Below are positions 1 to 64,000 of a stretch of DNA of 64,000 nucleotides, piece by piece. The notes under the pieces are model-generated. The model was not told the origin of the DNA. It was given only the letters and a program-made list of their open reading frames with translations, and did not search any database. The stretch is from Escherichia phage vB_EcoM_HZ_ZJUN4. The position numbers were made by a program, and so were the translations under genes. The DNA lies in the sequence record PP216085. The stretch is one strand, 5' to 3'. Position 1 is the stretch's first letter. Every line of letters starts with the position of its first letter.

Positions 1-2484
1 TGCTTTAACTTCTTGACCGGCAATTAATCTTCCCAAAAGATTATGAATAGTTACGGTCCATTGTAATTTACCATTAGAATAGCTTCTTTCTATATAAGTA
101 ACATTACATCTTCCTGTAGCTGTATAAATCGTTTGTCCTACTAAGTCTTCGGTCAAAGAATCAGATTGAACGATTATATCATATTCAGTACCAGCCCCAG
201 ATTCAATTTCAATTTCAACTTCTTCATTATAAAGAACTTTAAAAAGAAATTTGTATGATGCTTCAATTCCTTTAGTAGAATAAAAATCATAGCTACGTGA
301 TTCAAAAAATCTTGCAACAGCATCACGTTTATCAGCATTTAAATAAATGTTTCTTTTATATATCTCTGACCACAAATATTCCCACGCATGCTCTTCTCGC
401 GGATATTGGTTACGAATTAAATTTCGTAAATTATTATACTGAGTTCCATATCCATCAGAAAGATACTGAATATATGCTTCGCAGAATGCCTCAAAATTAG
501 AATCCTGTAGCAAATAAGAATCAGGCATCATTGTGCCAATCAATGGTCTTAAATCAGGATCAGCTAATCCATGCTCTTCTTCCGGGGACCAAGGAGTTTC
601 ACGCTCTTGGTTTTGTAAAAATGCTTTTAAAAATATTCCAGTTGGCTTCCAAATTATTTCAACCGTGTCTCTCACTCGATAGTTAAAATCATAGTAAGAA
701 ATTATTTCACCAGAAGATTTATAAAAAAGCATCCCAGACGCATATTTTTTAAATCCCGTGAATTTAACATTTGGCATTACTATCGTGCAATCACCATCAT
801 CCCAATATTCATGAACTAATCTATCTGGCGATGTTTCCGGAATATTTTCTATAACTTTAGTGTATTTTAAATCAGCATAAACTACTACAGCTCTATCAGA
901 GTTGTTTATCCAACAGCGTGTGTTAGATTTTTTAGACCAGTTAAAGAATGGTTCTGCATAGTATTTCATCGGCTGAGGCGTAAAAGTTTCCCAATCAGAT
1001 TTTTCATCTGCTATAAATGCCATCATATGATAATGCTTATCAGCTAGCCATTCACGAGGAAATTCATATTTAACAGCACCGATTAACTGATATTTCGCTG
1101 CAGTTTCAGGGTCATTAACAATGTTATCACTTAAAAATTTAAAATTACTCGAAGATAGAGAAACTAATTTACCGTCAGTTGACATATTCGCATATCCAGG
1201 TTGAATACGTCTTCTTTCTTCTTCAGTGTTGCCAAAAACTCTTTTCCATGTTTTCGTAGCATGATTTAAAACATATATTCCTTTATCGGCAGAATCAATT
1301 ATTTTTGATGTTCTAGGATTAGCATTTAATGTTTCAACTTCACCAATAATAAGAGCAAAAACTTTATCACCGACAGAATCCATTTTATAACATACTGCTT
1401 TAGGATTTCCAGTTATAGTCATCGTATCAGGTTCAAATAGCCTTTCCGAATATGTTGGAGATAATGGGTCAGAATCTATAGGTGCATTACTCGTTTTTAT
1501 GTATCTAACTTTGTCTCTGGCGACAACGTAAATGTAATCATTAGTGCAAGTAATAGCTTCTGCAATGCGGTATACATTAGCTGGCAAAGTCGCGTAAGTG
1601 GCAAAAATTTCTACATCAAATCCTAGATGTAATTGGTCGCCAAGTTTAGCGAATGTTATATCCTGCGAACTAAATCTGACATCATCAGCTGACCATCTAA
1701 CATCAGTAGATTTGCGGCCATAGAAAATCTTGTCGTATCCTAGAACGTATGTTGTGTTTGCAGATTGGTAATATACAGTCTTAGATAAAGGATATCCTAC
1801 ACGGTCATTGAAGAGCTTTACAGCTTTCCAGGTTTGTCCTTTATCATTAGATACTTTAACTACAGGTTGATAACGCTCAAAAAGATATAGAATCCCTTCT
1901 GATTCCATCAAATAAACTCGGTTAATATCCTTACATACTTGCTGAATAGAACCTTGTATTTCATGATACTCATTTTCACCAATAATAAAATTACTTATTG
2001 ATGAAACATCAACATATGATGGGCTGAATTGAAACGATTCATTCATCAATGCAGCCATTATAGTGTCATTGTTAAAATTGACATAGTCAGAATTATTAAG
2101 AGTAAATTTTTCCTGAATGAATTTATTAGCTAATTGCATTTCAATCATGTTTTGAAATGTATAAGCGTTTGTAGCAAAAGTTTCAAACTCTTCAGTATAA
2201 ATCCAATCAGACTGCTCAAAATCCTGCGCAGCTGTAGCTACTCTAATAATGTACGATGTCAATGGGTCAGCATTATCAAAAAAGAAGCTGTTATTTGCAG
2301 TATATCCTAAGTTAACCCATCTGTATTGATTACTCGGGAGATTTTCCCCCGAGTCTGTTTTTGTCTCAGCGATTTCTACAAAATAGTAGAAATTAGCACC
2401 AACGTCATCCCAGCGTACTTGCACCTGATTTGCGGATAACTTGGAAATTCTGAGACTAGTGACTGAAGGTGCTTTTACTGTCAT
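1..2484 (-). CDS. 7: baseplate wedge protein gp7, N-terminal ~828 codons (gene continues past window start)
   Basis: Reverse complement of 2400-2484 translates MTVKAPSVTSLRISKLSANQVQVRWDDV, the gp7 N-terminus as I recall it; ATGA start/stop overlap with gene 6; gene order 53-5-6-7. Confidence 0.85.
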   Translation of the reverse strand, partial: MTVKAPSVTSLRISKLSANQVQVRWDDVGANFYYFVEIAETKTDSGENLPSNQYRWVNLGYTANNSFFFDNADPLTSYIIRVATAAQDFEQSDWIYTEEFETFATNAYTFQNMIEMQLANKFIQEKFTLNNSDYVNFNNDTIMAALMNESFQFSPSYVDVSSISNFIIGENEYHEIQGSIQQVCKDINRVYLMESEGILYLFERYQPVVKVSNDKGQTWKAVKLFNDRVGYPLSKTVYYQSANTTYVLGYDKIFYGRKSTDVRWSADDVRFSSQDITFAKLGDQLHLGFDVEIFATYATLPANVYRIAEAITCTNDYIYVVARDKVRYIKTSNAPIDSDPLSPTYSERLFEPDTMTITGNPKAVCYKMDSVGDKVFALIIGEVETLNANPRTSKIIDSADKGIYVLNHATKTWKRVFGNTEEERRRIQPGYANMSTDGKLVSLSSSNFKFLSDNIVNDPETAAKYQLIGAVKYEFPREWLADKHYHMMAFIADEKSDWETFTPQPMKYYAEPFFNWSKKSNTRCWINNSDRAVVVYADLKYTKVIENIPETSPDRLVHEYWDDGDCTIVMPNVKFTGFKKYASGMLFYKSSGEIISYYDFNYRVRDTVEIIWKPTGIFLKAFLQNQERETPWSPEEEHGLADPDLRPLIGTMMPDSYLLQDSNFEAFCEAYIQYLSDGYGTQYNNLRNLIRNQYPREEHAWEYLWSEIYKRNIYLNADKRDAVARFFESRSYDFYSTKGIEASYKFLFKVLYNEEVEIEIESGAGTEYDIIVQSDSLTEDLVGQTIYTATGRCNVTYIERSYSNGKLQWTVTIHNLLGRLIAGQEVKA

Positions 2485-4463
2485 TGTGATATAGGCTCCA
2501 AATCGATAGTTAAGTATTGTGGACGTAAATCATTTTCAAATACAATCAGTGAACCATCGCGTGTGAAAATAACATCGTCTATTGGATCAGAATATAGCTC
2601 AATAGTCTGAACCTCAAATTTATCGGATGTTAAATTAATTTTAGCGATATTCCAATAAATCATGTCAGCTGGATAATTTATTTCACCGATAACGTAGTAT
2701 TTGTCGCGTCCATCGGAACTTGCTAATTTATTAAAATCATTGCCTGTATATGGCTGAATGTTTTCATTTTCTGTAACATCACCCGAAGCAAATGGACCAA
2801 TAATAACTTTACCAATTCCTTTAGAATCTCGGTCTGTTGATACTATACGAACGTCATATAATACATCTTCTTCTAAGCCAGTATCAGGATTTACAACCTT
2901 TCGTCCGGAATTAAATGAAAACGTATTAGATTCCATAGAACGATCTTTTATTTGATTATTGTATTTAATACCCGCTTCAGGCGTTTTATAGAAGTTTTGT
3001 ACTTCACGTACCATTTGAATTGTCGCGGATGAGCCAATAATAGAATGATCTGCATCATCTACATATGTCAACATCTTAGATTTAGCGAAAGATGAGTTAA
3101 AAATTTCTACATCTTCGGTATAATAACGATCAATTTTATCAATTATTTGACCTTCTAGCCACTGTTCTGATTCTTGCAGCTTATTTAAAGCATATGTGAC
3201 TTTTAAATTAGTCTTAACAAAAAGATAATTAGGAGAAATAATTGATGGTGTAATAGGAGCTAAATTATAATCTTTGAGATAATTTTTAATATCTTCACGT
3301 TGTACAGTAGTTAAATATAGTCCTGATTTAGGTTTAGCAGCAATAAATGCATAACCAGGCTTAGTAGAATCAGTGAAAGTCTGAACTGCTTGAATAATAG
3401 AACCGAATCTTTCTGAGACGAATGTATCATAATCAGTCGCAGTTACGCATCGTTGCTGGGTTTCACGTTTAATAGTACCCAATTCGCGAATACGTTCAAT
3501 ATCTTCTGGGTCACCGCCGCCATCTGCCCCAACAAAATCTGGGTCATCGTTTGGGTTTTCGTTAATATTGATGACAGTTATATTTGTTAATGTATCTGCG
3601 TATGAAAATCCGACTGCACCGTTCGCATCTGCACCGTTAGTACTGATGTACTCAATAACAATCGTAGAGTTCTGAGTAGGTTTAAGACCTCCAATATAAT
3701 TAGCAGTCAATGCTCCTTCTGCCGCATTAACGGAAATCTCACCTTCACCAAAATAAAATTCAGTATTTCCATCAATAGTTTCACGCATGTAGTAAATTGT
3801 TGATGTAGAACCAGCATGAACCATTGACTTTCTTGTCCAGTTAATCCATTCTGCTCCATCAACGTATAGTTTAACTTGGTTTCTATCTATATTTTTGTCA
3901 TAAATGATAATAGGTGTTAATTTATCATAAATGATTTCAGTTCTTACTATACGTCCCTGGGCTAATTTTAAACGCGGAAAATATTGGTTATTTTTATCGC
4001 GAATAGCAATAACATCTTCAGTAGATACAAAGTTATAAGGATTAACGGAAGTATCTTTTGCATATGCTAAAAAGCGAGTACCGCGAGGAATAGTAATGTA
4101 ATTTCTATTCAATGCGTCTGTGCAAGTTAGCATAATTTCAGTTTGAGCAGCTGATTTTGAAGTAGGTAAATATCCATTATCTTGTGCCGCTTGAACTACT
4201 GAACTACGTAAGTTAGCAGTACGCATAAAGCTTTCATATACAGCAGCATTACCAAACTGCTGAATGTACAATGTATTATAAGCCAAAAGGTCACACAGAA
4301 CGTTTAATCTTGAGCCTTCAAAATCATAATCCAAAAATTCATTTTGGCCATTAAGCCATTCAATGAGGTTTTGTTTTATTTCAGCAAATGTACCCCCGAC
4401 GAATATCTCGGGAATAGCATTTGCTGTTCTTGTTAATTGATAATTTACAGGGGTCTTTGCCAT
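2481..4463 (-). CDS. 6: baseplate wedge protein gp6 (660 aa)
   Basis: 660-aa ORF starting MAKTPVNYQLTRTAN; length and position between 5.4 and 7 match T4 gp6. Confidence 0.93.
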   Translation of the reverse strand: MAKTPVNYQLTRTANAIPEIFVGGTFAEIKQNLIEWLNGQNEFLDYDFEGSRLNVLCDLLAYNTLYIQQFGNAAVYESFMRTANLRSSVVQAAQDNGYLPTSKSAAQTEIMLTCTDALNRNYITIPRGTRFLAYAKDTSVNPYNFVSTEDVIAIRDKNNQYFPRLKLAQGRIVRTEIIYDKLTPIIIYDKNIDRNQVKLYVDGAEWINWTRKSMVHAGSTSTIYYMRETIDGNTEFYFGEGEISVNAAEGALTANYIGGLKPTQNSTIVIEYISTNGADANGAVGFSYADTLTNITVININENPNDDPDFVGADGGGDPEDIERIRELGTIKRETQQRCVTATDYDTFVSERFGSIIQAVQTFTDSTKPGYAFIAAKPKSGLYLTTVQREDIKNYLKDYNLAPITPSIISPNYLFVKTNLKVTYALNKLQESEQWLEGQIIDKIDRYYTEDVEIFNSSFAKSKMLTYVDDADHSIIGSSATIQMVREVQNFYKTPEAGIKYNNQIKDRSMESNTFSFNSGRKVVNPDTGLEEDVLYDVRIVSTDRDSKGIGKVIIGPFASGDVTENENIQPYTGNDFNKLASSDGRDKYYVIGEINYPADMIYWNIAKINLTSDKFEVQTIELYSDPIDDVIFTRDGSLIVFENDLRPQYLTIDLEPISQ

Positions 4464-4471
4464 TTTAAATC

Positions 4472-4765
4472 CTATTTAATGAATACTTTAGATGATGCCT
4501 GAGCCACAGTATCACCGCATGATATTGGATCAGCCATTTGAACAGCTTTCTTTCCAGTGACATATACCTTAGAAGTTCTAGGTTGTGTCACTCCGCCATG
4601 TGTTTCATATGGCTTTTTAATTTCTGTATGCTCTGTAATTGGATCACCTGCTACGAGAACAGCAATTCCTCCAGTGAATACTTTACTTTGTGTAGCATTC
4701 ACAACTGTTGGAGGCCATGCTTCATGGCCAGCAGTAACACACTTATCATAACTTAATCCTGACAT
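4472..4765 (-). CDS. 5.4: PAAR-type spike-tip protein gp5.4 (97 aa)
   Basis: 97-aa ORF immediately downstream of gene 5 cluster; size and Cys/His-containing sequence match T4 gp5.4. Confidence 0.88.
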
Positions 4766-5322
4766 TATTGCCTCTCATATACGTAGCTTCTCAATTTATT
4801 AGCCCAACGGCTCCAATTTCCAACTATAGTTTTTGTGTAATTTTTAACAAGAGTTTTTCTTATTGGAGCAGGAGGATCGGTTGGTTCAGTAGTATCAGAA
4901 GATGACCTAGAATTACTGCCAGAACCTCCAGATTCACTTTGTTCTTGGTAGTCATATATTAATGTTACTTCGTAAGTGAATGTCTTCTGAAGGTTTTGAG
5001 GAGCTTTCCATAGATATAACTGAGTATTAGAATCAGTTGGAAGGTCTTCCCACGAAGCAGCAGTTTTAAATTCATCATCTAAACGATATTTCAATGCGTC
5101 ATTTCCAAATCCAAACACAGATTCATACGTTCCATATAAACGATTTTCTTCTACTGAAACTCCAGGAGTTTCATCGTAACTAGTTATATTTATAGATACT
5201 AACGTTTCACCCGTTTCTAATTGAGCGGTAAAGGTGACGTCGATAGAAGAACCTTCCATGGATTCTCCTAAATCAGCGCTCATTGGAAGTATATTAGCCA
5301 ATGTCAATCCTCGATCCATCAA
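4765..5322 (-). CDS. conserved hypothetical protein in gp5.1 position (185 aa)
   Basis: 185-aa ORF between genes 5 and 5.4, overlapping the end of gene 5; acidic Ser/Gly-rich C-terminus; identity to T4 5.1 assumed from position only. Confidence 0.65.
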
Positions 5323-7021
5323 TTGTGTATTGACCAGATGAAATAGAACTCATAGATGCCATTTTTTCTGTCCAATCACCACCAACGTCCCAATCAACTG
5401 TCCCAGCAACTTTCCAAGAAAGATTTCCATTTACTGTATTAGTTTGATTTCCTTCAACTAAAGTAGTAGCATCCCCTTTAACTGTAATGTCAGCATTACC
5501 TTCAACTACAATAGTAACATTACCTTTTACTAGGATAGTTCCATTACCTTCAACTGTCTTAGTTTCATCGCCACGTACAAATATTGTATTGCTTCCATCT
5601 ATTTGATGGAGACGATTATCCATGTTGTAATAAATTTCTGATCCACCGACGTTAGTCTTTTTATCGCCAGCTACCAAAAAATTACCATCAGCATTTGTTA
5701 TATCATACAAATTATCAACAGTTTTTCTTGTTCTTCTTCCTGACGGTGATACTTCCTCATATGTTCCAGTCGGATGAACTAATCTGTATCGTTCTTGTCC
5801 CGGGGTATCGTCAAATTCCTGAATATGACCGCTTTCAGTTTCCATTGTATGAACATACGGATATTCACCTTTATATGAAGAAACAGGTTCTTTAAATAAA
5901 ATTCTCGAATCATTCGGAATAGGAGGGTCAGCTGGATCAGAAGACTTTGCTACAGCAGCAGCCATTGCTGACAAAGACCTAGCCGGTGTTTTCACTTCAA
6001 TACCGTATGATTCCAAATTACCTGTAAGAATAATCATGGTAACACGGGATGCACGGCCTTTTGTTTGTTGATACCACAATGAATCACGACCAGCTTTATA
6101 TGCTTTTTCCCAATCTCCGGCTAACATAGCTGTTAACATTGTGTTAAATTTAGCTACACCGCCAACACCCATCTGAAATGCCATATTTTCTAATGCCATT
6201 TGACGAGAACGATTAACTGCTTTCCAAACTGGGCCAACTTTAGAATGTGATTTAATGTCACGTTGCATATCAGCTAAATCACGTTCAAATAAAGTTACCG
6301 CTTCTTCCATTGTAATAGAACCTGGATTTCCGGTAATTTCACGACCAACTTGTTTTGATAAAACTTTATTAATTTGGGCCATATCACGAACTGGCTGCTT
6401 CATGATAAGATGACCAATACCAATTGTCGGATATCCTTCAGTATCCCAATAAACTTTTAGTCTTAATCCTTCATCACGGCGAAGCATTTCAGCCATTGAC
6501 ATATTTGGATTATCATCAGTTGGAATCTCTGATAGCGGTCTATCATCGGGATTTATCGCAGTGTCTAGATTACTATCTTGGATAATATTAGAAGACGAAT
6601 CATATCCTACTTCTCCGCCTTGGTTTAATACGTTAGTATCATTTCCTAGACGTCTAGGATACTGACCAGTTGGGTCAGAAAATCCTTCAAGTCTATTAGG
6701 TTTTTCGCGAACTATTCCACCATACGTTCCAAGGACAATTCCGTTAGTTTTCCATTTGTCTAAAAAATGACCATATACTCTAGTTCCTTCTACTGGCCCT
6801 GTAACAGAACCTCCAATTCCAGACATTGCTGCAGAAGTTATAGGTTGAATAACTGACATCCATGGTAATTTATCAGTTGGAATACCCATTACATCGCCTT
6901 GCGCTCTTTGAGGTGGATGCAGACCAACTACACGAACACGAACACGACCTAATTTTAATGGGTCCATTCTATCTTCAACAACACCAACAAACCAATTGAG
7001 GTTATTACTTATCATTTCCAT
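5294..7021 (-). CDS. 5: baseplate hub / cell-puncturing protein gp5 with internal lysozyme domain (575 aa)
   Basis: 575-aa ORF; central region resembles T4 lysozyme (EGLRLKVYWDTEGYPTIGIGHL); C-terminal VxGxxxxx beta-helix repeats. Confidence 0.94.
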   Translation of the reverse strand: MEMISNNLNWFVGVVEDRMDPLKLGRVRVRVVGLHPPQRAQGDVMGIPTDKLPWMSVIQPITSAAMSGIGGSVTGPVEGTRVYGHFLDKWKTNGIVLGTYGGIVREKPNRLEGFSDPTGQYPRRLGNDTNVLNQGGEVGYDSSSNIIQDSNLDTAINPDDRPLSEIPTDDNPNMSMAEMLRRDEGLRLKVYWDTEGYPTIGIGHLIMKQPVRDMAQINKVLSKQVGREITGNPGSITMEEAVTLFERDLADMQRDIKSHSKVGPVWKAVNRSRQMALENMAFQMGVGGVAKFNTMLTAMLAGDWEKAYKAGRDSLWYQQTKGRASRVTMIILTGNLESYGIEVKTPARSLSAMAAAVAKSSDPADPPIPNDSRILFKEPVSSYKGEYPYVHTMETESGHIQEFDDTPGQERYRLVHPTGTYEEVSPSGRRTRKTVDNLYDITNADGNFLVAGDKKTNVGGSEIYYNMDNRLHQIDGSNTIFVRGDETKTVEGNGTILVKGNVTIVVEGNADITVKGDATTLVEGNQTNTVNGNLSWKVAGTVDWDVGGDWTEKMASMSSISSGQYTIDGSRIDIG

Positions 7022-7595
7022 AAGATTTCTCCATTATACGTATAAGGTCGTTCATAAATGAATTGATGTCTGATTTTGCTATTATTTTTATTTGACGAAG
7101 TTTTTCATTTTCAAGAACAGCAGCTTCATACGTATCGACCGCAGCAAGTGCTCCTTCATATTGAGGATATTTTCTGGCTTTATCGCCTTTGTCATACCAA
7201 ACATATGGATTATCATCGTATGATATTAAATTATAAAATTTTTCACCATTCTCATTCACATGATATACTATTTGGTCTCCACCTATGTTTTTGTATTTTT
7301 GTATAGATGCTTGATAAGCAGCTTCTTGCGAAGTAATCCATCCATAATACGGATCATAATTATCATTACACATCAATAAAACCCAATACAACTGCGGATT
7401 TCCATATATAGCATTTGCTAATTCTTCCGGGCGTGGTGAACCTTTAATATAATAAGTACGTAAACGGTATCCCGCAAGAGCGCGTTTGAAATAGTCTTTA
7501 TAGTTTCTAAAAATGTCTGTCATAGGAATAGTCGGCGCGTTTTTATTCACCGTTTTGGCCGCATATTCAATCGGATCAAAAAATGTAAAGAGCAT
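7005..7595 (-). CDS. 53: baseplate wedge protein gp53 (196 aa)
   Basis: 196-aa ORF upstream of gene 5, overlapping its start; length and order match T4 gp53. Confidence 0.9.
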   Translation of the reverse strand: MLFTFFDPIEYAAKTVNKNAPTIPMTDIFRNYKDYFKRALAGYRLRTYYIKGSPRPEELANAIYGNPQLYWVLLMCNDNYDPYYGWITSQEAAYQASIQKYKNIGGDQIVYHVNENGEKFYNLISYDDNPYVWYDKGDKARKYPQYEGALAAVDTYEAAVLENEKLRQIKIIAKSDINSFMNDLIRIMEKSYGNDK

Positions 7596-7608
7596 GGGCC
7601 CTCCTGTT

Positions 7609-7616
7609 TATAAATA
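7609..7616 (+). promoter_or_regulatory. late promoter TATAAATA upstream of gene 4
   Basis: Exact TATAAATA about 27 nt upstream of the gene 4 ATG in the divergent 53/4 intergenic region. Confidence 0.6.
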
Positions 7617-7623
7617 TATTATC

Positions 7624-7631
7624 TATTTATA
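7624..7631 (-). promoter_or_regulatory. late promoter TATAAATA (minus strand) upstream of gene 53
   Basis: TATTTATA on plus strand equals TATAAATA on minus strand, about 30 nt upstream of the gene 53 start. Confidence 0.6.
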
Positions 7632-7642
7632 AGGAGAATCCA

Positions 7643-8095
7643 ATGGCATATTCTGGAAAATGGGTTCCTAAAAATATATCAAAATATAGAGGTGACCCTA
7701 AAAAAATTACGTATAGATCAAATTGGGAAAAATTCTTTTTTGAATGGTTAGATAAAAATCCAGAAATTATTGCATGGGGTAGTGAAACAGCAGTAATTCC
7801 TTATTTTTGTAATGCAGAAGGGAAAAAACGTAGATACTTCATGGATATTTGGATGAAAGATTCTTCTGGGCAAGAATTTTTTATTGAAATAAAACCTAAA
7901 AAAGAAACACAACCACCAGTTAAACCAGCACATCTAACAACTGCAGCGAAGAAAAGATTTATGAATGAAATTTATACATATTCCGTTAATACTGACAAAT
8001 GGAAAGCAGCACAATCTTTAGCTGAAAAGCGTGGAATAAAATTTAGAATTCTAACAGAAGATGGATTACGAGCTCTTGGCTTTAAGGGGGCATAA
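7643..8095 (+). CDS. 4: head completion protein gp4 (150 aa)
   Basis: 150-aa ORF with AAGGAG ribosome-binding site; size and order (53|4-2-3-1) match T4. Confidence 0.88.
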
Positions 8096-8919
8096 TGGCT
8101 ATTTTTCAAATAATTAATGAAAGCACTCCCCAAGTTCCAAAGGTTAAGCAATCATTAAACGAAAAGAAATGGATTCAGATAGGTCTTGAATACAAAAAGG
8201 CCAAAGCAAAAGGAATGACAGGAAAGCAATTTGCTGAAGAAAAAGGAATTAAATATTCTACGTTTACTTCGGCAATGTCAAAATATGCTTCAGGAATTAA
8301 AACGGCTGAAAAGATTCAAAAGCTTGAATCAAAACCAATGAATAAACTCAATAAGCAAGAAAGACAACTGCTTATGATAAATTCATTCAGACAAACATTG
8401 CGTGATAAAATTCGTAATGAAGGCGCAGCAATTAATAATAAAACCAGAAAGTGGTTTGCTGAAACTATTAAGCAGGTAAAAGGACATAAAGTTGTTCGCC
8501 CGCAGCCGGGACGAATATATGCTTTTGCTTATGATGCTAAACACAAGGAAACTCTTCCTTATTGGGATAAATTTCCTTTGATAATTTACCTCGGTTTAGG
8601 TAAACATAATTTAATGTATGGATTGAACTTGCACTATATTCCACCTAAAGCTCGTCAGCAATTTCTAGAAGAGCTTTTAAAGCAATATTCAAATACACCT
8701 ACTATTACTAATAAAACGAAATTAAAAATTGATTGGAGTCAAGTGAAAGGATTTAGGGGTGCAGACCAAATGATTAAGGCATATATACCCGGTAATATTA
8801 TGGGTAGCCTTGTTGAAATCGCCCCGAAAGACTGGGCGAACGTTGTGTTAATGCCACTTCAGCAGTTCGTTTCAAAAGGAAAACGTTTCTCTGCAAACAA
8901 AGTCTGGTCAAATATCTAA
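8095..8919 (+). CDS. 2: DNA end-protector protein gp2 (274 aa)
   Basis: 274-aa ORF, start overlapping the gene 4 stop; matches T4 gp2 size and position. Confidence 0.88.
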
Positions 8920-9025
8920 TTCTATTATCTTCCATTCTTTTCTATTGTTTGTTCTAATTGGAATTGAATGGAAGGGACTTAGACCCATTATACCACCAAC
9001 ATTTATAAAGCATTATGAGGAATAT

Positions 9026-9556
9026 ATGTCACAAGCTCTGCAACAAATTTTTAACCAAGCAAATACAACTAACTTTGTAGTATCAATACCGCATAGTAAT
9101 ACTACATCTGCTTTTACTTTAAATGCTCAGTCAGTTCCTATTCCGGGAATTAGGATACCTGTTACTGATACCGTGACTGGGCCGTTTGGACTGGGCAGAG
9201 CACAACGTCCAGGAGTTACATTTGAGTACGACCCACTCATCGTGAGATTTATAGTTGATGAAGAGCTTAAGTCGTGGATAGGAATGTATGAATGGATGCT
9301 AGGAACTAGTAACTATCTTACAGGCGAAAATACTGCCCAAAAAACAGGTCCTGAATACATTACGCTTTACATTTTAGATAACAGTAAAACTGAAATCGTG
9401 ATGTCAATAAATTTTTATAAGCCTTGGGTTTCTGACCTGTCCGAAGTAGAATTTAGCTACACGGAAGATTCAGACCCGGCTTTAGTATGTACAGCAACGA
9501 TTCCTTATACGTATTTTCAAGTAGAAAAAGATGGTAAAATTATAGCAGAAGTTTAA
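9026..9556 (+). CDS. 3: tail completion / sheath stabiliser gp3 (176 aa)
   Basis: Internal ATG (MSQALQQIF) with GAGG ribosome-binding site gives 176 aa, the T4 gp3 size; the track's upstream extension has no ribosome-binding site. Confidence 0.85.
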   Translation: MSQALQQIFNQANTTNFVVSIPHSNTTSAFTLNAQSVPIPGIRIPVTDTVTGPFGLGRAQRPGVTFEYDPLIVRFIVDEELKSWIGMYEWMLGTSNYLTGENTAQKTGPEYITLYILDNSKTEIVMSINFYKPWVSDLSEVEFSYTEDSDPALVCTATIPYTYFQVEKDGKIIAEV

Positions 9557-9605
9557 TGCTTCAGTTTCATGTGTTATAATCTTAACTAAATTTGAGGAGA
9601 AACAT

Positions 9606-10318
9606 ATGAAACTAATCTTTTTAAGTGGTGTAAAGCGTAGTGGAAAAGATACTACTGCAGATTTTATTATGAATAATTATTCTGCAGTTAAATATCAACT
9701 TGCTGGTCCTATTAAAGATGCATTGGCTTATGCATGGGGTGTATTTGCAGCAAACACTGACTATCCTTGCTTAACTCGTAAAGAGTTTGAAGGAATTGAC
9801 TATGATCGTGAGACTAATTTAAATCTGACTAAATTAGAAGTAATTACGATTATGGAACAAGCATTTTGCTATCTTAATAGTAAAAGCCCAATTAAAGGCG
9901 TGTTTGTTTTTGATGACGCAGTTAATTTCGTAGCATTTAACAAGATTGCTGACGTTATAAATAATATTGAAGATCAATGGTCAGTCCGTCGTCTGATGCA
10001 AGCCCTAGGTACGGATTTGATTGTTAATAACTTCGACCGCATGTATTGGGTAAAATTATTTGCTTTAGATTATCTTGATAAATTTAACTCAGGTTATGAT
10101 TATTATATCGTTCCTGATACTCGTCAAGATCATGAAATGGATGCGGCTAGGGCGATGGGTGCTACAGTAATTCATGTAGTTCGTCCTGGTCAAAAATCCA
10201 ATGATACACATATTACAGAAGCTGGATTGCCAATTCGTAATGGTGATTTAGTAATTACAAACGATGGTTCTCTTGAAGAACTTTTTTCTAAAATTAAAAA
10301 TACACTAAAGGTACTATA

Positions 10319-10319
<1 letters not shown>
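9606..10319 (+). CDS. 1: dNMP kinase gp1 (237 aa)
   Basis: P-loop GVKRSGKDT near N-terminus; size and position upstream of 57A. Confidence 0.9.
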
Positions 10320-11016
<697 letters not shown>

Positions 11017-11028
11017 TTTCACAAAGTT

Positions 11029-11058
11029 GTTTACACGCTGATGAGGTAGTGATACTAT
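11029..11058 (+). promoter_or_regulatory. early promoter (GTTTAC -35, GATACTAT -10)
   Basis: T4 early-promoter-like motif ACAAAGTTGTTTAC followed by TGATACTAT; same architecture recurs at least 14 times in the window. Confidence 0.6.
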
Positions 11059-11088
11059 TATCTCATCAAAATTAATTAGGAAAATAAA

Positions 11089-11376
11089 ATGAAAACATTT
11101 AAAGAATTTACTTCTACAACTACCCCGGTTTCTACCATTACCGAAGCTACTCTTACTTCTGAAGTTATTAAAGCAAATAAAGGACGAGAAGGTAAACCAA
11201 TGATTAGTCTGGTTGATGGCGAAGAAATCAAAGGTACTGTTTACCTAGGCGATGGGTGGTCTGCTAAAAAGGACGGTGCTACAATCGTTATCTCTCCTGC
11301 TGAAGAAACTGCGTTGTTTAAAGCTAAACACATTTCTGCGGCACATCTCAAAATTATTGCTAAAAATCTTTTGTAA
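11089..11376 (+). CDS. ipI: internal protein I-like capsid-targeted protein (95 aa)
   Basis: N-terminal capsid targeting sequence MKTFKEF and ITE/LTSE protease sites; cleavage after ITE would leave 76 aa, the size I recall for mature IpI. Confidence 0.75.
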   Translation: MKTFKEFTSTTTPVSTITEATLTSEVIKANKGREGKPMISLVDGEEIKGTVYLGDGWSAKKDGATIVISPAEETALFKAKHISAAHLKIIAKNLL

Positions 11377-11394
11377 TAAATATTTCACAAAGTT

Positions 11395-11424
11395 GTTTAC
11401 ATAGGGTTTTAGTTGTGATACTAT
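11395..11424 (+). promoter_or_regulatory. early promoter
   Basis: ACAAAGTTGTTTAC ... TGATACTAT, near-identical to the promoter at 11029. Confidence 0.6.
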
Positions 11425-11452
11425 TACCCTATCAACTACTGAGGAGAATAAA

Positions 11453-11638
11453 ATGAAACGTTGTGAATTAATTCGAAATGTTGCTATTGCAATTTCTGCT
11501 TCTGCTTTTAGTTTTTCAATGTTTGTTGGATTTATATGTGGATTATTAACTACAGCAGAAAACGTTTTTTCACTTGTAGTAGCATTTTTAATTGGTTTAA
11601 TCGCTATTGTTATGGATAAAATTTCTAAAGGTGAATAG
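11453..11638 (+). CDS. small membrane protein (61 aa)
   Basis: ORF with GAGGAG ribosome-binding site and two hydrophobic stretches. Confidence 0.55.
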   Translation: MKRCELIRNVAIAISASAFSFSMFVGFICGLLTTAENVFSLVVAFLIGLIAIVMDKISKGE

Positions 11639-11639
11639 A

Positions 11640-12017
11640 ATGTACAAAGTGTACGCGGATTATCAGGCTAATCCATCTAAAAAGCCAAGCTGTCAAATAG
11701 GATGGGCTCATGATACTTTGCTTGAAGCAGTAGATGCTGCTCAAAAATTGGGATATAAATATGTAGAGATTGTTCAACTTCCATCAGGAACAGTTATTAC
11801 TCTCGAAGAGTTTAATAATATTAAACCAAACTTTTTACTTTTTGCAGGTGATAATTATTATCCTCGTGGTGGATATGATGATTTGATTGCGTATGCTGAA
11901 ACAGAAGATGAATTACGCCAAATTATTGAAGACAATAAATCAAAACGATTTGGCGATAGTTTCGACTGGTGGCAAATCGTAAATGCCCATACACATACTA
12001 TTGTTGATAAAGGTTAA
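11640..12017 (+). CDS. hypothetical protein (125 aa)
   Basis: ATG immediately after the preceding stop; the track ORF extends upstream with a non-ATG start. Confidence 0.6.
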   Translation: MYKVYADYQANPSKKPSCQIGWAHDTLLEAVDAAQKLGYKYVEIVQLPSGTVITLEEFNNIKPNFLLFAGDNYYPRGGYDDLIAYAETEDELRQIIEDNKSKRFGDSFDWWQIVNAHTHTIVDKG

Positions 12018-12019
12018 TA

Positions 12020-12307
12020 ATGATTCTTTATGCGAAAGTATCATCCATTGAAAATGGATATAAATATGATCAAGAAGCAGCTAAAGCCTTGATTGATGAT
12101 TATGGCATTTTAACATGTTTTGAAGTTGAAAAGGTTTACATTGACCGTTCATCTTCTCAAGTTAAATTAGTGAAGGAAGACCGTAAATTTAATACAGTAA
12201 ATTTTGATTTCTTTATTGAAACAGAAAAAGGTCCTCTTGAATATGATATTTTCAAGAATCCTTTGGGTCTTGAATGCATCGTAAATATGTATCATCATAA
12301 ATGGTAA
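12020..12307 (+). CDS. hypothetical protein (95 aa)
   Basis: ORF tightly packed after the preceding gene with an AAAGG ribosome-binding site. Confidence 0.6.
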   Translation: MILYAKVSSIENGYKYDQEAAKALIDDYGILTCFEVEKVYIDRSSSQVKLVKEDRKFNTVNFDFFIETEKGPLEYDIFKNPLGLECIVNMYHHKW

Positions 12308-12404
12308 ATATGCTTTAAGAATTATTTGTTATTATTAACTCATATCGCACTGATTAATACCCTCTATCATCAAGGGTTCTTGCTTGAGAGCCTTTGTTAA
12401 TAAT

Positions 12405-12477
12405 TGGGAATTAGCCAAGTTGGTAAGGCACTGGATTTTGATTCCAGGATGCAAAGGTTCGAGTCCTTTATTCCCAG
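12405..12477 (+). tRNA. tRNA-Gln (anticodon UUG)
   Basis: Cloverleaf: acceptor TGGGAAT/ATTCCCA, anticodon loop TTTTGAT, T-arm GGTTCGAGTCC. Confidence 0.85.
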
Positions 12478-12478
12478 C

Positions 12479-12565
12479 GCGAGAATGGTCAAATTGGTAA
12501 AGGCACAGCACTTAAAATGCTGCGGAATGATTTCCTTGTGGGTTCGAGTCCCACTTCTCGCACCA
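12479..12565 (+). tRNA. tRNA-Leu (anticodon UAA), type II
   Basis: Acceptor GCGAGAA/TTCTCGC, anticodon loop CTTAAAA, long variable arm, encoded CCA. Confidence 0.85.
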
Positions 12566-12570
12566 AATTT

Positions 12571-12644
<74 letters not shown>

Positions 12645-12654
12645 ATTTAATTTA

Positions 12655-12728
12655 CTCCGTGTAGCTCAGTTTGGTAGAGCGCCTGATTTGGGATCAGGAG
12701 GTCCAAGGTTCAAATCCTTGTATGGAGA
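12655..12728 (+). tRNA. tRNA-Pro (anticodon UGG)
   Basis: D-arm GCTCAGTTTGGTAGAGC, anticodon arm CCTGA-TTTGGGA-TCAGG, T-arm CAAGGTTCAAATCCTTG. Confidence 0.8.
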
Positions 12729-12730
12729 CT

Positions 12731-12820
12731 GGAGGCGTGGCAGAGTGGTTTAATGCACCGGTCTTGAAAACCGGCAGTCGCTCCGGCGACTCATAGGTTC
12801 AAATCCTATCGCCTCCGCCA
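12731..12820 (+). tRNA. tRNA-Ser (anticodon UGA), type II
   Basis: Acceptor GGAGGCG/CGCCTCC, anticodon loop CTTGAAA, long variable arm, CCA. Confidence 0.85.
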
Positions 12821-12825
12821 GTTTT

Positions 12826-12901
12826 GCTGATTTAGCTCAGTAGGTAGAGCAACTCACTTGTAATGAGAAGGTCGGCGGTTCGATTCCGTCAATCAGCACC
12901 A
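12826..12901 (+). tRNA. tRNA-Thr (anticodon UGU)
   Basis: Acceptor GCTGATT/AATCAGC, anticodon loop CTTGTAA, T-arm GGCGGTTCGATTCCGTC, CCA. Confidence 0.85.
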
Positions 12902-12902
12902 A

Positions 12903-12977
12903 GGCCCTGTAGCTGGAAGGTTCAAGCAAGCGACTCATAATCGCCAGATGGTGGTTCAATTCCACCCAGGGCCACCA
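12903..12977 (+). tRNA. tRNA-Ile (anticodon CAU, probably lysidine-modified) or tRNA-Met
   Basis: Acceptor GGCCCTG/CAGGGCC, anticodon loop CTCATAA; T4 tRNA-Ile is known to use CAU. Confidence 0.8.
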
Positions 12978-12990
12978 AATTAAGAATTAA

Positions 12991-13077
12991 GGGGAGTTAT
13001 CCCGTAGAGGTAGCGGTGTGGACTGTAAATCCATTGTCATTGCGACTCGGGTGGTTCGACTCCATCACTCCCCACCA
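12991..13077 (+). tRNA. tRNA-Tyr-like (anticodon GUA), type II
   Basis: Acceptor GGGGAGT/ACTCCCC, anticodon arm GTGGA-CTGTAAA-TCCAT, long variable arm resembling bacterial tRNA-Tyr; D-stem only 3 bp. Confidence 0.7.
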
Positions 13078-13081
13078 ATTT

Positions 13082-13156
13082 GGATGTGTAGCTCAATGGC
13101 AGAGCGATCGCCTGTTAAGCGATTGGTTATAGGTTCGAATCCTATCACGTCCGCCA
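13082..13156 (+). tRNA. tRNA-Asn (anticodon GUU)
   Basis: Acceptor GGATGTG/CACGTCC (one G-U), anticodon arm ATCGC-CTGTTAA-GCGAT, T-arm TAGGTTCGAATCCTA, CCA. Confidence 0.8.
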
Positions 13157-13160
13157 AATC

Positions 13161-13236
13161 CGAGGCATAGCTCAGAAGGAAGAGCAAGGACCTTCTAAGT
13201 CCTAGGTCGTAGGTTCGATCCCTACTGCCTCGACCA
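13161..13236 (+). tRNA. tRNA-Arg (anticodon UCU)
   Basis: Acceptor CGAGGCA/TGCCTCG, anticodon arm AGGAC-CTTCTAA-GTCCT, T-arm GTAGGTTCGATCCCTAC, CCA. Confidence 0.8.
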
Positions 13237-13252
13237 ATTAAGTGAGGAAAAT

Positions 13253-13603
13253 ATGAAAGGTAATGTTTATTTAGTAGTTCATGATTTAACATTCTATTTT
13301 AATCACAATGACACTGTTATTTCTGAACGTGTAATTAATTTACTTTATCAGCATGCAGATTATGTTTATGTCGAAAACGAATACGGTCATTGGCAATTTC
13401 TCAAAAATCGTTCATTTGGTTTAGATGGTTACGAATACTTTGAACGTAAAGACCTTTTAGATAAAATTCCGTTATCTACACAATATCAAAATCATAAGTC
13501 TTTATATAAATGCCGTCCAATTCGAAATGCTGAATCTGCGTATGAAGTAATTGATTTATGGCGTAAACGTCGTGGACAGGTTGATGCTTTAAAAGAATAC
13601 TAA
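13253..13603 (+). CDS. hypothetical protein (116 aa)
   Basis: ORF with GTGAGGAAAA ribosome-binding site directly after the tRNA array. Confidence 0.6.
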   Translation: MKGNVYLVVHDLTFYFNHNDTVISERVINLLYQHADYVYVENEYGHWQFLKNRSFGLDGYEYFERKDLLDKIPLSTQYQNHKSLYKCRPIRNAESAYEVIDLWRKRRGQVDALKEY

Positions 13604-13914
13604 GAAACCGGGTCGCTACCGGTAAGTCGTCGGACTGATGTTCCCTGGGTAAGGAATTGTGTTAATAAATCTTTATGATTTGTTGATGCCCTCTTACATC
13701 ACAGCAGAAACGGCGCACCGAATTATCGATTCGAGGAAATATCTTTGCCGTAAGCCGAGTAGCGTTTTTGACGGAACGTTCGGATATGGTCGAGATATGG
13801 CCTTTTAAAAATATTAAGTAGCGTCAACTGCTTAATAACCGGGTTCGAATCCCGGCGTTTCGTACAAACACTTGCCTTAGCAGGTGGAACCCCGACAAGG
13901 TTGCCGCAAGGCTT

Positions 13915-13942
13915 AGCCCCGACCGAAAGGTTGGGGCTTTTT
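13915..13942 (+). terminator. intrinsic terminator hairpin (AGCCCCGACC-GAAA-GGTTGGGGCT + T-tract)
   Basis: GC-rich stem with GAAA tetraloop followed by TTTTT; identical copy at 14473. Confidence 0.7.
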
Positions 13943-13944
13943 AG

Positions 13945-13952
13945 TATAAATA
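13945..13952 (+). promoter_or_regulatory. late promoter TATAAATA upstream of ip-like gene
   Basis: Exact TATAAATA about 40 nt upstream of the ATG at 13992, directly after the terminator. Confidence 0.5.
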
Positions 13953-13991
13953 TAGTAGTGTATTAAATCACGAATTAAAACAGGAAATAAG

Positions 13992-14465
13992 ATGAAATCA
14001 TATGCTCAATTTTTAAATGAAGTGGTGTTAAATGAAGCATCCGCTTCAGATGTTCGCGCTGTAGCAACTGCTGCTATTAAAGCTGGTAAATATTCTTATA
14101 AAGATGCTTCTGACGAATCCCGGTACAAGTTCTACGACGATATGAGAGCTGAAGGCTTTGTGGGTAACTATGTTACCACCGCCTGGAAAAGTCTGGTTGC
14201 TACTGGTGCGGCTTTCGAAAAACCTTCCGGTAAACCTGCTCCTAAAGCAGATCCTAAAGCTGCACAAGAAAAAAATATTGTTAAAGGAATTATCGCTAAA
14301 TATGAAGCTATACTTAAAGAGCTTTTAGTAATTAAAACCGAAGGCCAAAAATTAGCCCGTGCCTATAGTTTCAAAGATAATCCACATGCTCATGACCTAG
14401 AGTATGTTGAAGACATCCAAAAAATTATTAAAGACCGCATTTGGTCTGCTAAACAAATCAAATAA
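13992..14465 (+). CDS. capsid-targeted internal-protein-like protein (157 aa)
   Basis: N-terminus MKSYAQFLNEVVLNE matches the T4 capsid targeting sequence pattern with LNE protease sites; basic Lys/Ala-rich body; flanked by identical terminators. Confidence 0.6.
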   Translation: MKSYAQFLNEVVLNEASASDVRAVATAAIKAGKYSYKDASDESRYKFYDDMRAEGFVGNYVTTAWKSLVATGAAFEKPSGKPAPKADPKAAQEKNIVKGIIAKYEAILKELLVIKTEGQKLARAYSFKDNPHAHDLEYVEDIQKIIKDRIWSAKQIK

Positions 14466-14472
14466 CATTCTT

Positions 14473-14500
14473 AGCCCCGACCGAAAGGTTGGGGCTTTTT
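14473..14500 (+). terminator. intrinsic terminator hairpin, identical to 13915-13942
   Basis: Same 34-nt sequence CTTAGCCCCGACCGAAAGGTTGGGGCTTTTTAGT as upstream copy. Confidence 0.7.
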
Positions 14501-14590
14501 AGTTTGAATCGCATAGAGAATGCTGTTACGGATAATAACAAAGTAATAAATAATTAATAACTGACCGATAAATTATTTCAAGGATTTTAA

Positions 14591-15154
14591 ATGAAAACCT
14601 ATGCCGAATTTTTAACCGAAGCAGCAAAATTACCATCTGAAGCAGAACTTACTAAAGTATTCTTCCAATTGGACCCAAAAGACCGTGGCGATTTTCTTAA
14701 GTGGAAAGCTAAAGCTATTGAAATGTATAACATTGATAATAGTTCTTTTACGATGAGTCAAGAAAATAAATTCAATAAAGCATTTTTCAAAATTTCTAAG
14801 AAACTGGCATCTGGCGCTCAGGTTCCTAAATCTGCCTTAGCTACTCCTGAACGTGCGCCTGTTAAAATTTCTAAGAATATGTTCGACACTAAAAAATACG
14901 TTAATGCTTTGAATAAAGCTCTTGATGCATTGGATGATGCAAAGAAGGCAGCCCGTGATCTTCAAGACGTGTACATCGATTTTGATCGTAAAACTAAAGG
15001 TTCTATTTCAAATAGCGAACGCAATAGTGTAAGCGTTTATTCTGATAGCCTTGACGTTCTTGGCGATGCGTATACTGAAATTAAAAATCGTATTAACACC
15101 GCATCTAAACTAAAAGCTGCCGCAGAAGCTATAATAGCTAAACTAGGTAAATAA
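14591..15154 (+). CDS. capsid-targeted internal-protein-like protein (187 aa)
   Basis: N-terminus MKTYAEFLTEAAK (capsid targeting sequence plus LTE cleavage site); Lys-rich helical body. Confidence 0.6.
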   Translation: MKTYAEFLTEAAKLPSEAELTKVFFQLDPKDRGDFLKWKAKAIEMYNIDNSSFTMSQENKFNKAFFKISKKLASGAQVPKSALATPERAPVKISKNMFDTKKYVNALNKALDALDDAKKAARDLQDVYIDFDRKTKGSISNSERNSVSVYSDSLDVLGDAYTEIKNRINTASKLKAAAEAIIAKLGK

Positions 15155-15163
15155 TTTTAAACC

Positions 15164-15188
15164 CCCTATCTAAATGATAGGGCTTTTT
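15164..15188 (+). terminator. intrinsic terminator hairpin (CCCTATC-TAAAT-GATAGGG + T-tract)
   Basis: Perfect 7-bp stem followed by CTTTTTGG. Confidence 0.65.
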
Positions 15189-15322
15189 GGTATCTAGGCC
15201 TTTCTGGACCTCTCTAAGAATCATTTAGTTTCTACCCTTTATAATATATTATCCTATCCTTTAATTGCCCCTCCCTGTCCTAGAATTCCCTAAAACTTTT
15301 TAAAAAATTTTTTCACAAAACT

Positions 15323-15354
15323 GTTTACATCCCCGTTCTTCCATGGTACTATAC
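15323..15354 (+). promoter_or_regulatory. early promoter with conserved leader (ACAACTATCAACTG)
   Basis: GTTTAC ... GGTACTATAC; promoter plus leader is near-identical to copies at about 29887 and 56973. Confidence 0.65.
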
Positions 15355-15395
15355 AACTATCAACTGCTGATACAGAAAACAACTTGGAGAATGAA

Positions 15396-15659
15396 ATGGA
15401 TAATTACGGCGAACTGTTCAACTTCTTTATGAAATGCGTTTCAGAAGATTTCGGTCGTACAGTGAATGATATTAAAGTCATCGGTCCTGACCATCCGATG
15501 TTTGAAACTTACGCAGTAATGGGTAATGAAGACGGTCAGTGGTATACTGTAAAAGTTGTGATTAATATGTTCACTGCTGAAGGTTATGTTAAACTGTCTT
15601 CTAAAGTTTACCACGATAACGATGAAATCGCAGAAGAATATTTCAATAATATGAAATAA
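15396..15659 (+). CDS. hypothetical protein (87 aa)
   Basis: ATG 6 nt after GGAGAA ribosome-binding site; the track start at 15384 is a TTG. Confidence 0.6.
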   Translation: MDNYGELFNFFMKCVSEDFGRTVNDIKVIGPDHPMFETYAVMGNEDGQWYTVKVVINMFTAEGYVKLSSKVYHDNDEIAEEYFNNMK

Positions 15660-15726
15660 GTGTGTACAAACACCAAGGACGGTGTTATTATAGACTTATC
15701 AAAACAATCACAGAAGCGGAGAAATA

Positions 15727-15904
15727 AATGACTACTTTAACTATTTGGTTTGACGAAAATGAAGAAACATACTGTGTGAACATTGATGAAAGTACAATGC
15801 CAGAATTTGAATCTTTAGATAAAAACTCGGTTGTATCTTGGGTTGAAGGTTATAAAGCAGCAAAAGGCGATGTTGAAATAGTTTACAAACTATCCGGAGT
15901 ATAA
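15727..15904 (+). CDS. small hypothetical protein (about 58 aa, not in ORF track)
   Basis: ATG after GCGGAGAAATAA; translates MTTLTIWFDENEETYCVNIDESTMPEF...; coordinates approximate. Confidence 0.4.
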
Positions 15905-15947
15905 TACTCTCATGGATTTTAAATCTTAATTAACCTAAGGAAATACT

Positions 15948-16541
15948 ATGAACACACTGAAGAAAATTGTTGATTTTATTCGCACTAAACTTGGTTCTGC
16001 AATGGCTAAAAATCTATCTGTTGAAGAACAGTATACTGCTGCAGCAGCAAAACTGCTTGATAAAATTAAAGACCTAAAAACTGCTTCTGTTAAATCTATT
16101 AATGAAGAAAAACGTATTCGTGAACTTATTGTTGAAAAGAATAAACAGGCTGAATCAAAAGAGCGTGAAATTCGCAAGCTTCTTTCCGAAGGTCAAGATG
16201 TAACAATGCATGCTAAACTTGGCTTGCTATATCGTCGAACAGCTGAACAGCTGACTACTAAAGCTGATGGGTATGCTGAAATGCGAATTGAAATCGCCAA
16301 GAAAGTAGTTGAGTTAGATGATGCTCGTCAAGAACTTGCAGTTAAATTGGAATATATCCGTGAAACTCGTGCGGCAAATGCCCTTGGAATTAGTACTGCT
16401 GATGATGTAGTTGAAATCGCAGCGCTAACTAAGGTTGATATTGAAGATACCCTTGCTCGAGTTGAAACCTTTAACGGTAATATTTCTGGGGTTGAAACCA
16501 CTTCTGCCGATGTTCAGGAATACATTAATTCTCTGAAATAA
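15948..16541 (+). CDS. coiled-coil protein, possibly PspA/IM30-like (197 aa)
   Basis: Almost entirely predicted helical, Glu/Lys/Arg-rich with amphipathic N-terminal helix; family assignment is a guess from composition only. Confidence 0.55.
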
Positions 16542-16546
16542 TGATA

Positions 16547-16562
16547 AGGGGCTTCGGCCCCT
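16547..16562 (+). other. GGGGC-TTCG-GCCCC hairpin at gene end
   Basis: Stable UUCG-tetraloop hairpin without a strong T-tract; same motif recurs after several genes. Confidence 0.45.
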
Positions 16563-16581
16563 ATTACTGGAGTAAATAGGA

Positions 16582-17190
16582 ATGAGAATGCAAAATGATT
16601 TCAATTCAATGTTTGAAGAGTTCCAAAGACATGTTGATGTTCCAGACCAATTACTAAATGCTCTTAAACGTATGGCAGAAGGACGTAATTACTATTGGGG
16701 CTCTTCGTATGAAACTGATGAAAGCCTTTCTGGAAGACTTTATAGAGGTAAAAAGTCTTTAATACGTCCTGGAATACTTATTAACAGTATTGAATCAATT
16801 CATTCATTGACATGTGATTTTGATGTTGAATTTACTGATTTCATTTCCCCTGAATGGACGGTATGCTATTTAAACGATGATTATGACTATCTTGGCATTT
16901 ATAGTTTAAGTGACGCGGGGTTTAGACGTAATTTACAAAAGTCAAATTTATTTTATATTGATACTACGGTAAAATTTCAAGGCAAGAAATATTTCTTTAC
17001 TCTTATAGTTGACTCTGAAACAAAATATGAAAATAAACGTATTCTTAGTAAAAAGAATATCTTGACTATTATTGATGATCTTTTTGATAAATTCGTGGAA
17101 AATCCTAATTTTGAAAGCGATTTATTATTAGAAAAATTTGTTAAGGAATGTAGAGAATATGTCAAAGCCATCACTATACCTTCCAAGTAA
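16582..17190 (+). CDS. hypothetical protein (202 aa)
   Basis: ORF following a hairpin; no recognisable motif. Confidence 0.6.
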   Translation: MRMQNDFNSMFEEFQRHVDVPDQLLNALKRMAEGRNYYWGSSYETDESLSGRLYRGKKSLIRPGILINSIESIHSLTCDFDVEFTDFISPEWTVCYLNDDYDYLGIYSLSDAGFRRNLQKSNLFYIDTTVKFQGKKYFFTLIVDSETKYENKRILSKKNILTIIDDLFDKFVENPNFESDLLLEKFVKECREYVKAITIPSK

Positions 17191-17551
17191 ACCTTTGAAG
17201 TATGAATTAAAGCGCCAGATAATTTCTACCGATGTATTAATAGGTCCTGTTATACTCATATCATTTGTAATTCTATTGATTATTGGAGGTGTTTTAGATG
17301 TTATGACTGATATTGATTCTGGCGAAATACTTGTATTAATGCTAATTCTTCCATTAATAGTTCCATTTTTATTAGTACCTGTAAATTGGGTAGGATACTG
17401 GTATCAAGGAAGGCATTATCGTAAACGCGTACGTGATTGGAAAGCACAGTGTAAAAAGATTAAAAAGGAACACCAGCTTAAACTAGATATGTATGAATTT
17501 GATGAAATTATGAAATTTGTTAAGGAATCACGATGCAAAGGCCAAAACTAA
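17159..17551 (+). CDS. membrane protein (130 aa)
   Basis: Internal ATG (MSKPSLYLPSK); two strongly hydrophobic segments; basic C-terminus. Confidence 0.55.
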   Translation: MSKPSLYLPSKPLKYELKRQIISTDVLIGPVILISFVILLIIGGVLDVMTDIDSGEILVLMLILPLIVPFLLVPVNWVGYWYQGRHYRKRVRDWKAQCKKIKKEHQLKLDMYEFDEIMKFVKESRCKGQN

Positions 17552-17895
17552 ATAAAGTCAAATATTCGCTTCCTGAGTCATTTTTAATTTTTGCTGTGGC
17601 GTTGGCTGCAGCTCTTGCGGGTAGTCTTTTTGGATTGTTAATTGACTGTCTTATTTTAAACATCGATGGCACAGTAAATATAATAGAAGTTTGGAGTGAA
17701 CTTCGCTATACTAAAATTATTTCATTATTTTCATTCTTTTGTATCATTCTATATTTTCATTATGATAATTTTAAAATAAATTGGCAAAGAAAAAAGGATT
17801 ACAAAATACAATTAAAAGAATATAATAGCTACATGTCTTATATTGAAAATGAATCAATGAAAGAGTTTGTGATTGATTGCAGGAAATTAAAATGA
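17533..17895 (+). CDS. membrane protein (120 aa)
   Basis: ATG with AAGGA ribosome-binding site; two hydrophobic helices. Confidence 0.55.
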   Translation: MQRPKLNKVKYSLPESFLIFAVALAAALAGSLFGLLIDCLILNIDGTVNIIEVWSELRYTKIISLFSFFCIILYFHYDNFKINWQRKKDYKIQLKEYNSYMSYIENESMKEFVIDCRKLK

Positions 17896-18332
17896 AAACA
17901 TTATCAGCTGGTATTATCTTTATGACAGAAGATAAAGATTTATTCATGGGACGGGTTACCGGTTCTCGTAAGTCTGGAATGATGGCCCATCGCTGGGATA
18001 TTCCAAAGGGCCGTGTAGAAAATTCTGATTTAAGCGCACTAGAGGCAGCACGAAGAGAGTGTTTAGAAGAGACTGGCTTTAGCAATTATAATCCAGACCT
18101 TCTAGAAGACCTAGGTGTATTTAAATATTCTAGTAATAAAGACTTACAGTTATTTTATTATACGATTCCAGTAGAGCATGAGATGTTTAGAAATTGCCAC
18201 TGCGAGTCTTATTTTGAAAATAAAGATGGCGTTATGATTCCAGAGATGGACGCTTTTGCTCTTATTCCTCGTACTCAGTGGCAATATGTGATGGGTCCTT
18301 CACTTTACCGAATAATGAACAACCTCTTTTAA
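17892..18332 (+). CDS. nudE: Nudix hydrolase NudE (146 aa)
   Basis: Nudix box GRVENSDLSALEAARRECLEETGF; located immediately upstream of e as in T4 (e.1). Confidence 0.85.
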   Translation: MKTLSAGIIFMTEDKDLFMGRVTGSRKSGMMAHRWDIPKGRVENSDLSALEAARRECLEETGFSNYNPDLLEDLGVFKYSSNKDLQLFYYTIPVEHEMFRNCHCESYFENKDGVMIPEMDAFALIPRTQWQYVMGPSLYRIMNNLF

Positions 18333-18863
<531 letters not shown>

Positions 18864-18867
18864 AGTT

Positions 18868-18897
18868 GTTTACTTTCTCCTAGAACTGTGATAGTAT
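18868..18897 (+). promoter_or_regulatory. early promoter
   Basis: AAAGTTGTTTAC ... TGATAGTAT. Confidence 0.6.
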
Positions 18898-18934
18898 ATT
18901 CATAGTTACTAATTAAAATATTTAAAGGAACCAT

Positions 18935-19252
18935 ATGAAAACGTTTAAAGAATTTATTGCAGAATCTGCCCAAGGACAACGTGTAGAAGGCGGTTATATC
19001 TGGATTGAACAAGTTGAGCCGCCAAGTCGCACTTCTACAGGTAAATGGAAAATCACTGTTGATGGTCCTGGTGGTAAACGTAGGACTCTTAAAGAAATTA
19101 ACGGGTACTATGAAGAAGCTCTTTCTGACGCGGGTACTTATATGATGCAAATCATGATTAAAAACCCAGAAAATCGTTTTGCGGCTAGAGTTTTCCGCCG
19201 TATTGGAAATAAGCTTTATGATGCATATTCTAAAAACTTCCCTAAAGAATAA
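18935..19252 (+). CDS. capsid-targeted internal protein (ipIII/ipII position, 105 aa)
   Basis: N-terminus MKTFKEFIAE (capsid targeting sequence plus IAE protease site); located after e as the ip genes are in T4. Confidence 0.7.
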   Translation: MKTFKEFIAESAQGQRVEGGYIWIEQVEPPSRTSTGKWKITVDGPGGKRRTLKEINGYYEEALSDAGTYMMQIMIKNPENRFAARVFRRIGNKLYDAYSKNFPKE

Positions 19253-19268
19253 AAATTAAAGGATACAC

Positions 19269-19742
19269 ATGAAAACATATCAAGAATTTATTACTGAAGC
19301 AGCTATTAATTCTCAAATTATTGCTGAATCTTTTACTGATCTTTTGAAATTTAAAAAAGGACAGAAAATCACTGCTGTATTGGATGATGGTACAGAAGTT
19401 GAGATGGATGTACAGGGATATAATTATGCAGTAGATGGAAAACTGTATAATAAATCTCATGCTAAATTTGATTCATTTGACGACTTTGTTAATACAGTTG
19501 AAGATGAAAAAACTCGTCGATCCATTGCAACTGGTGATGCTAAGGTTCTTATGGCACATGGTCATGAACGCATTCGCGCTAAACAGAATAAAATGGGTGA
19601 AGATAATTTTGCATTAGTTGGTTATCAATCTGGTAAGCAAACTTATGGCTATCAGCGTACTGCTACCATGTATAATAAAAATGGTAAAATCGCTTTCGTG
19701 AATAGTAAAGGTTCTATTCAGTACGTTAAATCGTTCAAATAA
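19269..19742 (+). CDS. capsid-targeted internal protein (ipII/ipIII position, 157 aa)
   Basis: N-terminus MKTYQEFITEAAINSQIIAE with two protease sites. Confidence 0.7.
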   Translation: MKTYQEFITEAAINSQIIAESFTDLLKFKKGQKITAVLDDGTEVEMDVQGYNYAVDGKLYNKSHAKFDSFDDFVNTVEDEKTRRSIATGDAKVLMAHGHERIRAKQNKMGEDNFALVGYQSGKQTYGYQRTATMYNKNGKIAFVNSKGSIQYVKSFK

Positions 19743-19882
19743 TATGGGAACAACCTGGACCTCATGATTCTGTGAGGGATTCCCGCCAACCTGTAATAAG
19801 GTCGAGCCCAAGTGCGGTAATGGGTAAATACAGAAATGGACAATTCATGCGCCACGGAATGGCCCAAATTTAGAGAGAAGAA

Positions 19883-20422
19883 ATGAGAACATTTTTAACT
19901 GGTCCTTATCTATCCCTGATGAATGCTTTTACACACCATTCTGATGCTAGAGTAGAAGAAATTTGTAAAAACGAATATATCCCGCCATTTGAAGACTTAC
20001 TTAAACAGTACTGCACACTTCGACTAGATGGTGGACGTCAATCCGGTAAATCAACTGCAATAACTAATTTTGCCGCTAATTGGTTATATGATGGTGGAAC
20101 AGTTATTGTTCTTTCTAATACTTCAGCTTACGCTAAAATTTCTGCGGGCCACATTAAAAAAGAATTTTCTCGTTATTCTAGCGATGATATTCGATTCCGC
20201 TTATTTACCGATTCTGTCCGTAGTTTTATCGGTAATAAAGGAAGCAAGTTCAGAGGTTTATCGCTTTCGCGGATTTTGTATATAATCGATGAGCCTGTTA
20301 AATCTCCTGATATGGATAAGATTTATAGTGTCCATATTGACACTGTACACTGCTGCTGTAATATTAAATGTTGTATTGGTGGTATTACTCGTCCACAGTT
20401 TTTCGTAATCGGAATGCAATGA
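19883..20422 (+). CDS. small P-loop NTPase-like protein (179 aa)
   Basis: Walker A DGGRQSGKST and Walker B-like ILYIIDEP; Cys cluster HCCCNIKCC at C-terminus. Confidence 0.6.
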   Translation: MRTFLTGPYLSLMNAFTHHSDARVEEICKNEYIPPFEDLLKQYCTLRLDGGRQSGKSTAITNFAANWLYDGGTVIVLSNTSAYAKISAGHIKKEFSRYSSDDIRFRLFTDSVRSFIGNKGSKFRGLSLSRILYIIDEPVKSPDMDKIYSVHIDTVHCCCNIKCCIGGITRPQFFVIGMQ

Positions 20423-20748
20423 TGACAGACACTCAGCTTTTCGAATATCTTTATTTTTCGCCAAAAACTATTAAAAATAAATTGGTGAATCATTTTGAAA
20501 TTTTGGCAAATAACAACGTCTTGAGCGAATTTTATCCTAAGCAATACAAATTACAAAAAGGTGTATTCAAAGGATGCAGAGTTTTGTGCACTGCTCCTAA
20601 TGAAAGATTAATGAATAAAATTCCATATTTTACCATGGAATTTATTGATGGACCTTTTAAAGGACTAATCACCCAAAGTTTAATGGCATATGATTCTGAG
20701 CCATTTTTAATTAAAGAACAATCTTGGATAAATTTATTTTCTAATTGA
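20419..20748 (+). CDS. hypothetical protein, start overlapping the P-loop gene stop (109 aa)
   Basis: ATGATG overlapping the upstream TGA stop. Confidence 0.55.
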
Positions 20749-20755
20749 GGTTTAT

Positions 20756-21118
20756 ATGAAAGCATATCAAATTCTTGAAGGCACACATAAAGGTACTATT
20801 TATTTTGAAGACGGTATTCAAGCACGAATTATTGTTTCTAAAACCTTTAAAGAGGACTCTTTTGTAGACCCAGAAATTTTCTATGGTTTGCATGCCCGTG
20901 AAATTGAAATTGAAACACAACCTACAGTTAAAATCGAGGGTGGTCAACACCTGAACGTTAACGTTCTGCGTCGTGAAACTCTGGAAGATGCAGTTAAGCA
21001 TCCGGAAAAATATCCGCAACTGACCATCCGTGTATCCGGTTATGCAGTTCGCTTTAACTCTCTGACTCCGGAACAGCAGCGCGACGTTATCGCTCGTACC
21101 TTTACTGAGAGCCTATAA
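20756..21118 (+). CDS. GrcA/YfiD-like autonomous glycyl-radical cofactor (120 aa)
   Basis: C-terminus ...[28 protein letters not shown] carries the RVSGY glycyl-radical signature and closely resembles the PflB C-terminus / E. coli GrcA. Confidence 0.85.
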
Positions 21119-21339
21119 TGGCAAAGATAATTATTGAAGGTTCTGAAGATGTGTTAAATGCTTTCGCCGAATGGTTTAGTAATTCAGGCGAACAGCAATT
21201 TAACGAAGCGTGGAACATGGGTGATATTAATGGAATTTATCCTACGACAGAAATTTCTGTTCAAGGATATGGCATTAATGAGCCTATTCGTTTAGTTGAA
21301 TATGATTTGGGAACAGGTGAGGAAGTCAAATATGATTGA
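21118..21339 (+). CDS. small acidic protein (73 aa)
   Basis: ORF with ATG overlapping the upstream stop (TAATG). Confidence 0.55.
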   Translation: MAKIIIEGSEDVLNAFAEWFSNSGEQQFNEAWNMGDINGIYPTTEISVQGYGINEPIRLVEYDLGTGEEVKYD

Positions 21340-21598
21340 AGACATTAAAGGTTATAAGCCACATACTGACGATAAAATCAGTAAAGTGAATGCTATCAAA
21401 GACGCTGAAGTTCGTTTAGGACTTATCTTTGATGCTTTATATGATGAATTCTGGGAAGCGCTAGATAATTGTGAAGATGATGAACTCACGAAGAATTACG
21501 CCGAAAGCCTCGATCAGTTAACTATTGCTAAAACGAAACTCAAAGAAGCCAGTATGTGGGCTTGTCGTGCAGTGTTCCAACCAGAGGAAAAATACTAA
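21332..21598 (+). CDS. small helical protein (88 aa), vs-region
   Basis: Internal ATG ([14 protein letters not shown]); acidic helical protein. Confidence 0.55.
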
Positions 21599-21876
21599 TG
21601 GCTCAATTAAGCGCAGGGTTTGGTTATGAGTATTATACTGCCCCTCGTCGTGTATCTGTCGCTCCTAAGAAAATTCAAAGTCTTGATGACTTCCAAGAAG
21701 TAGTCCGTAAAGCTTTCCAGGACTACGCATGTTATCTTAAAGAAGATTCACAGGACTGTCTCGAAGAAGATGAAATTGCTTACTATGAGCAGCGTCTTGA
21801 ACAGCTTAAAAACTTACATGAGGTTCGTGCAGAAGTTACAAAGTCTATGAATAAATTGATTAGATTTAAAGAATAA
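21598..21876 (+). CDS. small protein (92 aa), vs-region
   Basis: ATG overlapping upstream stop (TAATG); [18 protein letters not shown]... Confidence 0.55.
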
Positions 21877-21878
21877 CT

Positions 21879-21908
21879 GTTTACTTTTCCTCTTGACTGT
21901 GGTATAAT
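21879..21908 (+). promoter_or_regulatory. early promoter
   Basis: CTGTTTAC ... GTGGTATAAT. Confidence 0.6.
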
Positions 21909-21935
21909 TTTTCTATCAGTTAAGAGGAGAATAAC

Positions 21936-22397
21936 ATGACTATCAACACAGAAGTTTTTATCCGTCGAAATAAACTCCGTCGTCACTTTGAGTCGGAGTT
22001 TCGTCAAATTAACAATGAGATTCGTGAGGCATCAAAAGCAGCAGGAGTCTCATCGTTTCATCTAAAATATTCTCAACATCTTCTTGATCGTGCAATTCAA
22101 CGGGAGATTGATGAGACATATGTTTTTGAATTATTCCATAAAATAAAAGACCATGTTTTAGAAGTTAATGAATTCCTGAGTATGCCTCCACGCCCTGACA
22201 TTGACGAGGATTTTATTGATGGGGTTGAATATCGTCCTGGGCGTTTAGAAATCACTGATGGAAATCTTTGGCTTGGATTTACAGTTTGTAAACCTAATGC
22301 GAAGTTCAAAGACCCGTCACTTCAGTGCAGGATGGCAATTATCAATAGTCGTCGTTTACCAGGAAAGGCTTCTAAAGCAGTAATTAAAACTCAATGA
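21936..22397 (+). CDS. regB: RegB site-specific endoribonuclease (153 aa)
   Basis: 153-aa ORF MTINTEVFIRRNKLRRHFESEF...; size, basic character and position match T4 RegB as I recall it. Confidence 0.8.
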   Translation: MTINTEVFIRRNKLRRHFESEFRQINNEIREASKAAGVSSFHLKYSQHLLDRAIQREIDETYVFELFHKIKDHVLEVNEFLSMPPRPDIDEDFIDGVEYRPGRLEITDGNLWLGFTVCKPNAKFKDPSLQCRMAIINSRRLPGKASKAVIKTQ

Positions 22398-22404
22398 GGT
22401 AAGC

Positions 22405-22950
22405 ATGAGAAAAGCACTACTCGCTGGTCTATTGGCCATTTCAATGATGGCACATAGCTCCGAGCATACTTTCAGTAATGTCCAACTCGATAACATGCGT
22501 TACGCGTATCAATTCGGGGAACAATTTTCTAAGGATGGAAAATATAAAACACATAAAAATATCCACAAGAGCGGATTAGGTCATATAATGGCTGCTATTT
22601 TATGGCAAGAAAGCTCTGCCGGAGTTAATTTAAAATCTAAACCAAAGCATCATGCCTACGGAATGTTCCAAAATTATTTGCCAACTATGCGAGCAAGAGT
22701 TAAGGAACTTGGTTATAATATGACCGATGCCGAAATAAAAAGAATGTTGAATAAACGGTCCAATTCAGCTTCCTGGGCGTACATTGAACTTTCTTATTGG
22801 TTAAATATACATAAGGGCGATATAAGAAAGGCAATATCCTCTTATAATTCGGGATGGAATGTTAAAGCAGGTTCTAAATATGCTTCTGAAGTCCTAGAAA
22901 AGGCTAACTACCTTAAAAATAATAAACTACTGGAAATAGTAAATGACTAA
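22405..22950 (+). CDS. secreted lytic transglycosylase-like protein (181 aa)
   Basis: Signal peptide MRKALLAGLLAISMMAHS; SLT-like motifs AILWQESSAG and HAYGMFQ. Confidence 0.65.
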   Translation: MRKALLAGLLAISMMAHSSEHTFSNVQLDNMRYAYQFGEQFSKDGKYKTHKNIHKSGLGHIMAAILWQESSAGVNLKSKPKHHAYGMFQNYLPTMRARVKELGYNMTDAEIKRMLNKRSNSASWAYIELSYWLNIHKGDIRKAISSYNSGWNVKAGSKYASEVLEKANYLKNNKLLEIVND

Positions 22951-23284
22951 AATTTTGGTTTTATGTGTAGGATTAATTTCATTTTCTGCGTTAGCAAATA
23001 CATCATACACTGAAATTAGAGAGTATGCAAACCGTACTGCCGCGGATTATTGTGGGAAAAATAAAGCATGCCAAGCTGAATTTGCACAGAAATTAATATA
23101 TGCATATAAAGACGGAGAAAGAGATAAATCAAGCAGATATAAAAATGATACTTTATTAAAACGATATGCTAAAAAGTGGAATACCTTAGAATGTTCAGTT
23201 GCGGAGGAGAAAGATAAAGCCGCTTGTCATTCAATGGTTGACCGTTTGGTAGATTCTTATAATCGAGGATTGAGTACTAGATGA
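22943..23284 (+). CDS. secreted small protein (113 aa), possibly vs
   Basis: Signal peptide MTKILVLCVGLISFSALA; four Cys; size near T4 Vs (115 aa) but identity unverified. Confidence 0.5.
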   Translation: MTKILVLCVGLISFSALANTSYTEIREYANRTAADYCGKNKACQAEFAQKLIYAYKDGERDKSSRYKNDTLLKRYAKKWNTLECSVAEEKDKAACHSMVDRLVDSYNRGLSTR

Positions 23285-23760
23285 TTGTAAAATATATCAA
23301 GGGCGATATTGTCGCCCTATTTCTTCAAGGTAATATTATTGCGCACGGATGCAACTGCTTCCACACAATGGGCTCTGGTGTAGCGGGTCAATTAGCAAGA
23401 GCCTATCCTAAAATTTTAGAAATAGATAAAACCACTACCGAATACGGTTCTCGTGATAAATTAGGCGATATGTCTATTGTTTTTAAGCATAGCCCTACGG
23501 GATTTGGTATATGCTATAACCTGTATACACAATACGAACCGGGTCCTAATCTTGATTATGGTGCTTTAGTAAATTGCATGATAGAATTAAATCTACAGGC
23601 AGAAACCCTTTTGTTTAAACCAGTAATTTACATTCCACGCATAGGTTGCGGTATTGCTGGAGGCGATTGGGATAAGGTTTCTAAATTAATCGACATGTTT
23701 ACTCCTGATATTGATTTAATAGTGGTGGATTATGAAAGTACATTACCCGCATCCGTTTGA
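23281..23760 (+). CDS. macrodomain protein (159 aa)
   Basis: GDIVALF...IIAHGCNCFHTMGSGVAGQL and later IPRIGCGIAGG match the macrodomain ADP-ribose-binding signature pattern. Confidence 0.7.
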   Translation: MIVKYIKGDIVALFLQGNIIAHGCNCFHTMGSGVAGQLARAYPKILEIDKTTTEYGSRDKLGDMSIVFKHSPTGFGICYNLYTQYEPGPNLDYGALVNCMIELNLQAETLLFKPVIYIPRIGCGIAGGDWDKVSKLIDMFTPDIDLIVVDYESTLPASV

Positions 23761-23944
23761 CCCTAAAAATAAAGCGGAAATTATTCGTCAATGGGAACGC
23801 ATTTGCCGTACTAAATGCCCAATTAATAGTCCACATGATGTAGATAAAGACTACATCGGAACATTCGTTGAATATACCTTTATTGATAAGAAAGGTCGTA
23901 AACAACATGTAGAAGAATATTGCTTAAAGGTTACATGGTTATGA
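23732..23944 (+). CDS. hypothetical protein (70 aa)
   Basis: ORF overlapping the macrodomain gene end; Cys-containing. Confidence 0.45.
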   Translation: MKVHYPHPFDPKNKAEIIRQWERICRTKCPINSPHDVDKDYIGTFVEYTFIDKKGRKQHVEEYCLKVTWL

Positions 23945-24126
23945 GTTTAAGTAAAGAACAAAAAGACAGACTGTTTTCTCTTATTCACGAAGTTATTGAT
24001 AAAAATAGTGAATTGGAAAAAGTTTGCGATGAATGCGGTCCTTTTAATACCGACGAATACGAAGAACTGTGTAAAGATTTCGACGATAAAGAACAAGAAC
24101 TTATTGATTATATAAATTCCTTATGA
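23941..24126 (+). CDS. small acidic helical protein (61 aa)
   Basis: ATG overlapping upstream stop; member of a small paralogous family. Confidence 0.55.
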   Translation: MSLSKEQKDRLFSLIHEVIDKNSELEKVCDECGPFNTDEYEELCKDFDDKEQELIDYINSL

Positions 24127-24311
24127 TTACTCGCGAACAAAAGAATGAAATACGATTTTTAATCAGCGAAATTATTAGTTTAGAACGAGATTTATCTTTT
24201 GAATTGGCTTCGGATTATGGAGATGCTGAAACATACTACGAATTAGTAAAATCTATCGATAAAGCTGAAAATGATTTAGAAACATATTTAGAAAATTTAA
24301 CTAAGGACTAA
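24123..24311 (+). CDS. small acidic helical protein (62 aa)
   Basis: Paralogue of the preceding ORF (similar length, EQK...L(I/V)SEII pattern). Confidence 0.55.
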   Translation: MITREQKNEIRFLISEIISLERDLSFELASDYGDAETYYELVKSIDKAENDLETYLENLTKD

Positions 24312-24312
24312 G

Positions 24313-24894
24313 ATGGCGAGTTTAATTTTTACTTATGCAGCAATGAATGCTGGAAAATCTGCTTCTCTTTTGACTGCTGCGCATAATTATAAAGAACGCG
24401 GAATGAGTGTATTAGTTCTTAAGCCTGCTATTGATACTCGCGATTCTGTTTGTGAAGTCGTTTCTCGCATTGGAATTAAGCAGGAAGCGAATATTATTAC
24501 GGATGATATGGATATTTTTGAGTTCTATAAATGGGCTGAAGCACAAAAAGATATTCATTGCGTATTTGTAGATGAAGCACAGTTTTTAAAAACTGAACAG
24601 GTGCATCAATTAAGCCGAATTGTCGATACATATAATGTTCCTGTTATGGCTTATGGTCTAAGGACTGATTTCGCTGGAAAATTATTTGAAGGTTCTAAGG
24701 AACTTTTGGCGATTGCAGATAAACTTATTGAACTGAAGGCAGTTTGTCATTGCGGTAAAAAAGCGATTATGACAGCTCGATTAATGGAAGATGGAACACC
24801 AGTTAAAGAAGGTAATCAAATCTGTATTGGTGATGAAATTTATGTTTCTTTGTGTAGAAAACATTGGAATGAATTAACTAAAAAGCTTGGTTAG
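24313..24894 (+). CDS. tk: thymidine kinase (193 aa)
   Basis: P-loop YAAMNAGKSASLL, Zn-binding Cys pairs near C-terminus; 193 aa as in T4 Tk. Confidence 0.93.
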   Translation: MASLIFTYAAMNAGKSASLLTAAHNYKERGMSVLVLKPAIDTRDSVCEVVSRIGIKQEANIITDDMDIFEFYKWAEAQKDIHCVFVDEAQFLKTEQVHQLSRIVDTYNVPVMAYGLRTDFAGKLFEGSKELLAIADKLIELKAVCHCGKKAIMTARLMEDGTPVKEGNQICIGDEIYVSLCRKHWNELTKKLG

Positions 24895-24903
24895 TCCAAA
24901 AGT

Positions 24904-24911
24904 TATAAATA
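24904..24911 (+). promoter_or_regulatory. late promoter TATAAATA upstream of rI region
   Basis: Exact TATAAATA 25 nt upstream of the ATG at 24937. Confidence 0.55.
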
Positions 24912-24936
24912 GGTTTATCTAACTAAAGGGGTATAT

Positions 24937-25149
24937 ATGCTACAATTAACTGAAAAGCAACTTCGCAATCTTACTGTGCTTCAATTAGATGAAATTCGTA
25001 GGGAAGTTGGAAATATCATTTCAGCTTTGCGTCGAGAAGTATCGCTCAACCAATCTCCGGCAGACTATACTAGATTGCGAAATTTTGAAAAATACCTTGA
25101 TAAAGTTAAGGCCGTGCACCGGCATAAAGTAAATACAGGACAAAAATGA
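24937..25149 (+). CDS. hypothetical protein (70 aa), rI.-1 position
   Basis: ORF between tk and rI with ribosome-binding site AAAGGGG. Confidence 0.6.
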
Positions 25150-25161
25150 TAGGAGGCCTTT

Positions 25162-25455
25162 ATGGCCTTAAAAGCAACGGCACTATTCGCCATGCTAGGA
25201 TTAGCGTTTGTTTTATCTCCGCCGATTGAAGCGAATGTCGATCCTCATTTTGATAAATTTATGGAATCTGGTATTAGGCACGTTTATACACTTTTTGAAA
25301 ATAAAAGCGTAGAATCGTCTGAACAATTCTATAGTTTTATGAGAACGACCTATAAAAATGACCCGTGCTCTTCTGATTTTGAATGTATAGAGCGAGGCGC
25401 GGAGATGGCACAATCATACGCTAGAATTATGAACATTAAATTGGAGACTGAATGA
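25162..25455 (+). CDS. rI: lysis inhibition regulator RI (97 aa)
   Basis: 97-aa protein with N-terminal signal-anchor MALKATALFAMLGLAFVLSPPIEA; matches T4 RI size and sequence as recalled. Confidence 0.85.
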   Translation: MALKATALFAMLGLAFVLSPPIEANVDPHFDKFMESGIRHVYTLFENKSVESSEQFYSFMRTTYKNDPCSSDFECIERGAEMAQSYARIMNIKLETE

Positions 25456-25838
25456 AATTCAGCGACTTTTCACAAAGTGGAAAACCTTCAAAGGCAGATG
25501 AATACTTAGGTTTATTAATGGCTGCACAAGCTTATTTTCATTCTGCACATTTTGAAACTAAAAGTTATGCTAGACACAAAGCATACGATTTTATTTTTTC
25601 CGAGTTGCCAGATTTGATTGATAAATTTGGTGAGCAATATTTGGGGTATTCTGGTAGAAAATACACACCTTCAATTCCAGATGCTAGTAAACTTCCTACA
25701 GACACAATTAAAATGATTGATCGTATACTAGACCAATCTAACATCATTTACAAAGAAATGCCTCCAGCCATTCAAAGCACGATAGATGATATTACTGGAA
25801 TGTTTTATCAAAGTAAATATCTTCTTTCCCTAGAATAA
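25452..25838 (+). CDS. hypothetical protein (128 aa), rI.1 position
   Basis: ORF overlapping the rI stop (TGAATG). Confidence 0.6.
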
Positions 25839-25842
25839 CATT

Positions 25843-25866
25843 AGTCTCCTTCGGGAGACTTTTTTC
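25843..25866 (+). terminator. intrinsic terminator (AGTCTCC-TTCG-GGAGACT + TTTTTT)
   Basis: Perfect hairpin with UUCG loop and T-tract. Confidence 0.75.
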
Positions 25867-25875
25867 ATTTTACCG

Positions 25876-25905
25876 GTTTACTTTCCATTTGAGCTGTGAT
25901 ACTAT
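25876..25905 (+). promoter_or_regulatory. early promoter
   Basis: CGGTTTAC ... TGATACTATAC followed by conserved leader. Confidence 0.6.
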
Positions 25906-25933
25906 ACAACTATCGGATAAAGAGGAGAACATC

Positions 25934-26122
25934 ATGAAAATTGAAGCACTTAATCAAGAAGGAAATATCTACGTCATCATTAATGGTGATTTTTTCGTCG
26001 ACATGGATGAAGTTACTAGTGAAGAACTTGAAGAACTTCTTAAGAAACGTTATGATATGTGTGATGAAGCTGCAACTCATATGGCGTGTGCAATATTCTC
26101 TCTTTCATATGTGGTGGAATAA
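25934..26122 (+). CDS. small acidic protein (62 aa)
   Basis: ATG after GAGGAGAA ribosome-binding site downstream of the promoter; the track's longer ORF starts upstream of the promoter. Confidence 0.55.
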
Positions 26123-26325
26123 TGATTAGTATCGAACAAGCAGATAAAATTAAAGAATTGGTAGCTTTAATTCGCAAAGCAGATGAGGAACTTAGTGACT
26201 TTGCTTGGTTTTCGGCAGGCATTGCAAATAAAGGTATTGAAGAATTTGAAGCTAAAGTTGATAATGCTGTAGAAGCTTTAGATATGTTTCTTGATGAAAT
26301 TATCGATCACAATACGAGAGTTTAA
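26122..26325 (+). CDS. small helical protein (67 aa)
   Basis: ATG overlapping the upstream stop; EQ..KI.ELV pattern shared with neighbours. Confidence 0.5.
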   Translation: MISIEQADKIKELVALIRKADEELSDFAWFSAGIANKGIEEFEAKVDNAVEALDMFLDEIIDHNTRV

Positions 26326-26327
26326 GT

Positions 26328-26522
26328 ATGCTGACACACGAACAGTTTGAAAAAATCATTAAATTAGCACGTGATGTTGAAATAGATTCATATCAATTAG
26401 CAGTTGAGCATTGTGAAGGATATTCATACGAAGGTATAGCAGCAGCTAAAAGAGATTTGGATAAATCTAAAGCTAAGTTAGTTCAATATCTTGAAATGAT
26501 TAGGTGGAATAATGAAAACTGA
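26328..26522 (+). CDS. small helical protein (64 aa)
   Basis: MLTHEQFEKIIKLARDVEID...; paralogous pattern. Confidence 0.5.
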   Translation: MLTHEQFEKIIKLARDVEIDSYQLAVEHCEGYSYEGIAAAKRDLDKSKAKLVQYLEMIRWNNEN

Positions 26523-26685
26523 AAAGCAGATGTTTTTAATGAAGCTAATTGAAGAATATGCTAATGCAGTTTCTGACTATGAGTGTTCTTCTCGTGAAAG
26601 GGGTATAGCTTTCGCAAAAGAAGAAATGAAAATCATGGTTGATGCTCACACAAAGCTTCAGAATTTTATTGAAAACGTCATTTAA
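26512..26685 (+). CDS. small helical protein (57 aa, not in ORF track)
   Basis: ATG overlapping the upstream stop; MKTEKQMFLMKLIEEYANAV...; same family pattern. Confidence 0.45.
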   Translation: MKTEKQMFLMKLIEEYANAVSDYECSSRERGIAFAKEEMKIMVDAHTKLQNFIENVI

Positions 26686-26687
26686 CG

Positions 26688-26717
26688 GTTTACAAGTTGG
26701 CAAGGTTATGGTATAGT
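26688..26717 (+). promoter_or_regulatory. early promoter
   Basis: CGGTTTACAAG ... GGTATAGTAAT. Confidence 0.6.
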
Positions 26718-26849
26718 AATCTTGTCAACTGCTAAGGAGAAGAGAATGAAAATTTTGTTTGTTGTGTATGTGATGATTCAATATAATTACCCAATGTTTA
26801 CTTATAATCTGGTGAACAACATTATTGATATTATTCAAAGGAGCATGTA

Positions 26850-27035
26850 ATGACAAGTGAGCAGGCTTTTAAATTAAGAGAATTAATTGAGATGTATAGT
26901 AAAGCTGTTCATGCATCAACAGTTATTGATGAATCAGCTTTCTCCGGACATGCTAATAAGATTAAATACAAAACTCTTATGGAAGAAGCTAAAGTAAATC
27001 TTGATTCTTATATTGAAACTTTAATTGGTGAATAA
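26850..27035 (+). CDS. small helical protein (61 aa)
   Basis: MTSEQAFKLRELIEMYSKAV...; same small paralogous family. Confidence 0.55.
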   Translation: MTSEQAFKLRELIEMYSKAVHASTVIDESAFSGHANKIKYKTLMEEAKVNLDSYIETLIGE

Positions 27036-27036
27036 C

Positions 27037-27303
27037 ATGAGCTTTCCTAAATTAGAAGTAGGCGATTTAGTCTTAACAAAATTGTGGAATGATGCTCAAT
27101 CAGTAGAAATCTGTCAATATCGTGGAGCAACAGGTAATTTGATGTACACGATTTATAACCCAGAAATTTTGTTAGAGTGTCATTTGGAACGCTTTATAAA
27201 AGACACCGATAGTATGCCTTATAGTGTATCGATTGTACGTAAATCTGATACAAAGGAATACTCTAAAATTTTAGAACAAATTCATGCCAATAAAAAGGAT
27301 TAA
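27037..27303 (+). CDS. hypothetical protein (88 aa)
   Basis: ATG directly after the upstream stop. Confidence 0.55.
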   Translation: MSFPKLEVGDLVLTKLWNDAQSVEICQYRGATGNLMYTIYNPEILLECHLERFIKDTDSMPYSVSIVRKSDTKEYSKILEQIHANKKD

Positions 27304-27304
27304 T

Positions 27305-27835
27305 ATGAAACGATTAGTACTAGAAGTTAGTTCACTTTTTGGTGAATTGGCTATAGAAAAAGTAAATAATATGTATCGTTTGACGCAAGAAGACGATATG
27401 CTATATTTTACGCCTAGCGAAATTATTCATTTAACCCAAATTGAAAAACCTTACACTGATAAAATTGTAAGCATTAATGATGAGCATAAAATTCATTTTT
27501 ATTCTTTATGCCCAGGATTTAATATTGAAAGCGAGTCAATATGCTTATCAATTAATAATTGGGATAATTTTATAGCTAAGATTAAATATTTCTATTATTC
27601 TAATGAAAGAAAACATGGTTTAAAATGGTTTAAAAATTGCAATGCTATTATTACTAACGCTTGTAATCAAAATTATGAAACTGTTTTAAATGTATCAAAA
27701 TGCTATGAAGAGGGAGATGTCTTAACTATTCGTCAATCGGTAAATGATGTTAATGTTGTTGTATTAAACAAAGAAGAAGCTGTTTTATTAAAGACTTATC
27801 TTGATTCTGTCATTCCAACTATGATTTCAAAGTGA
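27305..27835 (+). CDS. hypothetical protein, paralogue A (176 aa)
   Basis: ATG after upstream stop; shares GFNIE(S/D)E and C-terminal YL..V.P.M motifs with the next ORF. Confidence 0.6.
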   Translation: MKRLVLEVSSLFGELAIEKVNNMYRLTQEDDMLYFTPSEIIHLTQIEKPYTDKIVSINDEHKIHFYSLCPGFNIESESICLSINNWDNFIAKIKYFYYSNERKHGLKWFKNCNAIITNACNQNYETVLNVSKCYEEGDVLTIRQSVNDVNVVVLNKEEAVLLKTYLDSVIPTMISK

Positions 27836-27841
27836 GGAAAT

Positions 27842-28363
27842 ATGTTTATTTCAAGTGGAAGTGGTTTAATTCGTGTTGAATTTAAAAATGACATCTTTCT
27901 TATTCAAGGAGATGATATTATTAAAATGAGTTATGACGAAATCAAGAAAATTTGTCATGCTCTTGAAAGTCATGGAAAAGTGAACGCTGTTATTGATATT
28001 GGCGATTTATGGGTGACACTTTATGAAGTATCCGAAGGATTTAACATTGAAGATGAAAATAACATTTTAGCTATTGATAAAAGAAGTGATTTGTTTGATG
28101 TATTAAAAATTTATGAACAGCCAAATGGCGGAAGAAAAGCTGTATTGATTTATCAAAAACCGCATTCATGCGGAACTGCTTCAATCATTTCAAATATTGA
28201 AGATGAAACTGATACTTATATGTGTGTTTTAAAAGCTGGTGGTGATCGTCATCCGGATTTTATTTCTATTCGTCAAAACAATGAAGAAATTTCATTATCA
28301 AAATCAGAAGCTGAAGCTATGATTAAGTATTTAACAACTGTTACACCTTCAATGAAAGGATAG
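27842..28363 (+). CDS. hypothetical protein, paralogue B (173 aa)
   Basis: Similar length and shared motifs with 27305-27835. Confidence 0.6.
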   Translation: MFISSGSGLIRVEFKNDIFLIQGDDIIKMSYDEIKKICHALESHGKVNAVIDIGDLWVTLYEVSEGFNIEDENNILAIDKRSDLFDVLKIYEQPNGGRKAVLIYQKPHSCGTASIISNIEDETDTYMCVLKAGGDRHPDFISIRQNNEEISLSKSEAEAMIKYLTTVTPSMKG

Positions 28364-28365
28364 TT

Positions 28366-28827
28366 ATGATTATTAATGAAAGCTCTTGGCACTATAAATT
28401 ATTCAAAATGTTTAATGATGAATGGAAACGACCTAAGACACTGTGCGCGTATTTTTGGTCTATTGTTATTCCTACATTTTTCGTTTCTTTTTTCGGATGT
28501 ACTATACTCGCAGGTCTAACTATCATCTGCGCAGAAATCATACAGAAATGGCTTATTTTTGGTAGTTTATGGACTCTTATTCCATCAGCATTTATACTTG
28601 CCATTTTGCTTGTTTTACTTATTATCGGTTCATTTGTTATTCCTGCACATTTGCGTGAAAAATATAAAGATTATAAATGGAAAAAGGATTATGCTTTACA
28701 TGTAGAAAATATTGATAGGGCGTATAAAGGTTTACCTCCTATTCAACCCAAGAAATCTATTATCGTCAAATTTTTAAAAGCCCGTAAAGCTAAAGTATGT
28801 CCTGTTATTGAATATAAGGCTGAATGA
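28366..28827 (+). CDS. membrane protein (153 aa)
   Basis: Three predicted transmembrane segments. Confidence 0.6.
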   Translation: MIINESSWHYKLFKMFNDEWKRPKTLCAYFWSIVIPTFFVSFFGCTILAGLTIICAEIIQKWLIFGSLWTLIPSAFILAILLVLLIIGSFVIPAHLREKYKDYKWKKDYALHVENIDRAYKGLPPIQPKKSIIVKFLKARKAKVCPVIEYKAE

Positions 28828-29837
28828 TGAAAACAGTAATGAAAAGCTATTTTGGTAGTCATCTTTATGGAACTTCTACTCCAGAATCTGATGTAGATTT
28901 TAAAGAAATCTTTGTTCCTCCTGCTCGCGATATTCTTATCGGAAATGTTAAAGAGCATATGAGTAAAAACACTAACAACACATCATCTAAAAACACTAAA
29001 GATGATATTGACCATGAACTATACAGTCTTAAATATTTCTTTAAATTAGCAGCAGATGGTGAAACTGTAGCATTGGATATGCTCCACACTCCACCTGAAC
29101 TGGTAGTTAAATCTGATTTGCCTGATGTATGGAAGTTTATTCAAGACAATCGTTCTCGTTTTTATACAACTAACATGAAATCTTATTTAGGATATGTCCG
29201 CAAGCAAGCTTCTAAATATGGTGTCAAGGGTTCTCGTTTGGCCGCATTGCGTGATGTATTGAAAGTAGTTAATCAAATCCCCGATCAGTGGGTTGATTAT
29301 CAAGAAGACGGTTCCATTAAGCAGCGTCGCACTAAAGTTGAAGATATTAAGCATCGTCTTCCAGAAAACGAATTCTGTGAATGGGTGTTCCATAATCATG
29401 AGAAAACAGGCCCACAAATGTTCTATACTGTGTTGGGTCGTAAATATCAGACAACTCTTTCTCTTATTGAGCTTAAGCAGTCTTTGAATAAACTTGATGC
29501 TGAATACGGCGAACGTGCTCGTAAAGCTGAAGCGAATGAGGGCATTGACTGGAAAGCACTGAGTCATGCTTGCCGCGGTGGACTCCAACTATTGGAAATT
29601 TACAAAACTGGTGACTTAGTCTATCCACTTCAAGATGCTCCGTTTATTCTCGACGTGAAGCTGGGTAAACATCCATTTAAAACTGTTCAAGAGTTTTTGG
29701 AAGATGTGGTCGATCAAGTAGAAGCAGCATCCATTGAAGCTTCTAAGAACGGTATGCAGCAAAAAGTAGACATGGGTTTCTGGGATGACTTCCTTGAGAG
29801 GGTTTATCTTGAAAACCACCGAAGTTATTATAAATGA
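28824..29837 (+). CDS. Pol-beta-superfamily nucleotidyltransferase-like protein (337 aa)
   Basis: N-terminal motif YFGSHLYGTSTPESDVDF (GS-x11-DxD) typical of the minimal nucleotidyltransferase fold; further acidic residues downstream. Confidence 0.6.
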   Translation: MMKTVMKSYFGSHLYGTSTPESDVDFKEIFVPPARDILIGNVKEHMSKNTNNTSSKNTKDDIDHELYSLKYFFKLAADGETVALDMLHTPPELVVKSDLPDVWKFIQDNRSRFYTTNMKSYLGYVRKQASKYGVKGSRLAALRDVLKVVNQIPDQWVDYQEDGSIKQRRTKVEDIKHRLPENEFCEWVFHNHEKTGPQMFYTVLGRKYQTTLSLIELKQSLNKLDAEYGERARKAEANEGIDWKALSHACRGGLQLLEIYKTGDLVYPLQDAPFILDVKLGKHPFKTVQEFLEDVVDQVEAASIEASKNGMQQKVDMGFWDDFLERVYLENHRSYYK

Positions 29838-29839
29838 TA

Positions 29840-29864
29840 GGGAGCCTTCGGGCTCCCTTTTTTG
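29840..29864 (+). terminator. intrinsic terminator (GGGAGCC-TTCG-GGCTCCC + TTTTTT)
   Basis: Perfect 7-bp GC-rich stem, UUCG loop, T-tract. Confidence 0.75.
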
Positions 29865-29886
29865 TTTAAAATGACGTCACAAAGTT

Positions 29887-29918
29887 GTTTACAGGCATAA
29901 AGCTTTATGGTATTATAC
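29887..29918 (+). promoter_or_regulatory. early promoter with conserved leader
   Basis: AAAGTTGTTTAC ... GGTATTATACAACTATCAACTG; near-identical to modules at 15323 and 56973. Confidence 0.65.
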
Positions 29919-29950
29919 AACTATCAACTGATACGGATTTGGAGAATAAA

Positions 29951-30919
29951 ATGAAAACTGTAACTATCAATAAGGGTATCTACTTCGGTAAAGAAATCTC
30001 TGGAACTTTTGAGCTCTTAGGCGAATGGTTCCCAGATAATGCTCCGGTAGATGCACAAGGAGATGGTAAAGTTTTTGTTGAAATTGACGGCAAACGCCGC
30101 GGTGTTTGGGTTTACAAATCAGATATTTCATATGATGGTGTAAAAGTTGAAGAAGTTAAAGAATCATATGAAGATATGAAAACCCGCATTAATAAAAGAT
30201 TTAATGTTATGGGAATGATGACGAATGGTATTATTAACGGAAATATTCGTTCATTAATTATCTCTGGTGCGGCGGGTATTGGTAAAACGTATTCTTTAGA
30301 TAAAGCTTTGAATAAAGCAAATGATAATGGATACATTGAATATAAAAGCATTAATGGTAAAATCTCTGGTATCGGTCTTTATGAACAGCTTTGGAATAAT
30401 CGTGAAGAGAATTCTGTCCTTTTGATTGATGATGTGGATGTTTTCTCTGATATGGACATTCTTAATCTTCTGAAAGCTGCTCTGGACACTGGAGAGTCCC
30501 GTAAAGTCTGCTGGAGCACTGAATCTTCTTACTTAGAAGAAAAAGACATTGACCGTGAGTTTGAATTTAAAGGAACGATTGTTTTTATCACAAACGTTGA
30601 CATTGACCGCGAATTAGACCGTGGTACTAAACTTGCTCCACACTTACAAGCATTAGTGTCCCGCTCAGTTTATTTGGATTTGGGTGTTCACACTAATGAA
30701 GAAATTATGGTCAGGGTTGAAGATGTTATTCTTTCAACTGACATGATGCAAAAGCGCGGTCTTTCTGATGAAGAAACTTATAAAGCATTATCATGGATGA
30801 AAGTTAATGTTAATCGTTTACGCAATGTTTCACTGCGTACTGCTCTTTATCTTGCTGACTTTATTATGACCGACAAAAACGGTTGGGAAGAAATTGCTGA
30901 GGTTACTCTTCTGAAATAA
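29951..30919 (+). CDS. P-loop ATPase (AAA-like, 322 aa)
   Basis: Walker A GAAGIGKT and Walker B VLLIDDVD; start at ATG after GGAGAATAAA ribosome-binding site downstream of the promoter. Confidence 0.65.
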   Translation: MKTVTINKGIYFGKEISGTFELLGEWFPDNAPVDAQGDGKVFVEIDGKRRGVWVYKSDISYDGVKVEEVKESYEDMKTRINKRFNVMGMMTNGIINGNIRSLIISGAAGIGKTYSLDKALNKANDNGYIEYKSINGKISGIGLYEQLWNNREENSVLLIDDVDVFSDMDILNLLKAALDTGESRKVCWSTESSYLEEKDIDREFEFKGTIVFITNVDIDRELDRGTKLAPHLQALVSRSVYLDLGVHTNEEIMVRVEDVILSTDMMQKRGLSDEETYKALSWMKVNVNRLRNVSLRTALYLADFIMTDKNGWEEIAEVTLLK

Positions 30920-31008
30920 TTCATAAGAGGACTTCTATGACAAAAAGGCAGTTCAGAAATAGATTATATGGACTGCCATCAAAAAGATGACTAGAATTAA
31001 ACTGGTGA

Positions 31009-31323
31009 ATGGAGGTAGTGATGTTATACTCAAAGGCTCGTGAAATTTACGAAACTAAGATTAAAGAAGCTGTATTTCAATTCGCAACGACAATGCGATG
31101 GACAAATGACTGGGAGTATTCAAAAAATCATAAGAAGCCCATGGTGACAAGAAAGGCTCATATGTTAGTGTTAATAGACCGTGAGCAGATTAAAGCCCGA
31201 GAAGCCCTCCAGAATCATAAAAAGGCTGCCTTTGAATGGTTTATGGATAACACTGCACCCGAGACTAAGAAAGCAGTGAGCGCATGGTTCAGTGGAAAAA
31301 ATTGTGAAAGAAGTTTCTTTTAG
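31009..31323 (+). CDS. hypothetical protein (about 100 aa)
   Basis: Basic ORF; likely start at second ATG (about 31021) after GGAGG. Confidence 0.55.
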   Translation: MEVVMLYSKAREIYETKIKEAVFQFATTMRWTNDWEYSKNHKKPMVTRKAHMLVLIDREQIKAREALQNHKKAAFEWFMDNTAPETKKAVSAWFSGKNCERSFF

Positions 31324-31325
31324 TG

Positions 31326-31357
31326 GTTTACAAGACTGTTCCTCTGTGGTACTATAC
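31326..31357 (+). promoter_or_regulatory. early promoter with conserved leader
   Basis: GGTTTACAAG ... GGTACTATACAACTATCAACT. Confidence 0.6.
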
Positions 31358-31383
31358 AACTATCAACTACGGAGGAACAGAAA

Positions 31384-31911
31384 ATGAACGCTAAAGATAT
31401 TTTCAACCTGGTAAATTACAACGATGGTAAATTTAAATCTGAAGCACAAAGCAAGTTCTTTAATGACATCTCAATCGGAGGTGAAATCACTGTTGATGGA
31501 GGACAAATTTACAAATCCCGTTGGAATTGGATCGTTATTATTGATGAGATCGGTATTGTAGAAATTTACAAGAATACGAATAAAAATCGTACATTACACT
31601 GGTCTCGTGATACTAACGAACAGTACAAAAAGGATAAAGCATCTAAAATGTCTCGTGTAACTCAAGAAGATATTGAGTTCATCAAGAAAGATATTTTAAT
31701 GTATGATAACTTAATTGCTGAAGAGCAAGCTGTTATTGATAAATTTGATGAGATTAAAGCTTCTCGTGAAATTCCTGATTTTATGAAAGAATCAGTAAAT
31801 GAACGATACTCTCTCATTTCAGAGCGTATTGAAACTTACAAAAAGCAAAGAGCTGAACGCCAAAATACTCTTCGGAAGTTTGAAGAACGGTTAAAGACGG
31901 TACTCGCATAA
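31384..31911 (+). CDS. hypothetical protein (175 aa)
   Basis: ORF after promoter and GGAGGAA ribosome-binding site; C-terminal half predicted helical. Confidence 0.6.
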   Translation: MNAKDIFNLVNYNDGKFKSEAQSKFFNDISIGGEITVDGGQIYKSRWNWIVIIDEIGIVEIYKNTNKNRTLHWSRDTNEQYKKDKASKMSRVTQEDIEFIKKDILMYDNLIAEEQAVIDKFDEIKASREIPDFMKESVNERYSLISERIETYKKQRAERQNTLRKFEERLKTVLA

Positions 31912-31966
31912 CCGCTTTATACCAAGGATGGTATAATGGTTCTAAGCCCTTTTAATTGAGATTATT

Positions 31967-32374
31967 ATGAAACAGTTGATAATTAAAAGATTGAATTTAT
32001 TGATATGTTGTTTATGTGTAGTAGTTGCATACGGTTATTACGCAATTAATGATTATATGCATTATAAAGATTATGATGTTACTGTAGTTAATACCATTAC
32101 AGGAACACAAGGAAAAGGGTCTAGTTTATCGTTTATTGCCGTATATGAACTCAAAGACGGTTATAGATTTAGTGAATATATTTCCCCAGAGATGTATTCT
32201 TCAATAGAAAAGGGTGATAATATTACTGTAAGTTTACGTCCTTTCGACGTAAAACAGACACTGTTTGATAATATTGTTTGGTTCTTTGGGATGGTATTAG
32301 TTCAATCCGTGTGTGGCGCTTATGTAGTCTGTTCAATCATATTCTGTGTATTTAGTAAAATTGAAATTGAGTGA
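31967..32374 (+). CDS. membrane protein (135 aa)
   Basis: N- and C-terminal hydrophobic segments. Confidence 0.55.
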   Translation: MKQLIIKRLNLLICCLCVVVAYGYYAINDYMHYKDYDVTVVNTITGTQGKGSSLSFIAVYELKDGYRFSEYISPEMYSSIEKGDNITVSLRPFDVKQTLFDNIVWFFGMVLVQSVCGAYVVCSIIFCVFSKIEIE

Positions 32375-32381
32375 GGAAAAT

Positions 32382-33272
32382 ATGTCAGTAGTAATTAATA
32401 ATGTCAATGCAGTAATTAAATCATTAGTTAATAAAAAAATGATGAATGAATGGACTGTACTTCGCCGTGGAGAGCCAGATAAATTTTTTCATAGATTTAA
32501 CCCAACTTTGGATTTGAATGTTATCGACAAAGATGTTCATGCAGAAATTTTAGATAAGTTTAAAGTTGATATTGGATTTGGATTAGAAAAACATTTGCAG
32601 CGAACAACCGGGTCTGGAATGAGTTTATCTAATCGCATTATGAAAGCCCTTAATAAAATTGGAGCGTTGTCTCGTATTAATGCGAGCGAAATCCTTCGTA
32701 ATTATAATAAAGGATATGACCTTTACGGTCGACTAATGCCAAAATTATCATTCGATCAAATGATTGCGGATTTGTGGGAAAATCAACGACGATTATTAGC
32801 ATTAGGCGCTCGATTAGCTAAAGGTCTAGATAAACAAATGATTTTTAAGACCAATAATACAGAAGACCTTAAATGCTTTAAATTTAGTATTCGCGGAGAT
32901 GATTATTACATCAGAGCTCGCTCTACAGATTATGTTAATATGGGACATCATCTCTGTTTAGCTTTTGAAGTTTTAAAAGAAGCTGGAACACTAGAATATT
33001 CATCTGGTGCTAAATGCCCTATTGGTTCAAGTTGTATTTTAATTTATCGCCCGGATGAATCCAGTTCAACTAAATTGCCTACGAAACCTGTGCCAGTTCG
33101 TAGTAACGAAAAACATTCTGAACAAATTGATTATTTTAATAAGCAGATTGAAGAGCTGAATATTTCTATTCAACAATATGACGATGAAATTTTCAGACTA
33201 TCTGGATTGAGTAGTAAAGCTAAATCTGAGCGTGAAAAGTTAATTAAAATTGTTGATTTACTTAAATCTTAA
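32382..33272 (+). CDS. hypothetical protein with C-terminal coiled coil, array member 1 (296 aa)
   Basis: ATG after GAGGAAAA; last ~40 aa heptad-like (QIEELNISIQQYDDEIFRL...). Confidence 0.6.
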   Translation: MSVVINNVNAVIKSLVNKKMMNEWTVLRRGEPDKFFHRFNPTLDLNVIDKDVHAEILDKFKVDIGFGLEKHLQRTTGSGMSLSNRIMKALNKIGALSRINASEILRNYNKGYDLYGRLMPKLSFDQMIADLWENQRRLLALGARLAKGLDKQMIFKTNNTEDLKCFKFSIRGDDYYIRARSTDYVNMGHHLCLAFEVLKEAGTLEYSSGAKCPIGSSCILIYRPDESSSTKLPTKPVPVRSNEKHSEQIDYFNKQIEELNISIQQYDDEIFRLSGLSSKAKSEREKLIKIVDLLKS

Positions 33273-33280
33273 GGAACACT

Positions 33281-34309
33281 ATGAAAACTCGTTCTCAAAT
33301 TGAAGATATGGTTCGTAATGCTAGCTATACTCGTGATGTTATGACATTTTTGTGTGAAAATAATTTAGACCCTGATAAAGTTAATCGTGTTATTCATCAC
33401 TTTAAGTATACGAATAGCAGTGAATGGGTGCGTAATTTTAGTAAAGCGGGGTATATTACACAAATGACGGCTCGTGAGCAGCTCACCGATTTCTGTAAAA
33501 CTATTGATTATAAAAATCCTCTATTTGTTCAAGGCGTTGGTCAAAGTAAGGTCGATTTATCATCTGGATTTTTCAATCCAAATCATTATCGTATTGAATG
33601 GAGATTTATTGCTCTGTTCCGTAGACAATTAAAGCAAATTTTATCAACTGCGAGTCGATTAAAAGGTTCTGATATTAACTTAAAGAATCTGAAATTTGAT
33701 GGTTATACTCTTCAGATGGAAGTAAGACCATTAAAAGAAAATAATAGAACTGCACGAATTAGCTTTAAACCTAATACAAAAAATTCTCTTTCAATTTGCG
33801 AATGCCTTAAATTGCAGTTGACAGAAGCATTTAAGTATATGGATGTTGTTGCCGCTGTTCAGTCTAAGATTTTACCTCGTTTTGAGCGAAATTGGGAACA
33901 TACAACAACGTATGAACTTGATATGATCGTTTCATTTAAATACGATTTTTTGAGAAAGGACGAAGTCCCGCAAGAGAAAAAGCAGGAAGTACAAGATAAC
34001 TTAAATTTAAATTTATCCAATTACTCATCAAACGATCCTAAATTTTGGATGTATAGTTCAGGTAATAAAGATGCATGGAAATTCAATAAAGTGAATTTTC
34101 TTCCTGTTGAAAATCCGAGTCTTAAACCTGTTGAAAAATGGCACGCGGATGCGATTGAGAAGTCTATCAAGGCAGTAGATGATGAACTCGTTAAAGCAAC
34201 TAATGAAGTGCTAGAAGCTGAAAAGATGCTAGAAAAAGCTCAAGAAAAAGTCAAAAATCTCACGAAGCAACGTTCTAAACTGAACAATGCACTAAATGCA
34301 CTAAACTAG
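33281..34309 (+). CDS. hypothetical protein with C-terminal coiled coil, array member 2 (342 aa)
   Basis: Starts MKTRSQIEDMVRN; C-terminal coiled coil (VDDELVKATNEVLEAEKMLEKAQEKVKNL). Confidence 0.6.
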   Translation: MKTRSQIEDMVRNASYTRDVMTFLCENNLDPDKVNRVIHHFKYTNSSEWVRNFSKAGYITQMTAREQLTDFCKTIDYKNPLFVQGVGQSKVDLSSGFFNPNHYRIEWRFIALFRRQLKQILSTASRLKGSDINLKNLKFDGYTLQMEVRPLKENNRTARISFKPNTKNSLSICECLKLQLTEAFKYMDVVAAVQSKILPRFERNWEHTTTYELDMIVSFKYDFLRKDEVPQEKKQEVQDNLNLNLSNYSSNDPKFWMYSSGNKDAWKFNKVNFLPVENPSLKPVEKWHADAIEKSIKAVDDELVKATNEVLEAEKMLEKAQEKVKNLTKQRSKLNNALNALN

Positions 34310-34338
34310 TTTACTTTGCCACAAGGATGTGGTATAAT
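34309..34338 (+). promoter_or_regulatory. early promoter
   Basis: TAGTTTAC ... GTGGTATAAT. Confidence 0.6.
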
Positions 34339-34366
34339 GTTCTTACTTTCTACTGAGGAGATTAAT

Positions 34367-35368
34367 ATGACTCGTAACGAATATATCAAATCATTCAATA
34401 GTGTTATTGATGATAAAGCTATACCGGTGTTTGGCCAAAATAGCGTTATTTCTATTATCAATCAATGGCTCAATAGCGTTGACGCGAGTATTGTTTCTTC
34501 TGCTAAATTTATTCATGAAATTCGTAAAATTTCTAGCCGTGTAGATAAAGATGTTATCAAGAAAACCTTTAAAGAGTCTCGTCTTCTTTCATATTTGGTT
34601 AATCGGGATATTCTTGGTAATTTTGGGAAAGAAATTAAACGAACCAAAGATGTAGTAGGATATAATTGGTTCGGTGATGTTAATTCTTATCATCTTAATG
34701 TCAAAGAAGACCCTGAGAATATTTTTACTCGTCGTTGGATTAGTAATTTCAGACTTTTCAAAGGACAGATTCTAAAATCAGCTTCTAAATTATGTTATGG
34801 CGATTATCGTCAAATTCATCCTTTGGCTTCTGATATGATTATCATAAAAGAATATGAACTTGATAAAAATAAAGTATCTATTTTTGTGAATTATGGATTT
34901 TTTACACCAGAAACTAACCAAAAGAATATTAATAAATTTTTCTCAATTGCTAGCACTATAACTCGTCAATTAGAAACCGCATTACTTTGTATGGAAACGG
35001 TAGAAAATATTCATACTTATCCTTTTAAGAATATGTGTGGTTGGGAAGGATATAAAATTATAATTAGCCTTCGTGAAGTGAAATGCGCTTATTCACCGAC
35101 TGATAAAGAAATTTACCAACAAAAATGTGATGAAATTGTGAATACTCCTAAAGAAGAAACTACCCTTGAAGAACTAATGGATAATCTTGACGATTCGCCT
35201 GAACCGATAGAAATTCGTCCAGAAGTTATTGCACTAGAAAAAGCTTATAAAGAAGTTCTAGAAATTTCTAATAAAGCGCAGAAAGAATATGAGAAGGCTA
35301 AAAGGATTTGGGAAGAATCTGTTAATCGCCTGGATCGTCTTGAACAAGCTTTACAGCTAATTAAGTAA
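34367..35368 (+). CDS. hypothetical protein with C-terminal coiled coil, array member 3 (333 aa)
   Basis: ATG after GAGGAGATTAAT downstream of promoter; starts MTRNEYIKSFNSV; C-terminal coiled coil. Confidence 0.6.
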   Translation: MTRNEYIKSFNSVIDDKAIPVFGQNSVISIINQWLNSVDASIVSSAKFIHEIRKISSRVDKDVIKKTFKESRLLSYLVNRDILGNFGKEIKRTKDVVGYNWFGDVNSYHLNVKEDPENIFTRRWISNFRLFKGQILKSASKLCYGDYRQIHPLASDMIIIKEYELDKNKVSIFVNYGFFTPETNQKNINKFFSIASTITRQLETALLCMETVENIHTYPFKNMCGWEGYKIIISLREVKCAYSPTDKEIYQQKCDEIVNTPKEETTLEELMDNLDDSPEPIEIRPEVIALEKAYKEVLEISNKAQKEYEKAKRIWEESVNRLDRLEQALQLIK

Positions 35369-35420
35369 TTTAAAGCCAAGGATGGCTCGGAGTATAAATC
35401 ATTAACCAAGTGAGAAGAAC

Positions 35421-36350
35421 ATGAAAACTCGTAAACATTATATTGATTATTTTGACAGTCTTATTACTAAACATCGTAATTATCAGATAGGACATAGAGC
35501 AGTAATCAATAATATTCTTCGTGATTTCCTTCAATATGTTGGCCAGGAAAATCATATCTGTAAAGATACACAGAACGCTTATTCTCATTCGTTGGGCAAT
35601 TTGCTTCAATGGTTTAAACGTTCTCGTATGTTATCTTCTACTGTAGCTCGTGATAACATTAAAAACTTTATGAAGCCGAGCTTTATTAAATCTGAGACAT
35701 CTATAACTGATTTGGTTGAATTTACTATTGTTAACGATGTTAAAAAGACCCATTTGGCTGATTGGTTATCTACCATTCCTGAAACTAAATTTGCTGATAA
35801 ATTCGCTTGTCAATTCAATGACCAAGTGAATATGCTTTTTAAGCATGCTCGTAAACTATTTACCGCAGGCGATGACCGTACAAATACAGTTCATGTTAAG
35901 GACTGGGTTATTGCTGATGAAGTAACGCACAAGCCAGGTGGTTCATCAGTATTAATTAATATCCAGGTTCCTTATTATTACTCACGTAATCTCGGCACCA
36001 TGACAGCTAGAGAAATTAATAAGCATAACAAAACTATTCGTTCGTTGTCTTATAAACTCTGCACGATGGTGGAGATGATGGACGTAGTGGAAATGTATGA
36101 TGAAACCGAAGATAATAGTTCAATGTTATACAGTTCACGCATTTTAATTAAACTGAAGAATCCTAATACATATAAGCCAGTTGTAAAAGAACCTAAAGTA
36201 GAAAAGGTTGATAACTTGAGCGAAGAACGTGAATACCTCAAATCTCGACTAGTTGAAGTTGAAGCCCAGATTGCCGAACACACCAAATTGTTAAAAGCTC
36301 TTAATGCAAAAGCAAATGGTTTACGCAATGCTATTGAGGTATTGAAATGA
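35421..36350 (+). CDS. hypothetical protein with C-terminal coiled coil, array member 4 (309 aa)
   Basis: Starts MKTRKHYIDYFDSL; C-terminal coiled coil (EREYLKSRLVEVEAQIAEHTKLLKALNAK). Confidence 0.6.
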   Translation: MKTRKHYIDYFDSLITKHRNYQIGHRAVINNILRDFLQYVGQENHICKDTQNAYSHSLGNLLQWFKRSRMLSSTVARDNIKNFMKPSFIKSETSITDLVEFTIVNDVKKTHLADWLSTIPETKFADKFACQFNDQVNMLFKHARKLFTAGDDRTNTVHVKDWVIADEVTHKPGGSSVLINIQVPYYYSRNLGTMTAREINKHNKTIRSLSYKLCTMVEMMDVVEMYDETEDNSSMLYSSRILIKLKNPNTYKPVVKEPKVEKVDNLSEEREYLKSRLVEVEAQIAEHTKLLKALNAKANGLRNAIEVLK

Positions 36351-36664
36351 AAAAGCGTCTATTAGAAGATATTGCAGCTTCAAGTAATTCCAGTCTAATT
36401 AAAATTATTATGGCTGGTGAAGAAGACGATCTGGAAATGCGCGGAAAGATTCATGGTTGTGACGATCTAGACTTTAAACCTCCTGCTTGGGATGCCATTA
36501 TGGCTATGGTTGAACGTCGCGAAAGGGCTTCTAAGAGTGTTCCGAACTGCCCAAAATGTGGTACCGAACAGGTACAATTAGTTCATTGGCAGACTAGTAT
36601 TCTTCGTTATAAATGTCGTCATTGCAAACACCGATTTAACCGAGAAGAAAATGACAAAGCGTAA
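36347..36664 (+). CDS. zinc-ribbon protein (105 aa)
   Basis: CPKCG ... CRHCKH four-Cys zinc-ribbon near C-terminus; acidic N-terminus. Confidence 0.6.
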
Positions 36665-36893
36665 AGAATATATGGAGATTGCTGAAAAAGCAGTCCGTGA
36701 ATTAGCAATAGCTTATTATAATGAACATGGTAAATTTCCTGATAGATACAGCGTGCTTAAATCTGCTTTAACTCGTTCATATAAAAATATGCTATCAGAA
36801 GTAAGTGATATTATATACAAACATAAAGAACAAACTGGCCAAAGTCTTGATTATGACGAGACTTTTAAACAAGTACTAGGAATTAAGGAATAA
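36651..36893 (+). CDS. hypothetical protein (80 aa)
   Basis: ORF overlapping the upstream stop; helical. Confidence 0.55.
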
Positions 36894-36894
36894 T

Positions 36895-37158
36895 ATGTTT
36901 AAAGTATATGGTTATGATAGCAACATCCATAAATGTGTGTATTGTGATAATGCAAAACGTCTCTTGACTGTGAAGAAACAGCCGTTTGAATTTATCAACA
37001 TTATGCCGGAAAAAGGTGTTTTTGATGATGAGAAAATCGCTGAGCTTCTGACTAAACTAGGTCGTGATACTCAAATCGGATTGACGATGCCTCAGGTATT
37101 TGCTCCTGATGGAAGTCATATTGGTGGATTTGACCAATTGCGGGAATACTTTAAATGA
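36895..37158 (+). CDS. nrdC: thioredoxin/glutaredoxin NrdC (87 aa)
   Basis: MFKVYGYDSNIHKCVYCDNAKRLL... with CVYC active site; 87 aa as in T4 NrdC. Confidence 0.92.
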   Translation: MFKVYGYDSNIHKCVYCDNAKRLLTVKKQPFEFINIMPEKGVFDDEKIAELLTKLGRDTQIGLTMPQVFAPDGSHIGGFDQLREYFK

Positions 37159-37370
37159 TGCTTGAAGGAACTGATTATATCCATGACTACCGCGGAAGCG
37201 CGGTATATGTGGGTGATGAGGTTGCAGTTTATTATGGGTATGGAACTTTGATGACAGCAAAGGTTATTCAAATTAAAAATGGCCGTGCTAAACTCGAAGT
37301 TTATTATTCTAATGGTGAAAAGTCTATTTCTAAATGGAAATATGGCGATTGCATGGTTAAACTGGGGTAA
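37155..37370 (+). CDS. hypothetical protein (71 aa)
   Basis: ORF overlapping the nrdC stop. Confidence 0.55.
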   Translation: MMLEGTDYIHDYRGSAVYVGDEVAVYYGYGTLMTAKVIQIKNGRAKLEVYYSNGEKSISKWKYGDCMVKLG

Positions 37371-37372
37371 AT

Positions 37373-37681
37373 ATGATTTACGATGTTGATGCAGTTTTGA
37401 GCGAAATCATCGAAGACCATGATGCATTTTCTGAAAATTATGATTTCGATTTTTCGGATTATCTTAAACCTATCGAAATAGAAGACTGGGTACAAGATGG
37501 CAAATGCCAATATCGGCAGTGTGTTTATTTTAGCCCAAAACATAATGTACATGTTTCCGTAAATGAATGCCGTTCAGGTTCTTATCATTCTGACTGGTAT
37601 TATGCAGTTCCAACTGTTGAGTTAGTTGAACTACGAGAACGTGTAGTAACTCAGACAATACGAGAATGGATTACGCTATAA
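37373..37681 (+). CDS. hypothetical protein (102 aa)
   Basis: Acidic ORF with four Cys. Confidence 0.55.
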   Translation: MIYDVDAVLSEIIEDHDAFSENYDFDFSDYLKPIEIEDWVQDGKCQYRQCVYFSPKHNVHVSVNECRSGSYHSDWYYAVPTVELVELRERVVTQTIREWITL

Positions 37682-37804
37682 AACCCTGGTGGGCGGCTAG
37701 ATGGGAAACTGTAGAGCCAGAGCCGGAAGAACCGGTTTACACTGATGAAGAAACAGTATATAATGAACCAACGATAAATGACTTAATTGATATGGAGATG
37801 GGAT

Positions 37805-38251
37805 ATGATTGCAGTAGATAAGTGGTTTAGAATTAATCGTGCTGATAAAGGGCTGTGTAATTACTGGCCGGAACTTAGTGCAGGTACTGTCTTTAAAGTT
37901 CGTGAACTTGCAAAAGAATGTGAAGACGATATAGAACCTGATACTGGAATTATTGAAATTGAACTTTCTGGCGGAAAGATTATTAACATCTATGATAAGC
38001 CTATTACATATTGGTGCTTGTGGAATACTGAATCAGTAGAAAATGGCGAAATTGAAGAAGTTGTAGAACGAGTTGATCAAGCTATTCATAAACCTAAAGC
38101 CGCTTTTCAAGGTGAACGTATTTCATATGCATTAGCTAAATTAGCTGCACAAGAAAATAACGATGGTTATGAAGGAAATTTGATGCAAGCTGCGGCAGAA
38201 TATATTGAATGGCTTGAAACTCAAATTTCTTTTTCTGACCGAGCGTTTTAA
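37805..38251 (+). CDS. hypothetical protein (148 aa), pin/49.x position
   Basis: ATG after GGAG; located between nrdC and gene 49 where T4 carries pin; identity unverified. Confidence 0.5.
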   Translation: MIAVDKWFRINRADKGLCNYWPELSAGTVFKVRELAKECEDDIEPDTGIIEIELSGGKIINIYDKPITYWCLWNTESVENGEIEEVVERVDQAIHKPKAAFQGERISYALAKLAAQENNDGYEGNLMQAAAEYIEWLETQISFSDRAF

Positions 38252-38300
38252 TACTTGAAAATAATAAATACCCTTATCTATTCAAGGTAAGGGTTTTATT

Positions 38301-38774
38301 ATGTTATTGACTGGCAAATTGTACAAAGAAGAAAAACAAAAATTTTATGATGCACAAAACGGTAAATGCTTAATTTGCCAACGAGAATTAAATCCTGATG
38401 TTCAAGCTAATCACCTTGACCATGACCATGAATTAAATGGACCGAAAGCTGGAAAGGTACGTGGGTTGCTTTGTAATCTCTGTAATGCGGCAGAAGGTCA
38501 AATGAAACATAAATTTAATCGTTCTGGCTTAAAAGGACAAGGCGTTGATTATCTTGAATGGTTAGAAAATTTACTTACTTATTTAAAATCCGATTACACC
38601 CAAAATAATATTCACCCTAACTTTGTTGGAGATAAATCAAAGGAATTTTCTCGTTTAGGAAAAGAGGAAATGATGGCTGAGATGCTTCAAAGAGGATTTG
38701 AATATAATGAATCTGACACTAAAACACAATTAATAGCTTCATTTAAGAAGCAGCTTAGAAAGAGTTTAAAATGA
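38301..38774 (+). CDS. 49: endonuclease VII, Holliday-junction resolvase (157 aa)
   Basis: MLLTGKLYKEEKQKFYDAQNGKCLICQREL...HLDHDH; Zn-binding Cys and His-box; matches T4 gp49. Confidence 0.93.
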   Translation: MLLTGKLYKEEKQKFYDAQNGKCLICQRELNPDVQANHLDHDHELNGPKAGKVRGLLCNLCNAAEGQMKHKFNRSGLKGQGVDYLEWLENLLTYLKSDYTQNNIHPNFVGDKSKEFSRLGKEEMMAEMLQRGFEYNESDTKTQLIASFKKQLRKSLK

Positions 38775-40588
38775 CAATTGAAAAAGAAATTGAAGGATTA
38801 ATTCATAAAACTAATAAAGACCTTTTGAACGAGAATGCTAATAAAGATTCTCGTGTTTTTCCAACTCAACGGGACCTTATGGCTGGTATTGTGTCTAAAC
38901 ACATTGCCAAAAATATGGTCCCGTCTTTTATTATGAAAGCGCATGAAAGCGGAATTATTCATTTCCATGATATTGATTATTCCCCTGCTCTTCCATTTAC
39001 TAATTGCTGTTTAGTAGATTTAAAAGGAATGCTTGAGAACGGGTTTAAGCTTGGTAATGCACAGATTGAAACCCCTAAATCAATCGGCGTTGCTACTGCA
39101 ATTATGGCACAAATTACTGCACAGGTTGCTTCCCATCAATACGGTGGAACGACTTTTGCGAATGTAGATAAAGTCCTTTCTCCTTATGTTAAACGCACCT
39201 ATGCAAAACATATTGAAGACGCGGAAAAATGGCAAATCACTGATGCGTTGAATTATGCCCAATCTAAAACAGAAAAAGATGTATACGATGCGTTCCAAGC
39301 TTATGAATATGAAGTAAATACTCTCTTTAGTTCAAACGGACAAACGCCTTTTGTAACAATTACATTTGGTACGGGAACTGACTGGACTGAACGAATGATT
39401 CAGAAAGCAATTCTGAAAAATCGTATTAAAGGTCTTGGTCGTGACGGGATAACTCCTATTTTCCCTAAACTTGTTATGTTCGTTGAAGAAGGTGTTAATC
39501 TTTATAAAGACGATCCGAACTATGATATTAAGCAGCTTGCTCTAGAGTGTGCAAGCAAAAGAATGTATCCTGATATTATTTCAGCTAAGAACAATAAAGC
39601 TATCACCGGTTCATCTATTCCTGTTTCTCCAATGGGTTGCCGTAGTTTCTTGAGCGTATGGAAAGATTCGACTGGTAATGAAATTCTTGATGGACGTAAT
39701 AATCTTGGTGTTGTAACACTGAATCTTCCTCGCATTGCACTAGATTCTTATATTGGAACACAGTTCAATGAACAGAAATTTGCCGAATTGTTCAATGAGA
39801 GAATGGATTTATGTTTTGAAGCATTGATGTGTAGAATTAGTTCCTTAAAAGGAGTTAAAGCTACTGTTGCTCCTATTCTTTACCAAGAAGGTGCATTCGG
39901 GGTTCGTCTTAAACCTGATGACGATATAATTGAGTTATTTAAAAACGGTAGAAGTTCAGTGTCCCTAGGATACATTGGTATTCACGAATTGAATATTCTT
40001 GTCGGTCGTGATATTGGACAAGAAATTTTAACTAAAATGAATACTCATCTTAAGCAGTGGACTGAAAGAACCGGTTTTGCTTTTAGCTTGTATTCTACTC
40101 CTGCTGAAAACCTGTGCTATCGCTTCTGTAAACTTGATACTGAGAAATATGGAAGTGTAAAAGATGTTACTGATAAAGGATGGTACACTAATAGTTTCCA
40201 TGTTTCAGTAGAAGAAAATATCACTCCGTTTGAAAAGATTTCTCGTGAAGCACCATATCATTTCATTGCGACAGGTGGTCACATTTCTTATGTTGAACTT
40301 CCTGATATGAAAAATAACTTAAAAGGTCTTGAGGCTGTATGGGATTATGCTGCGCAACATTTAGATTATTTTGGCGTTAACATGCCAGTAGATAAATGTT
40401 TTACGTGTGGAAGTACCCATGAAATGACTCCTACTGAAAACGGATTTGTTTGTTCTATTTGTGGAGAAACTGATCCTAAAAAGATGAACACAATAAGAAG
40501 AACTTGTGGTTATTTGGGAAATCCGAATGAACGCGGATTTAATCTTGGCAAAAATAAAGAAATCATGCATAGGGTTAAACACCAATGA
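38771..40588 (+). CDS. nrdD: anaerobic ribonucleotide reductase NrdD (605 aa), intronless
   Basis: 605-aa continuous ORF with C-terminal glycyl-radical motif RRTCGYLG and Cys-rich Zn site CFTCGS...CSICG. Confidence 0.93.
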   Translation: MTIEKEIEGLIHKTNKDLLNENANKDSRVFPTQRDLMAGIVSKHIAKNMVPSFIMKAHESGIIHFHDIDYSPALPFTNCCLVDLKGMLENGFKLGNAQIETPKSIGVATAIMAQITAQVASHQYGGTTFANVDKVLSPYVKRTYAKHIEDAEKWQITDALNYAQSKTEKDVYDAFQAYEYEVNTLFSSNGQTPFVTITFGTGTDWTERMIQKAILKNRIKGLGRDGITPIFPKLVMFVEEGVNLYKDDPNYDIKQLALECASKRMYPDIISAKNNKAITGSSIPVSPMGCRSFLSVWKDSTGNEILDGRNNLGVVTLNLPRIALDSYIGTQFNEQKFAELFNERMDLCFEALMCRISSLKGVKATVAPILYQEGAFGVRLKPDDDIIELFKNGRSSVSLGYIGIHELNILVGRDIGQEILTKMNTHLKQWTERTGFAFSLYSTPAENLCYRFCKLDTEKYGSVKDVTDKGWYTNSFHVSVEENITPFEKISREAPYHFIATGGHISYVELPDMKNNLKGLEAVWDYAAQHLDYFGVNMPVDKCFTCGSTHEMTPTENGFVCSICGETDPKKMNTIRRTCGYLGNPNERGFNLGKNKEIMHRVKHQ

Positions 40589-41424
40589 ATTACGATAGAT
40601 TTTATCCCTGTGATTTTGTGAATGATAAATTATCTTTAATATTTGAAGAAAATAATGATTTACTATTGTCATATGTTGATTTGATAACAAAAAATTATAA
40701 TAATCCTAAAATAAAAGGAAAAACGGAAGCACATCACGTGCTTCCCAAATCTATATTTCCCGAATATAAAACAGATAAATGGAATATTGTTAATTTGTCA
40801 TATTATGACCACGCGTTAGCTCATTACTATTTAGCTAAAACAAGTAATAGTAAAATGTGTTATGCCTTTCATAGAATGATAAACTCGAATACCGATAGAT
40901 TTAATACAGATGAATTGGATGAAATTCTTAAATTGTATTCCAGTGAAAAGGAATTATTTCACCGCTCTATGTCAAAATTATCGAAAAATATATGGAAGGA
41001 TGACGATTTTAGAAAAAGACATAGAGAACTAACTAAGTTAGCAATGCAAAAACCTGAAGTTAGAAATAAAACTTTATTAAATTTGTCAAATGCAATGAAA
41101 ACTGACGAAGTTAGAAATAAAATTTCCAGGCTAACTAAGTTAGCAATGCAAAAACCTGAAGTAAAAGAAAAACATAGAAATTCATTGAGGTTGGCGTATG
41201 CAAATCCTGAGGTTATGAAAAGAAAACATCAACGTCTTCGAGAAAAATATACTCTTAATTTATTTGGCGCATATAAAGATGGTGTTCTTTTAAAAACATT
41301 TAATTATATACCAGACGCAGCAAAATATTTTAATATTTCTAGCAAAGGAAATATTTTAAAATGTTTAAATGGCGAACGTAAAAGTGTTGAAGGCTATAAT
41401 TGGAAATATATAAATGAATTATGA
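40585..41424 (+). mobile_element. HNH-family homing endonuclease gene (279 aa) inserted upstream of nrdG
   Basis: HNH-like motif EAHHVLPKS ... NIVNLSYYDHALAH; first 13 codons (MNYDRFYPCDFVN) duplicate the nrdG N-terminus; repeated KLAMQKPEV modules. Confidence 0.7.
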
Positions 41425-41884
41425 CAGAATATACCCGTGCTGCTTTGTGAATGGCCCTGGATGCAGGACCGTTCTTTTCGTTACAGGTTGTTTGCATAAA
41501 TGTGAAGGGTGTTATAATAAATCAACATGGAATGCTAGAAATGGCGTTCCATTCACTGGTGAAACACTGGAACAATTAATTAAATGTTTGAATAATGATT
41601 ATATAGAAGGATTAACTATAACTGGAGGAGACCCTCTTTATCCTGATAACCGAGATGTTGTTCATTGCATTGTTCAAACAGTAAAAAATCTTTATCCAAA
41701 TAAAAGCATTTGGTTGTGGACAGGATATAAGTTTGAAGATATTAAACAACTAGAAATGCTTAAATATGTTGATGTTATTATTGATGGGAAGTATGAGAAA
41801 AATCTTCCGACCAAAAAGCTGTGGCGAGGTTCAGATAATCAGCGACTTTGGTCAAATACCGATGGGGTGTGGAAACATGATTAA
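41414..41884 (+). CDS. nrdG: anaerobic RNR activase NrdG, radical SAM (156 aa)
   Basis: MNYDRIYPCCFVNGPGCRTVLFVTGCLHKCEGC (CxxxCxxC); 156 aa. Confidence 0.92.
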   Translation: MNYDRIYPCCFVNGPGCRTVLFVTGCLHKCEGCYNKSTWNARNGVPFTGETLEQLIKCLNNDYIEGLTITGGDPLYPDNRDVVHCIVQTVKNLYPNKSIWLWTGYKFEDIKQLEMLKYVDVIIDGKYEKNLPTKKLWRGSDNQRLWSNTDGVWKHD

Positions 41885-41998
41885 ACTGAATTATATTATT
41901 GATACTATAAATGATATGATTTTTCATTTTGGTCCAGAATTTTATTCGCAGTATAGTTTAGTACTTATCAATGCTTGGTTAATCAATTAAGGGTAAAT

Positions 41999-42214
41999 AT
42001 GTATAAATTTCGTAAAGGTTTAGCTGATTTTCTTACAACTGTAACGTTCTTTTTGTTTATGGCAGTTGGTGCTATTTTTCTTATTCCTTTTATTGCTATA
42101 TTTTTCGTGATTAGTTTGATTTCTCCAGAAAAAGGACTGTCTTCTAGCGAGTTCAATGAACGCCTGGATAAAATTACTAATAAGCTGAATGCTGTTCTTG
42201 ATAAAAAGGATTAA
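41999..42214 (+). CDS. small membrane protein (71 aa)
   Basis: Internal ATG after GGGTAAAT; one long hydrophobic helix. Confidence 0.5.
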   Translation: MYKFRKGLADFLTTVTFFLFMAVGAIFLIPFIAIFFVISLISPEKGLSSSEFNERLDKITNKLNAVLDKKD

Positions 42215-42216
42215 TT

Positions 42217-42528
42217 ATGATTAGTTTTGAGCGGTATGTGGTAGAGAGTTGGAAAGGTTTTGATATGTTCGGTAATGACTATTATTTTTACGAATGTAAT
42301 CTAAATCCTAGTTTTTGGGCTGGACGTGAACGAGATCTCGAAGAAATTAATGCTCGTGCCGAATTGTTAGGTGAACTACCTACGGTTTATTTTACCTTTG
42401 ATGCATCTGGATTTGTTATCCAGGTTTATTTTCCTGAAGAAAACTCTGGTGAGGATTCTGTTAACCCGCCATACTGGGCTTATCAAGGAATTATTTCTCG
42501 TGGAACAAAACTCGAACTTAAAGAATAA
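42217..42528 (+). CDS. hypothetical protein (103 aa)
   Basis: ORF immediately after the upstream stop. Confidence 0.55.
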   Translation: MISFERYVVESWKGFDMFGNDYYFYECNLNPSFWAGRERDLEEINARAELLGELPTVYFTFDASGFVIQVYFPEENSGEDSVNPPYWAYQGIISRGTKLELKE

Positions 42529-42823
42529 GATTGAAGTCTATGGAATTCCAGATGAAGTAGGTCGTTGTCCTGGATGTCAATCAGTTACAAAACTTCTAAA
42601 GGAGCTCAATGCTCCTTTTACTTTCTATAAAGTTCTTACAAATAATGGTAAGATCGAGTATGATCGTCCATTGATTGTATCTCTTGCTAAACGCGCTGGA
42701 TTCACATCTCTTAACATTCGTTATCCAGTCATTTTCATCAATGATTCTAGACAAAAGAACATTAAACACTTCAAAGAAACTCTCATTTCACTTGGATATG
42801 ATAGAGATATCATAGAAGACTAA
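42500..42823 (+). CDS. nrdH: NrdH-like glutaredoxin (about 107 aa), probable GTG start
   Basis: KIEVYGIPDEVGRCPGCQSV carries a CPGC redox motif; no in-frame ATG near the domain start, GTG at about 42500 is preceded by AAGGA. Confidence 0.6.
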   Translation: MEQNSNLKNKIEVYGIPDEVGRCPGCQSVTKLLKELNAPFTFYKVLTNNGKIEYDRPLIVSLAKRAGFTSLNIRYPVIFINDSRQKNIKHFKETLISLGYDRDIIED

Positions 42824-42825
42824 GA

Positions 42826-42849
42826 CGGGCCCTCTGGGCCTTTCTTTCT
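42826..42849 (+). terminator. intrinsic terminator (GGGCCC-TCT-GGGCC + T-rich)
   Basis: GC hairpin followed by TTTCTTTCT. Confidence 0.6.
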
Positions 42850-42920
42850 CGCATTCTGTATATTACCATTCTAAGCTATCGTTCCCTTCTTATCATTCCC
42901 TAAAATAATTTCACAAAGTT

Positions 42921-42950
42921 GTTTACAAGAAGTTCAAACTGTGGTATTAT
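42921..42950 (+). promoter_or_regulatory. early promoter
   Basis: ACAAAGTTGTTTAC ... GTGGTATTAT. Confidence 0.6.
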
Positions 42951-42980
42951 TAACATATGAATTGCCTTTGAGGATTTGAT

Positions 42981-43163
42981 ATGGTTGTGGTTGATAAAGA
43001 AATTAAAAAGGGACAATATTATTTTATTAATGGTAATGTTGTTCGTGTTACTTATGTAAACGGTTTTGAAGTTTATTATCTTATACTCAAGTTACATAAA
43101 CAGATGATTTGTGATCGTGCTGTATTTAGTTCAGTTGCTAAGGAAATTAAACTCCATGGGTAA
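42981..43163 (+). CDS. hypothetical protein (60 aa)
   Basis: ORF after promoter with GAGGATTTGAT ribosome-binding site. Confidence 0.5.
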   Translation: MVVVDKEIKKGQYYFINGNVVRVTYVNGFEVYYLILKLHKQMICDRAVFSSVAKEIKLHG

Positions 43164-43588
43164 AACGTATCGTCGTAAAGATTTAAAAGTACGTGATTAT
43201 GACTATTTCGGAAAGCGTAAAGCTCCTGATGGTGTAAGTCATAAAGATATGGTTGAAAACATTTTTCACTCAGATAAATGACGTAGAATGAAAGGCATTG
43301 ATTCAGAAGTTAAAGATGAGTTAAATCGTCAATTACGTGGTGAAGTAAGAAAGTTGAAAAAATCAGTTTACATTGACGATGATTTTGATTACAATACTTC
43401 TCAACGAGTTGCTAAGCGTAAATCAAACGAGTGCTATCGTTACAGCTGAGGAAAATATGAATATCAAACGCATGCTTTTTAAACAGGGATTATATACTTT
43501 AAATGTTGCTCCAAAAGGCGATACGACCAAGTGGTCAGTAAATGACTGGATTAAATTTATTGATGAAAACGGTAACTGGAAAATTTAA

Positions 43589-43789
43589 ATGAATCCTGAA
43601 TCTAAATTATCGCAACGAATTGCTGAAGCTCGTCGTCAGTTCTTTGAAAATATGATAGCCCAAGGTATTGATGACGAAGTTTTTCTGAACTGGTTTTGGA
43701 ATCACAAATATTCAAAATGCGCAGGAGCAATATTAATATCAGCCGCAATGATGTACGAAGGCTGGAAGGGTGCCAAACAGTTTAGCTAA
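43589..43789 (+). CDS. hypothetical protein (66 aa)
   Basis: Followed by hairpin AGGGC-TTCG-GCCCT plus TTTTT at about 43789-43807. Confidence 0.5.
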   Translation: MNPESKLSQRIAEARRQFFENMIAQGIDDEVFLNWFWNHKYSKCAGAILISAAMMYEGWKGAKQFS

Positions 43790-43841
43790 GGGCTTCGGCC
43801 CTTTTTGGATAATAAAATTTTAATGCAATTGAGGATAATGT

Positions 43842-44168
43842 ATGACTATTCAAATTAAAAACGCCATCAATTCTTACGCATATGATAAAGTAGTTTCTTT
43901 GCTAGAAAAAGGCGATATTGTAACTCCTCAAATTTTGGATAAATGGGAAAAAGAGCTTCATCAGACGATGAAACAGAATGATCAGAAAATTGGACGAAAT
44001 ACTATCCGTGAATTGTTGGTTCAATATATCTTGTCAGAATTTGATGTTAAAGCTTTTGGCGTAGAATCTAAAGCTTATCAAAAGCATGAAATTTCTGATA
44101 AAACTATTCGTCGTATGAAAAATCAACGCAAGAAAAAATTTGCTGACCTGAAAATTGCTAAGGTATGA
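43842..44168 (+). CDS. hypothetical protein (108 aa)
   Basis: ORF with ribosome-binding site GAGGATAATGT. Confidence 0.55.
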   Translation: MTIQIKNAINSYAYDKVVSLLEKGDIVTPQILDKWEKELHQTMKQNDQKIGRNTIRELLVQYILSEFDVKAFGVESKAYQKHEISDKTIRRMKNQRKKKFADLKIAKV

Positions 44169-44386
44169 ATATGAACGAAGCTCTTATTAACGATTTGCGT
44201 CTTGCCGGATATGAAGTAAATACAAACGGCATTGGTTTAACTCAAATTGAAGGAAATGGATTCATCCTTGAGTATGAATTTAGCCAATGGTGGTTATACG
44301 CTAATTACGGCGAATTGATTGAATACGTTGACCAGTTTGATTCACTAGATGCAGCTCTCGAAGCGGCTAAGTTGATGAATGTATGA
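44165..44386 (+). CDS. hypothetical protein (73 aa)
   Basis: ORF overlapping the upstream stop. Confidence 0.5.
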   Translation: MNMNEALINDLRLAGYEVNTNGIGLTQIEGNGFILEYEFSQWWLYANYGELIEYVDQFDSLDAALEAAKLMNV

Positions 44387-44652
44387 AATTTATTAATATT
44401 TCTATTACTATTGAAAATTATGGAATTTTCTATGTTGACCAATACATGAAAATTTCATTTTTCCCAAATAAGACTGGTGTTGGATATTGGGAAAGCCATG
44501 TTTCTGAATTAAATGAAAGTGAATATGCTAGCACACATGAAAAGTTTTTAGACTTTTTATATCATGCTGATTTAACTAGTCATTACATAGATATTCATGA
44601 ATTTAAAAAGATGATGGAGAAAGTGTTCCAAGCATACTGTTTACTTAGATAA
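44383..44652 (+). CDS. hypothetical protein (89 aa)
   Basis: ORF overlapping the upstream stop. Confidence 0.5.
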   Translation: MKFINISITIENYGIFYVDQYMKISFFPNKTGVGYWESHVSELNESEYASTHEKFLDFLYHADLTSHYIDIHEFKKMMEKVFQAYCLLR

Positions 44653-44664
44653 CTGATATCCTCT

Positions 44665-44701
44665 ATGCTTTAAGATAGATCTTCAAATATTATGATATAA
44701 T
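44665..44701 (+). promoter_or_regulatory. possible MotA-dependent middle promoter upstream of gene 55
   Basis: MotA-box-like ATGCTTTA followed by TATTAT / GATATAAT; spacing not ideal. Confidence 0.4.
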
Positions 44702-44730
44702 AGATCTATGAATTGAGCTAAGAGGTGAAA

Positions 44731-45288
44731 ATGTCAGAAACTAAGCCTAAATATAATTACGTAAACAATAAAGAGCTTTTACAGGCTATTATTGATTGGA
44801 AAACAGAATTAGCAAATAATAAAGACCCAAATAAAGTAGTTCGTCAGAATGATACTATCGGATTAGCCATTATGCTTATCGCAGAAGGCTTATCTAAACG
44901 TTTCAACTTTTCAGGATACACCCAATCTTGGAAACAAGAAATGATTGCAGATGGTATAGAAGCTTCTATTAAGGGGCTTCATAATTTTGATGAAACGAAA
45001 TATAAAAACCCACATGCATATATAACTCAAGCTTGTTTTAATGCATTCGTCCAACGTATTAAAAAAGAACGTAAGGAAGTTGCAAAGAAATATAGTTACT
45101 TCGTTCACAATGTCTATGACAGTCGTGACGACGATATGGTTGCGTTAGTAGATGAAACTTTTATTCAAGACATCTACGATAAAATGACGCATTACGAAGA
45201 ATCAACCTATAGAACACCAGGGGCTGAAAAGAAAAGTGTTGTAGACGATTCTCCTAGTTTGGATTTTTTATATGAGGCTAACGATTAA
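44731..45288 (+). CDS. 55: late sigma factor gp55 (185 aa)
   Basis: ATG after AGAGGTG; 185 aa; position upstream of a-gt as in T4. Confidence 0.9.
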
Positions 45289-45490
45289 CCTCTCCGGATT
45301 CTTGGAAGAAATACCTGAAGTTGAAGCTATTCCCTATTTACTTAAAATGTATCTCAGGGAAGTTTTAGCTCTTGACATTGATATTGATCCAGAAAATCCG
45401 TATGATACCGCTTTTAAATCTAATGGTGTAGAATTAAACTATCGGTATCATTTAACAGATGATGATTTTTATTTTATATTAGAGAAATAA
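45272..45490 (+). CDS. hypothetical protein (72 aa)
   Basis: ORF overlapping the gene 55 end. Confidence 0.5.
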
Positions 45491-45491
45491 T

Positions 45492-45809
45492 ATGACTGAT
45501 AAACCCGAAATTAATGATGAAGTGGAAAAGCTTATTTCTTCTATTGAAGAAAAGAACCGTCTTGAAGCAGAAAGAAAAGCAAATAAGTTATTGTCTAAAA
45601 ATAAACGCGAACTGAACCGTCTTTATAAACACGCTCAGATTGCAGCTGAAAACAATAATTTTGCTCAATACGAATATGCTATCAAGAAAAGTCGGGATAT
45701 TCTAAAACAGCCATATAATGATGAACTCATTAGTATTCTTTGGAAGACTACTAGATCGCAGATTGAGGATATGATTGATGCTTACACACGTAAAATTCAA
45801 GCGTCTTAA
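45492..45809 (+). CDS. hypothetical protein (105 aa)
   Basis: Helical Lys/Glu-rich ORF. Confidence 0.55.
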   Translation: MTDKPEINDEVEKLISSIEEKNRLEAERKANKLLSKNKRELNRLYKHAQIAAENNNFAQYEYAIKKSRDILKQPYNDELISILWKTTRSQIEDMIDAYTRKIQAS

Positions 45810-45981
45810 AATTAATGCAGGATTTACTGAATCTTTGAACGGTCATCTTTGTGTGAAAATTTCTGAAAAAGAATACCATGATAGTTCAATTAAAGAAGTT
45901 AATCCTCCTATTGTAAGAGCAGACCCTAATATGAAAGTGTGGGTTGATTCTTATCAAGTCAAAAAATGGTGGCAACTGTGA
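45775..45981 (+). CDS. hypothetical protein (68 aa)
   Basis: ORF overlapping upstream gene end. Confidence 0.45.
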   Translation: MMLTHVKFKRLKINAGFTESLNGHLCVKISEKEYHDSSIKEVNPPIVRADPNMKVWVDSYQVKKWWQL

Positions 45982-46224
45982 AAGATGAACACCCAGACTT
46001 CTGAAATAGATTATAACAAAATTCGTTCCTCTAAAGTAGAAATGATGAGACGCTTTAAAGAGGCTCATGATAAAGCTAAAGCAGAAGGAACTATAACATA
46101 TAAACGCATAAAATTTAGAAGCTCTAATGAGCCTCTGTATGGTGTATTATGTGGATAGGAGCTTCGGCTCCTATATTGCTTTATAAATTTTTGGTAAAAT
46201 AAACCAAAACAATGAGGATATTAA

Positions 46225-47427
46225 ATGAAAGTATGTATTTTTATGGCTCGAGGTCTTGAAGGTTGCGGTGTAACTAAATTTTCTCTTGAGCAGCGTGATT
46301 GGTTTATTAAAAATGGTCATGAAGTAACTTTGGTTTATGCTAAAGATAAATCATTTACTCGTAATTGCGCGCATGATTATAAATCATTTTCAATTCCGGT
46401 TTTATTGGCAAAAGAATACGATAAAACACTTAAGTTGGTAAATGATTGTGATATTCTAATTATCAATTCAGTTCCTGCTACTTCAGTTGAAGAAGACACG
46501 ATTAATAACTATAAAAAAATTATTGATAACATTAAACCTTCGGTTCGTGTTGTAGTTTATCAGCATGACCATTCTTCTCTTTCTTTACGCCGAAATTTGG
46601 GATTAGAAGAAACTGTTCGTCGAGCTGATGTTATTTTTAGCCATTCTGATAATGGCGATTTTAATAAAGTTTTAATGAAAGAATGGTATCCAGAAACTGT
46701 TTCACTGTTTGATGATATTGAAGAAGCACCGACTGTATATAACTTTCAGCCTCCTATGGATATTGCGAAGGTTCGATCAACTTACTGGAAAGATGTTTCT
46801 GAAATTAACATGAATATCAACCGTTGGATTGGTCGTACTACTACATGGAAAGGCTTTTATCAGATGTTTGATTTTCACGAAAAACATCTTAAACCTGCAG
46901 GACTAAGTACTATTATGGAAGGTCTGGAACGTTCTCCAGCGTTCATTCCTATTAAAGAAAAAGGAATTCCATACGAGTATTATCGTCTTCATCAAGTAGA
47001 CCAAATTAAAATTGCTCCTAATTTGCCAACGCAAATTCTCGACCGTTATGTAAATAGCGAAATGCTTGAACGTATGAGTAAATCCGGATTTGGTTATCAG
47101 CTGAGTAAATTAGATAAAAAATATCTACAACGTTCTTTAGAATACACTCATCTCGAGCTTGGTGCATGCGGAACAATTCCAGTATTTTGGAAATCTACTG
47201 GTGAAAATTTAAAATTCCGTGTTGATAATACTCCGTTAATTTCTCATGATAGCGGTATCGTTTGGTTTGATGAAAATGACATGAAATCAACATTTGAGCG
47301 TATTAAAGAACTGTCATCTGACCGAGCTCTTTATGACCGTGAACGTGAAAAAGCTTATGAATTTTTGTATCAGCATCAAGATTCAAGCTTCTGCTTTAAA
47401 GAGCAGTTTGACATTATTACAAAATAA
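46225..47427 (+). CDS. a-gt: DNA alpha-glucosyltransferase (400 aa)
   Basis: 400-aa ORF MKVCIFMARGLEGCGVTKFSLEQRDWF...; size and position between 55 and 47 match T4 a-gt. Confidence 0.88.
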   Translation: MKVCIFMARGLEGCGVTKFSLEQRDWFIKNGHEVTLVYAKDKSFTRNCAHDYKSFSIPVLLAKEYDKTLKLVNDCDILIINSVPATSVEEDTINNYKKIIDNIKPSVRVVVYQHDHSSLSLRRNLGLEETVRRADVIFSHSDNGDFNKVLMKEWYPETVSLFDDIEEAPTVYNFQPPMDIAKVRSTYWKDVSEINMNINRWIGRTTTWKGFYQMFDFHEKHLKPAGLSTIMEGLERSPAFIPIKEKGIPYEYYRLHQVDQIKIAPNLPTQILDRYVNSEMLERMSKSGFGYQLSKLDKKYLQRSLEYTHLELGACGTIPVFWKSTGENLKFRVDNTPLISHDSGIVWFDENDMKSTFERIKELSSDRALYDREREKAYEFLYQHQDSSFCFKEQFDIITK

Positions 47428-47603
47428 AGGGCTTCGGCCCTTTAGCTTTATACGGAGTTTGATATAATGATATTTCTTGGATATGTGATACTTTTTCTTG
47501 CATTTTATCTATTTGCTAGAGCATGTTGGATTGGGTTCTTTAGCACTCCAGATGGATTTATTTCAATAATTTTATTTTGCATTTCAATGACGGTTCTTGA
47601 TAT

Positions 47604-48623
47604 ATGAAAATTTTAAATTTAGGTGATTGGCATTTAGGCGTTAAAGCTGATGATGAGTGGATTCAATCAATCCAGTTGGATGGAATTAAGCAAGCGATAG
47701 AATATTCTAAGAAAAACGGAATTACTACATGGATTCAATACGGCGATATTTTTGATGTGCGAAAAGCAATCACACATAAAACTATGGAGTTCGCCCGTGA
47801 AATAGTTCAAATGCTTGATGATGCTGGTATTACCCTGCATACTGTTGTAGGAAACCATGATATGCACTTTAAAAATACTTTAACTCCAAATGCTTCTACT
47901 GAGCTTTTGGCTAAATATCCTAATGTTAAAGTATATGATAAGCCTACTACAGTAGATTTTGACGGATGTTTGATTGATTTAATTCCTTGGATGTGTGAAG
48001 AAAATACCGGTGAAATTCTTGAACACATCAAAACTTCATCTGCTTCTTTTTGTGTTGGTCACTGGGAACTGAATGGATTTTATTTTTATAAAGGAATGAA
48101 ATCTCACGGTCTTGAACCTGATTTCCTTAAGACTTATAAAGAGGTGTGGTCTGGTCACTTCCATACTATCTCTGAGGCTGCTAACGTCAAATATATTGGG
48201 ACACCATGGACACTAACTGCAGGTGACGAGAATGACCCTCGCGGGTTCTGGATGTTTGATACAGAAACAGAACGAATGGAATTTATTCCAAACAACACTA
48301 CCTGGCATCGTCGAATTCAATATCCATTTAAGGGAAAAATTGACTACAAAGATTTTACAAATCTATCAGTACGTGTTATAGTAACTGAAGTAGACAAAAA
48401 TCTAACGAAGTTCGAATCTGAACTAGAAAAAGTTGTGCATTCATTACGAGTTGTGTCAAAGATTGATAACTCTGTCGAGTCAGATGATAGCGAAGAAGTT
48501 GAAGTTCAATCTCTTCAGACGTTGATGGAAGAATACATTAATGCAATTCCAGACATCACTGATTCTGATCGCGAAGCACTTATTCAATATGCAAATCAGT
48601 TATATGTAGAGGCAACACAATGA
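47604..48623 (+). CDS. 47: recombination nuclease subunit gp47 (Mre11/SbcD-like, 339 aa)
   Basis: Phosphoesterase motifs LGDWHLG, GDIFD, GNHD, GHWE, GHFH; 339 aa. Confidence 0.93.
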   Translation: MKILNLGDWHLGVKADDEWIQSIQLDGIKQAIEYSKKNGITTWIQYGDIFDVRKAITHKTMEFAREIVQMLDDAGITLHTVVGNHDMHFKNTLTPNASTELLAKYPNVKVYDKPTTVDFDGCLIDLIPWMCEENTGEILEHIKTSSASFCVGHWELNGFYFYKGMKSHGLEPDFLKTYKEVWSGHFHTISEAANVKYIGTPWTLTAGDENDPRGFWMFDTETERMEFIPNNTTWHRRIQYPFKGKIDYKDFTNLSVRVIVTEVDKNLTKFESELEKVVHSLRVVSKIDNSVESDDSEEVEVQSLQTLMEEYINAIPDITDSDREALIQYANQLYVEATQ

Positions 48624-48883
48624 CTTTTGATGAATTTAAAAATGTTATGATGTGTCAGCATTTTGAATGCGAAGTAAAAGATGATATTGGGCATAAAGAA
48701 ATTATTGAATATTGGTTTGAACCGCTAGAGGTTGAAGATAATTGTATTAAAAAGGTCACGGTCTGCACTGACTGGGCGGTATCTTTTAACTTCAACATTT
48801 TAGATAATGACACACCTAAATCATTACAAGATATGGCTGTATCTTGTATTAAGGATGCATACTGTGAAGTTTTCGACATTTGA
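48620..48883 (+). CDS. hypothetical protein (87 aa), 46.x position
   Basis: ORF overlapping the gene 47 stop; Cys-rich. Confidence 0.55.
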   Translation: MTFDEFKNVMMCQHFECEVKDDIGHKEIIEYWFEPLEVEDNCIKKVTVCTDWAVSFNFNILDNDTPKSLQDMAVSCIKDAYCEVFDI

Positions 48884-49066
48884 CATTAACGATGAATTCA
48901 TAGCAAATATTGATTACACCGAAGAAGATTCTAGATATGTTGGAATAATTTATATCACATCAAAAGCAGCACAAGGTGTTGTTTGCATGGCTGAATTTGA
49001 TGAATACTTTTTAGATTATGATGATATGATAGAATGGTCTAAAAGATACATTAAAAGGAATCTTTT

Positions 49067-50749
49067 GTGAAGAATTTTAAACTAAACCGAGTTAGGTATC
49101 AAAATATAATGTCAGTAGGTGGAAATCCTATTGACATTCAACTAGATAAGGTTCAAAAAACTCTTATTACTGGACGAAATGGCGGTGGTAAGTCTACTAT
49201 GTTAGAAGCCATCACATTTGGGCTTTTTGGCAAGCCATTCCGTGATGTAAAGAAAGGTCAATTAATAAACAGCACAAATAAGAAAGAACTTTTAGTTGAA
49301 CTGTGGATGGAATATGATGAGAAAAAGTACTATATCAAAAGAGGACAAAAACCAAACGTTTTCGAAATCACCGTTAACGGTACACGTCTTAATGAATCTG
49401 CCAGCAGTAAAGATTTCCAAGCAGAATTTGAACAGCTTATCGGAATGTCATATGCCAGTTTCAAGCAGATCGTCGTACTCGGCACGGCTGGATATACCCC
49501 TTTCATGGGCCTATCCACTCCTGCAAGAAGAAAACTCGTCGAAGACCTGCTCGAGGTAGGAACATTAGCTGAAATGGATAAGCTTAATAAAGCACTAATA
49601 CGTGAATTAAATTCACAAAACCAAGTGCTTGATGTTAAAAAAGATAGTATTATCCAACAAATTAAAATATATAATGATAACGTTGAACGCCAGAAAAAAT
49701 TAACCGGTGATAACCTTACTCGTCTGCAGAATATGTATGATGATTTGGCAAAAGAAGCTAGAACGTTAAAATCGGAAATAGAAGAAGCTAATGAAAGATT
49801 AGTTAATATTGTTTTGGATGAAGACCCGACTGATGCATTTAATAAAATCGGTCAAGAAGCATTTTTAATTAAATCAAAAATTGACTCGTATAATAAAGTC
49901 ATTAATATGTATCACGAAGGTGGATTATGTCCAACCTGTTTGTCACAATTAAGTTCCGGTGATAAAGTTGTTTCTAAAATTAAAGATAAAGTTTCTGAAT
50001 GCACGCATTCGTTTGAACAGCTTTCAACGCATCGTGATAATTTAAAAGTTCTTGTTGATGAATACCGAGATAATATTAAAACCCAGCAGACGTTGGCGAA
50101 TGATATTCGCAATAAAAAGCAATCCTTAATCACGACGGTAGATAAAGCTAAAAAGGTTAAAGCGGCTATAGAAAAAGCATCATCTGAGTTTATTGACCAT
50201 GCTGATGAAATAGCACTGCTTCAAGAAGAACTTGATAAAATTGTTAAGACAAAAACTAATTTGGTAATGGAAAAATACCACAGAGGAATTTTGACTGACA
50301 TGCTCAAAGATTCTGGTATTAAAGGTGCTATTATTAAAAAGTACATTCCATTATTTAATAAGCAGATTAACCATTATCTTAAAATAATGGAAGCGGATTA
50401 TGTGTTTACATTAGATGAAGAATTTAATGAGACAATTAAATCACGTGGTCGTGAAGATTTTAGTTATGCTTCATTTAGTGAAGGTGAAAAAGCACGAATC
50501 GATATTGCTCTTTTATTTACTTGGCGTGATATTGCTTCTATCGTATCTGGTGTTAGTATTAGTACATTAATTCTTGATGAAGTGTTTGATGGGTCATTTG
50601 ATGCCGAAGGTATTAAAGGCGTAGCTAATATTATAAATTCAATGAAAAATACTAATGTTTTTATAATTTCGCATAAAGACCATGACCCGCAAGAATATGG
50701 TCAGCATCTTCAAATGAAGAAAGTTGGTCGGTTTACTGTAATGGTTTAA
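49067..50749 (+). CDS. 46: recombination ATPase gp46 (Rad50/SbcC-like, 560 aa), GTG start
   Basis: Walker A GRNGGGKST, coiled-coil centre with CPTC zinc hook, signature SFSEGEKARI and Walker B LILDEVFDG; 560 aa from GTG. Confidence 0.92.
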   Translation: MKNFKLNRVRYQNIMSVGGNPIDIQLDKVQKTLITGRNGGGKSTMLEAITFGLFGKPFRDVKKGQLINSTNKKELLVELWMEYDEKKYYIKRGQKPNVFEITVNGTRLNESASSKDFQAEFEQLIGMSYASFKQIVVLGTAGYTPFMGLSTPARRKLVEDLLEVGTLAEMDKLNKALIRELNSQNQVLDVKKDSIIQQIKIYNDNVERQKKLTGDNLTRLQNMYDDLAKEARTLKSEIEEANERLVNIVLDEDPTDAFNKIGQEAFLIKSKIDSYNKVINMYHEGGLCPTCLSQLSSGDKVVSKIKDKVSECTHSFEQLSTHRDNLKVLVDEYRDNIKTQQTLANDIRNKKQSLITTVDKAKKVKAAIEKASSEFIDHADEIALLQEELDKIVKTKTNLVMEKYHRGILTDMLKDSGIKGAIIKKYIPLFNKQINHYLKIMEADYVFTLDEEFNETIKSRGREDFSYASFSEGEKARIDIALLFTWRDIASIVSGVSISTLILDEVFDGSFDAEGIKGVANIINSMKNTNVFIISHKDHDPQEYGQHLQMKKVGRFTVMV

Positions 50750-50762
50750 TTTATAAGAGATT

Positions 50763-50788
50763 ATGCTTTAATTTATTAGAGTATAATC
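50763..50788 (+). promoter_or_regulatory. MotA-dependent middle promoter
   Basis: MotA box ATGCTTTA, 12-nt spacer, TATAAT; upstream of ORF at 50805. Confidence 0.55.
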
Positions 50789-50804
50789 TCTATGGAGGAA
50801 AAAC

Positions 50805-50993
50805 ATGGAATATTCAACTGGACAGCATCTATTAACTATTCCCGAAATAAAACGATATATTCTGAGAAATAATTTTTCTAATGAAGAGCATATAGTTACT
50901 GAATCTATGCTTAAGAATGCATTTAAATCAGAATATACGAAAATAATGTCCAACAGAAATGAAGCTTGGACTGTTACTGATTATTATGACTAA
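50805..50993 (+). CDS. hypothetical protein (62 aa)
   Basis: ORF with GGAGGAAAAAC ribosome-binding site. Confidence 0.55.
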   Translation: MEYSTGQHLLTIPEIKRYILRNNFSNEEHIVTESMLKNAFKSEYTKIMSNRNEAWTVTDYYD

Positions 50994-51002
50994 AGGTGTA
51001 TT

Positions 51003-51392
51003 ATGACTAAAATTACTGTGAATTATAGTGTTGATGTAAAAGATATTCAGCCAAAACACGTGCGTTCTGAATCAAATCCACAAAACCAAAATAAAATTCG
51101 TCGAGCATGGGTTTTGTCTCTTTCTGATAACGCGATGGAAGTTATTCAGAGCAAAATTAAATCTGCACCTGCTCGTCATGCGTATTATGAAGCTATCGAT
51201 CGTGAAGTGAGTGATAAATGGATTGAACTGATGCGCAAACATACGGCAGAATCTCTAAACGCTGGTGCCAAATTTATTATGACTTCATGTGGTGAACGCC
51301 TTGAAGATGATTATTGCGGTAATGCAGATGAACGTCTAATTGTTGCTGCTCAAATTGTTGCGGAAATAATTGCTGCTGATTTTAATCGTTAA
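51003..51392 (+). CDS. rpbA: RNA polymerase-binding protein RpbA (129 aa)
   Basis: 129-aa ORF between 46 and 45; size and position as in T4. Confidence 0.8.
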
Positions 51393-51418
51393 TTGCTTTA
51401 TTAAATTAGTTATAAAAT
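51393..51418 (+). promoter_or_regulatory. MotA-dependent middle promoter of gene 45
   Basis: MotA box TTGCTTTA, about 11-nt spacer, TATAAAAT; about 30 nt upstream of gene 45. Confidence 0.55.
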
Positions 51419-51447
51419 TAAATCTCATTTGAATTGAAGGAAATTAC

Positions 51448-52134
51448 ATGAAACTGTCTAAAGATACTACTGCTCTGCTTAAAAATTTCGCTACTATTAA
51501 CTCTGGTATTATGCTTAAATCCGGTCAATTTATTATGACTCGCGCGGTTAATGGTACTACTTATGCGGAAGCAAATATTTCTGACACTATTGATTTTGAT
51601 GTAGCAATTTACGATTTGAACGGTTTTCTCGGTATTCTGTCTCTAGTTAATGACGATGCAGAAATTTCCCAGTCAGAAGATGGTAATATTAAAATTGCTG
51701 ATGCCCGTTCAACAATTTTTTGGCCAGCAGCCGATCCGAGTACAGTAGTTGCTCCTAATAAACCAATTCCATTCCCGGTAGCATCTGTTGTTACTGAAAT
51801 TAAAGCTGAAGACCTTCAACAGCTGTTGCGTGTATCTCGTGGTCTGCAGATTGATACAATTGCTATCACAGTAAAAGAAGGTAAAATCGTAATTAATGGT
51901 TTTAATAAAGTGGAAGATTCTGCTTTGACTCGTGTTAAATATTCTTTGACTCTTGGTGATTATGATGGTGAAAATACATTTAATTTCATTATCAATATGG
52001 CAAATATGAAAATGCAACCAGGAAATTATAAACTTCTGCTCTGGGCAAAAGGTAAACAAGGTGCTGCTAAATTTGAAGGTGAACACGCGAATTATGTAGT
52101 AGCTCTTGAAGCTGATTCTACCCACGATTTTTAA
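51448..52134 (+). CDS. 45: sliding clamp gp45 (228 aa)
   Basis: 228-aa ORF MKLSKDTTALLKNFATINSGIML...; matches T4 gp45. Confidence 0.93.
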   Translation: MKLSKDTTALLKNFATINSGIMLKSGQFIMTRAVNGTTYAEANISDTIDFDVAIYDLNGFLGILSLVNDDAEISQSEDGNIKIADARSTIFWPAADPSTVVAPNKPIPFPVASVVTEIKAEDLQQLLRVSRGLQIDTIAITVKEGKIVINGFNKVEDSALTRVKYSLTLGDYDGENTFNFIINMANMKMQPGNYKLLLWAKGKQGAAKFEGEHANYVVALEADSTHDF

Positions 52135-52185
52135 TAGAGGGCTTCGGCCCTTTATAATTTACATTAAAACTTGAATGAGGAAATT

Positions 52186-53145
52186 ATGATTACTGTAAAT
52201 GAAAAAGAACACATTCTTGAACAGAAATATCGTCCATCTACTATCGATGAATGTATTCTTCCCGCCTTTGATAAAGAAACCTTTAAATCTATTACAAGTA
52301 AAGGTAAAATTCCACATATTATTCTTCATTCTCCTTCTCCAGGAACAGGTAAAACAACCGTAGCAAAAGCATTATGTCATGATGTAAATGCTGATATGAT
52401 GTTTGTGAATGGGTCAGATTGTAAAATTGATTTCGTTCGCGGTCCTTTGACTAATTTTGCTAGTGCAGCTTCATTTGATGGTCGTCAAAAAGTAATTGTT
52501 ATTGATGAATTTGACCGTTCAGGGTTAGCAGAGTCTCAGCGACATCTTCGTTCCTTTATGGAAGCTTATAGTTCAAACTGTAGTATTATTATTACTGCTA
52601 ACAATATTGATGGTATTATTAAACCGCTTCAGTCACGCTGCCGAGTTATTACATTCGGTCAACCAACCGATGAAGATAAAATTGAAATGATGAAGCAGAT
52701 GATTCGTCGATTGACTGAAATCTGTAAGCATGAAGGAATTGCTATAGCTGATATGAAAGTTGTAGCAGCTTTGGTTAAAAAGAATTTTCCTGATTTTCGT
52801 AAAACTATTGGCGAGCTCGATAGTTATTCGTCTAAAGGTGTTTTGGATGCTGGTATTTTATCACTGGTTACTAACGATCGTGGTGCTATTGATGATGTTC
52901 TTGAATCTCTCAAAAATAAAGATGTTAAACAGCTCAGAGCTTTAGCACCAAAATATGCAGCTGATTATTCGTGGTTCGTAGGTAAACTTGCCGAAGAAAT
53001 TTATACACGCGTAACTCCGCAAAGTATTATTCGTATGTATGAAATTGTTGGTGAAAATAACCAGTATCATGGAATTGCGGCTAATACTGAATTACATTTA
53101 GCATATCTTTTCATTCAATTGGCATGTGAAATGCAGTGGAAGTGA
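52186..53145 (+). CDS. 44: clamp loader large subunit gp44 (319 aa)
   Basis: Internal ATG gives 319 aa; Walker [18 protein letters not shown] motif. Confidence 0.93.
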
Positions 53146-53146
53146 T

Positions 53147-53710
53147 ATGAGCTTATTTGAAGATGATATTCAATTAAACGAGCATCAAGTTGCTTGGTAT
53201 TCAAAAGATTGGACAGCTGTCCAATCTGCTGCTGATTCTTTTAAAGAAAAAGCTGAAAATGAGTTTTTTGAAATAATTGGGGCTATCAATAATAAAACTA
53301 AATGCTCTATTGCTCAAAAAGATTATTCAAAATACATGGTTGAAAATGCATTATCACAATTTCCGGAGTGCATGCCAGCTGTATATGCTATGAATTTAAT
53401 TGGATCAGGTTTAAGCGATGAAGCCCATTTTAATTATCTGATGGCTGCTGTTCCTCGGGGTAAAAGATACGGTAAATGGGCAAAACTGGTTGAAGATTCT
53501 ACCGAAGTATTGATTATTAAGTTACTTGCTAAGAGGTATCAAGTTAATACAAATGATGCAATTAACTATAAATCAATTCTTACTAAAAATGGAAAACTTC
53601 CTTTAGTATTAAAAGAACTAAAAGGTTTAGTCACGGATGATTTTTTGAAAGAAGTGACTAAGAATGTAAAAGAACAGAAACAACTTAAAAAACTAGCATT
53701 GGAATGGTAA
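53147..53710 (+). CDS. 62: clamp loader small subunit gp62 (187 aa)
   Basis: ATG overlapping the gene 44 stop; 187 aa. Confidence 0.9.
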
Positions 53711-53711
53711 A

Positions 53712-54080
53712 ATGATTGAAATTACTCTTAAAAAACCTGAAGATTTTCTGAAAGTAAAAGAAACTTTGACTCGCATGGGAATTGCTAATAATAAAGATAA
53801 AGTTCTGTATCAGTCCTGTCATATTCTTCAGAAAAAAGGACTATACTATATCGTTCATTTTAAAGAAATGCTTCGTATGGATGGTCGTCAAGTTGAAATG
53901 ACAGAAGAAGATGAAGTTCGTCGTGATTCGATTGCATGGCTGTTAGAAGATTGGGGACTGATTGAAATCGCTCCAGGTCAAAGAACTTTTATGAAAGATT
54001 TAACTAATAACTTCCGAGTTATTTCTTTTAAGCAAAAACATGAATGGAAACTCGTTCCTAAATATACGATTGGAAATTAA
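53712..54080 (+). CDS. regA: translational repressor RegA (122 aa)
   Basis: 122-aa ORF MIEITLKKPEDFLKVKETLTRMGIANNKDK...; matches T4 RegA. Confidence 0.92.
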   Translation: MIEITLKKPEDFLKVKETLTRMGIANNKDKVLYQSCHILQKKGLYYIVHFKEMLRMDGRQVEMTEEDEVRRDSIAWLLEDWGLIEIAPGQRTFMKDLTNNFRVISFKQKHEWKLVPKYTIGN

Positions 54081-54158
54081 GCAAGGGGCTTCGGCCCCTT
54101 ATTTGGAGTATAATATATCAAGAGCCTAATAACTCGGGCTATAAACTAAGGAATATCT

Positions 54159-56855
54159 ATGAAAGAATTTTATATCTCTATTGAAACAGTCGGAAATAAC
54201 ATTGTTGAACGTTATATTGATGAAAATGGAAAGGAACGTACTCGTGAAGTAGAATATCTTCCGACTATGTTTAGGCATTGTAAGGAAGAGTCAAAATACA
54301 AAGACATTTATGGTAAAAATTGTGCTCCTCAAAAATTTCCATCAATGAAAGATGCCCGAGACTGGATGAAACGAATGGAAGACATCGGTCTCGAAGCTCT
54401 CGGTATGAACGATTTTAAACTCGCTTATATCAGTGATACATATGGTTCAGAAATTGTTTATGACCGAAAATTTGTTCGTGTAGCTAACTGTGACATTGAG
54501 GTTACTGGTGATAAATTTCCTGACCCAATGAAAGCAGAATATGAAATTGATGCTATCACTCATTATGATTCAATTGACGACCGTTTTTACGTCTTTGATT
54601 TGTTGAATTCAATGTACGGTTCAGTATCAAAATGGGATGCAAAGTTAGCTGCTAAGCTTGACTGTGAAGGTGGTGATGAAGTTCCTCAAGAAATTCTTGA
54701 CCGAGTAATTTATATGCCATTTGATAATGAGCGTGATATGCTCATGGAATATATTAATCTCTGGGAACAGAAACGACCTGCTATTTTTACTGGTTGGAAT
54801 ATTGAGGGATTTGACGTTCCGTATATCATGAATCGTGTTAAAATGGTTCTCGGCGAACGCAGTATGAAACGCTTCTCTCCAATCGGTCGAGTAAAATCTA
54901 AACTAATTCAAAATATGTACGGTAGCAAAGAAATTTATTCTATTGATGGCGTATCTATTCTTGATTATTTAGATTTGTACAAGAAATTCGCATTTACTAA
55001 TTTGCCATCATTCTCTTTGGAATCAGTTGCTCAGCACGAAACCAAAAAAGGTAAATTACCATACGACGGTCCTATTAATAAACTTCGTGAGACTAATCAT
55101 CAACGATACATTAGTTATAACATCATTGACGTAGAATCAGTTCAAGCAATTGATAAAATTCGCGGGTTTATTGATCTAGTTTTAAGTATGTCTTATTACG
55201 CTAAAATGCCTTTTTCTGGTGTAATGAGTCCTATTAAAACTTGGGATGCTATTATTTTTAACTCATTGAAAGGTGAACATAAGGTTATTCCTCAACAAGG
55301 TTCGCACGTTAAACAAAGTTTTCCAGGTGCATTTGTATTTGAACCTAAAGCGATTGCTCGTCGATACATTATGAGTTTTGACTTGACGTCTCTGTATCCG
55401 AGTATTATTCGTCAGGTTAACATTAGTCCTGAAACTATTCGTGGTCAGTTTAAAGTTCATCCAATTCATGAATATATCGCAGGAACAGCTCCTAAACCGA
55501 GTGATGAATATTCTTGTTCTCCGAATGGATGGATGTATGATAAGCATCAAGAAGGTATCATTCCAAAGGAAATCGCTAAAGTATTTTTCCAGCGTAAAGA
55601 TTGGAAAAAGAAAATGTTCGCCGAAGAAATGAATGCCGAAGCTATTAAAAAGATTATTATGAAAGGTGCAGGGTCTTGTTCAACTAAACCAGAAGTTGAA
55701 CGATATGTTAAGTTCAATGATGATTTCTTAAATGAATTATCGAATTACACCGAATCTGTTCTTAATAGTCTGATCGAAGAATGTGAAAAAGCAGCTACAC
55801 TTGCTAACACAAATCAGCTGAACCGTAAAATTCTTATTAACAGTCTTTATGGTGCTCTTGGTAACATTCATTTCCGCTATTATGATTTGCGAAATGCTAC
55901 TGCTATCACAATTTTTGGTCAAGTCGGTATTCAGTGGATTGCTCGTAAAATTAATGAATACCTGAATAAAGTGTGTGGAACTGATGGTGAAGATTTCATT
56001 GCAGCGGGTGACACTGATTCTGTATATGTTTGTGTAGATAAAGTAATTGAAAAAGTAGGTCTTGACCGCTTTAAAGAACAAAATGATTTAGTTGAATTCA
56101 TGAATCAGTTCGGTAAGAAAAAGATGGAACCTATGATTGATGTTGCATATCGTGAGTTATGTGATTATATGAATAACCGCGAGCATCTGATGCATATGGA
56201 CCGTGAAGCTATTTCTTGTCCTCCGCTTGGTTCAAAGGGTGTCGGTGGATTTTGGAAAGCGAAAAAACGTTATGCTCTAAACGTTTATGATATGGAAGAT
56301 AAGCGATTTGCTGAACCACATCTAAAAATCATGGGTATGGAAACTCAGCAGAGTTCAACACCAAAAGCAGTACAAGAAGCTCTCGAAGAAAGTATTCGTC
56401 GTATTCTTCAGGAAGGCGAAGAGTCTGTCCAAGAATACTACAAGAACTTTGAGAAAGAATATCGTCAACTTGACTATAAAGTTATTGCTGAAGTAAAAAC
56501 TGCGAATGATATAGCGAAATATGATGATAAAGGTTGGCCAGGATTTAAATGCCCGTTCCACATTCGCGGGGTGCTAACTTATCGTCGAGCTGTTAGTGGT
56601 TTAGGTGTAGCTCCAATTTTGGATGGAAATAAGGTAATGGTTCTTCCATTACGTGAGGGAAATCCATTTGGTGACAAGTGCATTGCTTGGCCATCAGGTA
56701 CGGAACTTCCAAAAGAAATTCGTTCTGATGTACTGTCTTGGATTGACTACTCAACTTTGTTCCAAAAATCGTTTGTTAAACCGCTTGCGGGCATGTGTGA
56801 ATCGGCAGGTATGGACTATGAGGAAAAAGCTTCGTTAGACTTCCTGTTTGGCTGA
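54159..56855 (+). CDS. 43: DNA polymerase gp43 (family B, 898 aa)
   Basis: Exonuclease motifs (DIE, YNIIDV) and polymerase motifs (DLTSLYPS, KILINSLYGALG, GDTDS); 898 aa. Confidence 0.96.
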   Translation: MKEFYISIETVGNNIVERYIDENGKERTREVEYLPTMFRHCKEESKYKDIYGKNCAPQKFPSMKDARDWMKRMEDIGLEALGMNDFKLAYISDTYGSEIVYDRKFVRVANCDIEVTGDKFPDPMKAEYEIDAITHYDSIDDRFYVFDLLNSMYGSVSKWDAKLAAKLDCEGGDEVPQEILDRVIYMPFDNERDMLMEYINLWEQKRPAIFTGWNIEGFDVPYIMNRVKMVLGERSMKRFSPIGRVKSKLIQNMYGSKEIYSIDGVSILDYLDLYKKFAFTNLPSFSLESVAQHETKKGKLPYDGPINKLRETNHQRYISYNIIDVESVQAIDKIRGFIDLVLSMSYYAKMPFSGVMSPIKTWDAIIFNSLKGEHKVIPQQGSHVKQSFPGAFVFEPKAIARRYIMSFDLTSLYPSIIRQVNISPETIRGQFKVHPIHEYIAGTAPKPSDEYSCSPNGWMYDKHQEGIIPKEIAKVFFQRKDWKKKMFAEEMNAEAIKKIIMKGAGSCSTKPEVERYVKFNDDFLNELSNYTESVLNSLIEECEKAATLANTNQLNRKILINSLYGALGNIHFRYYDLRNATAITIFGQVGIQWIARKINEYLNKVCGTDGEDFIAAGDTDSVYVCVDKVIEKVGLDRFKEQNDLVEFMNQFGKKKMEPMIDVAYRELCDYMNNREHLMHMDREAISCPPLGSKGVGGFWKAKKRYALNVYDMEDKRFAEPHLKIMGMETQQSSTPKAVQEALEESIRRILQEGEESVQEYYKNFEKEYRQLDYKVIAEVKTANDIAKYDDKGWPGFKCPFHIRGVLTYRRAVSGLGVAPILDGNKVMVLPLREGNPFGDKCIAWPSGTELPKEIRSDVLSWIDYSTLFQKSFVKPLAGMCESAGMDYEEKASLDFLFG

Positions 56856-56868
56856 TAGAATAAATCTA

Positions 56869-56889
56869 GGGACCTCCGGGTCCCTTTTT
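56869..56889 (+). terminator. intrinsic terminator (GGGACC-TCCG-GGTCCC + TTTTT)
   Basis: Perfect hairpin plus T-tract after gene 43. Confidence 0.7.
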
Positions 56890-56972
56890 CATACAAGTAA
56901 TATAAATCTATACTTAGGAAAAATAGATGATTCTGGGCCCTTTGAATTCATTAAAAATTTTTTCACAAAATG

Positions 56973-57004
56973 GTTTACATCTCTGTTCTTCCGTGGTACT
57001 ATAC
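56973..57004 (+). promoter_or_regulatory. early promoter with conserved leader
   Basis: TGGTTTAC ... GGTACTATACAACTATCAACTG; leader and ribosome-binding site GGATTTGGAGAATGAAATG identical to module at 15323. Confidence 0.65.
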
Positions 57005-57036
57005 AACTATCAACTGATGCGGATTTGGAGAATGAA

Positions 57037-57417
57037 ATGAAAATCGCTATTTTGGTTATTGCATTGGGTCTTACTGGTTGTGTAGCTCAAGGACCGGTAG
57101 TAAATCAATCTGATGTAGGAAAAATTGTAAACTGTTCAAGCAAATTTTATAATCCTAATGTTAAGTGTTATAAAGAAGCTCCAAAACAGACATTAGAACA
57201 AATGCAGGCGAATTTTGATGAAGCTATTCGTCCAGATGAATCTGCACAAGCATATCGTAATTCAGATGTAATTACACGCGAAGAAAAAATTGAAAACTAC
57301 TGCGCTGTGCTTTGGGCAAATTGGGCTAATAATTACCAATGGCGCACAGGTAAAAATGCTCCAATGGAGTATGTAGTGAATTCTTATAATTCATGTGTAA
57401 AAAATTTGACTAAGTGA
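57037..57417 (+). CDS. lipoprotein (126 aa), imm.1 position
   Basis: Signal peptide with lipobox LTGC (MKIAILVIALGLTGC); start downstream of the promoter rather than at the track start. Confidence 0.65.
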   Translation: MKIAILVIALGLTGCVAQGPVVNQSDVGKIVNCSSKFYNPNVKCYKEAPKQTLEQMQANFDEAIRPDESAQAYRNSDVITREEKIENYCAVLWANWANNYQWRTGKNAPMEYVVNSYNSCVKNLTK

Positions 57418-57424
57418 GGAAAAC

Positions 57425-57676
57425 ATGGAAACTTTAGTAGCAGGTTCAATTTTTATGGTTTTAGTTTCAGGCGTGTTGGCTATTATTATATACATGCTTC
57501 CATGGTTCATCGCCTTGATGCGCGGGTCAAAATCGACAGTAGGAATCTTTTTCACATCTTTACTGTTTAACTGGTCAATTATTGGTTGGTTTATTACATT
57601 TATTTGGTCAATTGCTGGTGAAACTAAAAAATCTGCGCAGCCAAATCAGGTAATTATCATCAGAGAGAAGGAATGA
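57425..57676 (+). CDS. imm: superinfection immunity protein Imm (83 aa)
   Basis: 83-aa two-helix membrane protein; size and position between 43 and 42. Confidence 0.85.
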   Translation: METLVAGSIFMVLVSGVLAIIIYMLPWFIALMRGSKSTVGIFFTSLLFNWSIIGWFITFIWSIAGETKKSAQPNQVIIIREKE

Positions 57677-57829
57677 AAAGCAAAATTTTAGCAGTATTGC
57701 TTTTAATATTGATGATTATAATAAGTATATACTATAGCGTAACAGTTCCTTGTATGATTCCGCCACTTATTATAGGTTGGGGTTTATTACTGTTACAAGT
57801 TAAATATGAATGTATCAATTGAGGTTTAA

Positions 57830-58570
57830 ATGATTAATGACTCTATGACAGTTGAAGAAATTCGTCTTCATTTGGGAATTGCATTAAAGGAAAAAGATTT
57901 TGTAATTGACAAAACCGGGGTTAAAACTATTGAAATTATTGGTGCATCATTTGTAGCAGATGAACCTTTTATTTTTGGCGCTCTTAATGATGAATACATT
58001 CAGCGTGAACTTGAATGGTATAAGTCTCAAAGTTTGTTTGTTAAAGATATTCCAGGTGAAACACCAAAGATTTGGCAGCAGGTAGCATCTTCTAAAGGCG
58101 AAATTAACTCGAATTATGGTTGGGCTATTTGGTCAGAAGATAACTATGCTCAGTATGATATGTGTTTAGCTGAACTTGGTCAAAATCCTGATTCTCGGCG
58201 TGGTATCATGATTTATACTCGTCCATCCATGCAGTTTGACTACAATAAAGATGGTATGTCAGATTTCATGTGTACGAATACAGTACAGTACCTGATTCGT
58301 GATAAGAAAGTCAATGCAGTAGTAAGCATGAGAAGCAATGATTGCTGGGCAGGCTATCGTAATGATTATGCTTGGCAAAAATACGTACTAGATAAATTAG
58401 TATCTGACTTGAATGCAGGCGACCCATCGCGGCAATATAAAGCAGGTTCTATTATATGGAACGTTGGAAGTCTTCATGTGTACGAAAATCAGTTTTATTT
58501 AGTTGACCATTGGTGGAACACCGGTGAGACTCATATTGCTAAAAAGGATTATACTGGAAAATGGAAGTAA
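57830..58570 (+). CDS. 42: dCMP hydroxymethylase gp42 (246 aa)
   Basis: 246-aa ORF MINDSMTVEEIRLHLG...; thymidylate-synthase-like fold; matches T4 gp42. Confidence 0.93.
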   Translation: MINDSMTVEEIRLHLGIALKEKDFVIDKTGVKTIEIIGASFVADEPFIFGALNDEYIQRELEWYKSQSLFVKDIPGETPKIWQQVASSKGEINSNYGWAIWSEDNYAQYDMCLAELGQNPDSRRGIMIYTRPSMQFDYNKDGMSDFMCTNTVQYLIRDKKVNAVVSMRSNDCWAGYRNDYAWQKYVLDKLVSDLNAGDPSRQYKAGSIIWNVGSLHVYENQFYLVDHWWNTGETHIAKKDYTGKWK

Positions 58571-59202
58571 ATGTGCCACATGTTTATAAGTATAAACATC
58601 CTAAAACTAAAAAGTGGTATATAGGAAGTCATGATGGTCACAACCCGAATTATGATGGTTCGGGTGTAGTTTGGCAACATGCTAAAAAGAAATATGGAAT
58701 AAAATCCTTTAATAAAGAAATATTATATGAAGGACCAATGTTTAGACAGGTTGAAGAAATTATTTTAACTTGTTTAGATGCTGCTAATTGTCCGGATTCA
58801 TATAATTTAAAGAATGAAGCATGGGGAGGAAGTTTTCCAGGCAAATTAAATGGAATGTACGGTAAAAAACTATCTCCAGAAGAAAGATATAAGTGCGGAA
58901 ATGCCTTTCGTGGAATCAAGCGTCCTGATCATTCTAAAAGAATGAAAGGCGAAGGTAATCCAATGTATGGTAAAAATGAGCAGGCATATGGAATTATAAA
59001 TCGAGCCAAGGAAAATTCTGGTAAAACTTATGAAGAAATTTTTGGCGTAGAAAAAGCTAAAATAATTAAAGAAACGATGTCTAAAAATCGTAAAGGAAAA
59101 CCTCATAATTTGATAGAAAAAATATGTCCGCATTGCGGACTAAAAGGACGTGGGCCAAATATGACAAGATACCATTTTGACAAATGTAAGGCACTTAAAT
59201 GA
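58561..59202 (+). mobile_element. GIY-YIG homing endonuclease (seg-like, 213 aa)
   Basis: GIY-YIG motif VYKYKHPKTKKWYIGS near N-terminus; repeated NUMOD-like modules (NGMYGKK, NPMYGKN); C-terminal Cys pair. Confidence 0.75.
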
Positions 59203-60041
59203 TTCAATTCGTAATTCCAAGTTATCAACGCGTAGGGGCAGTTTCTGCCCTTGATATGTTTCCGACTGATTATGAACCTCATATTGTAGTACGTGAACAC
59301 GAAGAAAAAGCTTATTATGACGCTTACGGGTCTAGAGCTAAAATTATAACTATTCCTGATGATGTTAATGGAATTGCTGGAACTCGTAAAGCAATTACTG
59401 ATATGTATGCAGGTCAACGAATCTGGATGATTGACGATGATACTACTATTCGTATGAGTTCAATGCGAAAGAAAGATGATCGTCGCTGCGTAGATAAAAT
59501 TAACCAGTTAACTCGTGAACAGTTCTATGAATTGATTCAATACGTTGAAGATGCCATGGATTGCGGGTATTATCATGGTCATGCTCGTTTACCTATTTTT
59601 AAAATTACTTCATCTTGGGGTAATTATCGTGAAAATTCATATGGATTCACGAATACTTGGTATGACCTCGGAAAACTTGCAACAGAACAAATTGGGTATG
59701 GAAAAATTGATTTATGCGAAGATATGTATGCATTTCTCAATTTAATTAATCAAGGTTATCCGCATTTGGCCTTGTTCAAATATCTAGTTGTATCTGGAAA
59801 AGCACAGGCTCCCGGTGGATGCAGCTCAATTCGTAGTAATTCAAAACATAATAGAGCGCTTGAGCAAATCAATAGAGAGTTTCCAGAGCAAGCTCGTTGG
59901 AAAACTTCTAATATTGAAAAACGAAAATCATTGGGTGAAGAAGACGAGCCATTAAAGGTTCTTCGCATGTGTGTTTCACGCAAAGAAAAGTCAGAAGCAT
60001 TTCATAAGTTTAATGCTATTCATCCAATAGCAGTTGATTAA
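59199..60041 (+). CDS. probable DNA glycosyltransferase at the beta-gt locus (280 aa)
   Basis: Located between 42 and uvsX where T4 has beta-gt, but at 280 aa it does not match T4 beta-gt as I recall it; possibly the T2/T6-type second glucosyltransferase. Confidence 0.5.
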   Translation: MIQFVIPSYQRVGAVSALDMFPTDYEPHIVVREHEEKAYYDAYGSRAKIITIPDDVNGIAGTRKAITDMYAGQRIWMIDDDTTIRMSSMRKKDDRRCVDKINQLTREQFYELIQYVEDAMDCGYYHGHARLPIFKITSSWGNYRENSYGFTNTWYDLGKLATEQIGYGKIDLCEDMYAFLNLINQGYPHLALFKYLVVSGKAQAPGGCSSIRSNSKHNRALEQINREFPEQARWKTSNIEKRKSLGEEDEPLKVLRMCVSRKEKSEAFHKFNAIHPIAVD

Positions 60042-60065
60042 TGCCTAAATTTATTGTGTTATAAT
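60041..60065 (+). promoter_or_regulatory. possible middle promoter upstream of uvsX
   Basis: MotA-box-like ATGCCTAA with TATAAT about 11 nt downstream. Confidence 0.4.
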
Positions 60066-60118
60066 TACTTTATCTTTAACCAGTGAGGAAAATATAATGA
60101 TGCCTATGGAAAAAATGA

Positions 60119-61300
60119 ATGTCTATTGCAGATTTAAAATCCCGTTTGATTAAAGCTTCCACTTCTAAAATGACTGCTGAACTGACTACATCTAAATTCT
60201 TTAATGAAAAGGATGTAATCCGTACAAAAATCCCAATGCTTAATATCGCTATTTCAGGTGCGATTGACGGTGGTATGCAGTCTGGTTTAACCATTTTTGC
60301 AGGTCCTTCTAAACACTTTAAATCAAATATGTCTTTGACTATGGTTGCGGCGTATTTGAACAAATATCCTGACGCGGTATGTCTATTTTATGATAGCGAA
60401 TTTGGTATTACTCCAGCTTATTTGCGATCCATGGGAGTTGACCCGGAACGAGTAATTCATACACCAATCCAGTCAGTTGAACAACTGAAAATTGATATGG
60501 TGAATCAGCTTGAAGCTATTGAGCGCGGTGAAAAAGTTATTGTATTCATCGACTCAATCGGTAATATGGCTTCTAAGAAAGAAACGGAAGATGCCTTGAA
60601 TGAAAAATCTGTGGCAGATATGACTCGTGCTAAATCACTGAAGTCATTATTCCGTATTGTTACTCCTTATTTTAGCATTAAAAATATTCCATGCGTTGCG
60701 GTTAACCATACAATTGAAACAATTGAAATGTTTAGTAAAACCGTGATGACAGGTGGTACAGGCGTAATGTATTCGGCTGATACTGTATTCATTATCGGTA
60801 AGCGTCAGATTAAAGATGGTTCTGATCTTCAGGGGTATCAATTTGTTCTAAATGTAGAAAAATCTCGTACCGTTAAAGAAAAAAGTAAATTCTTTATTGA
60901 TGTTAAATTTGACGGTGGTATCGATCCTTATTCTGGATTGTTAGATATGGCTCTTGAATTAGGATTTGTGGTAAAACCTAAAAATGGCTGGTATGCTCGT
61001 GAATTTCTTGATGAAGAAACCGGCGAGATGATTCGTGAAGAAAAATCTTGGCGTGCAAAAGATACCAATTGCACTACATTCTGGGGTCCTTTATTTAAGC
61101 ATCAACCATTCCGAGATGCTATTAAACGTGCTTATCAGTTAGGTGCTATTGATAGTAATGAAATTGTTGAAGCTGAAGTTGATGAATTGATTAACTCAAA
61201 GGTTGAAAAATTTAAATCTCCAGAAAGTAAAAGTAAATCAGCAGCTGATTTAGAAACTGACCTAGAACAGTTAAGTGATATGGAAGAATTTAATGAATAA
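60119..61300 (+). CDS. uvsX: RecA-like recombinase UvsX (393 aa)
   Basis: Walker A GPSKHFKS; extensive identity to T4 UvsX as recalled (including C-terminus ...DLETDLEQLSDMEEFNE). Confidence 0.96.
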   Translation: MSIADLKSRLIKASTSKMTAELTTSKFFNEKDVIRTKIPMLNIAISGAIDGGMQSGLTIFAGPSKHFKSNMSLTMVAAYLNKYPDAVCLFYDSEFGITPAYLRSMGVDPERVIHTPIQSVEQLKIDMVNQLEAIERGEKVIVFIDSIGNMASKKETEDALNEKSVADMTRAKSLKSLFRIVTPYFSIKNIPCVAVNHTIETIEMFSKTVMTGGTGVMYSADTVFIIGKRQIKDGSDLQGYQFVLNVEKSRTVKEKSKFFIDVKFDGGIDPYSGLLDMALELGFVVKPKNGWYAREFLDEETGEMIREEKSWRAKDTNCTTFWGPLFKHQPFRDAIKRAYQLGAIDSNEIVEAEVDELINSKVEKFKSPESKSKSAADLETDLEQLSDMEEFNE

Positions 61301-61637
61301 AGATGATTTAGATTTAGATCTAGAAATTATCGACGAATCCCCCTCTTCGGAGGGGGAAGAAGAAAGAAAAGAACGTCTTTTTAATGAATCTCTTAAGATA
61401 ATTAAATCTGCCATGGAAAATGTTATCCAGGAGATTGTCATTAAACTAGAAGATGGTTCTACACACATTGTGTATGTGACAAAATTAGATTGGGTTGATG
61501 GAAAAGTCGTAATGGACTTTGCTGTTCTTGACCAAGAAAGAAAAGCTGAGTTAGCTCCTCATGTAGAAAAATGTATTACAATGCAACTACAAGATGCATT
61601 TAATAAAAGGTCAAAGAAAAAATTTAAATTCTTTTAA
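61293..61637 (+). CDS. 40: head vertex assembly chaperone gp40 (114 aa)
   Basis: ATG overlapping the uvsX end; MNKDDLDLDLEIIDESPSS... Confidence 0.85.
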   Translation: MNKDDLDLDLEIIDESPSSEGEEERKERLFNESLKIIKSAMENVIQEIVIKLEDGSTHIVYVTKLDWVDGKVVMDFAVLDQERKAELAPHVEKCITMQLQDAFNKRSKKKFKFF

Positions 61638-61646
61638 GGAGTAAGT

Positions 61647-63074
61647 GTGGTAGAAATTATTCTTTCTCATCTCATATTTGATCAAGCTTATTTTTCAAAA
61701 GTTTGGCCATATATGGATTCAGAATATTTTGAAAGTGGTCCAGCTAAAAATACATTCAAATTAATTAAATCACATGTTAATGAGTATCATAGCGTTCCAT
61801 CTATTAATGCGTTAAATGTTGCATTAGAAAATAGTTCATTTACTGAAACAGAATATTCTGGTGTAAAAACACTTATTTCAAAACTAACCGATTCTCCGGA
61901 AGACCACAGCTGGTTAGTAAAAGAAACAGAAAAATATGTTCAGCAAAGGGCGATGTTTAACGCCACATCTAAAATAATTGAAATTCAAACCAATGCTGAG
62001 CTTCCTCCAGAAAAACGAAATAAGAAAATGCCGGATGTAGGTGCTATTCCTGACATCATGCGCCAAGCATTATCAATTTCATTTGATAGTTACGTTGGTC
62101 ATGATTGGATGGATGACTATGAAGCACGTTGGCTATCTTATATGAATAAAGCTCGTAAGGTTCCATTTAAACTCAAAATTCTAAATAAAATTACTAAAGG
62201 CGGAGCTGAGACTGGAACACTGAACGTTTTAATGGCTGGTGTTAACGTTGGTAAGTCATTAGGTCTATGTTCATTGGCAGCAGATTATTTGCAGCTCGGT
62301 CATAATGTTCTTTACATTTCAATGGAAATGGCAGAAGAAGTCTGTGCTAAACGTATTGACGCTAATATGCTTGACGTTTCTCTTGATGACATTGATGATG
62401 GGCATATTTCTTACGCTGAATATAAAGGAAAAATGGAAAAATGGCGTGAGAAATCTACTCTCGGTCGTTTAATCGTTAAACAGTATCCTACTGGTGGTGC
62501 AGACGCTAATACATTTCGTTCTCTTTTGAACGAATTGAAGCTCAAGAAGAATTTTGTTCCAACAATCATTATTGTTGACTATCTAGGTATTTGTAAATCT
62601 TGTCGCATCAGAGTTTACTCAGAAAATAGTTACACAACTGTTAAAGCTATCGCAGAGGAATTGCGTGCTCTGGCTGTTGAAACCGAAACTGTTCTTTGGA
62701 CTGCAGCACAGGTTGGTAAGCAGGCTTGGGATTCTTCTGATGTTAACATGAGCGATATTGCAGAATCCGCCGGTCTTCCAGCAACAGCCGATTTTATGCT
62801 TGCGGTCATTGAAACCGAGGAGTTAGCAGCTGCTGAACAACAACTCATTAAGCAAATCAAATCACGATATGGTGATAAGAATAAATGGAATAAGTTTTTG
62901 ATGGGTGTTCAAAAAGGAAATCAAAAATGGGTAGAAATTGAGCAAGATTCTACTCCAACCGAAGTGAACGAAGTAGCAGGTTCACAGCAGATTCAGGCTG
63001 AGCAGAATCGCTATCAAAGAAACGAATCTACTCGAGCCCAGTTAGATGCTTTGGCAAATGAATTAAAATTTTAG
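61647..63074 (+). CDS. 41: replicative DNA helicase gp41 (475 aa), GTG start
   Basis: DnaB-like: Walker A GVNVGKS, Walker B IIIVDYLG; GTG start 6 nt after AAGGAG. Confidence 0.94.
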   Translation: MVEIILSHLIFDQAYFSKVWPYMDSEYFESGPAKNTFKLIKSHVNEYHSVPSINALNVALENSSFTETEYSGVKTLISKLTDSPEDHSWLVKETEKYVQQRAMFNATSKIIEIQTNAELPPEKRNKKMPDVGAIPDIMRQALSISFDSYVGHDWMDDYEARWLSYMNKARKVPFKLKILNKITKGGAETGTLNVLMAGVNVGKSLGLCSLAADYLQLGHNVLYISMEMAEEVCAKRIDANMLDVSLDDIDDGHISYAEYKGKMEKWREKSTLGRLIVKQYPTGGADANTFRSLLNELKLKKNFVPTIIIVDYLGICKSCRIRVYSENSYTTVKAIAEELRALAVETETVLWTAAQVGKQAWDSSDVNMSDIAESAGLPATADFMLAVIETEELAAAEQQLIKQIKSRYGDKNKWNKFLMGVQKGNQKWVEIEQDSTPTEVNEVAGSQQIQAEQNRYQRNESTRAQLDALANELKF

Positions 63075-63103
63075 TTTACAAGCTGACAGGACTATGGTAT
63101 AGT
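63074..63103 (+). promoter_or_regulatory. early promoter
   Basis: TAGTTTACAAG ... GGTATAGTAG. Confidence 0.6.
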
Positions 63104-63132
63104 AGTCTTGTTGGTTAAATGAGGAGATTGTT

Positions 63133-63315
63133 ATGGAATTGGTAAAGGTAGTTTTTATGGGGTGGTTTAAGAATGAAAGCATGTTTACTAAAGAAATCAC
63201 AATGATGAAAGACGACGTTCAATGGGCTACTACTCAATATGCTGAAGTTAATAAAGCATTAGTTAAAGCTTTCATTGATGACAAGAAAGTATGCGAAGTG
63301 GATTGCCGAGGATAA
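63133..63315 (+). CDS. hypothetical protein (60 aa)
   Basis: ORF after promoter with GAGGAGATTGTT ribosome-binding site. Confidence 0.5.
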   Translation: MELVKVVFMGWFKNESMFTKEITMMKDDVQWATTQYAEVNKALVKAFIDDKKVCEVDCRG

Positions 63316-63316
63316 T

Positions 63317-63571
63317 ATGCACATTGTTTTATTTAAACCTACTCCATACAGTGAATCATACTGTGTTAGGAAAAATACAAAATTTAAATTACCTATTTCA
63401 TCCGCATGGGAATTGGTATTAGATATTCCAGCAGAAGAAAGCCCTCCATTCGGTCGAGTGGAATTTATTGAGTTTGTTGTACGTCCTACGAAGCGACAGA
63501 TTCGCCAATGCAAAAGATACTTTCGTAAAATAGTCAAGTTAGAGAAACAGTTACTGATGCTAGTAAAATAG
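63317..63571 (+). CDS. hypothetical protein (84 aa)
   Basis: Internal ATG after GAGGATAAT; basic C-terminus. Confidence 0.5.
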   Translation: MHIVLFKPTPYSESYCVRKNTKFKLPISSAWELVLDIPAEESPPFGRVEFIEFVVRPTKRQIRQCKRYFRKIVKLEKQLLMLVK

Positions 63572-63573
63572 TA

Positions 63574-63604
63574 GTTTACAAGCTGATAGAGTTGTGTTAT
63601 AGTA
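63574..63604 (+). promoter_or_regulatory. early promoter
   Basis: TAGTTTACAAG ... GTTATAGTAAT. Confidence 0.6.
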
Positions 63605-63634
63605 ATTCTATCAGCTAATCGCGGAGAAAAGAAA

Positions 63635-63889
63635 ATGATGCTAGTTAATAGAGAATATCAGTTTAAATCAGAAGAAGATTTGGAAAAATTCGCAAGTGGT
63701 TGTGAACTGAATAGACGCACAGCTAAAGTCATAGGATTAAAACCCTTTACAGTTCTAGATTGTGAAGTTTCTAAATTCCGCAGAGGGTGTTCTATTAGCG
63801 GTCATGCTCTGGTTGATGGGAACACATTTTTCTTTGTTTTTAGCGTCAGAGAACTTTTATTGATTAACGAACTTGAGGAAATAAAATAG
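63635..63889 (+). CDS. hypothetical protein (84 aa)
   Basis: ORF after promoter and GGAGAAAAGAAA ribosome-binding site. Confidence 0.5.
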   Translation: MMLVNREYQFKSEEDLEKFASGCELNRRTAKVIGLKPFTVLDCEVSKFRRGCSISGHALVDGNTFFFVFSVRELLLINELEEIK

Positions 63890-63918
63890 TTTACTTTTGT
63901 TGGAAATTGAGATACTAT
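63889..63918 (+). promoter_or_regulatory. early promoter
   Basis: TAGTTTAC ... GAGATACTAT. Confidence 0.6.
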
Positions 63919-63947
63919 ATAAACATAAACTACTGAGGAGATTATCA

Positions 63948-64000
63948 TGAAAAAATTTGTTTTTGCTGCAATTTTTGCTTTGACTTCTTGTGCTGCTCAG
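63948..64000 (+). CDS. lipoprotein, N-terminal fragment (continues past window end)
   Basis: MKKFVFAAIFALTSCAAQ: signal peptide with lipobox LTSC after GAGGAGATTATC ribosome-binding site. Confidence 0.5.

Follow-up and report, generated by a model that had tools for sequence, protein, structure and literature searches.

The window analyzed here is a stretch of 64,000 nucleotides from Escherichia phage vB_EcoM_HZ_ZJUN4 (sequence record PP216085), which is a Tequatrovirus, a T4-like phage. Between positions 32,382 and 36,350 it contains four consecutive open reading frames on the plus strand for proteins of 296, 342, 333 and 309 aa, as listed in the initial annotation. They are nrdC.6, nrdC.5, nrdC.4 and nrdC.3, early genes of phage T4, in that order, and a Shine-Dalgarno-like stretch (GAGG or AGGA) is located upstream of each. 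The nrdC.6 homologue (protein A, 32382..33272) encodes the most divergent paralogue. It is followed by nrdC.5 (protein B, 33281..34309), whose T4 orthologue counteracts DSR1, by nrdC.4 (protein C, 34367..35368) and by nrdC.3 (protein D, 35421..36350), an allele divergent from that of T4. The similar N-termini of three of the proteins, which had also been described, are seen in NrdC.5 (MKTRSQ), NrdC.4 (MTRNEY) and NrdC.3 (MKTRKH). In the gap of 57 nt preceding nrdC.4 a consensus scan located a promoter-like site on the plus strand (34310..34338; TTTACT-17-TATAAT with TG, 10 of 12 matches), but such sites are common in this AT-rich region (44 found versus 32 expected) and the candidate is weak evidence. 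A short way downstream of the array lies the gene for gp49.2, an inhibitor of OLD (PMC13096335).

Comparison with the T4 proteins revealed 98% identity for NrdC.6 (residues 1-259), 95% for NrdC.5 over 342 aa and 96% for NrdC.4; nrdC.5 is flanked by the orthologues of nrdC.6 and nrdC.4. The T4 nrdC.6 sequence has an apparent 1-bp deletion. NrdC.3 is just 60% identical to its T4 counterpart and 92-96% identical to the proteins of RB14, sb4, LYE-01 and Manna. In a Pfam profile search NrdC.5 matched DUF7235 (PF23882) with 431.8 bits, above the gathering score of 30 bits (E 2.2e-129; residues 1-342 against positions 1-307 of a profile of 307). With a cutoff as loose as E ≤ 1, the other three proteins still showed no match to DUF7235; NrdC.6 and NrdC.3 carry the precomputed Pfam labels PF26899 and PF26897, respectively. 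Using PHROGs, NrdC.6 was assigned to phrog_2257 (2.8e-152), NrdC.5 to phrog_2351, and both NrdC.4 and NrdC.3 over their full length to phrog_1435 (2.2e-167 and 6e-116).

Relatedness and architecture of the four proteins

Pairwise BLASTP connected NrdC.4 with NrdC.3 (25% identity over 271 aa, E 2e-7), which are also members of one PHROG and align in hhalign with 99% probability. Nothing significant was found by BLASTP for NrdC.6 against the other three proteins, nor for NrdC.5 against NrdC.4 and NrdC.3. In a leave-one-family-out analysis with hhalign each family matched the other three via the body, with probabilities of 88.8-96.8% and P values of 2.4e-6 to 2.4e-10. NrdC.6 matched the merged profile of the other three through residues 75-149 (88.8% probability, P 2.4e-6); for this protein pairwise family comparisons are weak, and the merged-profile comparisons alone are convincing. 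Reversed and column-shuffled controls did not exceed 2.7% probability (P ≥ 0.017), and NrdC.8, used as a negative control for the superfamily match, reached 0.7%. The conserved motifs are collinear across the family alignments. A bridging sequence is provided by the single-copy protein of Kanagawavirus, which matches the NrdC.6 profile (9e-9) as well as the NrdC.5 profile (9e-7).

The AlphaFold models of NrdC.6 (mean pLDDT 80.5) and NrdC.5 (moderate confidence, mean pLDDT 68.7, pTM 0.53) agree in the succession of their elements, in which helices at the N-terminus lead to a long helix, followed by ββ-α-ββ, a linker in disordered form and a second long helix. Both models have the Mineola and fHe-Yen9-01 proteins as common neighbors in BFVD. 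The four proteins appear to be built alike. Helices that vary between them make up the N-terminal region; next come a long helix that is conserved and closes with an (A/S)RLxxGxD/R turn, a small sheet domain of the ββ-α-ββ type, a linker that is disordered and acidic or proline-rich, and an amphipathic heptad helix of 46-56 residues. Two repeat proteins from the representative search (P0216 and P0221) matched an SRLVxGxD-like motif only and were discarded as spurious. Low-scoring similarities to the αββ-αββ periplasmic domains of T2SS EpsL/EpsM and to HAD-IIB phosphatase cap domains, with 5-12% identity and restricted to a small sub-domain, have no functional connection to the family and were set aside as generic fold resemblance.

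Judged from these sequence comparisons, NrdC.3, NrdC.4, NrdC.5 and NrdC.6 are full-length paralogues of one family specific to T4-like phages. The initial annotation had described dissimilar bodies with only a coiled coil in common, the bodies representing variable effector domains. The BLASTP match of NrdC.4 and NrdC.3 and the body matches of all four proteins, with clean controls, contradict the first point, pairwise and profile alignment showing homologous rather than unrelated bodies. The second point did not stand either, as the fold is probably the same throughout and no sign of an enzymatic effector was found.

The heptad-rich terminal helix reported for each protein is indeed present in all four, but it comprises 46-56 residues and is longer than the claimed 35 or so. 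It runs in one unbroken heptad register with 85-94% of the a/d positions hydrophobic. Structure prediction with AF2 placed a helix at residues 246-295 of NrdC.6 (33117..33266, plus strand like the following; pLDDT 87-92, 86% hydrophobic a/d positions) and at residues 286-341 of NrdC.5 (34136..34303; 56 residues, 94%). The corresponding segments are the last 46 residues of NrdC.4 (35228..35365; 85%), which align with the helices of NrdC.6 and NrdC.5, and the last 50 residues of NrdC.3 (36198..36347; 86%). When the C-terminal 28-mers of the 174 ORFs of the window were ranked by a crude heptad score, NrdC.5 and NrdC.3 took the first two places and NrdC.4 the fourth; the peak of NrdC.6 is comparable (10.75) and lies slightly inside the C-terminus. 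Against the PDB the tails gave weak matches, to known coiled coils only. In a leave-one-out test, an HMM of the 40 C-terminal residues of three families failed to raise the fourth family above background, and therefore the tail by itself cannot support a claim of homology. In the wider-family alignments, inspected after this test, the tail ends in a common QRxKLxxA(I/L)xxLK-like motif. NrdC.8 (31384-31911) has a heptad-rich terminal helix too, but was rejected as a fifth member with hhalign probabilities of at most 1.2%. With this heptad pattern, oligomerization mediated by the tail is plausible. The genera that carry one copy only argue for homo-oligomers as the ancestral state, should these form at all.

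Distribution and variation among T4-like phages

Among 1.84 billion proteins the family has 32 representatives and does not extend beyond T4-like phages; structural relatives occur in T4-like phages of Acinetobacter, Aeromonas, Erwinia and Klebsiella. The locus is syntenic in all sampled genera of the Tevenvirinae with copy numbers from 1 to 4; where other genera have a single copy, it lies at this site too, with the nrdC.10 ATPase gene on one side and nrdC on the other. In natural isolates individual copies are frameshifted, split, truncated, fused or deleted. Among the fusions, the protein of Manna combines the body of NrdC.6 with the tail of NrdC.4, and P0209 combines an unrelated N-terminus with the tail of NrdC.5. 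The nrdC.3 alleles are just 60% identical while the neighboring genes are 98-100% identical. The alleles diverge mostly within the core (residues ~75-270), and their last 14 residues are identical. Copy-number flux, decayed or fused copies and core-divergent nrdC.3 alleles appear, at the level of sequence, arms-race-like, and they bear out the earlier description of a diversifying paralogue family.

Possible function of the array

For one member a counter-defence role, which the initial annotation had proposed for the whole array, has experimental backing. Expression of T4 nrdC.5 from a plasmid allowed a deletion phage to plate again on E. coli with dsr1 from ECOR17 (Srikant et al., eLife 2022; PMC9391042). 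The antagonism is genetic, and the action of NrdC.5 against DSR1 could be indirect. In the same study nrdC.5 is an early, non-essential gene; T4 can do without the region on laboratory hosts, and evolved T4 clones had lost it. The window protein is the orthologue of T4 NrdC.5 (DUF7235), located in the same slot between nrdC.6 and nrdC.4, although its allele is 5% different; the remote paralogues NrdC.6, NrdC.4 and NrdC.3 share its architecture but not the DUF7235 match. These three proteins have no known phenotype, and we found no functional work on nrdC.3, nrdC.4 or nrdC.6 in the literature. They are good anti-defence candidates because their paralogue NrdC.5 neutralizes DSR1.

We propose that the four tandem paralogues, derived from a single gene by duplication, act as non-enzymatic, stoichiometric, oligomeric inhibitors of host immune proteins, and give this explanation an even chance of being correct. 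The array would have arisen by duplication of the gene that is kept single in other Tevenvirinae genera. The coiled coil would lead to homo-oligomers and these to multivalent binding of oligomeric defence proteins, and the choice of the host protein would depend on the fast-evolving core. NrdC.5 blocks the SIR2-type NADase DSR1, presumably through direct binding, as with DSAD1 and DSR2; NrdC.3, NrdC.4 and NrdC.6 may be aimed at other host factors. DSAD1 of Bacillus phage SPbeta is a non-enzymatic phage protein that neutralizes the sirtuin NADase DSR2 by binding. Its likeness to NrdC.5 is a functional analogy only; no sequence or fold similarity to the NrdC family was found. The anti-OLD protein gp49.2 and the Lon inhibitor Pin are likewise products of small early accessory genes of the nrdC-pin stretch; these genes occur in Straboviridae only and are not needed on laboratory hosts (PMC13096335). 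They differ from the NrdC family in their unrelated sequence and size and in the lack of a paralogue array and of a coiled-coil tail.

Proteins that are just 10-20% identical retain the motifs (K/R)x(S/G)xxLSxxxAxxxLxxF and (A/S)RLxxGxD/R as well as the QRxKLxxAIxxLK tail, a finding that would also suit one conserved function of all copies, for example the binding of one conserved host or phage partner in early takeover. The copies would then be partly redundant and the anti-DSR1 effect a side effect or indirect. We regard this as possible but rather unlikely. The syntenic gene in every sampled genus, even in single copy, could mean one partner or a housekeeping role, and the structural relatives in T4-like phages of other hosts point in the same direction. 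The dispensability of the region on laboratory hosts and its loss in evolved T4 clones argue against such a function, as do the natural isolates with frameshifted, split, truncated or deleted copies; nrdC.3 alleles that differ mainly in the core are easier to reconcile with targets that change than with a partner that stays fixed.

A more speculative and unlikely variant is that the array consists of diversified decoys or inhibitors of a single sensor class, the TPR-sensor immune proteins related to DSR1/Avs7 that recognize phage capsid proteins. The paralogues, and likewise the nrdC.3 alleles, would each be adapted to a sensor variant of their own, and the coiled coil together with the (A/S)RLxxGxD/R motif would represent the common inhibitory mechanism. 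If true, the array would belong to a family of immune antagonists that spans the Straboviridae and resembles an anti-CRISPR locus, and its specificity could be read from the core.

DSR1 is an NADase, and enzymatic countermeasures of phages against NAD+ depletion are known in the form of the NARP pathways. The near-universal (A/S)RLxxGxD/R motif with its conserved Arg, Gly and Asp/Arg could in such a case be the active site of enzymes that work against the loss of NAD+ or modify some component of the host or the phage. We consider this highly improbable: the wide alignment contains no conserved His/Asp/Glu/Cys/Ser constellation, and neither an enzyme signal nor a homologue of that kind was found in PDB, Pfam or NCBIfam. 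We give hardly any credence to four unrelated bodies that serve as different effector domains on a common C-terminal docking module, which would agree with the missing BLASTP matches, with the split into three families by Pfam and PHROGs and with the natural tail swaps of Manna and P0209, but is opposed by profile-profile matches that sit in the bodies and survive the controls, by the same secondary-structure order and BFVD neighbors of NrdC.6 and NrdC.5, by the Kanagawavirus sequence linking the families and by the tail being the least diagnostic part.

What is new here is the family assignment, while NrdC.5 was already known as an anti-defence protein. The assignment joins DUF7235, PF26897, PF26899 and the single-copy genes of other T4-like genera into one group. 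For the paralogues as inhibitors of host immune proteins, the variable core is the likely determinant of specificity, and the conserved tail and motifs would be the common machinery. The membership of all four proteins in a single family with a shared layout allows mutants, chimeras and natural alleles to be designed directly. T4 is the best-studied phage, and yet three of these four genes are without a function in the record; the family view names these three as anti-defence candidates.

Organization of the nrdC.6-nrdC.3 array

The genes nrdC.6 (32382-33272), nrdC.5 (33281-34309), nrdC.4 (34367-35368) and nrdC.3 (35421-36350), assigned according to the T4 reference annotation, are located in tandem on the + strand, each with a Shine-Dalgarno-like sequence in front, and encode proteins A, B, C and D with 296, 342, 333 and 309 aa. 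These lengths and coordinates agree with the initial annotation, which had also noted the MKTR/MTRN N-termini correctly (MKTRSQ, MTRNEY and MKTRKH). The 4.1-kb stretch shows 96-97% identity with many Tequatrovirus genomes, and the array belongs to the accessory genome already known from T4. Protein A is 98% identical to T4 NrdC.6 over residues 1-259 only; the identity to the T4 orthologue is 95% for protein B, 96% for protein C and only 60% for protein D. The array is preceded by nrdC.10 (AAA/STAND-like NTPase), nrdC.9, nrdC.8 and the membrane protein gene nrdC.7 and followed by nrdC.2, nrdC.1, nrdC, gp49.2, 49.1, pin, gene 49 and nrdD.

Several observations concern these neighbours. The nrdC.10 homologue (29951-30919) shows weak, sub-threshold matches to P-loop NTPases (nSTAND3, AAA_16 and AAA_22; E ~1e-4), and in some relatives (RB14, sb4) the gene is missing or incomplete. 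Directly upstream, at 29839-29858, a strong GC-rich hairpin precedes a run of T (AGGGAGCCTTCGGGCTCCCT TTTTTG); it resembles a terminator on the + strand, and the scan lists the same palindrome on the - strand too. The nrdC.2 homologue (36347-36664), whose length differs among relatives by annotations, carries a CxxC...CxxC zinc-ribbon signature at its C-terminus and matches several Pfam zinc ribbons below the threshold. A 71-aa ORF (37155-37370) apparently substitutes for T4 gene 49.3, and a 102-aa ORF (37373-37681) can be aligned to T4 gene 49.2. Gp49.2, whose gene lies shortly beyond nrdC, is an inhibitor of OLD defence, as was recently reported for its T6 homologue (PMC13096335).

Relationship of the four NrdC proteins

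The initial annotation had described the bodies of the four proteins, i.e. the parts before the C-terminal helix, as dissimilar, which is contradicted by several lines of evidence. Proteins C and D are related in a direct BLASTP comparison (25% identity over 271 residues, E 2e-7) and belong to the same PHROG, with an hhalign probability of 99%. For the second line, an alignment of each family was built from database homologues and the loci of other phages and compared with the merged alignment of the other three. Using this leave-one-family-out procedure, paralogy was detected for every family, with probabilities of 88.8% for A (P 2.4e-6), 94.3% for B (P 9.6e-8), 96.8% for C (P 2.4e-10) and 95.2% for D (P 2.7e-8). 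The local match was entirely within the body for A, B and C and extended from the body through the C-terminus for D. Reversed and column-shuffled controls of the same alignments did not exceed a probability of 2.7% (P >= 0.017), and the unrelated neighbour NrdC.8, used as negative control, reached 0.7%. Third, the alignments show the same collinear elements in all four proteins: the motif (K/R)x(S/G)xxLSxxxAxxxLxxF, a long helix with (A/S)RLxxGxD/R at its end and a subsequent strand, an LxxAL...M(D/E)xV helix, a hydrophobic strand, KP(V/I) where the linker ends, and finally the terminal helix. The sole family member of Kanagawavirus IME523 matches the profiles of NrdC.6 (9e-9) and NrdC.5 (9e-7) alike and, by these matches, bridges the two most distant families. 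Judged from the sequence comparisons, NrdC.3 to NrdC.6 are one protein family over the whole length and not four bodies with a common tail.

C-terminal helices and predicted structure

The heptad-rich helix noticed at the end of each protein is present, but it is longer than the proposed ~35 residues: one heptad register can be fitted to 50 (A), 56 (B), 46 (C) and 50 (D) residues, with apolar residues at 85-94% of the a/d positions. Using a crude heptad score of the C-terminal 28-mer, proteins B, D and C ranked 1, 2 and 4 among 174 ORFs of the window, and protein A has a comparable peak (10.75) slightly inside the C-terminus. AlphaFold2 placed the helices at 246-295 in A and 286-341 in B. Comparison of the whole-family profile with the PDB yielded only weak matches (E >= 0.01), every one a known coiled coil (SPC42, GCN4 fusions, NEMO and tetherin). 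The coiled coils probably form homo-oligomers, because genera with a single copy cannot depend on hetero-oligomers and isolates lacking one or two copies retain the remaining ones. NrdC.8 (175 aa, 31384-31911) ends in a heptad-rich helix as well; homology to the family was not detectable (hhalign probability <= 1.2%).

The fold comparison covers the models of A (mean pLDDT 80.5, pTM 0.66) and B (mean pLDDT 68.7, pTM 0.53) and considers the order of elements. This order is identical in both models: the N-terminal helices are followed by a single long helix, a segment with two strands on either side of a helix, a disordered linker (228-242 in A, 226-284 in B) and the long terminal helix. Among predicted viral structures, all matches of model B were uncharacterised proteins from T4-like phages (Cronus, Mineola, fHe-Yen9-01, Aeromonas 65.2 and Serratia PS2). 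Model A matched first NrdC.6 orthologues and then proteins of IME523, Pectobacterium PM2 and Acinetobacter Acj9, Acj61 and fHyAci03; the Mineola and fHe-Yen9-01 proteins are common to both models and come next in the list of A. A 175-aa protein of Klebsiella phage KPV15 is a weak structural match to the NrdC.5 model.

Copy number, divergence and proposed role

Among 1.84 billion proteins the whole-family profile retrieved only 32 cluster representatives (E <= 1e-3), two of which were spurious repeat proteins. Full-length representatives comprise 284-348 aa with the same architecture, and most are closed by a QRxKLxxA(I/L)xxL(K/N)-like tail. A comparison across T4-like phages, as the initial annotation had proposed, revealed one to four copies at the syntenic locus: four in T4, RB14, sb4 and the window, three in LYE-01 (without nrdC.4) and in Gaprivervirus and Dhakavirus (without nrdC.3), two in Salmonella phage Manna and one in Kagamiyamavirus EcS1 and Kanagawavirus IME523. 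In the Gaprivervirus and Dhakavirus loci (L002-L004, L006, L007) nrdC.7 is missing, a conserved 71-aa ORF separates nrdC.6 from the nrdC.5-like gene, and the product of the latter shares only 23-28% identity with protein B.

Individual copies are also damaged or rearranged. Compared with window positions 33150-33160, the T4 reference nrdC.6 (NC_000866) carries a 1-bp deletion (GCTGAATATT -> GCTG-ATATT), by which the last ~37 codons are frameshifted and the coiled-coil helix is lost. Since the DNA beyond is nearly identical, the deletion would be either an error of the reference sequence or a mutation that has recently pseudogenised the T4 gene. In sb4 nrdC.6 is truncated, in Ec_YwIITB1 nrdC.5 is split, and in NrdC.6 of Shigella phage Sf25 (P0058, 378 aa) an internal segment of ~82 residues is duplicated in tandem. 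Manna has lost nrdC.5 and most of nrdC.4 and encodes an in-frame fusion (5215-6252 of its locus, L005) of NrdC.6 residues 1-~269 with the NrdC.4 linker and tail (~255-333), joined at a QQxxDEI microhomology. The metagenomic protein P0056 is a chimera of NrdC.5 residues ~146-275 and NrdC.3 residues ~147-309. In a second one (P0209, 173 aa) ~120 unrelated N-terminal residues precede an exact NrdC.5 tail; nothing in the phage collection matched this N-terminus, and the protein could therefore be an assembly chimera.

NrdC.3 to NrdC.6 are 88-99% identical among Tequatroviruses (60% for nrdC.3 versus T4), and NrdC, NrdC.1 and gp49 96-100%. NrdC.3 of the window is 92-96% identical to that of RB14, sb4, LYE-01 and Manna, and the genes on either side share 86-100% identity with T4. 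Together with the 60% identity to T4, these values point to two deeply diverged nrdC.3 alleles circulating in Tequatrovirus. The ~70 N-terminal residues and the tail are conserved between the two types, and the differences are restricted to the core (residues ~75-270), which is only 23-57% identical.

An evolved T4 clone with deletions was unable to plate on ECOR17, and deletion of dsr1 in the host restored plating; NrdC.5 has a published anti-defence role against DSR1 (Srikant et al., eLife 2022, PMC9391042). According to a 2026 preprint (PMC12803255), the TPR sensors of Dsr1 and Avs7 are homologous, and that of Dsr1 recognises phage major capsid proteins. According to published abstracts, DSR2 is inhibited through direct binding by the phage protein DSAD1. 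No functional literature on nrdC.3, nrdC.4 and nrdC.6 was found.

Most likely the tandem paralogues form a family whose members carry a coiled coil and bind host immune proteins without enzymatic activity. Within this family NrdC.5 would be the first for which a target is known, NrdC.3, NrdC.4 and NrdC.6 would be candidates for other targets, and the core may be the specificity surface, which fits the concentration of divergence there. The main rival, a single conserved function shared by all copies, agrees with the strong conservation of the motifs and the constant position of the locus, but the individual copies are dispensable and decaying. An enzymatic role and the model of unrelated bodies are poorly supported; the features described in the initial annotation exist and its guess at the biology is roughly correct, but it mistook how the proteins are related. 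Since these genes were already known as T4 accessory genes and an anti-defence role has been published for one of them, what is new is the assignment of the four proteins to one family of a known kind, around an already known anti-defence member.

Follow-up and report, generated by a model that had tools for sequence, protein, structure and literature searches.

A free-standing HNH homing endonuclease gene that probably sits within nrdG of Escherichia phage vB_EcoM_HZ_ZJUN4 together with a replacement nrdG 5′ end

Introduction

In fungal mitochondrial mobile ORFs (e.g., Allomyces atp6), an endonuclease gene located within another gene brings a foreign replacement terminus, resulting in a duplicated end; in the Allomyces atp6 type, it is the 3′ end that is exchanged, with the endonuclease forming a fusion with the upstream gene. 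The closest systems described in phages are (i) T4 mobE, which lacks a promoter of its own and overlaps the stop codon of the gene before it (PMC2988022), (ii) Aeromonas phage Aeh1 mobE, which splits nrdA ('genes in pieces') (PMC3653736), (iii) the T4 mobA/gene 60-39 cassette, in which an HNH gene lies within a coding sequence (bioRxiv 10.1101/2022.08.31.505936), and (iv) T4 mobC, listed as 'active: ND, target unknown' (PMC2988022) and, according to Sandegren, Nord & Sjoberg 2005 as cited in PMC2988022, replaced in T6 and other T-even phages by the gene of SegH (GIY-YIG homing endonuclease). Cross-genus movement of such elements was still called unproven in 2012 (PMC3468402).

The 64,000-nt stretch of the T4-like Escherichia phage vB_EcoM_HZ_ZJUN4 analyzed here (accession number PP216085; hereafter the window) contained a free-standing HNH homing endonuclease gene of the Mob type that probably sits in nrdG, a gene of an essential pathway, between codons 13 and 14, together with a replacement nrdG 5′ end. 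The gene class and the mobC/segH slot were already known, but this mode of insertion appears not to have been described before: a full-text literature search covering sources other than Sandegren et al. 2005 on this locus turned up no account of a duplicated nrdG 5′ end.

Results and discussion

Organization of the nrdD-nrdG locus

The locus consisted of three plus-strand ORFs: (i) intron-less nrdD (38771..40588; 605 aa; Pfam NRDD, E = 3e-171) for the anaerobic ribonucleotide reductase (RNR) large subunit, (ii) the 279-aa Mob-type HNH homing endonuclease ORF (40585..41424), and (iii) intact nrdG (41414..41884; 156 aa; Pfam Fer4_12, E = 3e-48) for the radical SAM activase of anaerobic RNR. The TGA stop of nrdD overlapped the endonuclease ATG at 40585 (ATGA), and the plus-strand endonuclease/nrdG overlap (41414..41424), composed of ATGAATTATGA and corresponding to nrdG codons 1 to 4 in another frame, supplied the final three codons plus TGA of the endonuclease. 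The nrdG ATG was located 8 nt before the endonuclease stop, a layout suggesting that nrdG translation is probably coupled to that of the endonuclease. Some GenBank records name this endonuclease gene 'mobC'.

No Rfam intron family was matched in 38500-42300 at E ≤ 1, and the ORFs were separate and overlapping, each with its own stop; an intron- or intein-borne endonuclease was thus rejected. A scan for sigma-70 promoters and terminators gave results at shuffle level, and the only T4 late or middle promoter motifs were TATAAATG, which overlapped the start codon of nrdG, and a single GCTT-type site within that gene; no embedded promoter is claimed.

Family, fold, and selection of the endonuclease

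PHROG 655 (homing endonuclease) was matched by both the window protein (E = 1.6e-36) and T4 MobC (E = 4e-43), and T4 MobD was reached by tblastn with the window protein at 32%. Residues H50, H51, N67, H76, and H80 were invariant in an 8-sequence family alignment, and the window HNH residues aligned with ELHH...DNLV...H..AH of T4 MobC. T4 MobC passed Pfam PF01844 (27.6 bits versus a cut-off of 21.4), no Pfam HNH family matched the window protein at E ≤ 10, and searches of NCBIfam and of PDB sequences returned nothing relevant for it; the HNH assignment is based on PHROG 655, the motif alignment, and the predicted fold.

Three regions followed one another along the protein: (i) the HNH core (residues 47-84, EAHHVLPKS...WNIVNLS...DHALAH; 40723..40836, plus strand), (ii) about five 17-residue helical repeats (...PEV(R/K)xK...; 41002..41250, plus strand), a putative DNA-binding linker, and (iii) a C-terminal NUMOD1/I-HmuI-like helix-turn-helix domain (41251..41409, plus strand), indicated by the fold match and by two Pfam matches under the gathering score, PF22083 (E = 2.4e-4) and PF07453 (E = 5.6e-3). 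The core was predicted by AF2 as beta-beta-alpha (strands 47-51 and 68-72 and helix 73-84) from an alignment that was shallow because the homologue search gave just eight relatives; the best PDB structural match of the predicted window protein was the HNH homing endonuclease I-HmuI. The internal repeats pointed out in the sequence-only reading (KLAMQKPEV twice) were real: exact 32-nt direct repeats (41029-41060 and 41131-41162), lying within a 51-nt periodic array, encoded LTKLAMQKPEV twice, and natural variant P0003 lacked exactly the 34 aa between them. The array, with predicted 14-residue helices at a period of ~17, resembled only the KNPEVRxKxSEAxK repeats of homologue P0007, and no NUMOD3 match to the window protein was found in Pfam at E ≤ 10.

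The comparison of the window endonuclease with the Klebsiella-phage copy gave a dN/dS of 0.075 (dS 0.94), indicating strong purifying selection. The distant homologues located at other loci had no nrdG-like first residues. Judging from the ORF structure and the conservation from codon 14 on, the endonuclease would start at ATG codon 1 or GTG codon 12; a captured start predicts the N-terminal peptide MNYDRFYPCDFVNDK.

Duplication of the nrdG 5′ end and the insertion junction

Two copies of nrdG codons 1-13 were identified on the plus strand: an upstream one encoding MNYDRFYPCDFVN, identical with codons 1-13 of the endonuclease ORF (40585..40623), and a downstream one encoding MNYDRIYPCCFVN, which was the present nrdG start (41414..41452). 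The earlier observation that both ORFs begin MNYDR(F/I)YPC(D/C)FVN with diverged nucleotides was confirmed: 11/13 residues and 29/39 nt were identical, and the differences lay mainly at third codon positions, in addition to F6I and D10C. A repeat search delimited a 41-nt direct repeat (40584-40624 and 41413-41453; 76% identity; spacing of 829 nt). When the upstream 39-mer was slid over both strands of the 64-kb window, the match at 41414 was the best non-self one, followed by 25/39 at the next best site, against a mean of 11.0 (sd 2.8); the repeat was thus far beyond chance.

Alignment with the insert-free loci of REP4, KP179, and IMG/VR, the kind of comparison with endonuclease-less relatives that had been proposed, placed an 829-bp insertion (40624..41452, plus strand) between nrdG codons 13 and 14, with a junction position ambiguous inside the shared TTTGTGAATG; the inserted DNA comprised the body of the endonuclease gene and, after it, 39 nt that replace the nrdG 5′ end. 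Insert-free REP4 read caccaATGAATTACGATAGATTTTATCCCTGCGATTTTGTGAAT/GGCCCT across the junction, i.e., the window upstream copy joined to the sequence 3′ of the downstream copy, and its nrdG start differed from that upstream copy by one synonymous base. The upstream copy was therefore the resident nrdG start, and the insertion point lay inside nrdG, where the target DNA encodes the conserved FVN/GPGCR motif (the slash marking the insertion point). The sequence-only reading had the endonuclease inserted at the nrdG start and carrying a copy of the target 5′ end: insertion at nrdG and the presence of a second copy both held, but the exact point was shifted to codons 13/14, and the carried copy was the downstream one, the ORF-fused upstream copy being the resident.

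Base-by-base reading was applied to 11 of the ~31 carriers (eight Tequatrovirus and three Jiaodavirus). The upstream copy was genus-specific, encoding MNYDRFYPCDFVN in Tequatrovirus and MNFDRIYPSDFVN in Klebsiella Jiaodavirus, and corresponded to the resident allele of each genus with resident-type haplotype variation; in the Klebsiella-phage carriers, it was nucleotide-identical to the insert-free KP179 resident allele. The downstream copy encoded MNYDRIYPCCFVN (the CC allele) in 11/11 carriers from the two genera. Among the IMG/VR sequences, 28 insert-free nrdG loci were read, and none had this allele: codon 10 was GAY (Asp) throughout and TGC in no case; the IMG/VR nrdG loci were used solely as insert-free controls, and an IMG/VR scan with the endonuclease returned no close copy, only nrdG starts plus one distant relative. 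All 11 Klebsiella-phage records with the CC allele had it adjoining an endonuclease gene, and 111 Klebsiella-phage records agreed at ≥99% with the junction of the insert-free resident allele (nrdG codons 1-20). Divergence from insert-free relatives peaked exactly at the first 39 nt of nrdG (identity of 77% in the window, then 90-100%; 72% in Mexia, then 100%), and in the carriers the spike did not extend past the initial 39-78 nt of nrdG, as in co-conversion.

SegH and the origin of the CC allele

The CC allele was not exclusive to the window-type endonuclease: it was also found after segH in T6, F2, and PP01 and in one insert-free record, U5. A pre-existing CC allele (e.g., SegH-linked or -resistant), at which the HNH gene entered or displaced SegH, is unlikely, albeit with several points in its favor: T6 and F2 carried the allele directly after segH in a form near-identical to that of the window (first 33 nt identical and one base different over the first 39 nt), U5 agreed with the window at 61/61 nt across the start of nrdG, and the 75 CC-allele records outnumbered the ~21 Tequatrovirus carriers of the window HNH gene. 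Against it, the Jiaodavirus CC allele was found only beside HNH genes (window-type or MobC-type), and it showed synonymous changes at 7/39 nt with an unchanged protein, diverging in step with the endonuclease; the allele has thus travelled with HNH cassettes too. Such an origin would, moreover, alter the source of the allele and leave the anatomy of the insertion unchanged.

Distribution, insertion polymorphism, and cross-genus transfer

An endonuclease-containing query was fully covered in 21 phage records, with most relatives matching in two pieces without the insert; the endonuclease itself was present at ≥80% coverage in 31 phage records. An insert-free junction query matched 834 records, and a colinear single-piece match, i.e., no insert, was seen in 41/60 records sampled evenly down this ranking. 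The junction was empty in most records, with hundreds of relatives lacking any insert, whereas 21 records of Tequatrovirus and 10 of Jiaodavirus had it occupied, which constituted a precise-site polymorphism. The earlier view of the locus as the footprint of a free-standing homing endonuclease was supported by this polymorphism, by the second copy of the nrdG 5′ end, and by the family evidence, including the assignment to the same PHROG 655 as T4 MobC. Jiaodavirus had an extra 77-aa ORF upstream of nrdG. A split nrdG in Klebsiella phages was considered and rejected: the "two activase" annotation of UTI-K1 came from the misnamed endonuclease, and the 77-aa ORF was unrelated to nrdG. In practical terms, because of the captured codons, the endonuclease has been labeled an NrdG activase by at least one annotation pipeline.

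T4 mobC was 99% identical to its copy in Klebsiella phage Shark_ER15, and only codons 1-3 differed in a resident-specific way (MNY versus MNF), indicating that, in a transfer between genera, the left crossover fell within the captured codons. T4 nrdG was Jiaodavirus-like for ~310 nt downstream of mobC, again as in co-conversion. These data provided evidence at the sequence level that such elements recently moved between genera.

An immobile or domesticated ancestral resident, whose polymorphism arose from repeated deletions rather than homing, is improbable. The direct repeats could have allowed precise deletion, U5 could be a product of it, and the listing of T4 mobC cited above would fit an immobile gene; however, the carriers formed a small minority, were scattered across two genera, and had flanks of the resident type with several different upstream haplotypes, the T4 and Klebsiella-phage genomes differed by 20-40% in nrdG despite their 99% identical MobC, and the catalytic residues were conserved under the low dN/dS given above.

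Within any one genome, the opposite polarity of the two copies is formally indistinguishable: a cassette made of an nrdG 5′-end copy plus the endonuclease could have entered directly before the nrdG ATG, with the upstream copy carried and the downstream one resident; the insert-free CC genome U5 could then represent such a recipient. This polarity is improbable, being disfavored by an upstream copy that switched with genus and matched the insert-free allele of that genus next to a constant downstream copy, and by the endonuclease-adjacent position of all Jiaodavirus CC-allele records (11/11). It would also leave cross-genus transfer with no homology to the left of the nrdG ATG, because Jiaodavirus has its 77-aa ORF there. 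Least credible by far, and refuted by an upstream 39 nt that was identical or nearly so to the resident nrdG alleles and switched with genus, was an NrdG-like start native to the HNH family by convergence or chance without 5′-end capture, for which a T6-type paralogue at another locus was vaguely similar (DEFLIKELVEKLAL versus DRFYPCDFVNDKLSL, with tblastn alignments beginning at residue 4), but the N-termini of P0004-P0008 were unrelated, and 29/39 nt was an extreme outlier in the window.

Proposed mode of insertion and homing

If the endonuclease gene sits within nrdG as proposed, the mobile unit would be ~829 bp, comprising the endonuclease from codon 14 on and then foreign nrdG codons 1-13. 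The resident 13 codons would stay upstream, in-frame with the endonuclease, giving it an ATG and ATGA translational coupling to nrdD, and a complete nrdG would be restored by the replacement copy. The enzyme may nick or cut insert-free nrdG near codons 6-14, and repair would copy the cassette, with homology arms provided by recipient nrdG codons 1-13 on the left and by nrdG from codon 14 onward on the right; the use of the recipient's own codons as the left arm would make homing independent of the sequence upstream of nrdG. The replacement 5′ end probably makes nrdG cleavage-resistant, and carrier resistance would come from the fixed differences of the replacement allele: Y>A at the third base of codon 6, Y>R at the third base of codon 8, and GAY>TGC at codon 10. 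For T4 mobC and its 279-aa relative, the prediction is a target at nrdG codons ~6-14 and a resistant allele differing at five bases.

If this holds in general, free-standing phage homing endonucleases could live inside coding sequence without an intron or intein, and captured codons could serve at once as translation start and portable left homology arm, so that any phage whose nrdG start is conserved could be a homing target whatever lies upstream, across genera (T4 to and from Klebsiella Jiaodavirus). Three unrelated nucleases competing for one site would use one resistant nrdG allele, consisting of the codon 10 Asp>Cys change plus two fixed synonymous changes. This would be a third route into a conserved coding site without harm, beside self-splicing introns/inteins and tolerated gene splitting. 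A general, undescribed strategy of 5′-end capture and replacement, joining the portable arm, cross-genus homing, and the resistant allele shared by three nucleases, is put forward tentatively, its chances being somewhat below even.

Comparison with known systems

The window gene and T4 mobC shared the nrdD/nrdG slot, orientation, PHROG 655, the ATGA overlap with nrdD, and the ATGAATTATGA overlap with nrdG, and T4 MobC also opened with nrdG codons (MNYDRIY), although seven were captured there versus 13 in the window gene. The two proteins differed in length (210 aa for MobC versus 279 aa) and were 38% identical by BLASTP over only 60 residues of the HNH core, and a ~25-residue segment at the N-terminus and the array of helical repeats, both present in the window protein, were missing from T4 MobC; the two belonged to different subfamilies, and the window gene was rejected as a T4 MobC orthologue, since only the locus was shared.

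SegH used the same intergenic slot, with the MNYDRIYPCCFVN nrdG allele directly downstream (T6, F2, and PP01), but it belonged to an unrelated nuclease family, started with MHRYYIIYKITN without captured nrdG codons, and, unlike the window gene, came with a diverged nrdD 3′ end (86-88% versus 95-99%).

The predicted layout of the window protein, in which extended DNA-binding modules and a helix-turn-helix at the C-terminus come after the HNH core, resembled that of the characterized homing nickases T4 MobE and I-HmuI; unlike the window gene, mobE lies between nrdA and nrdB and targets the adjoining gene without duplicating it, and I-HmuI is intron-encoded. Aeh1 mobE, the T4 mobA/gene 60-39 cassette, and the window gene were all free-standing HNH genes inside a nucleotide-metabolism coding sequence with no intron or intein; the host gene is left as two polypeptides in the former two, whereas nrdG was kept whole in the window because its 5′ end was duplicated, and the leftover nrdG piece was absorbed into the endonuclease ORF. 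Compared to the Allomyces atp6 type, the window case concerned the 5′ end and a phage, and the resident fragment became the N-terminus of the endonuclease.

Duplicated nrdG start around the endonuclease gene

The window derives from a Tequatrovirus (T-even) phage. The plus-strand locus was composed of gp49 (endonuclease VII gene, 38301-38774), nrdD without intron (38771-40588), a 279-aa Mob-type endonuclease ORF (40585-41424), and nrdG (41414-41884). Its anatomy could be read directly: the ATG of the 279-aa ORF overlapped the nrdD stop (ATGA) and its TGA fell within nrdG codons 3-4 (ATGAATTATGA), so that the ORF, which starts on nrdG-like codons, was flanked on both sides by nrdG-start sequence. 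The N-termini were MNYDRFYPCDFVN for the 279-aa ORF and MNYDRIYPCCFVN for nrdG. The sequence-only reading that these two genes share a start diverged in DNA held: a repeat search of the window gave a 41-nt direct repeat (76% identity, spacing 829 nt), and when the upstream copy (the first 13 codons of the endonuclease ORF, 40585-40623) was slid along both strands of the 64-kb window, it matched 29/39 nt at position 41414, i.e., the downstream copy (nrdG codons 1-13, 41414-41452), against a second-best of 25/39 elsewhere (mean 11.0, sd 2.8).

The internal repeats also reported by that reading were confirmed as an exact 32-nt duplication (41029-41060 and 41131-41162) within an array of 51-nt period. 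The E. coli-phage version of the two repeats differed from the Klebsiella-phage version, yet inside each version the two were near-identical to each other, a pattern of concerted evolution; a natural variant, the homologous protein P0003, lacked exactly the 34 aa separating the two repeats (repeat-number polymorphism).

Insertion point and origin of the two copies

The insert-free relative REP4 read ...cacca ATGAATTACGATAGATTTTATCCCTGCGATTTTGTGAAT GGCCCTGGATGCAGG, i.e., the window's upstream copy directly joined to the sequence 3' of its downstream copy, and KP179 (an insert-free Klebsiella phage of Jiaodavirus) had the nrdG start ATGAATTTCGACAGAATCTACCCTTCTGACTTTGTGAAT (MNFDRIYPSDFVN). Comparing the two genera was decisive: in phages carrying the window-type endonuclease, the endonuclease began with (i) the 39 nt of KP179 in Mexia, UTI-K1, and Roth77 (Jiaodavirus) or (ii) the resident allele of Tequatrovirus (MNYDRFYPCDFVN) in eight carriers from that genus, where it had at least four haplotypes mirroring those of insert-free relatives; nrdG began MNYDRIYPCCFVN in both groups. 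The upstream copy was therefore the recipient's, and the constant downstream copy moved with the element. Alignment with REP4 and KP179 places the insertion between nrdG codons 13 and 14, inside the shared TTTGTGAATG. The proposal of an inserted homing endonuclease carrying a copy of the nrdG 5' end was thus supported by insertion polymorphism and a foreign copy among relatives, and was sharpened as to the site and as to the carried copy, which is the downstream one.

Codon 10 encoded Asp in 28/28 insert-free nrdG loci from IMG/VR, and all 11 Klebsiella-phage records with the CC allele (the nrdG start of the downstream copy, with Cys TGC at codon 10) adjoined the endonuclease gene; 111 Klebsiella-phage records matched, at ≥99%, the junction of the resident allele without insert, spanning nrdG codons 1-20. 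Short co-conversion tracts were directly visible: compared to insert-free relatives, nrdG displayed 77% identity over the first 39 nt and then 90-100% in the window, and 72% and then 100% in Mexia. At the end of the downstream copy, the codons (GTT AAT GGT vs GTG AAT GGC) co-varied with resident background in several carriers, and therefore the right-hand exchange point often lay inside the 39 nt.

Endonuclease family and slot occupancy

The 279-aa protein matched PHROG 655 'homing endonuclease' (E 1.6e-36), as did T4 MobC (4e-43); Pfam HNH profiles gave no match to the 279-aa protein and did match T4 MobC, and a PDB sequence search with the former found nothing. H50, H51, N67, H76, and H80 were invariant in the family alignment and aligned with the HNH core of T4 MobC. 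The AlphaFold model (shallow alignment, pLDDT 76.5) predicted beta-beta-alpha at residues 47-84, then five helices of ~14 residues each and, at the C-terminus, a small beta/helix domain. The Klebsiella-phage counterpart shared 87% aa and ~80% nt identity, with dN/dS 0.075 and dS 0.94, and the protein was therefore under purifying selection. No intron RNA was found around the locus.

The nrdD-nrdG gap is occupied in T4 by mobC, a free-standing HNH gene with activity not determined and target unknown (Edgell et al. 2010, PMC2988022), and in other T-even phages by segH (Sandegren et al. 2005 as cited in PMC2988022). The 279-aa endonuclease occupied this same slot but shared only 38% identity over 60 residues with T4 MobC; it is a new subfamily member, not a MobC orthologue. 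The window's version was present at 96-98% nt identity in 21 records of the phage collection, and the protein at ≥80% coverage in 31, including 10 Klebsiella phages (80-90% identity). The insert-free junction matched 834 records; among 60 of these, taken at even ranking steps, 41 were colinear in one piece (without insert), and inserts of ~820 bp (SegH type) and ~620 bp (MobC type) occurred in four and three records, respectively.

Paralogues were present in T6 (L006, 1974-2828; 284 aa, 3' of the alpha-glucosyltransferase gene, 35% identity), as in many coliphages, and in VR7 between 49.3 and 49.1 (L005, 2417-3097; C-terminal domain in common); here and below, L numbers denote excerpts with their own coordinates. 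The T6-type N-terminus (DEFLIKELVEKLAL) was faintly like DRFYPCDFVNDKLSL, a likeness that might represent microhomology for the original fusion. The window nrdD was uninterrupted (38771-40588), but phage PST (L002, 1-1887), with the same HNH gene, and T4 had nrdD interrupted by a group I intron with I-TevII, so that adjacent mobile elements assort independently of one another. Two annotation errors were noted: perhaps misled by the captured nrdG codons, the UTI-K1 record named the endonuclease (L052, 604-1440) 'ribonucleotide reductase class III activating protein', and several RB-phage records (RB3/RB5/RB7) labelled SegH in this slot 'segD'.

Proposed insertion mechanism

The DNA encoding FVN|GPGCR was nearly invariant across genera in insert-free nrdG loci (IMG/VR), and the enzyme would nick or cut insert-free nrdG near it. 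During carrier-templated repair, recipient nrdG codons 1-13 would pair with the 13 codons that open the endonuclease ORF, the recipient's nrdG from codon 14 on would pair with that of the carrier, and the whole stretch in between would be copied. The captured codons would supply the promoterless endonuclease with ATGA coupling to nrdD, and nrdG would be re-initiated at its ATG, 8 nt ahead of the stop codon of the endonuclease. Expression of nrdG would thus be tied to the endonuclease, which may in addition help to keep the endonuclease in place. At five fixed bases the CC allele differs from every insert-free allele: the third bases of codons 6 and 8, and codon 10 (GAY>TGC). Two of the three altered codons change synonymously, which argues for selection on the DNA, most simply for resistance to cleavage.

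Cross-genus transfer of mobC

T4 MobC resembled the 279-aa endonuclease in starting with nrdG codons (MNYDRIY, then SNLVN...) and ending ...WKYKDEL* via the same ATGAATTATGA overlap with nrdG. The mobC genes of Shark_ER15 (a Klebsiella phage; L008, 904-1996) and T4 (L004, AF158101 41000-49000, 1447-2539) shared 99% nt identity, and Shark_ER15 MobC had the Jiaodavirus start MNFDRIY. Jiaodavirus phages harbored an extra ~72-77-aa ORF between nrdD and nrdG (Mexia, L003, 2298-2531; KP179, L007, 714-932), named MazG-like in one record and absent from T-even coliphages; upstream of the ATG there was thus no homology, and the left crossover of this transfer must have fallen within the captured codons, between the third and the fourth. 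At the sequence level, this comparison provides direct evidence consistent with the duplicated 5' end working as a left homology arm. T4 nrdG was 95-100% identical to the Jiaodavirus type over the first ~310 nt and 62-82% thereafter, and therefore looks like a chimera from cross-genus homing with co-conversion.

CC allele beside SegH and in phage U5

The CC allele also lay directly 3' of SegH, an unrelated GIY-YIG nuclease, in T6, F2, PP01, and the RB3 group, identical to the window over the first 33 nt with one difference over 39 nt. SegH, unlike the 279-aa endonuclease, had no captured codons but brought a diverged nrdD 3' end; in F2 (L054, 380-1210) and T6 (L056, 1501-2331) it was preceded by nrdD whose C-terminus is altered (...GTPSVVPWNLGKMKEMVKRVKHA, compared with ...GNPNERGFNLGKNKEIMHRVKHQ), and this end together with the CC nrdG allele represents co-converted flanks on both sides. 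In insert-free phage U5 (L055, AY262145, 2526-2586), the standard nrdD end was joined to the MNYDRIYPCCFVN allele, with 61/61 nt as in the window. The CC allele was thus common to three nuclease cassettes and able to exist without one; U5 could have lost the endonuclease when the direct repeats recombined, could have received the allele by co-conversion that ended before reaching the endonuclease, or could represent the ancestral state or source. The anatomy of the window insertion is unaffected by these occurrences.

Comparison with known systems

These results document a neat insertion strategy plus cross-genus homing, and the unknown target of mobC can now be converted into a specific experiment. 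In fungal mitochondria, mobile endonuclease ORFs can replace gene termini (3' ends). No description of nrdG 5' capture or replacement was found in the searchable literature, Sandegren et al. 2005 being outside that search, and an earlier description is possible. Intron-free insertion inside a gene has precedents in Aeh1 mobE/nrdA and in the mobA cassette of T4 (PMC3653736; bioRxiv 10.1101/2022.08.31.505936), but in both the host gene is left split, unlike the window's nrdG, which is restored by the downstream copy.

Follow-up and report, generated by a model that had tools for sequence, protein, structure and literature searches.

The interval between gene 42 and uvsX in Escherichia phage vB_EcoM_HZ_ZJUN4 is probably best explained as a T2/T6-type glucosyltransferase gene, ba-gt, joined by an optional Seg-type homing endonuclease gene (hereafter the HEG) that homes into gene 42 and has the glucosyltransferase as a neighbour. 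We studied this locus in a 64,000-nt stretch of record PP216085, referred to here as the window, which belongs to a T2/T6-type T-even phage (Tequatrovirus). Gene 42, not the sugar-modification gene, is the likely target that the endonuclease would cleave, because a conserved tract is bounded within it, 77 of 77 HEG carriers have the same recoded motif (patch 1) in it, that motif occupies the position homologous to the td target site of I-TevI, and a thymidylate-synthase-family gene precedes distant HEG homologues in 7 of 7 contexts.

Results

The ORF listing of the window gave two reading frames, at 58561-59202 (+, 213 aa, ATG) and 59199-60041 (+, 280 aa, ATG), and bears out the first-pass annotation, which had placed a GIY-YIG endonuclease and a 280-aa protein between gene 42 and uvsX at exactly these positions. 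Upstream lies gene 42 (57830..58570, +), encoding dCMP hydroxymethylase of the thymidylate-synthase fold (Pfam PF00303 Thymidylat_synt, 1.6e-14) and the putative endonuclease target. Downstream, an intact uvsX recombinase gene (60119..61300, +; Pfam T4_UVSX_C, 4.7e-39, and RecA) forms the right-hand conserved flank. At its 5' end the 213-aa ORF shares 10 nt with gene 42, and at its 3' end 4 nt (ATGA) with the 280-aa ORF. The same interval holds beta-gt and segA in T4, the latter a GIY-YIG gene of T4's own that the first-pass annotation had missed, and the 280-aa gene alone in T2 and T6. A sigma-70 promoter and terminator scan of the locus found nothing above chance and no dedicated HEG promoter, and a search of the locus for T4 late promoters (TATAAATA) likewise returned nothing above chance, so far as the sequence indicates leaving the overlapping reading frames as the extent of the evidence for expression.

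The 280-aa protein is the already known T2/T6 beta-glucosyl-HMC-alpha-glucosyltransferase (ba-gt; 59199..60041, +), the genes for which were reportedly cloned from T2 and T6 by Winkler and Rueger in 1993. Over 280/280 residues it shares 98.2% identity with its T2 counterpart (AP018813), and the gene is 94.7% identical to that of T6 (NC_054907) at the nucleotide level. The protein scores 39.3 bits with PF20691 (TAGT), above the gathering score of 27.5 (E 8.6e-10), in a match spanning positions 2-205 of the 205-position profile, and it matches PHROG 842 at 6.1e-89, while direct sequence comparison with T4 beta-gt detected no similarity. Sequence searches of PDB chains with the ba-gt and HEG proteins gave nothing meaningful, and a fold comparison was therefore needed. 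For the ba-gt model (pLDDT 74, pTM 0.75), the best 16 PDB matches (E<=1e-3) were all GT-A/GT2 enzymes, including RmlT, AvpGT, TarP, TarS and K4CP, but with TM-scores of merely 0.35-0.43. A DxD-type motif, D79-D80-D81 (59433..59441, +), was invariant in an alignment of 9 homologues with identities down to 32%. The earlier description of a glycosyltransferase unlike T4 beta-gt thus holds. Beyond its sequence identity, the gene resembles ba-gt of T2 and T6 in its place between gene 42 and uvsX, its ATGA-coupled start codon and its accompanying alpha-gt; the start codon is coupled here to the endonuclease ORF instead of gene 42, and there is otherwise no difference of substance.

The alpha-glucosyltransferase gene (alpha-gt; 46225..47427, +; Pfam PF11440 (AGT), 1.1e-235) has 99% identity to copies in many Tequatrovirus records and 90.8% to the T4 gene. 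Because it too lies in the window, the phage has a T2/T6-type glucosylation set, and the homology search agrees with the earlier assignment to the T2/T6 type. In T2 and T6, the alpha-glucosyltransferase and the PF20691 enzyme together produce gentiobiosyl-hmC (PMC13216743, PMC6024577). By analogy with the literature on these near-identical proteins, ba-gt is expected to add a second, beta-1,6-linked glucose to the alpha-glucosyl-hmC made by alpha-gt, yielding gentiobiosyl-hmC. The proportion of gentiobiosyl-hmC is about 5% in T2-like and about 70% in T6-like DNA. The phage is thus predicted to make T2/T6-type (alpha-glucosyl plus gentiobiosyl) hmC DNA, a glucosylation type that affects how sensitive the phage is to modification-dependent defences such as GmrSD and Brig1-type glycosylases. 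This glucosyltransferase part of the locus is textbook.

The 213-aa protein (58561..59202, +) is, judged from its sequence and model, a free-standing Seg-type GIY-YIG homing endonuclease with predicted nuclease activity, as the seg-like label given to it earlier had proposed. It matches PHROG 314 ("homing endonuclease") at 2.3e-31 and is 32% identical to T4 SegA and 35% to SegC. Its putative nuclease domain, aa 7-95 (VYKY...WYIGS...E67...N82; 58579..58845, +), was modelled by AlphaFold at pLDDT 84, and the best PDB matches were structures of the I-TevI catalytic domain (1mk0/1ln0), with a probability of 1.0, target TM-scores of 0.63-0.67 and an rmsd of 2.8-3.0 A; 1mk0 came first (TM 0.67, 2.8 A). 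The nuclease residues are V8-Y9-K10, Y20-I21-G22, E67 and N82, with no confident assignment for the equivalent of I-TevI Arg27; among 24 homologues, little or no variation occurs at Y9, Y20, G22 and N82. Also invariant in those 24 are C189, C192, H205 and C209 of a C-terminal CxxC...HxxxC zinc-finger-like module (59125..59187, +), which recurs in many unrelated viral contigs at 59-76% identity; in an IMG/VR scan with the HEG, most of the hits covered this module alone. Between the two lies a NUMOD3-like DNA-binding motif (aa 125-138; 58933..58974, +), with a PF07460 match of 18 bits (E 0.0027) that falls below the gathering score of 20.4 and is precomputed on many HEG homologues. This sub-threshold hit was the only one from Pfam, which gave no match to the GIY-YIG models PF01541 and PF19835, both of which are annotated on several HEG homologues. 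A close relationship to I-TevI was considered and rejected (BLASTP E 1.6; no I-TevI match in phmmer searches of PDB sequences). A literature search for a description of the endonuclease between gene 42 and ba-gt found none.

The HEG's distribution was assessed in GenBank phage records and metagenome contigs; an IMG/VR scan with ba-gt had yielded only 5 near-identical loci, not enough to analyse populations. The HEG and ba-gt are contiguous in 77 of ~470 phage records with ba-gt (471; 16% carriers), and ~397 otherwise collinear records lack the HEG, with the alignment beginning 2 nt before the ba-gt ATG. The presence/absence boundaries are precise (TGGAA[G TAAATG...CTTAA]ATGATTC) and were taken from ungapped gene 42 comparisons, as a MAFFT alignment of HEG-bearing and HEG-less loci had misplaced the gap. 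By these comparisons, the HEG appears as an optional gene placed exactly at the ATGA junction of gene 42 and ba-gt. Carriers share HEG sequences of 99.2-100% identity, compared with 93.6-95.8% for the flanks, a pattern that suggests recent horizontal spread with a presumed direction of transfer into HEG-less genomes. Between the window and phage Manna, a single mismatch (58408) was found over an apparently mobile tract at 58325..59218 (no strand assigned), which starts just 5' of patch 1, takes in the remainder of gene 42 and the entire HEG, and ends ~20 nt beyond the HEG stop. The last mismatches on the left lie at 58318, 58321 and 58324, common to the HEG carrier AugustSocin (Bas38) and to PE37, and the first on the right at 59219-59228. 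The conserved tract extends from gene 42 nt ~496 to ~20-30 nt into ba-gt and no further: ba-gt genes adjoining 100%-identical HEGs are merely 93.6-95.2% identical between carriers. Frameshifted or remnant HEG copies occur in REP2, Shinka and Roth77, and likewise in GF.

Gene 42 of the window is 88.7% identical to that of T2 at the nucleotide level, with the differences concentrated in its 3' third. Patch 1 (58331..58357, +; gene 42 nt 502-528) encodes RSNDCWAGY where HEG-less phages have RSNDVVFGF, and would be a cleavage-resistant version of the target. It differs from T2 and T4 at 20 of its 27 nt, including synonymous six-fold codon switches at an invariant Arg (CGC to AGA) and Ser (TCA to AGC), and it aligns with the cleavage-to-insertion interval of I-TevI in T4 td (thymidylate synthase). 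Of the two alleles, the recoded one was found in 89 records and the T2-type one in 397. All 77 HEG-bearing records were recoded and none (0) was T2-type, while the HEG-less records comprised 12 recoded and 397 T2-type, an association inflated by tight linkage and shared ancestry, since patch 1 and the HEG are only 235 bp apart; the 12 recoded records without a HEG come down to just ~3-4 independent breakpoints. Three HEG-less recombinants, pSe01, LH2 and PD112, all keep patch 1 and have a T2-type junction.

Two further HEG-linked patches lie at 58423..58492 (+): patch 2 (nt 594-606) encodes DPSRQ versus DSTRQ, and patch 3 (nt 651-663) YENQF versus YSRHF. Their inclusion in the target was unsupported, given that both are uncoupled from patch 1 in the HEG-less recombinants pSe01 and LH2 and that L096 has the HEG with patch 3 in its HEG-less form. 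They may be compensatory protein changes or plain co-converted sequence. HEG-bearing and HEG-less alleles of gene 42 differ in its final ~50 nt as well.

The association with this allele extends to other genera. In Klebsiella phages Roth77 and GF and Yersinia phage MHG19, HEG homologues or remnants occur together with the CWAG allele, and Klebsiella phage Roth21, which has no HEG, carries VVFG. The gene 42 sequences of Roth21 and GF show one mismatch in nt 85-503 and dense divergence from nt 504. In MHG19, a 65% identical HEG homologue lies upstream of a T4-type beta-gt. In metagenomic contigs, HEG homologues (44-70% identical) were found directly 3' of a PF00303 thymidylate-synthase-family gene in 7/7 contexts, followed by unrelated genes, among them IMPDH, helicase and dCMP deaminase genes with no glycosyltransferase. 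The HEG family is thus linked to the upstream thymidylate-synthase-family gene whatever lies downstream. More distant HEG-linked thymidylate-synthase-family genes have other motif residues (LVFG, QILG, AVFG), a point against this motif as the target.

Discussion

The proposed sequence of events begins with a mixed infection, in which the HEG product would cut a HEG-less gene 42 allele at or near nt ~495-530, the exact position being a prediction. This region encodes the active-site motif MRSNDVVFGFRND and would place the cut ~235 bp upstream of the HEG insertion point. Repair by recombination from the HEG-bearing genome would copy the stretch that begins at the cut and includes the HEG, and the carrier genome would be protected since its motif is recoded (AGAAGCAATGATTGCTGGGCAGGCTAT). 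Under this scheme ba-gt would be a neighbour and not cargo, replaced only where the recipient has no homology there, as with a T4-type beta-gt. Against this scheme, the VVF to CWA amino-acid change could be a hitch-hiking functional hydroxymethylase variant.

Such behaviour would resemble that of the T4 Seg enzymes. SegF and SegG, which bring about localized marker exclusion, each cut a neighbouring gene at a distance from their own, gene 56 for SegF and gene 32 for SegG (PMC2988022). The HEG shares with the Seg genes a GIY-YIG N-terminal domain, a length of ~210-220 aa, an orientation with conserved flanking genes and an optional presence among relatives, and its product would similarly cut an adjacent conserved gene ~200-300 bp away, with the HEG being copied together with flanking sequence. 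It is, however, a distinct lineage that is absent from T4. SegA, which targets uvsX (PMC2988022, Table 1), is encoded between beta-gt and uvsX, whereas the HEG lies on the other side of the glucosyltransferase cassette with gene 42 as its presumed target; its CxxC...HxxxC finger has no counterpart in the aligned region of SegA. The comparison with I-TevI (T4 td intron) and I-BmoI (B. mojavensis thyA intron) concerns both fold and target. The HEG model and I-TevI have a GIY-YIG nuclease fold in common, although without significant sequence similarity (E 1.6), and the putative HEG target is likewise DNA for the conserved R-S-x-D...G motif of a thymidylate-synthase-fold enzyme (PMC5009752). In contrast to the two intron enzymes, the HEG leaves gene 42 uninterrupted, overlapping its stop and the ba-gt start; its target gene would be the paralogous dCMP hydroxymethylase, and it stands ~235 bp downstream of the predicted site instead of inside it.

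We weighed three other explanations against homing into gene 42. The first-pass annotation had suggested a role for the endonuclease in driving modification-gene exchange, which would make the HEG a functional partner of the glucosyltransferase in moving ba-gt and beta-gt cassettes between phages. The cassette does lie between two apparent endonuclease targets, gene 42 and uvsX (SegA; PMC2988022), all four HEG/SegA combinations are found around ba-gt (the window, T2, PD112/LH2 and Manna), repair of a cut beta-gt phage would require bridging a non-homologous cassette, and in MHG19 a HEG homologue does sit upstream of a T4-type beta-gt. That same arrangement detaches the endonuclease from ba-gt, as does the run of IMPDH, helicase or dCMP deaminase genes in place of a glycosyltransferase after the distant homologues. 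The swept tract also ends ~20-30 nt into ba-gt, beyond which the gene has diverged like the rest of the genome. Every one of the 77 HEG copies in Tequatrovirus adjoins ba-gt and none beta-gt, but T4-type beta-gt is itself uncommon (29 records at >=90% identity versus 471 with ba-gt), and the 77/77 figure is therefore near chance expectation. We consider a partnership of this kind unlikely, and the suggestion is unsupported by these comparisons. Replacement of a non-homologous glucosyltransferase cassette during repair in a cross with a beta-gt phage is mechanically possible, and glucosyltransferase exchange would be a by-product at most.

The HEG might also be mobile but cut at or beside its own insertion point, the ATGA junction of gene 42 and ba-gt, in the style of an intron enzyme, with the gene 42 patches co-converted or hitch-hiking. 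Its insertion breaks the junction sequence TGGAAATGATTC, which alone would confer immunity, and the divergent last ~50 nt of gene 42 would fit a cut there. However, pSe01, LH2 and PD112 combine a T2-type junction with a recoded patch 1, and the reciprocal class is seen in 0/77 carriers. Tract bounds at patch 1 in two genera, and the distance from their own genes at which SegA, SegF and SegG are known to cut (in uvsX, gene 56 and gene 32, respectively; PMC2988022), also argue for a more distant site, and cutting at the junction would leave the synonymous Arg and Ser recoding unexplained; we regard it as rather unlikely. It seems far less credible that the 213-aa gene is an immobile relic or a domesticated DNA-binding or nuclease protein, distributed by vertical descent in one Tequatrovirus subclade. 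Carriage by only 16% of ba-gt phages, the frameshifted or remnant copies (REP2, Shinka, Roth77, GF) and the lack of a promoter of its own would be expected of such a gene. Yet a HEG that is 99.2-100% identical on backgrounds with 4-6% flank divergence is incompatible with simple vertical descent, its catalytic motifs and zinc finger are intact and conserved, and its homologues hold the same position beside thymidylate-synthase-family genes in unrelated phage types.

Homing into gene 42 may be part of a broader pattern, which we put forward tentatively and at somewhat less than even chances. A Seg-type lineage may have specialised on thymidylate-synthase-fold genes (dCMP hydroxymethylase and relatives) across many phage groups, cutting the same active-site motif codons as the unrelated intron enzymes I-TevI and I-BmoI, either convergently or by paralogue-hopping; together with SegA on uvsX, it would bracket the hmC-glucosyltransferase cassette as a recombination hot spot. 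If true, the bracketed cassette would be a place where co-infecting T-even phages could swap glucosylation type.

By its sequence, the HEG appears to add an uncharacterised, selfish and apparently active mobile element to the T-even catalogue, and it gives a specific, cheaply testable target prediction, gene 42 nt ~495-530 of T2, T4 and T6. If this prediction is true, the convergence of homing endonucleases on thymidylate-synthase-fold active-site codons would reach a paralogous enzyme, there would be an explanation for the sharply delimited polymorphism of an essential gene of nucleotide metabolism, and the two gene 42 alleles would offer a natural sensitive/immune site pair for studies of GIY-YIG specificity. 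It would also be relevant to phage-therapy cocktails, since conversion of the locus would be the expected outcome of mixed Tequatrovirus infections.

The locus and its glucosyltransferase

The ORF listing confirmed both genes proposed by the first-pass annotation, a 213-aa ORF at 58561-59202 (the homing endonuclease gene, HEG) and a 280-aa ORF at 59199-60041 (ba-gt), each on the plus strand. Upstream of the pair lie gp43 DNA polymerase (54159-56855), imm.1/imm homologues and gene 42, which encodes dCMP hydroxymethylase (57830-58570), while uvsX (60119-61300, intact in the window), gene 40 and gene 41 follow downstream. The first 10 nt of HEG are shared with the end of gene 42, and its stop overlaps the start of ba-gt (ATGA). 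Many Tequatrovirus genomes were found by sequence search to be 97-98% identical across this 3.5-kb interval. The order in T4 is 42 - beta-gt - segA - uvsX, and in T2 and T6 it is 42 - 280-aa gene - uvsX, without an endonuclease. A 49-aa hydrophobic ORF between imm and gene 42 (57673-57822) is annotated as hypothetical in phages AugustSocin and pSe_SNUABM_01; the corresponding ~150 nt of T4 carry no annotation.

The proposal that the 280-aa protein is a glycosyltransferase unlike T4 beta-gt, in a T2/T6-type phage, is correct and already known. The protein is 98.2% identical to that of T2, matches PHROG 842 'beta-glucosyl-HMC-alpha-glucosyltransferase' (6e-89), exceeds the gathering score of Pfam PF20691 (TET-associated glycosyltransferase), and has no similarity to T4 beta-gt detectable by sequence comparison. 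The best PDB matches of its AlphaFold model (nine homologues in the alignment; pLDDT 74, pTM 0.75) were all GT-A/GT2 glycosyltransferases, at modest TM-scores of 0.35-0.43, and residues 79-81 form a DDD motif without variation in the homologue alignment. The window also carries alpha-gt (46225-47427; PF11440, 1e-235); gentiobiosyl-hmC in T2 and T6 is made by alpha-GT together with the PF20691 enzyme (PMC13216743; PMC6024577). T4-type beta-gt is the rare state, with 29 records at >=90% identity versus 471 phage records with the 280-aa protein at >=95%. The two cassettes are not strictly alternatives, since a ba-gt-like gene (~64% identical) sits beside a beta-gt-like gene (~49%) between gene 42 and uvsX in many non-Tequatrovirus T-even relatives (CC31, Moon, Merlin, Melville, PG7 and others; also locus L096, 4636-6539). 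A terminator-like 9-bp GC-rich hairpin followed by a T-rich run was observed at 59233-59253, 35 nt inside ba-gt; such hairpins occur at chance level (2 found vs 1.5 expected).

A Seg-type endonuclease

The 213-aa protein is predicted to be a free-standing, Seg-type GIY-YIG endonuclease, as the first-pass annotation had read it, because it matches PHROG 314 'homing endonuclease' (2.3e-31), shares 32% identity with T4 SegA and 35% with SegC (across the N-terminal 62%), shows the GIY (VYK) and YIG motifs and the conserved Glu and Asn in the homologue alignment, and yields a model (24 homologues; pLDDT 84) whose top PDB match is the I-TevI catalytic domain (TM 0.67 on target, rmsd 2.8 A). Its sequence has no significant similarity to I-TevI, and it does not itself reach the Pfam GIY-YIG models, which several homologues do. 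The middle of the protein is NUMOD3-like, and a C-terminal CxxC...HxxxC module is invariant among the homologues. Dozens of unrelated viral contigs (loci L033, L041-L056, L062-L079) contain this module (CPHCxxxGxGPNMTRYHFDKCK, 59125-59187) at 59-76% identity but resemble the protein nowhere else; the module looks like a shuffled DNA-binding cassette common to phage endonucleases. GenBank labels for the gene vary between hypothetical, putative homing endonuclease and, wrongly, SegD. Our literature search found no papers describing it; it adds a new, uncharacterised member to a well-known class of endonucleases.

An apparently selfish element swept with the end of gene 42

HEG is present in exactly 77 phage records and adjoins ba-gt in all of them (summary counts cover all records; individual rows of large searches are a sample of at most 60). 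In ~397 otherwise collinear records without it, homology picks up 2 nt ahead of the ba-gt ATG. The boundaries are exact, TGGAA[G TAAATG...CTTAA]ATGATTC, and the insertion restores the ATGA coupling that in T2 joins gene 42 to ba-gt. Between the window and phages Manna, AugustSocin and PE37, HEG is 99.2-100% identical, versus 95.0-95.8% for gene 42 nt 1-480 and 93.6-95.2% for the first 420 nt of ba-gt. In the comparison with Manna, positions 58325 to 59218 form a near-mismatch-free tract whose one difference is at 58408; the final mismatches on its left (58318, 58321, 58324) are common to all three comparisons, and the first on its right fall at 59219-59228. Given this bounded tract and an element more conserved than its flanks, HEG behaves as a selfish element that swept across diverged backgrounds together with ~245 bp from the 3' end of gene 42 but without the glucosyltransferase.

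Genomic contexts link the family to thymidylate-synthase-fold genes and not to glucosyltransferases. All seven metagenomic homologues (44-70% identity), in contexts that extend from T4-like phages to contigs encoding PolA and contigs of >300 kb, lie directly downstream of a PF00303 gene on the same strand. The genes that follow them include ba-gt-like then beta-gt-like genes, IMPDH, a helicase, dCMP deaminase and unknown genes; in Yersinia phage MHG19, a T4-type beta-gt, 56.5% identical to that of T4, lies downstream of the homologue.

The suggestion that the endonuclease drives exchange of the modification gene was not upheld as the element's role, because the swept tract halts at the ba-gt start and gene 42 is the partner conserved in the family. 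The cassette is nevertheless flanked by two endonuclease-associated genes, gene 42 and uvsX, the latter being the SegA target (PMC2988022). SegA follows uvsX rather than beta-gt, since it also adjoins ba-gt (junction in 9 records, including PD112 and LH2), and in Salmonella phage Manna (L110, PP987310) HEG on the gene 42 side and SegA together flank ba-gt. Co-conversion over the non-homologous cassette is mechanically plausible, and glucosyltransferase exchange is at most an occasional by-product. The SegA between ba-gt and uvsX in Manna, PD112 and LH2 is 97.7% identical to T4 SegA. In several relatives (L103, which is pSe_SNUABM_01; L096, 6703-8639; L093, 6220-7757; ELT1; RPN226), uvsX is split or enlarged by ~1.2-1.3 kb of sequence that carries another homing endonuclease (NUMOD3), with a faint intein-splicing match in L096.

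A recoded patch in gene 42 as the candidate target

Carrier gene 42 departs from T2 and T4 chiefly in its 3' third, most densely at nt 502-528 (patch 1; 58331-58357), where 20/27 bases differ. HEG-less phages have CGCTCAAATGACGTGGTCTTCGGATTC, encoding RSNDVVFGF, and carriers AGAAGCAATGATTGCTGGGCAGGCTAT, encoding RSNDCWAGY; the recoding includes synonymous swaps between two codon families for both Arg and Ser. The VVF to CWA change alters the dCMP hydroxymethylase and might affect the enzyme. The recoded form is found in 89 records versus 397 for the T2 type. All 77 carriers align from upstream of patch 1 at >=95% identity, so none has the T2-type patch; patch and HEG are, though, closely linked and the records are not independent, and the 12 HEG-less recoded records collapse to about 3-4 breakpoints. 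Patch 1 was kept in 3/3 HEG-less recombinants: pSe_SNUABM_01 and LH2 have it alone in carrier form, and PD112 has patches 1-3 with a T2-type gene 42 end.

In Klebsiella phage Roth77 and in MHG19, gene 42 has the CWAG allele alongside HEG homologues of 65-70% identity; Klebsiella phage GF has it with a HEG remnant, while the HEG-less Klebsiella phage Roth21 has VVFG. Roth21 and GF gene 42 have one mismatch over nt 85-503 and diverge densely from nt 504, placing the allele boundary at the same position in a second genus. More distant HEG-linked thymidylate-synthase-family genes have other residues at this motif. The GF remnant (vB_KpnM_GF, L091, MK421971, 1864-2590) comprises the last ~30 codons, 80% identical, beside a gene 42 annotated as truncated at 645 nt; it may be a decayed copy or a flaw of a record labelled 'partial genome'. 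Escherichia phage BYEP02 (L109, OR757454, 1719-2536) has a chimeric gene 42, carrier-type to nt 645 and then T2-type from nt 568 to the end, with a 77-nt duplication that breaks the frame; this is either a real recombination intermediate of the two alleles or a mixed-lysate assembly artefact.

BLASTP aligned gp42 MRSNDVVFGFRND with T4 td QRSVDVFLGLPFN. Two features checked in the T4 record, the intron insertion site of td and the CAACG motif at which I-TevI cleaves td (PMC5009752), bracket exactly the gp42-aligned stretch. On the simplest interpretation, the endonuclease would cut gene 42 of HEG-less phages around nt 495-530, at a site lying ~235 bp before HEG; such distant cutting would resemble that of SegA, SegF and SegG (PMC2988022). 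If gene 42 is the target, recoded patch 1 would be an immunity allele. The endonuclease comes with a specific, testable target prediction in gene 42.
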